Source: Gemmatimonadota bacterium (GTDB lineage: Bacteria > Gemmatimonadota > Gemmatimonadetes > Gemmatimonadales > Gemmatimonadaceae). From it: a stretch of DNA of 26,825 nt. Position numbers and translations under genes: made by a program. Under the pieces are notes generated by a model. It was not told where the DNA came from. It ran no database searches and saw only the letters and a program-made list of their open reading frames with translations. Positions within the stretch are counted from its first letter, which is position 1. Each line of letters begins with the position of its first letter. This document shows positions 1 to 26,825 of this stretch, piece after piece. The DNA is taken from NCBI GenBank assembly GCA_040389905.1, contig JAZJZK010000062.1, positions 1-26,825 on the forward strand, in the 5' to 3' direction.

Positions 1-2
1 CC

Positions 3-89
3 GGACAGGTGGCTGAGTGGTTGAAAGCACCGGTCTCGAAAACCGGCGTACCCGCAAGGGTATCGTGAGTTCGAATCTCACCCTGTCCG
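3..89 (+). tRNA. tRNA-Ser(CGA)
   Basis: Acceptor stem GGACAGG(3-9)/CCTGTCC(82-88), discriminator G89, anticodon stem CCGGT/ACCGG with loop CT-CGA-AA, long variable arm, GTTCGAATC T-loop; CCA not encoded. Confidence 0.97.
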
Positions 90-118
90 TTGTATGTGGC
101 AGCACGGAACATCTAAAG

Positions 119-153
119 GCGCGCTGGTTCGGCGAATGGAGCCGCCAGCGCGC
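119..153 (+). other. Inter-tRNA spacer hairpin
   Basis: GCGCGCTGG(119-127) is the exact reverse complement of CCAGCGCGC(145-153). Confidence 0.5.
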
Positions 154-162
154 TTGACTGTT

Positions 163-249
163 GGATCGGTGGCCGAGTGGTTTAAGGCGCACGCCTGGAA
201 AGTGTGTGTACGTGAAAGCGTACCGTGAGTTCGAATCTCACCCGATCCG
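163..249 (+). tRNA. tRNA-Ser(GGA)
   Basis: Acceptor stem GGATCGG(163-169)/CCGATCC(242-248), G249, anticodon loop CT-GGA-AA (GGA 197-199), long variable arm, GTTCGAATC T-loop; CCA not encoded. Confidence 0.97.
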
Positions 250-303
250 TTGCAGAAGTACCCTCATTGTGTTGATCAACATAGGCTTAGCTCGCTCGCT
301 GTT

Positions 304-340
304 CGGCGCCGTGACTCGCAGAGTCCGGCGCCGTTTTGTT
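304..340 (+). terminator. Intrinsic terminator of the tRNA-Ser pair
   Basis: CGGCGCCG-T-GACTC-GCA-GAGTC-CGGCGCCG hairpin followed by TTTTGTT. Confidence 0.75.
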
Positions 341-521
341 CGGTGCATACGCTACGTGTACGATTGCTCATCGCTAAACGGTCCCGCTCGCGCTTCAGGC
401 ATTGAGCACACACCAGCCTCTTGAATATTGGCGGCACAATCCGCGTACGATTGCCTTCTCAAGTCCCCGAAGCGCCGCGCGGAATTCCAGCACGCCGATT
501 TCTGCACAAGGCAAACGCTTC

Positions 522-705
522 ACCGCAGAGGACCCAGAGGCCATGGGCACCCAGAGCAATCTACGATGCGCCGGACCGCAGAGGTCGCTGAGGACTACGA
601 GAACAGAACCAAACCCCCACCGCCGTTCCGCAGTCCTTTGCGCCCTCTGCGGTCCGGCGCATTGATGAAGGCACGGAAGGCCGAACCCTCTGCGTCCTCT
701 GCGGT
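522..705. repeat. Nested ACCGCAGAGG-type inverted-repeat elements (family A)
   Basis: Outer arms 522-540/687-705 are 18/19 complementary and inner arms 566-596/632-662 are 28/31; same motif as 26171-26306. Confidence 0.85.
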
Positions 706-1038
706 ACGCTTTGCTTTTGCTGTTCGGCAAGCGACAGGCGAGAGCAAACCCGAGGCACCTCGGGCGACGTTGGATCATCGGCCGTGCCATCGGAGAAATG
801 TTGGCCGGCGGAGCGCCACACCGCGAGCCGATACAGGAACGCGCCCAGAGACCAGAACCGTCCCGGCTCCCGCGCCGCGTAGGAGGGGCCAGCCTACAAG
901 CCCGGTTCCTCGCTGAGGACTGTCGTCCACGCGTGCTCATTCCAATTCTGGAATGAAGGGCTGTGGGAGGGTGATCGCGAGCGGCGGGGGGCCGGCTTGC
1001 GCGGGATCACGTCGCGACGCGGAGATGCGTCGGCCACG

Positions 1039-1918
1039 GGCGGGCCGTTATGCGGAAACGCCTCGACCCTCGAAGCCGGCACGGCAACGCTCAATTCGCG
1101 TTGTAGTGCGCTGCACAGTGCCGGGAGGACGATGTTTGACTGAGAAACGGTAGCCGACGGCCCACGGACGCCCGTGCGCATACAACGAACGGCCAAATCA
1201 CCTTCTCGAGCGACAGTGCAACGCGCACAGCCTCGTGTTGGCGGCGCGAGACTGACCGTTCCCAATAAGCGGCCGGCATGTCGCACTTCCCAACTACCCG
1301 TGGGCGAAGCACAGGGGCCAGGTTGCTCGCGCGAGACGACCATGCGCGACGATCACGTCGCCATTCCGAACGCGCGACTCGATGTTCGCGACGCACGACC
1401 ATGCTGGTCATGCATGCGGAGGACCGTTTTGGATGAATGACACGAGTGAATCTCCGGCAAGGGCTGCGTCTGTACGTCGCGAACGCGCTGTCTGCGCAGG
1501 CGAGACAGTGTCATCGTCGCGCGAGTCAACGATTCACAGTGATGATCGAATTACCCACGGTCGCGGCCGACTTCTCCGCGCACATGTTCACATTTCAGTT
1601 GCGAACGCTCTGATTTGCCGGGGGAAGGATGTCGTTTGCAATGCCCGAGTGCAGAATGCCGATGGCTGTGGCCACGTTGCCCCGTCGTCTGTCGCTTTTC
1701 GTCGCCTCCGTGCGCGCGTTGCGCGCGCGAATGCCAGCGTTTGCGGCGCGCGAGTTGTCCTTTCATATGAAAGTGCGCGATTCAGAACCGCTCGCGACGG
1801 GGTGCGCAGCGCCCGCGTCCACAATGCAACCGCCGGTGACGGCCTTGCCTCGCGAGGCATCGAGTTCTCCGGCGTGATGAATCACAATACGCAGTGCGCG
1901 CGTCATTTCACGCAGGGC
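1039..1918. repeat. Degenerate 21-nt-periodic tandem array (~42 units, possibly starting near 913)
   Basis: Cut by hand into 21-nt units (register 1039+21n to 1522, one 19-nt unit, then 1541+21n): T at unit position 11 in 31 of 42 units; conceptual heptads x-x-x-[VILF]-x-x-[AG]. Confidence 0.75.
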
Positions 1919-2299
1919 GGGCTCACCCCACGCGGAGCCAGTGAGAAAGTACCCGGACCGGCGGTGACGGTCCGCTGGTAGACATTCGGCTTCCGCAGTG
2001 GCCGCATCGCGTCACGTGAGCGCTGACTCGGCTCACCCGAACCGTGGCCCGCCGCACGACTTCGTACCGAGAGCTAACGCAGCCCCACACCTGCCTCACG
2101 CGTCCCGCCTGTCAGCACACCAAGGTGGCGCCCCGGGCCACCGGCTACGCACGCGGTGAAACCCAGTGCACCGGCGCCCGTACTCTCTTCTGCGACCATC
2201 GCACCACCTGCGCGCATCCAGCACGCCGGTCGCGCCCGACGTCGGGCTCTTCGTTCCGACCCGCGTGCCAGAGCTGACACGCCAAATCGGGAGCATGAC

Positions 2300-2968
2300 A
2301 TGGATGACCGAAAGAAGCGAGTGCTCGAATCCTGGAGGCGGATCGTCGGCAGCGGTGCATCACTGTCGACTCTCGCGCCGGAAGTTCCGGCCATCCTCGA
2401 GCGGCTCGCGAGCACCGTGGCAGAGATCGACATGTACAAGCAGCAGCAGTTCATGGCCCGAAAGCTCTTGCTTGTAACACACACGCGACGCGCCCTCGAC
2501 CGCATGCGCACGGAGCACATGCTCCCACTCGCTCGTCTCACACGTCCGCTCTTCGTGGGCATGAGCGGCATCGAAGCCGCGATCCGCGTTCCGCACAAGC
2601 GCGCTCCGACCGAAGAAATTCTCGCCGCCGCCGAGGCGATGGTGAAGGCACTGCGGCCACATCGGGAGCTGATTGCGAAGTCGAAGATCGATCCTACCCG
2701 TATCGATTGCATTCGCGATGAAACGCGACTCCTCAAGAAGCGCTTTCGGACGGCCTACGCCGCCTCCGCCGATCGCGGCGCGCCGACTCGACAATTGCCG
2801 GCCCTCTTTGCGTCAGCGCGGATGGATGTGGCCATGCTGGACGCGCTGGTCCGCGCAACGAGCGACGCCGCGCAAGTGTTCCTGTGGAAGCAGCTCTCCC
2901 GCGTACAGAAGCGCCTCGGTCGCCCGCGCCGTAAGCGTGGTACCAACAAGCGCGAGCAGGCCGCCTAG
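2300..2968 (+). CDS. Hypothetical alpha-helical, basic protein (222 aa)
   Basis: ATG 2300 preceded by GGGAG (2289-2293); GC3-biased codons; amphipathic helical sequence ending in KRLGRPRRKR. The longer ORF start at 2156 is judged spurious. Confidence 0.8.
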   Translation: MDDRKKRVLESWRRIVGSGASLSTLAPEVPAILERLASTVAEIDMYKQQQFMARKLLLVTHTRRALDRMRTEHMLPLARLTRPLFVGMSGIEAAIRVPHKRAPTEEILAAAEAMVKALRPHRELIAKSKIDPTRIDCIRDETRLLKKRFRTAYAASADRGAPTRQLPALFASARMDVAMLDALVRATSDAAQVFLWKQLSRVQKRLGRPRRKRGTNKREQAA

Positions 2969-3187
2969 AACTGTCGCGACTCGCAACCGCGGCCACTGTG
3001 ACCGACTCCGTTCGCCCTGGCGTCGTGGCTCACGCGATGGTAGCCTGTCGCCGCCGGCCATGCCCGAACTCGCGTGAGGAGACGCGTGGATCGACCGCGT
3101 CGAGCTCATGGTGCCGAGGTCGGACAAGCGGCCTGACCAGCCTGGCAATTAGACTACGGCGAGCGACCTCCATCCGATCCGTGAACT

Positions 3188-3979
3188 GTGAGTTTTCTCG
3201 AAGGTATTGACCGGCCGGTCGTCGCCCACCGCGGCAACCGCGCACACGCGCCCGAGAACACCATCGAAGCGTTCGAGCGGGCCTTGACCCTCGGACCCGA
3301 TGCGTTGGAGTTCGACGTGCGCCTCTCGCGCGACGGCGTGGCGATGGTCATTCACGACGCTACCGTCGATCGAACGACCAGCGGCGCGGGCGCCGTCGCC
3401 TCGCTGTCGCGCCAGGAACTTCAGTCCTTCGACGCGGGCTGGTCGCACCGCTCCCCGGACGGCGAGCAGAGATTCCGCGAGACAGGCGTCACGATCCCCA
3501 CGCTGGAAGCAACACTCGAAGCCCTCGGCCACGTTCCACTCATCATCGAGGTCAAGGAAGAACGAGCCGTCGCGGAAACAAAGCGCCTGTTGGCGCGTTT
3601 CAACCTGACGGCACGTGTGCTCATCGGGTCGGTGCACCGAAATGTCATGCAGCACTTCTACGGCGGTCCGTACGAGACGTGTGCGTCGATGAAGGATGCG
3701 GCGCTGCTGCTCACTCGCATCGGGTGGCGCCGGACACGGTCACGGCCGCCGTTTTCCGTGCTCTCCATCACGCCGTGGTACGAGGCCGCGGTTCCGTTCC
3801 CCGTGCCTGTCGTCACCCTGTCGCGCATCGCCGCGGACCTCGGCATTCCGACGCACGTGTGGACGATCAACGACCCCGTGCAGGCGAGTCGTCTGTGGCG
3901 CGCCGGGATCTCCGCGATCCTGTCGGACGACATTGAGCCGATCATGCAGGCGCGTGCGGCGGCAGAACGAACGCGCTAG
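3188..3979 (+). CDS. Glycerophosphodiester phosphodiesterase (GDPD, UgpQ/GlpQ family), no signal peptide
   Basis: AHRG...PENT...LEFDV...DG...IHD...DRTT and IEVK motifs, HVWTIN near the C-terminus. Confidence 0.92.
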   Translation: MSFLEGIDRPVVAHRGNRAHAPENTIEAFERALTLGPDALEFDVRLSRDGVAMVIHDATVDRTTSGAGAVASLSRQELQSFDAGWSHRSPDGEQRFRETGVTIPTLEATLEALGHVPLIIEVKEERAVAETKRLLARFNLTARVLIGSVHRNVMQHFYGGPYETCASMKDAALLLTRIGWRRTRSRPPFSVLSITPWYEAAVPFPVPVVTLSRIAADLGIPTHVWTINDPVQASRLWRAGISAILSDDIEPIMQARAAAERTR

Positions 3980-4013
3980 ATCGTCGCCACGCTGATGCTA
4001 CGCTTTTTCACGA

Positions 4014-4041
4014 TGTCACCCTGAGCGAGCTCGGGATGACA
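4014..4041. repeat. Minimal (internally deleted) TGTCA...TGACA palindrome (family B)
   Basis: TGTCACCCTGAGC-GA-GCTCGGGATGACA matches the termini of the copies at 11861-11976 and 13928-14026. Confidence 0.7.
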
Positions 4042-4087
4042 AGTGACAGAGTTCCTTTTCGCGGCGTGCCCGGCGATATTAACCGAC

Positions 4088-4630
4088 ATGCCCGATCGCC
4101 ACTCCATCGTTCTCGACGCTCGTGCCATGGACCGCACCCTTCGTCGCATGGCCGATGAGATCGTCGAGCTCAACGATGGTACCGACGACCTCATCATCGT
4201 GGGAATTCAGCGCCGCGGTGTCCAACTCGCGGCGCGTATCGTATCCTCCATTCGCGACCGCGAAAAGGCGGAGGTCCCGTCCGGCGCGCTCGACATCACG
4301 CTCTATCGCGACGATCTCCAAACGGTCGGGCCGAGACCGGTTGTTGGCCCGACCGACTTGCCATGGGGAATCGACGGCAAGCACGTCGTGATCGTCGACG
4401 ATGTGCTCTACACGGGCCGCACCATCCGGGCCGCGCTCGATGAGCTGGCTGACTTTGGCCGTCCGCGCTGTATCTCGCTCGCGGTATTGATCGATCGCGG
4501 GGGGCGGGAACTGCCGATCCAGCCCGACGTGGTCGGCAAGAAGATCAAGGTCGAGCGGAATCAGCGCGTGGATGTGCACGTGACCGAGCTGGATGAGAAA
4601 GACGCCGTCACCATCGCGGAGCGCGAGTGA
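4088..4630 (+). CDS. pyrR: Bifunctional pyr regulator / uracil phosphoribosyltransferase PyrR
   Basis: [35 protein letters not shown] motifs; directly upstream of pyrB; start moved to ATG 4088. Confidence 0.95.
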
Positions 4631-5592
4631 GGGCCGGAGCGCTGGGAAAGGATCTGCTCGGATTGGAGCAGCTCTCCAGCGACCAGATTCGACTTATTCT
4701 CGATACTGCGGAACCGTTCAAGGAGATCAGCGAACGCGCCATCAAGAAGGTGCCGACGCTCCGCGGCTCGACTATCGTCAATCTCTTCTTCGAAGCGTCG
4801 ACGCGCACGCGCGTGTCTTTCGAGTTTGCGCAAAAGCGGCTGTCTGCGGATACGGTCAACGTCGCCGCATCCGGCTCGAGTGTCAGCAAAGGCGAGACGC
4901 TCGTCGACACGGCGCGCAATCTCGAGGCGATGCGCATCGACATGGTAGTGATTCGTCACCACGCGTCCGGTGCGGCGCAGTTTCTTGCCGAGCGAATCGA
5001 GTCGAACGTGATCAACGCCGGCGACGGCACGCACGAGCACCCCACCCAGGGGCTACTCGACATGCTCACGCTGCGGGATCATTTCAAGCGCCTCGACGGA
5101 CTCAAGATCTGCATCTGCGGCGACGTGCTGCACTCGCGCGTCGCACGCTCGAACATCTGGGGATTACAGAAGATGGGCGCCGAGGTCGCCGTCTGCGGAC
5201 CGCGCTCACTGCTGCCCAACGCGATCGATGAGTTTGGCGTCACGGTCTTCGATCACATCGAGGATGCGATTCAGTGGGCGGATGCGCTGAACGTCCTTCG
5301 GCTGCAACTCGAGCGCATGGAGAAAGGCTACATCCCGTCGCTACGCGAGTACAACCGCGTCTTCGGTGTGTCCCGCGACCGTCTGGAAAAGGCGCCGCGC
5401 GACGTATTGATTCTGCACCCCGGCCCGATGAACCGCGGCGTCGAGATCGACTCGGACGTCGCAGATGGCCCTCACAGCGTAATCCTGAATCAGGTGACGA
5501 ACGGCGTGGCAGTGCGGATGGCGGTGCTTTATCTCCTCGCAGGTGGCCGGCCCGAGTTGGCGGAAGCCGCGAAGGGTGGAGGCGGGCGATGA
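4627..5592 (+). CDS. pyrB: Aspartate carbamoyltransferase catalytic subunit
   Basis: [30 protein letters not shown] motifs; GTGA overlap with pyrR. Confidence 0.97.
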
Positions 5593-6887
5593 TGCGCGAT
5601 GTCCTGCTGACCGGCGGTCGCATCGTCGACCCCTCGCAGCGTCTCGACGAGATCGGCGATGTGCTGATCTCCAACGGTACAGTCGAAGCCATTGGGCGTC
5701 TTGGCGAGATTCGCCGTGATGGTGATGCGCTGGACACCATCGACTGCGGCGGCCGCATCGTGTCGCCTGGCTTCATCGATGTGCACTGTCACCTGCGCGA
5801 GCCGGGCCGCGAAGAGGTGGAGACGATCGCGACGGGCGCACGCGCGGCGGCAGCAGGCGGCTTCACCGCGGTCTGCGCCATGCCCAACACCGACCCCGTC
5901 ACTGACAATCAAGCCGCGGTCGGTTTCATCATCAGTCAGGCCAAGAAGGCCGGCGGCGCACGCGTCTATCCCATCGGGGCCATCTCGATTGGCGAGATGG
6001 GGGAGACGCTCGCGGAGTTCGGTGAAATGGTCGCCGCGGGTGCGGTCGCCGTCAGCGACGACGGCAAGCCCGTCGCGAGCGCACAGCTGATGCGCACGGC
6101 GCTCGAATACGCGCGGACGTTCGGCATTCCGGTCGCGGACCATTGCGAAGAGCCGACGCTCGCGCACGGTGGCGCCATGAACGAAGGGCTGATGAGCGCA
6201 CGACTCGGCCTCAAGGGCATTCCGGCCGAGGCAGAAGAGATCATGGCGATCCGCGACATTCTTCTGGCGCGCCGTACCGGTGGGCATATCCACCTCTGCC
6301 ACATGAGCACCAAAGGGTCCGTCGAGCTGATTCGCTGGGGCAAGGAGCGAAACATCAACGTGACCGCAGAAGTGTGTCCGCATCATCTCTCGCTGACTGA
6401 AGAGCATGTCGAGGGCTACAACACCAACGCCAAGATGAACCCGCCGTTACGATCGGCGGAGGATGTCGCGGCCTTGCAGCAAGCGGTGAAGGACGGCACG
6501 ATCGATGTCATTGCGACCGATCATGCGCCGCATCATTACGACGAGAAGGAGCGCGAGTTCGCGGACGCACCGAATGGCATCGTGGGGCTGGAGACGGCGC
6601 TGGCGGTAAACCTGACCTGGCTCGTCCATTCGGGTATCATGGACGTACCGCTCCTGATCGAGCGCATGGCGTGTGCGCCGGCGCGGTTGTTCAAGCTGCC
6701 AGGCGGCACACTGCGCCGTGGCGCGCGCGCCGACGTCACTGTGTTCGATGCGGACGTGACATGGACGGTCGATGCGTCGCACTTTCGGTCGAAGGGACGG
6801 AACACGCCGTACGCCGGCATGGATCTCCGCGGACGCGTGGACGCCACGCTCGTCGATGGGCGCGTCGTCTATCGGCGAGTGGTCTGA
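5589..6887 (+). CDS. pyrC: Dihydroorotase (long type I, metal ligands intact)
   Basis: [43 protein letters not shown] overlap with the pyrB stop sets the start at 5589. Confidence 0.96.
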
Positions 6888-6891
6888 CGGC

Positions 6892-7566
6892 GTGCGCGCC
6901 GAGTTTGCGCGCGGCATCGTTAGCGTATGTCGGCGCCTCTATGACGCTGGACTGATCGCCGGCCAGGATGGTAATGTGAGCGTGCGCCTTCCGTCGGACA
7001 CGCTGTTGGTGACGCCGGCGGGGGCCAGCAAGTGCGACGTTACGGAGCGTGATCTCATCGAGCTGACCCTAAACGGTGAAAAGGTCAGCGGTGCCGGGTC
7101 GGCATCGTCAGAAATCCTGATGCACCTTCGGATTTACGCGCGTCGTCCGGACGTGCGAGCGGTTGTGCACGCACACCCCCCGACGGCGACGGGATTTGGT
7201 GTCGCAGGTCACGATCTGATGGACGATATCTTGCCTGAGGCTATCTTCTCACTGGGCGGCGTGCCCCTCGTGCCGTATGCGACACCGGGCACGCCAGCGT
7301 TGAGCGATGCGATGGAGCCGTTTCTCGCAAATCACGACGGATTCCTGCTGGCAAATCACGGAGCGACGACGGTGGGACCCACGCTGCAACTGGCGCATCA
7401 ACGAATGGAGAGTCTCGAGCACGCGGCGCGCATTCTGGTCGTCGCGCGGTCGCTTGGACGCGTCAACGCGCTGTCCGCATCGGATGGAGACGTGATTCGA
7501 GCGGCTCGCGCGGCTGCGCGTCGTGCGAGGGAGCTGGGAACTGTAGACGGCAGGGGGGACCGATGA
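6892..7566 (+). CDS. Class II aldolase/adducin family protein (FucA/MtnB-like fold)
   Basis: GNVSVR, LVTPAG, SSEILMH, VVHAHP, LLANHG Zn-binding motifs; start uncertain (GTG 6892 or ATG 6856). Confidence 0.9.
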   Translation: MRAEFARGIVSVCRRLYDAGLIAGQDGNVSVRLPSDTLLVTPAGASKCDVTERDLIELTLNGEKVSGAGSASSEILMHLRIYARRPDVRAVVHAHPPTATGFGVAGHDLMDDILPEAIFSLGGVPLVPYATPGTPALSDAMEPFLANHDGFLLANHGATTVGPTLQLAHQRMESLEHAARILVVARSLGRVNALSASDGDVIRAARAAARRARELGTVDGRGDR

Positions 7567-8633
7567 AGAAAGAGGAGAATCGCCGCGAACCGACCGGCGC
7601 CGCCACGGTGCTCGGCGCCGTCACGGCATTGATCGACGAGCGGAAGAAATTCGAGGAGTGGATCGCCGGGCTGGATGCGAAGCGCGATGCCACCCCGGAC
7701 CATGTGTTCCGGCGCGTGCACGCGGACTACGCCACTCGGCTCGATGTGGTGGTTCGGCAGCTCGAGTCCCACGCCGATGCGCTTCGCCGGGAGCTCGAGG
7801 CGCTGACCAATCGTTCCGTGGCACTCGAGGAGTCTCGCCAGCAGGCGCTCGATACGAGGGCAGAGTCTGCCCTTCGCGCGCACGTGGGCGAACTGAGCAG
7901 CGAGCAGTGGACCACGCTCGCTGCGGCAAGTGACGCCCAACTCGCCGACCTCGCCTCACGCCAGGCCGAGGTCGAGCGCGAGGTCGGGAAGACGCAGCGG
8001 CTGTTAGCCGAGGCGGAGCGTCCGGCCGCCCTGTTGCCGCCGGTGATTACCGTTGACCCCGGCGACTCTGTGCCGCTGGTGGCGGAGACACCTGTCGCTG
8101 AGGTCGAAGAGGTCGCAAGCGAGCCGGTGGTCGAACCGTTGCCGCCAGTTGTGGCTCCAATACCGGAAGCGATTGCATCATCGCCGCCAGCGATCAGGAT
8201 TTCGCGGGGCGCTGAGCAGCAATCGCTCGGCATCGAGACGCCTCCAAGGGTCACGCCGCCGCCGCTTCCACCGCGGGAGTCGATGCACACGCCGCGTTCG
8301 AGCAAGTTCGACGAGCTAGCGTTCCTGAGCTCCGTCGTCGATACGCCTGCCGGGTCTGTCGATCCAGCGCCAGCGGACCAGGCCGACGAGCGGACGCGTC
8401 GCGACACCTTTGCGAGCCGTGGGAAGGAGGAGTCGATCGTGAACCTGACCGGCACCAATTCCGCGCCGGTCGACAAGCCACCGCAGGCGTATGAGAAGGA
8501 GGGCGACCCCCTTCTGGCGGGCACCGCGCCGCTCGACGGTGCCAAGACACTCAAGTGTGGCGACTGCGGCGCGCTCAACTACCCCACGGAGTGGTACTGC
8601 GAGCGCTGCGGAGCGGAGCTGGCGTCGTTGTAG
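7563..8633 (+). CDS. Hypothetical protein: N-terminal coiled coil, Pro/Glu-rich linker, C-terminal Zn ribbon
   Basis: ATGA overlap with the aldolase stop; C-terminal CGDC-x10-CERC. Confidence 0.85.
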   Translation: MKKEENRREPTGAATVLGAVTALIDERKKFEEWIAGLDAKRDATPDHVFRRVHADYATRLDVVVRQLESHADALRRELEALTNRSVALEESRQQALDTRAESALRAHVGELSSEQWTTLAAASDAQLADLASRQAEVEREVGKTQRLLAEAERPAALLPPVITVDPGDSVPLVAETPVAEVEEVASEPVVEPLPPVVAPIPEAIASSPPAIRISRGAEQQSLGIETPPRVTPPPLPPRESMHTPRSSKFDELAFLSSVVDTPAGSVDPAPADQADERTRRDTFASRGKEESIVNLTGTNSAPVDKPPQAYEKEGDPLLAGTAPLDGAKTLKCGDCGALNYPTEWYCERCGAELASL

Positions 8634-8645
8634 AATGTGGCGGGT

Positions 8646-8682
8646 AAAACGAACGCGCCGGTCAGCGAAAGCCGACCGGCGC
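8646..8682 (-). terminator. Intrinsic terminator for rpsT
   Basis: Minus strand GCGCCGGTCGGC-TTTC-GCTGACCGGCGC followed by GTTCGTTTT. Confidence 0.75.
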
Positions 8683-8706
8683 ATCATGTCACGAGGAGAC
8701 CAAGAA

Positions 8707-8946
8707 TCAGGCGGTCGCAGCCTTTGCCATCTTGCTCTTCTGGCGGGCAGCGAGGTTCTTGTGGACCAGCCCCTTGCGGGCGGCGCGATCGAGCAAGCTC
8801 ACGGCTGCGGTCTTCTCTTCAGCGGTGGCCGTGGGGGCCTTGGCCTTCTTGAGCGCAGTGCGAAGAGCGGAGCGCTGCGCACGATTGCGAATCGTCGCGG
8901 CGCGCGACTTCCGCATGTTCTTCTTCGCGGATGCGATATTCGGCAC
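8707..8946 (-). CDS. rpsT: 30S ribosomal protein S20 (79 aa)
   Basis: PNIASAKK...RNRAQRSALRTALKK...LDRAARKGLVHKNLAARQKSK; GTG start with GGAG 7 nt upstream. Confidence 0.96.
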   Translation of the reverse strand: MPNIASAKKNMRKSRAATIRNRAQRSALRTALKKAKAPTATAEEKTAAVSLLDRAARKGLVHKNLAARQKSKMAKAATA

Positions 8947-8995
8947 GAAATATCTCCAAAAATTCAGTATTGGTCGCGATTGTCGCGAGCTTGAG

Positions 8996-9024
8996 AAGAT
9001 ACCCGCACAGATGGGCGAAGTCAA
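8996..9024 (-). promoter_or_regulatory. Sigma70-type promoter for rpsT
   Basis: Minus strand TTGACT-N17-TATCTT. Confidence 0.75.
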
Positions 9025-9057
9025 GCAGCGACAGCACGTTGCAGCAAGCCCCTACGC

Positions 9058-9086
9058 TTTACTCTCCACTGCGGCCCCACTACCTT
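9058..9086 (+). promoter_or_regulatory. Putative sigma70-type promoter for the site-2 protease-scpAB-rluB operon
   Basis: TTTACT-N17-TACCTT, divergent from the rpsT promoter; followed by a GCACCCC/GGGGTGC hairpin. Confidence 0.5.
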
Positions 9087-9146
9087 ACGCCCTTCAAGCA
9101 CCCCGAACCTCACCGCGTGGGGTGCCCGACGTCCTCGTCCACCCCG

Positions 9147-9851
9147 TTGCATACTTTCCAGACATTCCTGCTCGTCGTACCCATTCTGCTCTTCTCGGTC
9201 ATCGCTCACGAGATTGCACACGGATACGCCGCCCTGAAGCAGGGTGACCGGACGGCCCTCGAGGCCGGCCGCCTCAGCTGGAACCCGATTCGGCACATCG
9301 ATCCCTTTTTCACGATCCTGCTGCCGCTGCTCATGTTCTCCGGCTCGTCCGCGTTCGGCCGCTCGGTCATTTTCGGCGGCGCGAAGCCCGTGCCCGTTGA
9401 CCCGCGCAACTACCGCAACATCCGCCGTGGGGACATCATCGTCTCCCTCGCCGGTGTGTTCGTGAACCTGATCATCGCCCTCCTTTGTACGGCGATCATC
9501 CCGGTCATTGGCATCATTACTCGCTCGGTCCCGGCAATCACGTCGTCTATGGTCATCCTGCAGGCGATGCTCGTGTACGGCATCCTGATGAACCTCGGCC
9601 TCATCGCGTTCAACCTCCTGCCGATTCCCCCGCTCGACGGGTCGCACGTGATGAAGTACCTGCTGCCACGACCGCTCGCGATCAAGTACGTGCAATTCGG
9701 CAAGTATGGTATTCTCGTGCTGTTCGCCCTCCTCTTCATGCGCTCGCCGGTGCTCGACTACTGGTTCCGTCCGGCGACGTTTGTCTCCGAGAAGCTGCTC
9801 GACATCGTCACACCGTACGTCCTCGTCGGCGTGGAGGCGTGGTTCAAATGA
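9147..9851 (+). CDS. Site-2 protease family (M50) intramembrane zinc metalloprotease
   Basis: HEIAH and NLLPIPPLDG motifs, AKPVPVDP, several TM segments; TTG 9147 start inferred. Confidence 0.93.
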   Translation: MHTFQTFLLVVPILLFSVIAHEIAHGYAALKQGDRTALEAGRLSWNPIRHIDPFFTILLPLLMFSGSSAFGRSVIFGGAKPVPVDPRNYRNIRRGDIIVSLAGVFVNLIIALLCTAIIPVIGIITRSVPAITSSMVILQAMLVYGILMNLGLIAFNLLPIPPLDGSHVMKYLLPRPLAIKYVQFGKYGILVLFALLFMRSPVLDYWFRPATFVSEKLLDIVTPYVLVGVEAWFK

Positions 9852-10597
9852 TCGCGGAGAGCGGAACGATCCTCGACTCCCTGGCGCCCGCGCCGACCTT
9901 TGTCGTCGAGCTCACGGAGTTCTCAGGACCGCTCGACCTGCTCCTGACGCTGATTCGCGAAGAGCAGATCGACATCTACGACATTCCCATCGCCCGGATC
10001 GCCGAACAGTTCCTGCTGCGCATTCGCACACTCCAGCTCAATGAAGCGGCGGACTACCTCGAGATGGCAGCACGGCTCCTGCGCATCAAGGCGCAGATGC
10101 TGCTGCCGCGCGGGGACGGTGGCGAGCAGTGGGACGATCCGCGCGCCGAACTTGTCCGCCGATTGCTCGAGTATCAGCAGATGCGCGAGGTGGTCGATGT
10201 GTTGGAGCGCGCCGGTGAAGAACGCCGCAGCCGCTTTGCCCGCGCCTACATCCCCCTCGCGGCTGCGCCGCCGGAGGCACCGCTCGCCCTGTCGTTGAGC
10301 GAGTTGCTCGCCGCCGTGGACCGCATTCTCCGGACGACGCGAGACCCGTCCGTACACGACGTCATCTCGCGCGCGGTCGACGTACCCGGCGCAATCACCG
10401 TCATTCGCGCGCTGCTCGCCATTCGATCCCGCGCGCTCTGGACCGACCTCGTCGCACGCGAGGCCGAACCGTGGCAAGTCCTGTCCACTCTCCTCGGCAT
10501 CCTCGAGATGGCCAAGCTCGGAGAGTGCCGAGTTCAACAGCCGAGACCTTTTGCAAATGTGGAGATAACGAGTGACGCCGCTAGCGAAGCTGCTTGA
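9848..10597 (+). CDS. scpA: Segregation/condensation protein A (SMC kleisin)
   Basis: FSGPLDLLLTLI...IDIYDIPI...IKAQMLLP...DPRAELVRRLLEY; ATGA overlap. Confidence 0.94.
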   Translation: MIAESGTILDSLAPAPTFVVELTEFSGPLDLLLTLIREEQIDIYDIPIARIAEQFLLRIRTLQLNEAADYLEMAARLLRIKAQMLLPRGDGGEQWDDPRAELVRRLLEYQQMREVVDVLERAGEERRSRFARAYIPLAAAPPEAPLALSLSELLAAVDRILRTTRDPSVHDVISRAVDVPGAITVIRALLAIRSRALWTDLVAREAEPWQVLSTLLGILEMAKLGECRVQQPRPFANVEITSDAASEAA

Positions 10598-11114
10598 AGC
10601 AGCGCTGTTCGCCAGCGCACGCCCCATCCCGACCGAGGAGCTTGCGGCGCTGGACCCCGAGTCGTCGAAAGCGGCAATCGCCGCAGCGCTCGACGAGGTC
10701 CGCGAGCACTACGACGTCGACGGTCATGGTGTCGAGCTCATCGAGATTGGTGGCGGGTGGCAGATTCTCACACGCGCCGAGTATACCGAGGCGATCGAGC
10801 GAGCGCAGCTCGCCTCTCGGCCGGCCCGTCTGAGCGCCGCCGCACTGGAGACGCTCGCGCTCATTGCCTACCGGCAGCCGATCGGCCGTGCAGAAATCGA
10901 GGAGATTCGCGGTGTCTCCGTGGGGAGCGTGCTGAAGTCGCTGCACGAGCGCGGGTTGATCGATGTCGTTGGCCGGGGTGACGGAATGGGCCGTCCATTG
11001 CATTACGGTACCACGCCGATCTTTCTGGAATACTTCGCCCTGCGTCATCTCGAAGAGCTCCCACGCTCCGACGAGCTGGCCGTCGCCCTACGCGCCGAAC
11101 CGCGCGCTCTCTGA
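10572..11114 (+). CDS. scpB: SMC-Scp complex subunit ScpB
   Basis: LEAALF, LSAAALETLALIAYRQPI.RAEIEEIRGV, GRPLHYGTT..FL..F.L..L.ELP. Confidence 0.95.
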   Translation: MTPLAKLLEAALFASARPIPTEELAALDPESSKAAIAAALDEVREHYDVDGHGVELIEIGGGWQILTRAEYTEAIERAQLASRPARLSAAALETLALIAYRQPIGRAEIEEIRGVSVGSVLKSLHERGLIDVVGRGDGMGRPLHYGTTPIFLEYFALRHLEELPRSDELAVALRAEPRAL

Positions 11115-11824
11115 TGTCTGAAACGATGCGGATCCAGCGCGCGCTCGCGCGAGCGGGAATTCTTTCGCGGCGCAAGGCGGAAGAACTCGTCGCCAATGGG
11201 CGCGTGACCGTGAACGGAACCGTGGCGCAGATTGGCCAGACCGTGGACCCGGCGCGTGACATCATCAAGGTCGATGGTGAAAAGATCGGCGCGCCGTCGC
11301 CGCTCGAATGGTTCGTGCTGCACAAGCCGGCGGGCGTCATTACCTCGAAGCAGGATCCCGAGGGGCGCAAGACGGTGTTCGATCTGGTGCCGAAGACACC
11401 GGGCCTCACCTATGTGGGCCGGCTCGACTACCTCACGGAAGGTGTGCTGTTGATGACGACGGACGGCGCCGCCGCGCACCGGCTCACACATCCGAGTCAC
11501 GAGATCGAACGCACCTACGTGGCGTCGGTCCTCGGCGAAGGCGACCTGGCCGCCGAGGAGGCGCGCCATGGCGTGCAGCTCGACGACGGCATCGTGCGCC
11601 CGAAACGAATTTCGGCCGAGAAGCTCGGCCGCGGGCGTTGGGAGCTGACGATCACGATTAGCGAAGGCAGGAATCGCGAGGTGCGTCGGATGTGCGAGGC
11701 GGTCGGTCTCGAAGTGGACCGTCTTGTGCGTGTGAAGTTCGGCCCTGTCGAGCTGGGCGATCTCGCGGTCGGGAAGGTGCGGTCGCTCACGAAACAGGAG
11801 CGGATGGCGCTGGAGAAGTTGTAG
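11114..11824 (+). CDS. rluB: 23S rRNA pseudouridine synthase, RsuA family (RluB-like)
   Basis: S4 domain (SRRKAEELV..GRVTVNG), HKP.G, GRLD, EGRNREVRRM; conserved position after scpB. Confidence 0.88.
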   Translation: MSETMRIQRALARAGILSRRKAEELVANGRVTVNGTVAQIGQTVDPARDIIKVDGEKIGAPSPLEWFVLHKPAGVITSKQDPEGRKTVFDLVPKTPGLTYVGRLDYLTEGVLLMTTDGAAAHRLTHPSHEIERTYVASVLGEGDLAAEEARHGVQLDDGIVRPKRISAEKLGRGRWELTITISEGRNREVRRMCEAVGLEVDRLVRVKFGPVELGDLAVGKVRSLTKQERMALEKL

Positions 11825-11860
11825 CAAACGGAGCTTCGTGGAGTCGATGGTGTAGTTGGC

Positions 11861-11976
11861 TGTCATCCCGAGCGAAGTCGAGGGATCTGCACCTGCCGCC
11901 TGGTTTTGCGTGCAGACCCCTCCCTTCCTCGCTTGCGCTCCTCGAGGGCAGGCTGCTGCGCTCGCTCGGGGTGACA
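11861..11976. repeat. TGTCA...TGACA palindromic element (family B) with an internal insertion
   Basis: Left arm TGTCATCCCGAGCGAAGTCGAGGGATCTGCAC; right arm GTGCAGACCCCTC...GCTCGGGGTGACA, shared with 13928-14026. Confidence 0.85.
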
Positions 11977-12024
11977 TGGCGGCTGTTCAGCATGACCAGG
12001 GACTAACCGTTTCACCCCGTTCAA

Positions 12025-12999
12025 ATGGCTACTCAAGCGTCGTCAACGGCGGATGCCCGCCTGATCCAGGATGTCAGCAAGCAGGTCGCCCTCCGCGTCG
12101 TCGGACAGGAGTACATGATCGACCGGCTGCTCATCAGCCTGCTGACGGGTGGCCACGTGCTGCTCGAGGGCGTGCCCGGTCTGGCCAAGACCCTGACGGT
12201 GCGAACGCTCGCCGAGACGATCTCCACCAGCTTCTCGCGCATTCAGTTCACGCCCGACCTCCTGCCGGCAGACGTTGTCGGCACGCAGATCTACGATCAG
12301 TCCACCGGCCAGTTCATGGTCAAGAAGGGGCCGATCTTCGCGAACATCATTCTCGCGGACGAGATCAATCGCGCGCCGGCAAAGGTGCAGGCCGCGTTGC
12401 TGGAAGCCATGCAGGAAAAGCAGGTCACCATCGGTGGGACGACGTACAAGCTCGAGGAACCGTTTCTCGTGCTGGCGACGCAGAACCCCATCGAGCAGGA
12501 GGGAACGTACCCGCTCCCCGAGGCGCAGGTCGATCGCTTCATGCTCAAGCTTCGCGTCGGCTATCCAACGCGTGACGAGGAGAAGGAGATCATGCGCCGC
12601 ATGGCGAGCGGCCACGCCATCGATGTGCGCCACGTCGCGACGCCGGAGGCGATTCTCGAAGCACGCGGCCGCATCGCGGATCTCTACATGGACGACCGCA
12701 TCGTGGACTACATCGTCGACATCGTGCACGCCACGCGCGAGCCCGAGGCCGCGGGGCTCAAGGACCTCAAGCCGCTGATTGAATTCGGCGCGAGCCCGCG
12801 CGCGACCATTGCATTGGCGCAGGCGTCACGCGCGCACGCGTTCCTCCGTGGCCGTGCCTTCGTGACGCCCGACGACGTGAAGGCCATCGCGCCCGACGTG
12901 CTCCGCCACCGCGTCCTCACCACATTCGAGGCCGAGGCGGAAGAGGTGACGAGCGACATGATCGTCACGCGCGTCCTCGCGAAAGTCGACAGCCCGTGA
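12025..12999 (+). CDS. moxR: MoxR family AAA+ ATPase
   Basis: Walker A GVPGLAKT, RIQFTPDLLPAD, Walker B LADEINRA, ATQNPIEQEGTYPLPEAQVDRF. Confidence 0.96.
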   Translation: MATQASSTADARLIQDVSKQVALRVVGQEYMIDRLLISLLTGGHVLLEGVPGLAKTLTVRTLAETISTSFSRIQFTPDLLPADVVGTQIYDQSTGQFMVKKGPIFANIILADEINRAPAKVQAALLEAMQEKQVTIGGTTYKLEEPFLVLATQNPIEQEGTYPLPEAQVDRFMLKLRVGYPTRDEEKEIMRRMASGHAIDVRHVATPEAILEARGRIADLYMDDRIVDYIVDIVHATREPEAAGLKDLKPLIEFGASPRATIALAQASRAHAFLRGRAFVTPDDVKAIAPDVLRHRVLTTFEAEAEEVTSDMIVTRVLAKVDSP

Positions 13000-13889
13000 G
13001 CACCGGCGTACCTCCGGAAATCCTGCGGCAGGTCAAGCTGCTGGAGCTTCGGACGCGCGGCCTGGTCAACTCCCTCTTCACTGGCGAATACCGATCGGTA
13101 TTCAAGGGGCAGGGGATGGAGTTCGCTGAGGTGCGCGAGTACCAACCGGGGGACGAGGTGCGCAGCATCGATTGGAACGTGACGGCGCGGATGGGAAAGC
13201 CGTTCGTGAAGCGGTACGTCGAGGAGCGCGAGCTGACGGTGATGCTTGCGGTGGACCTCTCGGGGTCGGAGCGATTCGGCACGCGGACACGGTTCAAGAG
13301 CGAGCTGGCGAGCGAGTTGGCGGCGGTGCTCGCGATGTCTGCAATCCGTAACAACGATCGCGTTGGTGCCGTGCTGTTCACCGATCGGATCGAGCACGTT
13401 GTTCCGCCGCGGAAAGGGCGTCGTCACGCGCTCAGGCTAATGCGCGACTTGCTCGTGTTTGCGCCGGAAGGCAAGGGAACGGATCTCGCCGGCGCGCTCG
13501 AGTACACGGGAAAGATGCTGGCGCACAAGGCCATCATCTTCGTCGTCTCGGATTTTCAGGCGCCAGACCTCGAGCAGCCGCTCAAGCTGCTGGCGCAGCG
13601 GCACGATGTCGTCGCGGTCACGGTGGACGACCCGAGCGAGGCCGAGCTGCCGGACATTGGGTTGGCGCGATTCGTCGACCCGGAAACCGGGATGACACTC
13701 GACATCGACACCAGCAACGCAGGTGTACGCGAGCAGTTCACCGCCGCTGTGGCCAACGAGCTCTCTGCGCGCCGTCACTTGCTGCGCCGACTCGCAATCG
13801 ATGAGGTGCCGTTGCACACCGACGGTGGCGTCGTCGATCCGCTGATCAAGTTCTTCCGATCGCGCGAGACGCGCAGCAGGCGGCGATGA
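12996..13889 (+). CDS. DUF58 family protein (MoxR-associated)
   Basis: GEYRSVFKGQGMEFAEVREYQPGDEVRSIDWNVTAR, DLSGS, VVSDF. Confidence 0.93.
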   Translation: MSTGVPPEILRQVKLLELRTRGLVNSLFTGEYRSVFKGQGMEFAEVREYQPGDEVRSIDWNVTARMGKPFVKRYVEERELTVMLAVDLSGSERFGTRTRFKSELASELAAVLAMSAIRNNDRVGAVLFTDRIEHVVPPRKGRRHALRLMRDLLVFAPEGKGTDLAGALEYTGKMLAHKAIIFVVSDFQAPDLEQPLKLLAQRHDVVAVTVDDPSEAELPDIGLARFVDPETGMTLDIDTSNAGVREQFTAAVANELSARRHLLRRLAIDEVPLHTDGGVVDPLIKFFRSRETRSRRR

Positions 13890-14950
13890 TTCCGAACCCG
13901 GAATTGTGTGATCGCGAGCAGACCCAATGTCACCCCGAGCGAGCAACGCGAGTCGAGGGGGCTGTACGTCACTCCAGCGGGCCAAGGTGCAGACCCCTCG
14001 ACGCGCTTCGCTTGCTCGGGGTGACATGCATGCTGGTCGTTGCACGTGTTCACGCGACAGGCGCGCAGACGCCGACCATCCCCGTCCAGGCCGGCACCGC
14101 GATCGAGCGCGACACCGTCACCATCGGCGACGTGGTGCGACTCACCATTCGCGTCCACGCGCCACTCGGCGCATCGATCAACTTCCCCGCGGCCGTCGAT
14201 TCGCTCGGCCCGGTGCAGTCGCTCGAACCGCCCACGGTTCGCAATGGCTCCGACTCCGCCTCGGCCGCGGATCGCGTGGCAACCTATCGCGTCGCCGCAT
14301 GGGACGTTGGCAACCAGCAGATCAAGCTGGGCGAGGTCCTCATCCAGACGGACGACGGCGACCGGCGGATCTCGCTGGACTTGCCGACCGTGTTCGTGAA
14401 AAGTGTATTGCCGGCTGACACGGCTTTACGCATTCCAAAGCCGGCGCGGCCACTTCTCGAGGTGAAAGCGCCAGTGCCGTGGTGGTATTGGCTCGTCGCC
14501 GCGATCGCTGCTCTTGTCATTGGGCTCGTCGCCTGGTGGTGGGCGAGGAAACGTCGACAGGATGCGAGACATACTGGTGACGCGTTCGCCGACGCCAACG
14601 CCGGTTTTGCACGCATCGAGAAGCTCAAGCTCGTCGAGTCTGGTGAGCCCGGTCGCTACGTCGCGCTGATGACGGATGTCGTCCGTCGGTACCTGAGCGA
14701 GCGCATCGAGTCGGCGTCGCTGGCGCAAACGAGCGGCGAGCTGCTTGCCGAACTGCGCGGCGCGAGAACGGTCTCGTTCGCAAACCTCCAACAACTCCTG
14801 GAGGTTGCCGACGCGGTCAAGTTCGCCGCGGCGCCCATCGGCGCCGCTCACGCGAAAGAGGTTGGCGAACAGGCAAAGGGAATCGTGCAGGAAGAGCACG
14901 AGCGAGCTCGCGCACTGGCCGAATCGGCCGCTGAGGAGCGTGCAGCATGA
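13886..14950 (+). CDS. Membrane-anchored protein of the Bat-type operon (beta-rich N-domain, single TM)
   Basis: DTVTIGD beta-rich domain, TM PWWYWLVAAIAALVIGLVAWWW, C-terminal QTSGEL/ADAVKFA; ATGA coupling at both ends; the N-terminus contains a family-B repeat. Confidence 0.85.
   Translation: MIPNPELCDREQTQCHPERATRVEGAVRHSSGPRCRPLDALRLLGVTCMLVVARVHATGAQTPTIPVQAGTAIERDTVTIGDVVRLTIRVHAPLGASINFPAAVDSLGPVQSLEPPTVRNGSDSASAADRVATYRVAAWDVGNQQIKLGEVLIQTDDGDRRISLDLPTVFVKSVLPADTALRIPKPARPLLEVKAPVPWWYWLVAAIAALVIGLVAWWWARKRRQDARHTGDAFADANAGFARIEKLKLVESGEPGRYVALMTDVVRRYLSERIESASLAQTSGELLAELRGARTVSFANLQQLLEVADAVKFAAAPIGAAHAKEVGEQAKGIVQEEHERARALAESAAEERAA
13928..14026. repeat. TGTCA...TGACA palindromic element (family B), 99 bp, in frame within a CDS
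   Basis: TGTCACCCCGAGCGAGC...GTCGAGGGGGCTGTAC / GTGCAGACCCCTCGAC...GCTTGCTCGGGGTGACA. Confidence 0.9.
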
Positions 14951-15939
14951 TGGATTTCGGAGCGCTGCAGTTCGCGTCGCCGTGGTGGCTACTCCTGCTC
15001 TTACTTCTGCCAACCTGGTGGCTCATTGCCCGCCGGCGGCGGCCGGCGGCCATCGTGTACTCGCGCGTGGCTACGCTCGCGAAGGGGCCGCGCGCGGGCA
15101 GGGGGCTCGCTCGCGCGCTCATGTTGCTCAGGAATCTCGCGCTCGCCAGTGGGATCGTCGCGCTCGCACGGCCTCGCTCCGGCGCGCATGCCGAGACAAA
15201 GACGAGCGAAGGTATCAATATCGTGGTGGCGTTCGATATCTCGAGCTCGATGCTCGCACTCGACTTCCAACCACAGAACCGCCTCGAGGTCGCGAGGACA
15301 AAGATCAAACAGTTCGTCGCCGCGCGAAACTCGGATCGCATCGGGATCGTGGCTTTTTCCGGAGAGGCGCTGACGCAGGTGCCGCTCACCACGGACTACC
15401 CGGTGGTGCAGGCGGCGCTGGACAACCTGCAGCCCGGCCAGCTCGAGGATGGAACAGCCATCGGTACGGCGATCGCGACCGCCGCGAACCGGCTAAAGGA
15501 TGCGCCTGGCCGCTCGCGCGTACTCATTCTGCTCACGGACGGCGTCAACAACCGCGGATCAATCGATCCTCGCACGGCAGCGAAGGCCGCGTCGGCGTTC
15601 GGCATCAAGATTTATGGTATCGGCGTCGGCACCGAAGGCATGGCGCCCGTCCCAGTGGGGCGAGGACTGTTCGGCCTCCGCTACGAGATGCAGCGGGTGG
15701 AGATCGATGACGCGCTCCTGACCGACGTTGCGGCGGCGACCGGTGGGCGATACTTCCGGGCGCGCGACCCGGCCGCGCTTCAGCGCATCACGGAGCAGAT
15801 CGACGCGCTCGAACGCACGCCGGTTCGGAGCCGCACCTACGTGCGGTACGCCGAGCTTTTTCGCTGGCCGCTGACCATCATGCTGGTTGCGATCGGCGCA
15901 GAGCTACTCCTCGTCGCCTGGAAGGGACCCCTTCCATGA
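14947..15939 (+). CDS. batA: vWA domain membrane protein, BatA-like
   Basis: N-terminal F.SPWWL TM, LARP, MIDAS DISSS, TAIG, LLTDG, TGGRYFRA. Confidence 0.88.
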   Translation: MMDFGALQFASPWWLLLLLLLPTWWLIARRRRPAAIVYSRVATLAKGPRAGRGLARALMLLRNLALASGIVALARPRSGAHAETKTSEGINIVVAFDISSSMLALDFQPQNRLEVARTKIKQFVAARNSDRIGIVAFSGEALTQVPLTTDYPVVQAALDNLQPGQLEDGTAIGTAIATAANRLKDAPGRSRVLILLTDGVNNRGSIDPRTAAKAASAFGIKIYGIGVGTEGMAPVPVGRGLFGLRYEMQRVEIDDALLTDVAAATGGRYFRARDPAALQRITEQIDALERTPVRSRTYVRYAELFRWPLTIMLVAIGAELLLVAWKGPLP

Positions 15940-17618
15940 TGATGCTCGAGTACGTGGACCTTCCGTGGCTGCTGCCGCTCATCATCGTTCTGCCCGTCCT
16001 GTTTGCGTTTCTGCTGAGGCGAGCACGCGCCAGCCGTACCAAACGCCTTGCGCGCTTCGGAGCGCTGGACGTCGTTCGTCGGCTGCTCCCTCCGTCGGCG
16101 CTCGCGGGAAGCGGGTGGCGCGCCGCCAGGCTTGGACTCGCTGCGGCCTTTGCCGGATTGGCGATCGCGGGACCGCGTTGGGGCCAGGAGCAGACCGTCG
16201 TGCGCTCGAGTGGTGTTGACCTCGTGCTCGCGGTCGACGCATCTCTCTCAATGATGGCAGGCGATGAGAAGCCGAACCGACTCGAGCGTGTGAAGCAGGA
16301 AATCCGCCGGTTGCGCGCCATCAGTCCAGGAGATCGCGTTGGATTGCTCGCGTTCGCGGGCCGTTCCTACGTGCTCACGCCCATCACGGTGGACGGCGGC
16401 GCGCTCGACCTCTTTCTCGACAACCTCGACCCAGGAGTAGTCGGACAAGCGGGAAGCTCACTTGCGTCGACCATCACGCAGGGCACCAGCCTCCTTGGGC
16501 TGACCAAGAGCGGTGCCGACCGTGCGTTGGTCGTCTTCAGCGATGGGGAGGGATTCGAGCCGCAGGAAGAGCTGATCACGGCGGCGACGAAAGCCGCCGA
16601 GGCGAACATCAGCCTCGTCACTGTCGGTTTCGGAACGCCTCAGGGCGCGACGATCCCCGTGCTCAGCGCAAACGGCACCATGACCCAGAAGCGCGACGAG
16701 AACGGCGCAATTGTCGTGACGCATTATCGCCCGGAACTGCTCCAGGCCGCTGCGAACGCCGCGAAGGGCACATTCATCCCTGCTGAGGCGACCGACAAGG
16801 CGGCGCGCATCAAGTCCGCGCTTTCGCGGCTGCGCACGGGCTCACGATCAACGCAGGCGGGCGAGTCACTGACGCCGCGTTTCCAGTGGTTCCTGCTACC
16901 GGCAATTCTGCTTCTCTGGTTGGACACGATCCTCTCTGGACGGCATGGGAAGCGGAAGCGCGTCGCCGCGTCGGCGGAAACGGCAGTCGCCGCGGCGCTG
17001 TTGATGTCGGTGCTGCTCTCCAGTTGCGCGTCGTCAACCGACCCGCTCGACGCCGCGGCCGCCTACGCGGCGAAGGATTACAAGACCGCGGTGCTTCTGT
17101 TCGGTCGGGCGATTCAGAAGGGAGACAAGACGCCGGGCGCCCTCTACAACTATGGCACTTCGCTTCTCGCCGCCGATTCCATGGCGGCCGCCGCGGAGAT
17201 ACTGGAACGGGCGGCGGAGAAGGCCGATACTGAGACACAGTATCGCGCGCGCTTCAATGCGGGACTCGCACACCTGCTTCAGGGGCGCGCACTGAAGGGC
17301 GACTCGGCGTCCGCCGAGTTCAAGGCAGCGCTCGCCGCCTACAAGCGCGTATTACTCCAGCGGCCCACCGACCTCGACGCAAAATGGAACTACGAGCTGG
17401 CGCTGGAACAGCAAAAGAAGGGTGGCGGGGGAGGTGGCGGCGGACAGTCGAACGCCGATCCGTCGCCGGCCCAGCAGGAGCAGAAGCCGCAGCCGACGCT
17501 CGCACAGCGTCAGGCCGAGCAGTTGCTTGGCAGCGCGGAGCGCGAAGAGCGCGACGTGCAGAGCAAGAAACAGAAACAGAACAGGCCGGAGCCGCCGCCC
17601 GGCGGAAAGGATTGGTAG
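15936..17618 (+). CDS. vWA + TPR protein (BatB-BatC-like fusion)
   Basis: MIDAS DASLS, FAG, SDGE; then TM segments, TPR-like YNYGT/FNAG/AKWNYELAL, Gly/Gln linker and C-terminal KDW. Confidence 0.88.
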   Translation: MMMLEYVDLPWLLPLIIVLPVLFAFLLRRARASRTKRLARFGALDVVRRLLPPSALAGSGWRAARLGLAAAFAGLAIAGPRWGQEQTVVRSSGVDLVLAVDASLSMMAGDEKPNRLERVKQEIRRLRAISPGDRVGLLAFAGRSYVLTPITVDGGALDLFLDNLDPGVVGQAGSSLASTITQGTSLLGLTKSGADRALVVFSDGEGFEPQEELITAATKAAEANISLVTVGFGTPQGATIPVLSANGTMTQKRDENGAIVVTHYRPELLQAAANAAKGTFIPAEATDKAARIKSALSRLRTGSRSTQAGESLTPRFQWFLLPAILLLWLDTILSGRHGKRKRVAASAETAVAAALLMSVLLSSCASSTDPLDAAAAYAAKDYKTAVLLFGRAIQKGDKTPGALYNYGTSLLAADSMAAAAEILERAAEKADTETQYRARFNAGLAHLLQGRALKGDSASAEFKAALAAYKRVLLQRPTDLDAKWNYELALEQQKKGGGGGGGGQSNADPSPAQQEQKPQPTLAQRQAEQLLGSAEREERDVQSKKQKQNRPEPPPGGKDW

Positions 17619-17625
17619 ATCGGGC

Positions 17626-19974
17626 GTGATCGGGCTGCTCCTCACTGCGCAGCTCATGGTGGTCGCTCATGCGCCGGACACGGCGACGTCGTGCGCGCCC
17701 ATTGAATTGAGCGTCGCCGCTCGCGCGCCCGGGAACGTCGCACCGCGGATCGCGCCACTGCTCTCGGCAGGGGCCATTCAGGTGCTCAAGTCGAGCATGT
17801 CGACTCGCATCGAGCGCGATGCTGCGGGTCGCCCTTCGGCACTGACCGAGCTGACGTACCTCATCACGACGGATGCGGTCGGACGCATCACCGTTCCCTC
17901 ATTTGTTGCCACGGTGGGCAATGCGCGAATGACGTCGCAGCCGTTGCCAATCGACGTCCATTCCGCGGGAAACCTGCCGCCGACGGTGATTGTGCGAGCC
18001 TGGCTCGATCGGTCCAGTCGCGGTGGGCCATCGGACACGCTGTTCGTCGGCCAGCAGGTGGACTACGTCGTCGACGTACAGTTGAATGAATCGGCACGCA
18101 ATCGCCTACGGCGCAACCCGACCTTCTTTCCGCCGGAGATGCCGGGCGTGCTGGCGTACGATCTCGCGCCGCCCACGAGCTTTGCTCGCGCCGGACGGCG
18201 GTGTTTCGAGACGCTCTCGTACCGCAGGGCGTTGTTTCCGCTCTTCGCGGGTCGTACAGCGATCGCCCCCGCAGCCCTCACGTATGCCTTGCCGTTGTCG
18301 ACGTCGTTCTTTTCCCGCGAGGAAACGTTCGAGCTTCGTACGGACAGCGTGCGCTTCGTGGCCATCGACGTGCCGGTCGAAGGTCGGCCCGCCGACTTTG
18401 CCGGCGCAGTCGGCGCTCTCTCAGCGTCGGCGCGGCTGTCGACGACCTCGGCGCGCATGGGCGATCCGGTTGTTCTGACACTCCGGCTCGAGGGCAGCGG
18501 CAATGTGAAGCTCTGGCCGCGGCCGCCGCTGTCGCTCACGTGGGCGTCGGTGGCGCAAGGTGGTGAGCGCGTGATCGTCGACACCTCGCAGGCGCGCGTG
18601 CGCGGATCGAAGGAGTTCGATTGGCTGCTCACGCCGCGTCAGGCAGGGAGTGATGCGCTGCCGCCGATTCGCTACCCCTATTTCGACGCGGAGCGTCGCG
18701 TCTACGAGACGGCAGTCACCGCACCGCTTTCACTCGACGTTGTAAAAGCGTCGCTCGCCTCTGTGGATTCAGCGCCCGTCTCGAAACTTGGCATTCGGAG
18801 GACCCTGCGCGAGGAAGTGCCTCCGCCCATTCCCTCGCGTCCGTGGTTCTGGTTGGCACTCGTGGTCGCACCGGTGCCGGCCGCCATTCGCAGCGCGCGC
18901 GAACGGGCACGCCGGCGGGTCGATCGGCGCTCTGCGATCCGTCGCTTGAAGCGCTCCGCGACCCGCTCCGAGAAGCTCACCGCGCGCGAGGTCCGCCGCA
19001 TCTTCATTGACGCAATCGGCGAACGCGTTCCGGACGCCGTCGGAAAACTGCAGAGCGCGACGCTCTCGCGGGCATTGCGCCGAAACGGCGTGACCGTAAA
19101 CACGGCGGACGATGTCGGCGCGTTTCTCGAACGATTGGACTCCGCCGCGTTTTCCCCTGCTGGCGCGGCGGCGGAGAATGTGCTCGCGGATGCATGGCGC
19201 CTGGTGAATGCAATCGACGAGCAGGCACTGTACTCCGGGAAACGCGCGCGCTGGTTCGAGGTCATGGCCATTGTATCACTGGTGGCCATTGCCGCAGCAA
19301 GCGCACTTCCCGACGGCGTGGAGAATGTGTTCAAGCAAGGGGTGGAAGCGTACGATCACGCGGCGTACACGAGTGCGCAGCGGAACTTTTCACGCGTCGT
19401 CTCCCGCGTGCCACGCGCCGTCGACGGCTGGGCAAATCTTGGCGCCTCGGCGTGGGCGCGCGGTGACAGTGCCGGCGCCGTGCGCGGATGGCAACGCGCC
19501 TTGCGGCTCGATCCGTTGGATGTCGAGACGCGCGATCGTCTGGCGTTGGTACAGGTGCCGTCGATTCGCGCACAGGGCTACGTGCCTCCCATGCCGGTGA
19601 ACATGCTGGCGATTGCGGCGTTGGTGTTCTGGTGCGCGCCGTGGGCCTTGCTGGTGGTTGCCCCTGCGAAGCGCCCCGCCAACGCGCGTGCGCTCGCCGG
19701 AGGGAGTATTGCGCTCGCCGGCGTCTTGCTTGCCGGTGCGTTGGAGATGCGAGACAGGCTCGACACTGCAGGCCTCGGCGTGCTTCGGGACTCACGTGTC
19801 CTTGTCGAGGCCCCTGGTTCGCAAACGGCCCTCGCGAGCGGTAGCGTGGGTGAGACCGGAGCCCTTGGCGCGCGCGAGGGCGGGTGGGTGAGGATCGCAC
19901 TTGATGGCGTCCGCGCGGGCTGGGTGCCAGTCACCAGTGTCCTTCCGCTCGACGGACCGTCGTTGGACGATTGA
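17626..19974 (+). CDS. BatD-like protein fused to TPR and SH3-like (BatE-like) domains
   Basis: RPADFAGAVG, GDPV.L.L.LEG.GN, YPYFD BatD-type motifs; WANLG TPR; GWVRI...GWVP SH3-like tail; GTG 17626 start inferred. Confidence 0.85.
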   Translation: MIGLLLTAQLMVVAHAPDTATSCAPIELSVAARAPGNVAPRIAPLLSAGAIQVLKSSMSTRIERDAAGRPSALTELTYLITTDAVGRITVPSFVATVGNARMTSQPLPIDVHSAGNLPPTVIVRAWLDRSSRGGPSDTLFVGQQVDYVVDVQLNESARNRLRRNPTFFPPEMPGVLAYDLAPPTSFARAGRRCFETLSYRRALFPLFAGRTAIAPAALTYALPLSTSFFSREETFELRTDSVRFVAIDVPVEGRPADFAGAVGALSASARLSTTSARMGDPVVLTLRLEGSGNVKLWPRPPLSLTWASVAQGGERVIVDTSQARVRGSKEFDWLLTPRQAGSDALPPIRYPYFDAERRVYETAVTAPLSLDVVKASLASVDSAPVSKLGIRRTLREEVPPPIPSRPWFWLALVVAPVPAAIRSARERARRRVDRRSAIRRLKRSATRSEKLTAREVRRIFIDAIGERVPDAVGKLQSATLSRALRRNGVTVNTADDVGAFLERLDSAAFSPAGAAAENVLADAWRLVNAIDEQALYSGKRARWFEVMAIVSLVAIAAASALPDGVENVFKQGVEAYDHAAYTSAQRNFSRVVSRVPRAVDGWANLGASAWARGDSAGAVRGWQRALRLDPLDVETRDRLALVQVPSIRAQGYVPPMPVNMLAIAALVFWCAPWALLVVAPAKRPANARALAGGSIALAGVLLAGALEMRDRLDTAGLGVLRDSRVLVEAPGSQTALASGSVGETGALGAREGGWVRIALDGVRAGWVPVTSVLPLDGPSLDD

Positions 19975-20000
19975 CCGTCTCATTGCCCGCCCGATAGGAT
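19971..20000 (+). promoter_or_regulatory. Putative sigma70-type promoter for the mutL operon (likely leaderless)
   Basis: TTGACC-N18-TAGGAT, ending 7 nt before the mutL ATG. Confidence 0.55.
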
Positions 20001-20007
20001 TCTCGGG

Positions 20008-21771
20008 ATGGCACGTATCGCCGTTCTCGCATCCGCAGTCGCTGATCAAATCGCCGCCGGTGAGGTGGTCGAGCGGCCGGCCTCCGCAGTGAAGGAGCTC
20101 GTGGAGAACGCGCTTGACGCGGGCGCGACAGCAATCGACGTCGTCGTGGAAGACGGCGGACGGCAATTGATCCGCGTAAGCGACGACGGCTCAGGAATGG
20201 AGCGCTCCGACGCGATTCTCGCTCTCGAACGACACGCGACGTCGAAGATCCGGCTCGCCGCGGATCTCGTCGGCGTTTCGAGCTTCGGTTTCCGTGGAGA
20301 GGCACTGCCGGCCATCTGCTCGGTCAGCCAGCTGCTGGTTGAAACCGCATTGGACGATGGCGCCGGTACGGCAATCGATGCGGCGGGAGGCGCCATCCGA
20401 GAGGTGCGCGAGATCGCTCGGCGACGTGGGACTACGGTTACCGCCGCGCACCTGTTTTTCAACGCACCGGCGCGCCAGAAATTCCTCAAGGGTCCGCGTT
20501 CGGAATGGCGCAGCGTGCTGGAGACGATGACGACGATTGCGCTCAACCGGCGGGACGTACGCCTCACGCTTCAGCATGACGGCAAGGTGGCCTTCGCGCT
20601 GCCATTGGCTCGGACGCTGCGAGATCGCGTCGCCGCGCTCTGGGGCGCGGGCGTCGCGGACCGGCTGGTCGACGTGGAGGATGTGCGCGGCACGATTCAC
20701 GTGAGCGGACTCGCCGAGCGGCCGTCGGATGTCGGGACGGCAAGCCGCCGGACCTTCCTGACCGTAAATGGACGCGTGATTCGCGACAACGGGCTCCTCC
20801 GGGCCGCCGAGATGGCGTATCGCTCGACGATTTCCGCTGGCTTGCGGCCGTCGCTGCTGCTCGAGATCGTCGTGCCGGCGGACTCCGTTGACGTCAACGT
20901 GCATCCCGCCAAGGCAGAGGTGCGATTCCGCGACCGGTGGGTGGTGGAGCGCGCCGTCGAAGACGCGGTGCGTCGCGCCCTCGGTGCGCCCGATGCGAAT
21001 GCGGCGCTTGGCGTTCGGCACTGGTCGCCGAGCGGCGCGACCTGGACGCCTGCGGTGAAAGACGTCGATCTCCTGCGTCCGGCGGCGCCGGACTCGTCGG
21101 GACTGTTCGCGGAAGTCGATGCCGCTTCACATCGCCCCGACGGCATGCCGCCCGAGCCGGTATTTCCGCCAGTGGTGGCGGACGAGCCGGTCGCACCCAT
21201 TGCGGTTCCGCCCCTGCTACAACTACGCCGCACGTACATGCTCTTCGAGCATGAGGACGGCGTGGTGCTCATCGATCAGCACTCGGCACACGAACGCGTG
21301 TTGTATGAACGATTCATGGGAATGCTCGAGCGCGGCGAAGCTCCGTCGCAGCGTCTTCTCTTTCCCCTCACGCTCCATCTGACGCCTGCGGAAGGAGAGG
21401 CATTCGAAGCCAACCGCGACCTGCTCCTGCGACTGGGATTCGAAGTCGAAGGGTTTGGCGGGAGTACTCTCATCGTGAACAGCGTCCCGATGCCACACCA
21501 CCGTTTCGATGCCGAACGTTGCCTTCGTGAAACGCTGGCGACGCTCACGGGCGATCGTGAGGGCGCTGCCCACGCGAGGCATGAGCGACTCGCGGCGACC
21601 GTCGCTTGCAAGGCAGCGATCAAGGCAGGTGACGAGATGTCGCAAGGTGAGATGCGAGCGCTGTTCGTCGCGCTCAGCGATACCCGGCTACCAGCGCACG
21701 ACGTACACGGGCGATCGACGATCGTGCAACTCTCCTGGCCCGAACTCGAGCGACGCTTTGGCCGTCAGTAA
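20008..21771 (+). CDS. mutL: DNA mismatch repair endonuclease MutL
   Basis: IAAGEVVERPASAVKELVENALDAGA, GFRGEAL, DVNVHPAK, DQHSAHERVLYE, QRLLFP, ACKAAIK. Confidence 0.97.
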   Translation: MARIAVLASAVADQIAAGEVVERPASAVKELVENALDAGATAIDVVVEDGGRQLIRVSDDGSGMERSDAILALERHATSKIRLAADLVGVSSFGFRGEALPAICSVSQLLVETALDDGAGTAIDAAGGAIREVREIARRRGTTVTAAHLFFNAPARQKFLKGPRSEWRSVLETMTTIALNRRDVRLTLQHDGKVAFALPLARTLRDRVAALWGAGVADRLVDVEDVRGTIHVSGLAERPSDVGTASRRTFLTVNGRVIRDNGLLRAAEMAYRSTISAGLRPSLLLEIVVPADSVDVNVHPAKAEVRFRDRWVVERAVEDAVRRALGAPDANAALGVRHWSPSGATWTPAVKDVDLLRPAAPDSSGLFAEVDAASHRPDGMPPEPVFPPVVADEPVAPIAVPPLLQLRRTYMLFEHEDGVVLIDQHSAHERVLYERFMGMLERGEAPSQRLLFPLTLHLTPAEGEAFEANRDLLLRLGFEVEGFGGSTLIVNSVPMPHHRFDAERCLRETLATLTGDREGAAHARHERLAATVACKAAIKAGDEMSQGEMRALFVALSDTRLPAHDVHGRSTIVQLSWPELERRFGRQ

Positions 21772-21772
21772 C

Positions 21773-22684
21773 GTGGAAGGCGCCGTTCGAGTGATTTGCG
21801 GGCCGACCGCAGCCGGCAAGACCTTCGCCGCACTCTGGTTTGCACGACAGGCCGACGTGAGCGTCATCAGCGCCGATTCTCGGCAGGTGTATCGTGGATT
21901 CGACGTTGGAACAGCCAAGCCGACGCCTAAAGAACTCACGGCTGTTCCGCACGTCGGCATCGATATCCTCGATCCGCGCCAGCGCTTCTCCGCGGCCGGT
22001 TGGGCGACCTCCGCCAACGCCTGGATTTCCGAGATCGAGGGGGCTCGCCGAGTACCAGTCGTCGTCGGCGGGACGGGGCTCTACCTCCGTGCGCTGTTCG
22101 GATCACTATTCGACGAGCCGGCGCTTGGCGAGGTGCATCGTGAGCAGTTGCAGCAGTGGCTCGATGCCCAAGGGACCGAGGAATTGCGACGATGGGTCCT
22201 CCAACTCGATCCGACGCGCGCGCACCTGGGGCGGACGCAGCTGCTTCGCGCGATCGAAATTGCTTTGCTCACGGGGCAGCGCGTCAGCGATTTGCACCGC
22301 CGAAATGCCCGAGCGCCTCTTCGCAGCGCGCGGTATCTTGTCGTCGACCCCGGACCGGTGCTGGCCGACACCATTGAACGACGTGTGCACGCCATGGTGC
22401 TCGGCGGGTGGCAAGACGAAGTCCGCCGCCTGATGTTGACCGTGCCTCCGGACGCACCTGCGTGGAACGCCACGGGATATCAGGCGATTCGTGAAGCCGT
22501 AGAGGGGAAGACATCGATCGAGGAAGCAGCGCGTCGCATCACGATCGCGACGCGGCAATACGCAAAACGACAGCGCACGTGGTTTCGGCACCAACTCGCG
22601 GGCGAAGATGTCACTCGCCTCAGCACAGACCAACCGGATTGGGCCGAGCGCGCTCTGGCCTGGTGGAAGGGAGGGGACGCGTGA
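21773..22684 (+). CDS. miaA: tRNA dimethylallyltransferase
   Basis: GPTAAGKT, SADSRQVYRG.DVGTAKP, VGGTGLY, TRQYAKRQRTWF; start GTG 21773 or TTG 21758. Confidence 0.96.
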   Translation: MEGAVRVICGPTAAGKTFAALWFARQADVSVISADSRQVYRGFDVGTAKPTPKELTAVPHVGIDILDPRQRFSAAGWATSANAWISEIEGARRVPVVVGGTGLYLRALFGSLFDEPALGEVHREQLQQWLDAQGTEELRRWVLQLDPTRAHLGRTQLLRAIEIALLTGQRVSDLHRRNARAPLRSARYLVVDPGPVLADTIERRVHAMVLGGWQDEVRRLMLTVPPDAPAWNATGYQAIREAVEGKTSIEEAARRITIATRQYAKRQRTWFRHQLAGEDVTRLSTDQPDWAERALAWWKGGDA

Positions 22685-23817
22685 AGGTTGGCATTACTTG
22701 TTATCCCACGTACGGCGGATCCGGAGCGGTCGCGACCGAGCTCGGGATCGCGCTGGCGCACCGTGGGCATGAAATCCATTTCATCACCTATCAGCAGCCA
22801 TTCCGGCTACCGTCCTTCCTGCCGCGCATCTACTTCCACGAAGTCGATGTCGGCCGATACCCATTGTTCGAGTATCCGCCGTACGACCTGGCGCTCGCCG
22901 TGCGGATGCACGAGGTCGTGCTGCGCCATGATCTCGATCTACTGCATGTGCACTACGCGATTCCACATGCGACCAGTGCGTGGATTGCCCGCGAGATGCT
23001 GGCGACGACGCGACCTGACATCAAGGTCCTCACGACGCTCCACGGGACGGATATCACCATCGTGGGACAGGATCCGTCGTTCCACGCGATCACCAAGTTC
23101 TCCATCGAGAAGTCCGATGGGCTGACCGCCGTGTCCCAGTACCTGCGGTCTGAAACGGTCACGGCGTTCGGGTGCGCCGGATGCCGCATCGAAGTAATCC
23201 CGAATTTCATCGATCCCGCCGTCTACGATCGATCGAAGTACGAGTCGCAGCTCGGCGAAGCCGCAGCGGGACGAAAGGTCTTGATGCACATCTCCAACTT
23301 TCGTCCGGTCAAGCGGGTGCGCGACGTCGTGCAGATCTACGCGCAGGTGGCCCAGTCGATTCCGAGCATTCTCGTCATGGTCGGCGATGGACCGGAACGT
23401 ATCGACGCGGAAGAGGAGGCTCGGCGTCTCGGAGTCAGCGAGAGCGTGTTCTTCCTCGGCAAGCTCGACTCTGTGGCGCCGCTCCTCGCGAGCGCGGATC
23501 TGTTCCTGCTGCCAACGGTCAGCGAGTCGTTTGGGCTCAGCGCCCTCGAGGCGCTCGCGTCCGGCGTTCCCGTCATTGGCGCGAATACTGGCGGTCTGCC
23601 CGAGGTCGTCCGGCACGGAGAGACTGGCATGCTGTGCGCGGCGGGAGATGTCGACGGCATGGCGCGAGCAGCCACGGCCTTGCTGCGCGACGAAACGGCG
23701 TGGCTGGAAATGAGCCAGCGCGCGGCCGCCGACGCGCGTGCTCGCTTCGGACAGGAGCAAGTCGTCGAACAATACGAATCCTTTTACGCGCGCGCGCTGA
23801 GCGGCGAGGTGAAATAG
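22681..23817 (+). CDS. bshA: N-acetyl-alpha-D-glucosaminyl L-malate synthase (bacillithiol pathway, GT4)
   Basis: KVGITCYPTYGGSG.VATELG, HVHYAIPHA, TTLHGTD, HISNFRPVKR, ESFGL.ALEA. Confidence 0.92.
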   Translation: MKVGITCYPTYGGSGAVATELGIALAHRGHEIHFITYQQPFRLPSFLPRIYFHEVDVGRYPLFEYPPYDLALAVRMHEVVLRHDLDLLHVHYAIPHATSAWIAREMLATTRPDIKVLTTLHGTDITIVGQDPSFHAITKFSIEKSDGLTAVSQYLRSETVTAFGCAGCRIEVIPNFIDPAVYDRSKYESQLGEAAAGRKVLMHISNFRPVKRVRDVVQIYAQVAQSIPSILVMVGDGPERIDAEEEARRLGVSESVFFLGKLDSVAPLLASADLFLLPTVSESFGLSALEALASGVPVIGANTGGLPEVVRHGETGMLCAAGDVDGMARAATALLRDETAWLEMSQRAAADARARFGQEQVVEQYESFYARALSGEVK

Positions 23818-23819
23818 AC

Positions 23820-24587
23820 ATGTCGCTCCTGCACGCGCTCATCCTCGGCATCGTTGAAGGCATCACGGAATTCCTTCCGATCTCTTCGACGGCGCACATG
23901 ATCCTTGTCAGCGAGGCGCTTCGGCTCGATTCTGAGTTCGTGAAGAGTTTCGAGATCATCATCCAGCTCGGCGCCATTCTCTCGGTCGTCGTGCTCTACT
24001 GGAAGAAGTTCTGGAAGGTCGATGTGCTGGTGAAGCTGGTCGTCGCTGTCATCCCGACGGGGATCATTGGCCTTACCGTCTACAAGGCGATCAAGGCTCG
24101 GCTGCTCGGCAATGTTCCGGTCGTGCTCGCGACGCTCTTCATCGGCGGTGTACTCCTCATTCTCTTCGAGAAGTACCAGAAGAATCGCGTTGATCGCGAT
24201 GAAGTCGATTTCGGCGAAATCACGTATGGGCGCGCATTTCTCATCGGACTGTTCCAGGCGCTCGCGGTCATACCAGGAGTCTCGCGGTCCGCGGCAACGA
24301 TCGTCGGTGGCGCGCTGATCGGCGTGTCCAAGCGGACGATCGTTGAATTCTCCTTCATGCTTGCCGTACCGACGATGCTTGCCGCTACGGGCCTCGAGTT
24401 GGTGAAGAGCCGAAGCGCGCTCGCCGGCAACTATGGCATGCTCTCCGTGGGCTTCGTCGTTAGTTTCGTCACGGCCATCATCGCGATCAAAACGTTCCTC
24501 AGTTACCTGAAGAAGCACGACTTCTCCGCCTTTGGCTGGTATCGCATCGCGCTCGCCGTGGTCTACTTTCTTGTCTTCCTCCGATAG
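23820..24587 (+). CDS. uppP: Undecaprenyl-diphosphate phosphatase (BacA family)
   Basis: GIVEGITEFLPISSTAH, IQLGAIL, PGVSRS.ATI, EFSF. Confidence 0.96.
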   Translation: MSLLHALILGIVEGITEFLPISSTAHMILVSEALRLDSEFVKSFEIIIQLGAILSVVVLYWKKFWKVDVLVKLVVAVIPTGIIGLTVYKAIKARLLGNVPVVLATLFIGGVLLILFEKYQKNRVDRDEVDFGEITYGRAFLIGLFQALAVIPGVSRSAATIVGGALIGVSKRTIVEFSFMLAVPTMLAATGLELVKSRSALAGNYGMLSVGFVVSFVTAIIAIKTFLSYLKKHDFSAFGWYRIALAVVYFLVFLR

Positions 24588-25341
24588 CGCCCGGCCGTCG
24601 TCTTTCTACGACGGCGAGTCGGTCGAAGCGCTCGCGGTGCGGTGGGAACTTCCTGCAGTCCGTGCCTTCAGCGAGGTGACATCGACGCTCGACGTTGCGC
24701 ATCGCATGGCGCCGGCCGCTCCATCGGGAACGGTGGTTCTCGCCGACGAACAGACCGCGGGCCGCGGACGTCATGGCCGGCGCTGGCAGTCGGCGCCTGG
24801 AGCGGGTGTCTGGCTCACCCTCATTGAACGTCCCTCCGACTCCCGGGCGCTGGACGTACTCGCGCTCCGCTGCGGACTCGAGGCGGCCGAGGCGCTCGAT
24901 GCACTCGCGGACGCGCCGATCCGCCTCAAATGGCCGAATGACCTCTATTCCGGCGACCGCAAACTCGCCGGCATCCTGATCGAGACGCGCTGGCGCGGAA
25001 CCGCACCGGAATGGGTGGCGATCGGATTCGGGCTCAACATCGCGTCTCCTGATCTCGAGACGGGGGTCGGTCTCCGACAGGGAACGACGCGGCTCGACGC
25101 GCTGGATCGGTTGCTCCCCGCGCTTCGTCGCGCGGCAGCGGCCACGCGTCACCTGTCTGAGGCCGAACTGACGCGCTGGCGCGCCCGCGATCTCGCAGTC
25201 GGCCGAGTCGTGACGGAGCCCGCCGACGGCGTGGTGCAAGGCATCGACGCCACAGGCGCGTTGTTGATTGATTCGGATGATCGTACGACCGGCTACCGGT
25301 CGGGATCACTCACTTTTGCCGTACCGCTCACATGCTCCTGA
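24571..25341 (+). CDS. birA: Biotin--[acetyl-CoA-carboxylase] ligase without N-terminal HTH
   Basis: QTAGRGRHGRRW, KWPNDL, KLAGILIE; start uncertain (TTG 24571 or 24532, overlapping the end of uppP). Confidence 0.92.
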   Translation: MSSSDSARPSSFYDGESVEALAVRWELPAVRAFSEVTSTLDVAHRMAPAAPSGTVVLADEQTAGRGRHGRRWQSAPGAGVWLTLIERPSDSRALDVLALRCGLEAAEALDALADAPIRLKWPNDLYSGDRKLAGILIETRWRGTAPEWVAIGFGLNIASPDLETGVGLRQGTTRLDALDRLLPALRRAAAATRHLSEAELTRWRARDLAVGRVVTEPADGVVQGIDATGALLIDSDDRTTGYRSGSLTFAVPLTCS

Positions 25342-26108
25342 CCTTCGACGTCGGCAACAGCGAAACGACACTCGGCCTCTTCGATGAAGCGGCATTGCGC
25401 GCGCATTGGCGGGTCATCACCGATGTGCCGAGATCCGCCGACGAACTGGGCGTGCTGCTCCGCGGTCTGATTTCCGGGGCAGGGGTCGATGTGGCATCCG
25501 TCCAAGGTGTGTCGATTGCGTCTGTCGTGCGCGGCATGGCAACCCACCTCGCCGAGGCGTGCCAGCGCTGGCTGCCGGTGGAGCGTCTCGAGATCTTCGA
25601 TGCGAGTTCGCCGCTGCCGATCACGCTCGCGGTGGACGAACCGCAGACGGTGGGCGCGGACCGGATCATCAACACGCTGGTCGCGAGCCGCCGCTACGAG
25701 CGCGATTGCGTCGTCGTGGATCTCGGCACGGCGACGACGTTCGACTGCATCACACGCGACGGAGTGTTTCTCGGTGGGGTGATTGCCCCGGGTGTGAGGA
25801 CCTCGGCCGAGACACTGTTTCGCCGAACGTCGAAGCTTCCGGCGACGGAATTGTTGGCGCCCGCGCACGTCATCGGCCGACGGACGGAAGACTGCATCCG
25901 CGCCGGTGTGATGTTCGGGAATGCCGACGCGATCGACGGGATCGTACATCGGATTCTTGCCGAGTGGCCGAGAGATGAGCGTCCGATGGTGATTGCGACA
26001 GGTGGTCTGGCGGAGCTGTTCGCGCCGATCTGCAAGACGTTCGAGGCGGTGGATCCATTTCTCACGCTGCATGGGTTGCGGATGGCGTTCGATCTCGTGG
26101 CGCCCTGA
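25332..26108 (+). CDS. coaX: Type III pantothenate kinase
   Basis: DVGNSET, GADRI, VVDLGTATTFD, GGVIAPG, ATGG; follows birA. Confidence 0.95.
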   Translation: MLLTFDVGNSETTLGLFDEAALRAHWRVITDVPRSADELGVLLRGLISGAGVDVASVQGVSIASVVRGMATHLAEACQRWLPVERLEIFDASSPLPITLAVDEPQTVGADRIINTLVASRRYERDCVVVDLGTATTFDCITRDGVFLGGVIAPGVRTSAETLFRRTSKLPATELLAPAHVIGRRTEDCIRAGVMFGNADAIDGIVHRILAEWPRDERPMVIATGGLAELFAPICKTFEAVDPFLTLHGLRMAFDLVAP

Positions 26109-26170
26109 TCGTCCGGATGGCGGACTGGTCAAGCAAGCATCAGTGAGGCGGTGAGTTCCGCGTCACTTGA

Positions 26171-26306
26171 ACCGCAAAGGGCGCAGAGGAGCAGAGGAAC
26201 GCAGAGGAAAAACCACGCTCGTTTTGTCGCCCTGAGCAACGCGAGGGGCCTGGACCTTCAGTTGCAGTTCCTCCGCGTACCTCCGCTCCTCTGCGCCCTC
26301 TGCGGT
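26171..26306. repeat. ACCGCAGAGG-type inverted-repeat element (family A)
   Basis: 39-nt arms 26171-26209/26268-26306, 35/39 complementary, built from GCAGAGG-like units. Confidence 0.9.
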
Positions 26307-26436
26307 AAATGGGGACAGCCATTCTACCCGGCATTGAAGGATGCGAGAGCAGATCCCAATGGATGAGTGCGTAAATAGACGCAACATGTTGTAGCAACTA
26401 GCTTTGCAGCATAGATGTAACGTCAGGTATCAGACC

Positions 26437-26465
26437 TTGTCTCCCGCAACGCGCCCGGGTATCAT
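26437..26465 (+). promoter_or_regulatory. Sigma70-type promoter for groES(L)
   Basis: TTGTCT-N17-TATCAT directly upstream of the CIRCE. Confidence 0.75.
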
Positions 26466-26474
26466 TCTAGTCTG

Positions 26475-26501
26475 TTAGCACTCGCAATCGTTGAGTGCCA
26501 A
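26475..26501 (+). promoter_or_regulatory. CIRCE element (HrcA operator)
   Basis: TTAGCACTC-N9-GAGTGCCAA, one mismatch to the consensus TTAGCACTC-N9-GAGTGCTAA. Confidence 0.95.
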
Positions 26502-26545
26502 CGCAGAGTTGATACCCATTTCCATTGAACGGAGGCGCACCACCT

Positions 26546-26825
26546 ATGGCCACCAAGAGCGCGGCGGGCGCGAACATCAAGCCGCTGTCGGACCGGGTTG
26601 TCGTGAAGGCAACCGAAGACGGAGAGCAGATGCGCGGCGGGTTGTACATCCCGGACACCGCGAAGGAAAAGCCGCAGCAGGGCGAGATCGTCGCTGCTGG
26701 GCCGGGCAAGTACGAGGACGGCAAGCTCGTCCCGATGTCCGTGAAGGTTGGGGACAAGGTGCTGTACGGAAAGTACAGCGGCACCGAGATCACGCTCGAC
26801 AACGAGCAGTACCTGATCCTCCGCG
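26546..26825 (+). CDS. groES: Co-chaperonin GroES (3'-truncated by the window edge)
   Basis: Translated by hand: [54 protein letters not shown]...[33 protein letters not shown] at 26531-26535. Confidence 0.97.

Follow-up and report, generated by a model that had tools for sequence, protein, structure and literature searches.

Genomic setting of the array and its adjoining gene

The window, by which we mean the whole stretch of 26,825 nucleotides analyzed here, is contig C62 of the source genome, G000 (5.08 Mb, 85% complete), and it carries a degenerate 21-bp-period array followed by a gene for a basic helical protein, whose named relatives were found in Gemmatimonadaceae assemblies (Table 1). 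Two tRNA-Ser genes lie on one side of this pair and a GDPD gene on the other. The GDPD gene, assigned with Pfam, opens an ordinary housekeeping run that fills window 3188-26825; we take the ORFs after it to be pyrR-pyrB-pyrC, rpsT, scpA/scpB, MoxR-vWA genes, mutL, miaA, bshA, uppP, birA, a type III pantothenate kinase gene, and groES.

Table 1. Features of the window discussed in the text
Feature	Position	Strand	Basis or remarks
tRNA-Ser(GGA)	162..250	+	Left flank of the accessory stretch containing the module; context, outside the module
Degenerate 21-bp-period non-coding array, ~54 units	1109..2236	.	TT core in the distal zone, CAC(G) core in the gene-proximal zone
Putative ECF-sigma-type promoter motif, TGAAAC-N16-CGTA	2157..2182	+	Inside the last array units; predicted start site near 2189-2190
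Shine-Dalgarno-like GGGAG	2289..2293	+	Sequence; 6 nt ahead of ATG
Gene encoding a basic protein of 222 aa (pI 11.3), predicted to be all-helical, from an uncatalogued family	2300..2968	+	Shine-Dalgarno-like sequence and homologue starts

One assembled contig, from the likely source run, spans positions 616-4311 with zero differences and even depth; so far as this shows, the tract is therefore no assembly artifact. The helical-protein gene was absent from the fetched flank in 23 of 23 tRNA-Ser(GGA) loci of the genus, and the module is thus accessory here. pyrR follows the tRNA within 90 nt in 2 of these 23 loci and after 1.35 kb in 1 further locus. Linkage to tRNA genes as a general rule was ruled out, as tRNAs were found at only 1 of 59 loci. 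Several short repeats were noted around the module. Window 242-250, the 3' end of tRNA-Ser(GGA), has a 9-bp match at 3174-3182, just before the GDPD gene, and this pair of matches, which brackets the array and the gene, may have arisen by chance or represent a short att-like duplication. REP-like palindromic elements lie at 522-708 and 26173-26209; short patterns akin to them are present in 84-101 copies genome-wide, and another REP-like pattern in 115. A palindrome at 935-958 has two exact matches in the genome, and the stretch 925-1045 is 79% alike to G000:C51:38523-38640. A near-identical copy of the palindrome precedes an ORF in L052 and L059 that we take to be PadR-like; the palindrome may therefore be an operator.

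A 21-nt period that outlasts unit sequence

The initial annotation had described a ~0.9-kb 21-nt-periodic tract starting at 913. Autocorrelation over 913-1830 gave peaks at lags 21, 42, 63, 84, 105, and 126 (z 3.7-7.0 versus mononucleotide shuffles), so the periodicity is real, but its extent was misjudged: a lag-21 peak is also present in 1830-2300 (z 4.6), none was found in 250-912, and the maximal 21-nt segment (~1.1 kb) is longer than the tract first described. Because that segment begins at 1109, the first ~200 nt of the earlier range are not clearly array. Genes alone give z 3-4 at multiples of 3, and a codon-period-corrected score was therefore used; measured against 25,109 genome windows, the array tract scores 10 SD over their mean. 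The signal holds its strength with increasing lag (0.09 at 21, 42, and 63; 0.10 at 84), and the units are alike to only ~35-45%, which is why TRF reported nothing on the array. Twenty-one base pairs correspond to about two turns of B-DNA, ~71 Å long; A-form RNA does not fit 21.

The succession of a TT-core and a CAC(G)-core zone recurs in L020, L048, L001, L049, L002, and L052, and none of these six arrays gives a BLAST alignment with that of the window. Among 54 genomes of the genus, no DNA relatives of the window array were found beyond matches of 30-45 nt. A CRISPR, guide-RNA array, or type III toxin-antitoxin RNA array was considered and rejected, as there is no constant repeat, orthologous units are colinear, and PADLOC gave no match; Rfam likewise gave no match on the array at gathering score.

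The array is non-coding and apparently keeps its register

Each of the six frames of the window tract contains 6-11 stops. Within one clade of orthologues, the three codon positions have diverged by 0.30/0.28/0.31 in the array versus 0.11/0.06/0.27 in the gene, which places array divergence (0.29-0.30) near the third-codon-position rate of 0.27; indels in the arrays of this clade are single-base only, and two paralogous pairs showed no clear codon bias in their arrays. Indels numbered 0.7 per 100 substitutions in the array versus 7.9 in the 5' UTR, a small comparison of 12 versus 11 events in six non-independent pairs, and in two sequences +1 and -1 indels 91 nt apart bring the phase back. With no codon signature, and with indels per substitution roughly 10-fold below the level of the 5' UTR, the array is non-coding and its register is apparently kept. 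Column shuffling of the arrays raises the number of stops slightly (from 0.58 to 0.83 in the sense frame with fewest stops), and a sense frame free of stops is present in 28 of the 48 best 315-nt windows.

The adjoining gene encodes a member of a large uncatalogued family

The 222-aa protein was correctly called in the initial annotation, as its start residue is shared by homologues and a GGGAG precedes the ATG by 6 nt (Table 1); the C terminus was not, since nine more residues follow the KRLGRPRRKR with which it had been said to end. The 24 close homologues (39-62% identity) lack any Pfam domain, as do all 137 family members searched, and a profile search yielded 3,228 representatives at 50% identity (E ≤ 0.001). 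For 21 members, nothing exceeded the cutoff in NCBIfam, PADLOC, PHROGs, or PDB sequences; PQLLE_fam, at 20.7 bits versus a threshold of 80, was rejected. No longer fused forms were seen among 8,000 candidates, which is weak evidence, and phage, plasmid, and viral collections, queried either with a single paralogue apiece or with alignment A1, gave no match, again weak evidence because these collections are host-biased.

The family is strongly basic, with a median pI of 10.6 and 98.5% of members above 9; among 1,015 control ORFs, the median was 6.9 and 2.4% were over 10.5. Many Arg/Lys columns are conserved across the family, with weak one-face moments (0.03-0.04), and the clade nearest to the window protein has lysine-rich tails. 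An AlphaFold2 model (pLDDT 90, pTM 0.61) is all-helical, with the longest helix predicted at residues 133-186 and ~80 Å in length, close to the ~71 Å of 21 bp of B-DNA (textbook rise); it contains no recognizable DNA-binding fold, HTH included. The best Foldseek E value was 0.22. VIA-align gave a best Z of 9.7 (LemA; rmsd 3.1, 119 aligned) and a Z of 8.1 for Avd, and no fold was assigned because these scores fall in the range of common helical bundles. The protein has no conserved acidic or catalytic residue set. Language-model features place it near unnamed clusters of Bacteroidota and Myxococcota (0.96-0.97); the nearest named cluster is DUF6261 (PF19775; 0.88, 32% of members), which is likewise helical and uncharacterized. 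Membership in DUF6261 was rejected, as there was no match in G000 at E ≤ 10 and none among the 137 family members, and the likeness serves as a lead only.

Array and gene recur together across Gemmatimonadota

An array was counted where the 21-nt score exceeded 0.075, the 99th background percentile, after removal of duplicates, of ten loci with a truncated match or <700 nt upstream (L009, L036, L042, L045, L060-L064, and L089), and of four loci of the unpublished genome G012, which underlies none of the claims made here. Upstream arrays over this threshold were present at 34 of 40 loci in one set and 19 of 25 in another; downstream, there were none at 35 and 24 loci (0 of 59 together). The expectation in the initial annotation that periodic tracts would flank homologues of the protein was borne out: with proteins clustered at 60% identity, 32 of 39 clusters have an upstream array, versus 3 of 400 ordinary gene starts, and 7 of the 39 fall under the threshold. 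Such tracts were also found apart from the family, which was to count against a joint system, and in this respect the picture is mixed, since 8 of the 15 non-coding tracts in G000 have no adjoining family gene.

In 58 of 65 loci, 21 is the period that scores best, and an average over 47 arrays is enriched only at multiples of 21, without a 7- or 10/11-nt sub-period. Array length in the tested lineage is 0.4-1.2 kb. Unit sequences, compared as 48 profiles, vary between loci: unit similarity is 0.61 where protein identity exceeds 60%, 0.41 at 45-60%, and 0.27 at <25%, the last being the level of the reverse-complement control. Shared descent explains this array-protein co-variation equally well. 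The family was present in 35 of 150 genomes of the phylum; these belong to two families within a single order, and a genome can have as many as 11 matches. In G000, six family genes are intact and a further one is a remnant; each has an upstream 21-nt tract, the one on C13 (score 0.067) being below the threshold; paralogues within one genome carry unrelated units. The pairing of array and gene recurs across Gemmatimonadota with constant spacing, whereas the sequence of the repeat and the type of promoter vary.

Promoter-like motifs near the gene-proximal array end

A structured leader of ~170 nt had been proposed just ahead of the gene. This did not hold up: the folding of 2115-2290 is unremarkable against shuffles (z -0.54), no 150-nt window over 951-2300 on either strand falls below z -1.5, and the stretch lies inside the array, keeps the 21-nt phase, and is the array end that carries the promoter-like motif. 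That motif was first spotted by eye in the window and in L020 and counted afterwards. In its strict form (Table 1), it occurs in 4 of 65 loci, namely, the window and L019, L020, and L048, which are the three closest homologues checked, with none antisense and 5 sites in the 5.08-Mb genome. Its two words are the -35 and -10 words described for Bacillus subtilis sigma-W-type ECF promoters (PMC5758882), and by sequence it is probably the gene's promoter. The window array continues ~45 nt beyond the predicted start site.

Counted more broadly, ECF-like motifs are found at 5 of 65 loci and an extended -10 at 12 of 65, all in one clade. Relaxed sigma-54-like motifs are found at 16 of 65 loci versus 1 antisense (expectation, 0.017 per locus), mostly in another family of the same order; the strict form (TTGC) was found at 0 of 44 loci. 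A role as a sigma-54 control region would suit those 16 loci and not the window, and so cannot hold for the arrays in general. The window has no sigma-54-like -24/-12 motif between array and gene, and no sigma-70 consensus promoter was found in 250-3200. Relative to the array, all of the promoter-like motifs sit at its gene-proximal end or past it. Array and motif overlap in the window, L019, L020, and L048; in many other loci, the array ends upstream of the motif, in several of them stopping 100-480 nt short of it. Promoter class (ECF, extended -10, or sigma-54-like) varies while the array persists. Inside the arrays of L049, L055, L052, L050, L057, and L002, ~690 nt before the start, lies a palindromic CATTATA(A/G)T, kept in the eight aligned rows shown, which is a possible internal -10 box.

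Orphan arrays and neighboring genes

Three of the eight gene-less tracts in G000 are copies of gene-linked arrays. Two such array-only copies, C7:484829-485484 and C53:64550-65348, resemble the gene-linked arrays on C6 and C12 at 85% and 87%, respectively, and each has sharp ends and one 21-nt indel. No terminal repeats were seen by eye at the approximate ends of copies. In modules whose arrays are 70-80% alike, the downstream DNA diverges from the stop codon onward; neighbors differ at nearly every module locus, and no neighbor family recurs in 85 flanking ORFs (of 92 picked).

Some modules (L080, L030, L034, and L075) lie beside a Phage_int_SAM_4 integrase gene, an IS integrase core, Uma2 genes, or a PIN gene. 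The G000 arrays at C14:137855-138881 and C7:~484615 have, by eye, pentapeptide-repeat-like genes after them, and at C14 a remnant of the helical gene lies between the two. The word TGTGGA(A/T)AA, which we take to be DnaA-box-like, has 8 of its 16 genome sites at modules or their orphan arrays, namely at C6:117876-117962, C12:194930-195368, C7:102017, C7:485775, and C13:49069.

Relation to known repeat systems

The two-part module is real and linked, and it is apparently undescribed; no published description was found in a search of a mainly open-access collection of papers. KfrA of the IncU plasmid RA3 and IncP-1 plasmid R751 is an HTH protein that represses its own promoter through a repetitive operator of five 9-bp repeats (PMC7783346) and polymerizes into filaments on these repeats (PMC7821693). 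Going by those accounts, it resembles the window module in being alpha-helical and in having its gene after a repeat operator, which for KfrA overlaps the promoter; unlike KfrA, with its N-terminal HTH and five plasmid repeats, the module has ~54 degenerate 21-bp units and a protein model without HTH, and it occurs on chromosomal contigs, with as many as 11 matches in a genome, rather than on a plasmid. KfrA_N (PF11740) had no match in G000 or among the 137 members, and the module is therefore not a KfrA member.

Iterons with Rep, and parC with ParR, also have repeats phased on the DNA helix beside the gene of their reader; these repeats are near-identical, the readers are winged-helix or ribbon-helix-helix proteins, and an origin or NTPase partner is involved. 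The module shares the helix phasing next to a gene, with DnaA-box-like words near one subclade, but near-identical repeats were not found, and there was no sequence-family match to Rep, RHH, or ParB, generic helical-bundle matches only, and no recurring partner in the flanking ORFs. The BrickBuilt minisatellite-MITE of Porphyromonas gingivalis consists of dispersed intergenic tandem 23-nt units with promoter elements (PMC4596501). That architecture is similar to ours; BrickBuilt has, however, a single unit sequence and inverted-repeat ends, with no partner gene family mentioned there, whereas units here are locus specific and accompanied by a linked gene family. The inverted ends and target duplication of a MITE or insertion sequence were not seen here by eye at the approximate ends of copies, and the protein has no conserved acidic or catalytic set.

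What the array may do

A basic, elongated helical protein, a two-turn register that outlasts sequence, and independence from promoter class are together best fitted by cooperative assembly with autorepression, a reading to which we give about an even chance: the protein would coat its own array, with one unit for every two turns of the helix, and cover its promoter, in the manner of KfrA or ParR and unrelated to either. It would bind along the array, as the initial annotation also supposed, doing so cooperatively in steps of 21 bp and polymerizing there, and the bound array would cover and repress the gene's own promoter. Specificity would reside in many weak 4-5-bp cores kept in register on one face of the DNA; because such cores would act through register, the model tolerates substitutions and not indels. 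That the motifs are promoters, and that the protein binds DNA, binds its own array, polymerizes, and regulates itself, we infer from sequence and predicted structure together with the KfrA precedent. Weak per-unit sequence information stands against the binding model. So do the divergence of the array at close to the third-codon-position rate, the 7 clusters under the threshold, the 8 gene-less tracts of G000, the loci where the array stops short of the promoter-like motif, the weak one-face Arg/Lys moments, and the lack of a recognizable DNA-binding fold in the model.

The arrays could instead be cis-regulatory platforms for host factors (activators, sigma-54 enhancer-binding proteins, or nucleoid proteins), with the protein as regulated output only. 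Arrays do lie upstream of promoter-like motifs, sigma-54-like motifs show a clear sense-strand excess, orphan arrays exist, and AraC-family direct-repeat sites with 21-bp periodicity are known (PMC3870299). We nevertheless consider this unlikely: the window and its nearest relatives have an ECF-type motif and another clade an extended -10, unit sequence tracks protein lineage, and a single host reader is improbable because paralogues in one genome carry unrelated units. A second alternative, raised in the initial annotation as well and in our view rather improbable, is that a separate promoter, upstream or antisense, drives transcription of the array, and that the basic protein coats the resulting repetitive, unstructured RNA. 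The protein's Arg-rich composition, the sharp-ended array-only copies, which could be copied transcripts, the CATTATA(A/G)T conserved within one clade's array, and the extension of the window array past the predicted start site would suit such an RNA, but there is neither a folding signal nor an Rfam match at gathering score, 21 suits two turns of B-DNA and not A-form RNA (textbook values), and most of the array is situated upstream of the promoter-like motif of the gene; this reading is weakened by the gene-proximal position of the promoter-like motifs.

A neutral minisatellite that comes and goes next to a mobile orphan gene, as a side effect of cassette copying, would explain the near-neutral substitution rate, young near-identical runs with whole-unit 21-nt indels, orphan copies, and a patchy, multi-copy distribution. 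It seems to us quite doubtful, since unrelated units converge on exactly 21, arrays lie on the upstream side only, and indels are suppressed ~10-fold. The initial annotation also raised a hypervariable or decayed heptad coiled-coil gene. Short heptad-like stretches (1629-1877), the slight deficit of stops, and the stop-free best windows point that way; stops in all six frames, flat codon-position divergence, the lack of clear codon bias in the paralogous pairs, and 1-nt indels between orthologues have already largely refuted it, and we regard it as very improbable. Bolder, and improbable to much the same degree as a repetitive RNA, is a self-spreading cassette without transposase, in which the family's thousands of HTH-less helical proteins would each read the two-turn register of their own diverging arrays in place of a sequence, and a kilobase-long protein-DNA filament would silence the cassette and promote copying of the array to new chromosomal sites; such copying would account for the array-only copies. 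If true, both the class of selfish element and the mode of DNA recognition would be new.

If the protein does assemble along its array, the filament may serve in anchoring, packaging, or cassette spread. A protein coating its own array, if true, would be an undescribed kind of protein-DNA assembly, and here a large family without a catalogue entry keeps, in the tested lineage, the period of its array, not the sequence, as promoter class and neighbors change. If the protein reads its own array, recognition would go by helix phase, with many natural protein-array pairs, some within one genome, so that specificity would be directly testable by swaps and orthogonal DNA scaffolds would be possible; such reading would also account for cryptic repeats in intergenic DNA that escape TRF and annotation pipelines.

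Follow-up and report, generated by a model that had tools for sequence, protein, structure and literature searches.

The stretch of DNA analyzed here (the window, 26,825 nt from a member of the Gemmatimonadota) contains, upstream of a gene for an orphan protein, a degenerate array that maintains a period of 21 bp, evolves as non-coding DNA and is paired with the same gene family at other loci. The array presents a two-block layout, in which distal and proximal units are built on different cores, its landmarks are spaced by whole units, and the two boxes of a predicted promoter fall in register with those units. Comparative sequence analysis establishes the tract as a non-coding DNA array, and it is very probably a selected cis-element of the downstream gene. 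An initial annotation had recognized a cryptic 21-nt tandem array at positions 1039–1918 and had judged rightly that standard annotation would miss it (Tandem Repeats Finder returned nothing at the tract among its 13 rows). Its placement of the array end at 1918 did not hold, as a further block, the third, is built on another core and reaches approximately 2205; this block, the link of the array to the downstream gene and the promoter embedded in the tract at 2157–2182 had all been overlooked. The features of the locus are as follows.

162..250, + strand: tRNA-Ser(GGA), predicted with ARAGORN; left boundary of a variable 3.8-kb stretch with the cassette, and not part of the cassette
1039..1540, + strand: block A, distal and the most degenerate of the three, made of 24 21-bp units with T at position 11
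1541..1918, + strand: block B, distal-type, 18 units with core N-T-T at positions 10–12
1760..1773, no strand: AT-rich 14-bp palindrome CTTTCATATGAAAG, filling one unit
1844..1859, no strand: dyad element TTGCCTCGCGAGGCA of the junction, close to where TT-cored units give way to AC-cored ones
1919..2205, + strand: block C, proximal, about 14 units with core (Y)CAC(G) and near-invariant AC; the end is approximate
2157..2182, + strand: predicted ECF-sigma promoter TGAAAC-N16-CGTA, both boxes ending on the invariant AC
2289..2293, + strand: likely ribosome-binding site GGGAG, 6 nt ahead of the start codon ATG (2300)
2300..2968, + strand: gene encoding an orphan protein of 222 aa, basic and all-helical, its start fixed by homolog alignment

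Period and layout of the array

Autocorrelation of positions 1039–1918 against 300 dinucleotide shuffles yielded z scores of 6.0, 6.3, and 6.5 at lags of 21, 42, and 63 (95th percentile of the null maximum, 3.0), bearing out the 21-nt period on which the initial annotation was based. With the same method no 21-nt signal was found at 300–1039, and lag 21 was still apparent (z 4.6) at 1918–2300. The hand count of T at unit position 11 was reproduced exactly (16/24 units in the register starting at 1039 and 15/18 in that starting at 1541), with binomial p-values of 3e-5 and 5e-7, respectively, after correction for 84 choices of phase and base. The 2-nt register slip that offsets block A from block B is present, as are the plus-strand stops described at 1141, 1438, and 1447; both minus-strand stops exist as well, but they begin at 1784 and 1553, the reported 1782 and 1551 lying in the same codons. 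Positions 616–3100 agree with 0 differences and 0 gaps with a contig of run X1, which may be the source sample, and a contig from X2, another sample of the same study, covers 1499–1649, including the slip, with 0 differences. Since both contigs are identical to the tract over the positions they cover, an assembly error, which the initial annotation had advised checking for, is ruled out.

Fourier analysis places a peak at 21.0 in block A. Peaks at 7.0 are also seen in the window, but a 7-nt sub-repeat was rejected on the basis of 39 pooled arrays, in which lag 7 has a z of 1.3, and these peaks are read as a harmonic of the 21-nt period. In the pooled arrays, no lag is prominent unless it is divisible by 21, there is no component at 3, 7, or 10.5 nt, and their downstream controls do carry a codon signal. 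A length of 21 bp corresponds to two turns of B-DNA, and the cores of the array hence face one side of the helix.

The blocks were scored with profiles trained on nine other loci, leaving the window out. Block B attains 48 bits (z 13.8) under the distal TT profile, and positions 1919–2225 attain 48.7 bits (z 11.1) under the proximal AC profile; within block C, 14 phased positions were compared and 12 of them read AC (p 8e-10). Block A scores negatively under both ortholog-trained profiles, yet it lies above shuffled sequence (z 5.2 for the distal profile and 5.7 for the inverted proximal one). The TT cores of distal units and the AC cores of proximal units are strand-specific, and the distal-then-proximal order recurs in 10 of 11 other loci scanned, the eleventh being of the distal type only.

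Two landmarks punctuate the array ahead of the promoter. The palindrome CTTTCATATGAAAG is identical in locus L018 and its 8-nt core is shared by L035 and by the paralogous locus on contig C14 of the source genome; no AT-rich palindrome counterpart was found in L038, and in a sister clade a similar position is taken by another AT-rich element. The junction element TTGCCTCGCGAGGCA is matched, exactly or nearly so, at 12 of the 14 subfamily loci, and its exact 12-mer occurs only twice in the 5.08-Mb genome, in the window and at the C14 paralog, both of this subfamily. Distances from junction to promoter (310, 437, 457, 395, and 458 bp) equal 14–21 units plus 16 or 17, a whole-unit spacing with p ~1e-4 among loci that are kin and not independent, and the AT-rich pocket lies 85, 85, 171, and 148 from the junction. 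Landmark spacing varies by whole units only.

Non-coding evolution of the array

A substitution test was carried out on six alignable orthologous arrays with 61–87% DNA identity and few indels. These arrays belong to the sister clade, with 41–44% protein identity to the window gene, so that the test addresses that clade and not the window's own array. Mismatch frequencies at the three codon positions are 0.29/0.28/0.34, 0.25/0.27/0.29, and 0.26/0.29/0.28 in the array blocks, versus 0.11/0.05/0.29 in the gene, and the synonymous fraction ranges from 0.19 to 0.36 across the six array frames, versus 0.72 in the gene. The search for codon-like substitutions that the initial annotation had proposed uncovered no such pattern in any frame of the six arrays, which speaks against reading the tract as heptad peptides or a pseudogene. 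Furthermore, the orthologous arrays are interrupted by stops in each of the six frames and contain 1-nt indels, some of them compensated within 40–90 nt, and 3-nt periodicity is absent from the 39 pooled arrays. Conservation is instead confined to 2 of 21 positions per unit in the six orthologs, namely proximal A (98%) and C (97%), and distal TT. Two earlier observations stand: phase is maintained without an intact ORF, with stops in all six frames of the array, and the usage of NTT codons clashes with host codon bias. Tracts of this kind yield spurious heptad ORFs, of which annotators should be wary.

Association with a gene family

A whole-genome scan of the source genome picked out 31 segments in which the 21-bp signal is in excess (z > 4). 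Seven family genes were detected in this genome with an iterated profile, seeded in part with these loci. All seven, including an internally deleted copy on C14, have an array upstream (best-window z 6.4–15.7; null 99th percentile, 5.2), and no downstream array was seen at any of them. Among closer homologs, the strongest lag upstream of the gene is divisible by 21 at 32 of the 34 loci, a set that comprises several near-duplicates and leaves out one unpublished locus. Across the phylum, the family is present in 52 of 251 genomes, with up to 10 copies each. Analysis of 28 phylum loci (30 fetched, minus the window and an unpublished one), 27 of them with enough flank, revealed upstream arrays in 24/27, versus 0/24 downstream and 1/24 in pyrR controls, and periods of 19, 20, 22, and 23 did not exceed a z of 2.9 in those loci. 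None of the conclusions depends on the unpublished genomes G012 and G123.

The array consensus varies by subfamily on a constant period, and different cores coexist within one genome. The correlation of array consensus with protein similarity is weak (rho 0.27, 561 pairs of 34 loci) and shared descent alone could suffice to generate it. Flanking genes are unlike from locus to locus, leaving the helical-protein gene as the sole constant partner of the array.

Several loci of the source genome deserve separate mention. The second copy of the subfamily (C14:138690–140010, minus strand) has a full array with the three landmarks and the promoter, and its gene lacks approximately residues 9–160 through an in-frame deletion; an ECF sigma gene lies ~1.2 kb from this copy. 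Copies of the C6/C12 arrays are also found at C7:484829–485484, C53:64550–65348, and C12:182255–183026 (85, 87, and 100% identity), with no family gene within 2.5 kb. Other strong 21-bp arrays without a family gene nearby occur at C7:211801–213101, C8:229101–230101, C53:67601, and C41:32801, and the one on C8 lies upstream of a gene that by eye resembles a phage tail-collar protein. On C12, a decayed 5' fragment of the gene itself lies between array and gene. Repeated AT-rich motifs similar to the DnaA-box consensus also sit between array and gene at C12:194950–195480 and C6:117760–117970; such 9-mers were dropped as a cassette feature, given that they appear in only 1 of 28 phylum loci.

Predicted promoters within and beyond the array

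Upstream of the gene, the window contains a TGAAAC box and a CGTA box separated by 16 nt, the spacing of sigma-W-type ECF promoters. Both boxes end on the array AC, and they are therefore two consecutive units of the array. The exact motif is also present in three other independent loci (L018, L038, and L035), with a one-mismatch copy at C14, and has 5 matches genome-wide; the relaxed form TGAAAC-N16-CGT[AC] shows no genome-wide enrichment (14 matches, versus 9–24 for other spacers). We infer from the motif at 2157–2182 a putatively working ECF promoter. TGAAAC and CGTA are the sigma-W boxes reported in Bacillus subtilis (PMC5758882). The predicted promoter shares these -35 and -10 elements, here conserved among orthologs, with the sigma-W-type promoters described in that work, but differs from them in that it is embedded in a 1.2-kb phased array and shares its register (PMC5758882).

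The sister clade has no ECF motif and retains TGGTATGAT, a TGnTATGAT element, ~115 nt upstream, while sigma-54-like or sigma-70-like promoters are seen in other clades. With a -24/-12 scoring based on the sigma-54 consensus, sigma-54-like boxes with at least 10 of 12 matches were detected in 11 of 47 family loci, versus 0.36 expected. No such boxes were found at the window locus, where the best matches are 6/12 in the 450 nt upstream and 8/12 on the + strand of 901–2300. A scan with the sigma-70 consensus returned 0 sites. In sigma-54 loci, the array ends some 1–5 units before the -24 box (15 loci), and the region just upstream of this box is the usual place of activator sites. At loci L075–L100, the sigma-54-like promoters lie ~90–150 nt upstream of the gene, with a -12 box that often reads TCGC for TTGC. 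The fact that promoter type differs by clade while the array stays indicates that the array is not tied to one sigma factor. A single sigma factor, or its activator, is hence an unlikely reader of the array, and the same comparison shows that a sigma-54 enhancer is not what the array generally represents.

The downstream protein

The orphan gene has close homologs in Gemmatimonadaceae or Gemmatimonadetes records, and its family comprises 788 representatives at E ≤ 1e-3. The protein has a net charge of +23, equal to the median of aligned family members, and its AlphaFold model (pLDDT 94.5, pTM 0.77) consists entirely of long helices without any strand. Residues R70, P98, W196, G207, R208, and P209 are nearly invariant, and the C-terminal end carries a W-x8-R-x-G-R-P tail. 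Of 105 aligned members, selected with a profile that itself contains the GRP motif, 101 have GRP within their last 45 residues; paralogs in the source genome are only 22–24% identical to the window protein, and five distant ones have no GRP and have arrays nonetheless.

Sequence searches of Pfam, PADLOC, and PDB with the protein produced no convincing match, and Foldseek searches of PDB and viral models produced none at E ≤ 1e-3. The best VIA-align match is LemA (2etd; Z 9.7, rmsd 3.0, 119 aligned), in a range that is common for helical bundles. Neither a recognizable DNA-binding fold nor a nuclease or recombinase was found in fold and family searches, and there is no RHH or HTH protein among the matches listed. 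ESM Atlas neighbors are unnamed clusters (0.96–0.97), most commonly from Bacteroidota and Myxococcota; DUF6261, at 0.88, is to be taken as a lead only. The NCBIfam family PQLLE (NF052641; model cut-off, 80 bits) matches 2 of 105 relatives, with a best E of 2.7e-6, and has no match in the window protein (P0001) or elsewhere in the source genome, making the protein at most a distant relative of PQLLE.

AT-hooks are described as R-G-R-P motifs (PMC4466236). The minor-groove binders HMG-I(Y), H-NS, and Lsr2 treated in that source combine, as the protein described here seems to, a basic G-R-P tail with an oligomer-like helical body, and the TT cores lying in GC-rich DNA extend the likeness (PMC4466236). 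The protein departs from this precedent in a tail that reads R-x-G-R-P instead of the canonical R-G-R-P, in its unrelated fold and in the absence of the motif from distant paralogs (PMC4466236).

A self-coating model and its alternatives

In the model that we tentatively favor, and to which the sequence evidence lends somewhat less than an even chance, the array is a track along which the product of its own gene polymerizes, covering the promoter and repressing itself. The basic helical protein, presumed to oligomerize, would advance along its array one step per two helical turns, with the basic, AT-hook-like GRP tail presumably touching the short TT or AC core of each unit. The polymer would then cover the promoter embedded in the array, so that the gene would repress its own production, and the gene-less array copies elsewhere in the genome would act as extra binding sites. 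Self-coating offers the simplest reading because only phase and a dinucleotide are kept while unit number is free, because the sole constant partner of the array is a basic helical protein and because, in this clade, the promoter boxes are themselves array units. The model may be likened to ParG on parH (PMC3130281), dispensing with the partition ATPase. The self-repression component is not singled out by the sigma-54 loci, where the array ends just before the -24 box, an arrangement that fits activation and repression equally.

An unlikely alternative is that the array serves as a landing or enhancer track for a host activator or for the RNA polymerase holoenzyme, which would read the units as weak -35/-10 pairs, with the protein as regulated output. 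The coincidence of the ECF -35 and -10 boxes with two adjacent units, the resemblance of the proximal core to their AAC/TAC ends, the halting of the array just upstream of the promoter in sigma-54 loci and the 41 sigma-region-4 matches in the genome are all in line with this proposal. A host reader does not readily account, however, for a single 21-bp period combined with three promoter types and different cores in one genome, and the distal TT block is unlike promoter boxes.

The patchy and multi-copy distribution of the cassette among unrelated neighbors, the variable site beside tRNA-Ser, empty in relatives, and the gene-less array copies at 85–87% identity would suit a mobile or selfish cassette, with the array as a cis site for its movement, packaging or protection by the protein or another enzyme. 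This we deem rather improbable, in that terminal inverted repeats did not exceed shuffles at any of 10 loci, direct-repeat scores were at best marginal, and in two instances only (p 0.03–0.05), no duplicated tRNA end was found at the window locus, the protein matches no nuclease or recombinase, and the paralogs of the source genome are so divergent from it. A role of the array as RNA, transcribed from an upstream promoter and bound by the protein at the repeated cores of the transcript, would make sense of strand-specific cores and a basic protein, but appears quite improbable: no block shows a folding signal relative to shuffles (z -0.3, +1.2, and +0.5), 21 bp matches two turns of B-DNA, and a transcript starting from the conserved promoter, which is located where the array ends on its downstream side, would omit most of the array. 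Lastly, a decayed heptad-repeat or coiled-coil gene, or neutral slippage debris, is barely plausible and already largely refuted, for although a 21-nt repeat lets heptads be read in any frame and one + frame has no stop between 1256 and 1981 (ORF 1382–1981), the codon pattern is missing, stops and 1-nt indels are present as described above, the NTT frame is broken by stops in L018, L038, L021, and C14, the third position of that codon is T in ~75% of cases in a GC-rich genome, and phase and landmarks persist across loci at 40–60% protein divergence, which neutral decay would not allow.

Returning to self-coating, a broader version posits a widespread two-part system, in which a new family of basic helical proteins reads DNA by spacing in preference to long sequence and forms subfamily-specific filaments on its own 21-bp arrays, complete with a nucleation dyad, two differently cored arms and different promoter types captured in each clade. 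Such a system is possible, if on the doubtful side; it would account for the puzzling 21-nt repeats of constant size discussed below, known from bacteria, and would turn gene-less copies into remote assembly sites. The locus offers a candidate reader and a small self-contained cassette, and it leads to precise predictions (a footprint of 21 bp, insertions tolerated when they add a whole unit but not half of one, and the embedded promoter as a read-out) that together make the question of the 21-nt repeats directly testable. Should the protein read the array, the subfamilies would constitute orthogonal protein–array pairs for DNA building or gene repression.

Relation to known repeats

Tandem repeats of constant size (20–21 nt) and variable sequence were found with a repeat finder in Bacillus and described as having unknown function, and their authors suggested a protein polymerizing on the repeat DNA (PMC8161180). 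Repeats of this type are therefore already known, without an assigned reader, and stand as a published open question (PMC8161180). The array has the three defining features for which it was tested, namely a fixed 20–21-nt unit of variable sequence, a non-coding nature and a short conserved motif in each unit, here TT or AC, and resembles them further in its 21-nt step and in the existence of several families per genome (PMC8161180). It differs in having units too degenerate for Tandem Repeats Finder, two blocks, landmarks, a promoter and association with a single gene family, and the words "upstream" and "intergenic" are absent from the main text of that report (PMC8161180). No description of the array-plus-gene cassette was found in the literature searched, which consisted of papers available without subscription, and neither the link to a gene family nor the two-block layout, the whole-unit spacing or the in-register promoter was met there.

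Similar centromere/operator arrays are those of R1 and pSK41 parC with ParR. In TP228, parH likewise consists of short degenerate boxes at fixed spacing and in elastic number, cooperatively coated by ParG, the product of a nearby gene, whereas the array described here has a period of 21 bp over ~55 units, is chromosomal and is paired with a protein predicted to be a helical bundle instead of a ribbon-helix-helix (PMC3130281). For the partition ATPase, three PF13614 matches were obtained in the source genome, none of them near the seven family loci. The BrickBuilt MITE of Porphyromonas gingivalis is also an intergenic, multi-copy array with units of about two helical turns, and has promoter activity, but it is composed of near-identical 23-nt units with inverted-repeat ends, as opposed to degenerate units with a fixed partner gene (PMC4596501). 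A CRISPR array was considered and rejected, as no Rfam CRISPR model matches at gathering score and the units share only 2–4 nt; Cas1 was not found in the source genome, which is 85% complete.

Genomic setting

The window contains, in order, two tRNA-Ser genes, a palindromic element, the array, the 222-aa gene, a GDPD gene and pyrR-pyrB-pyrC, the latter names having been assigned by reading the window ORFs. The two tRNAs are the only Rfam matches above gathering score. The GDPD gene (PF03009), at 3188–3979, lies inside the variable stretch; 54 genomes of the genus gave no match to it at 1e-30, for which reason pyrR was used for synteny. Among 26 of 30 genus loci (setting aside the window, two short loci and one unpublished locus), five have the two tRNA-Ser genes no more than 1.5 kb from pyrR, with a distance of only ~40–100 nt in three. 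This proximity in relatives identifies the 3.8 kb that separate them in the window as a variable stretch. In another genome, locus L061 carries at this site, ~500 nt ahead of pyrR, a 21-bp array with GT cores that by eye looks like an inverted proximal type; the 1.4 kb covered there contain no family gene. The element at 516–725 is a palindromic REP/MITE-like sequence with inverted arms at 566–599 and 629–662 (88%), which is matched by many other run X1 contigs and has full-length copies, at 78–94% identity, on at least seven other contigs.
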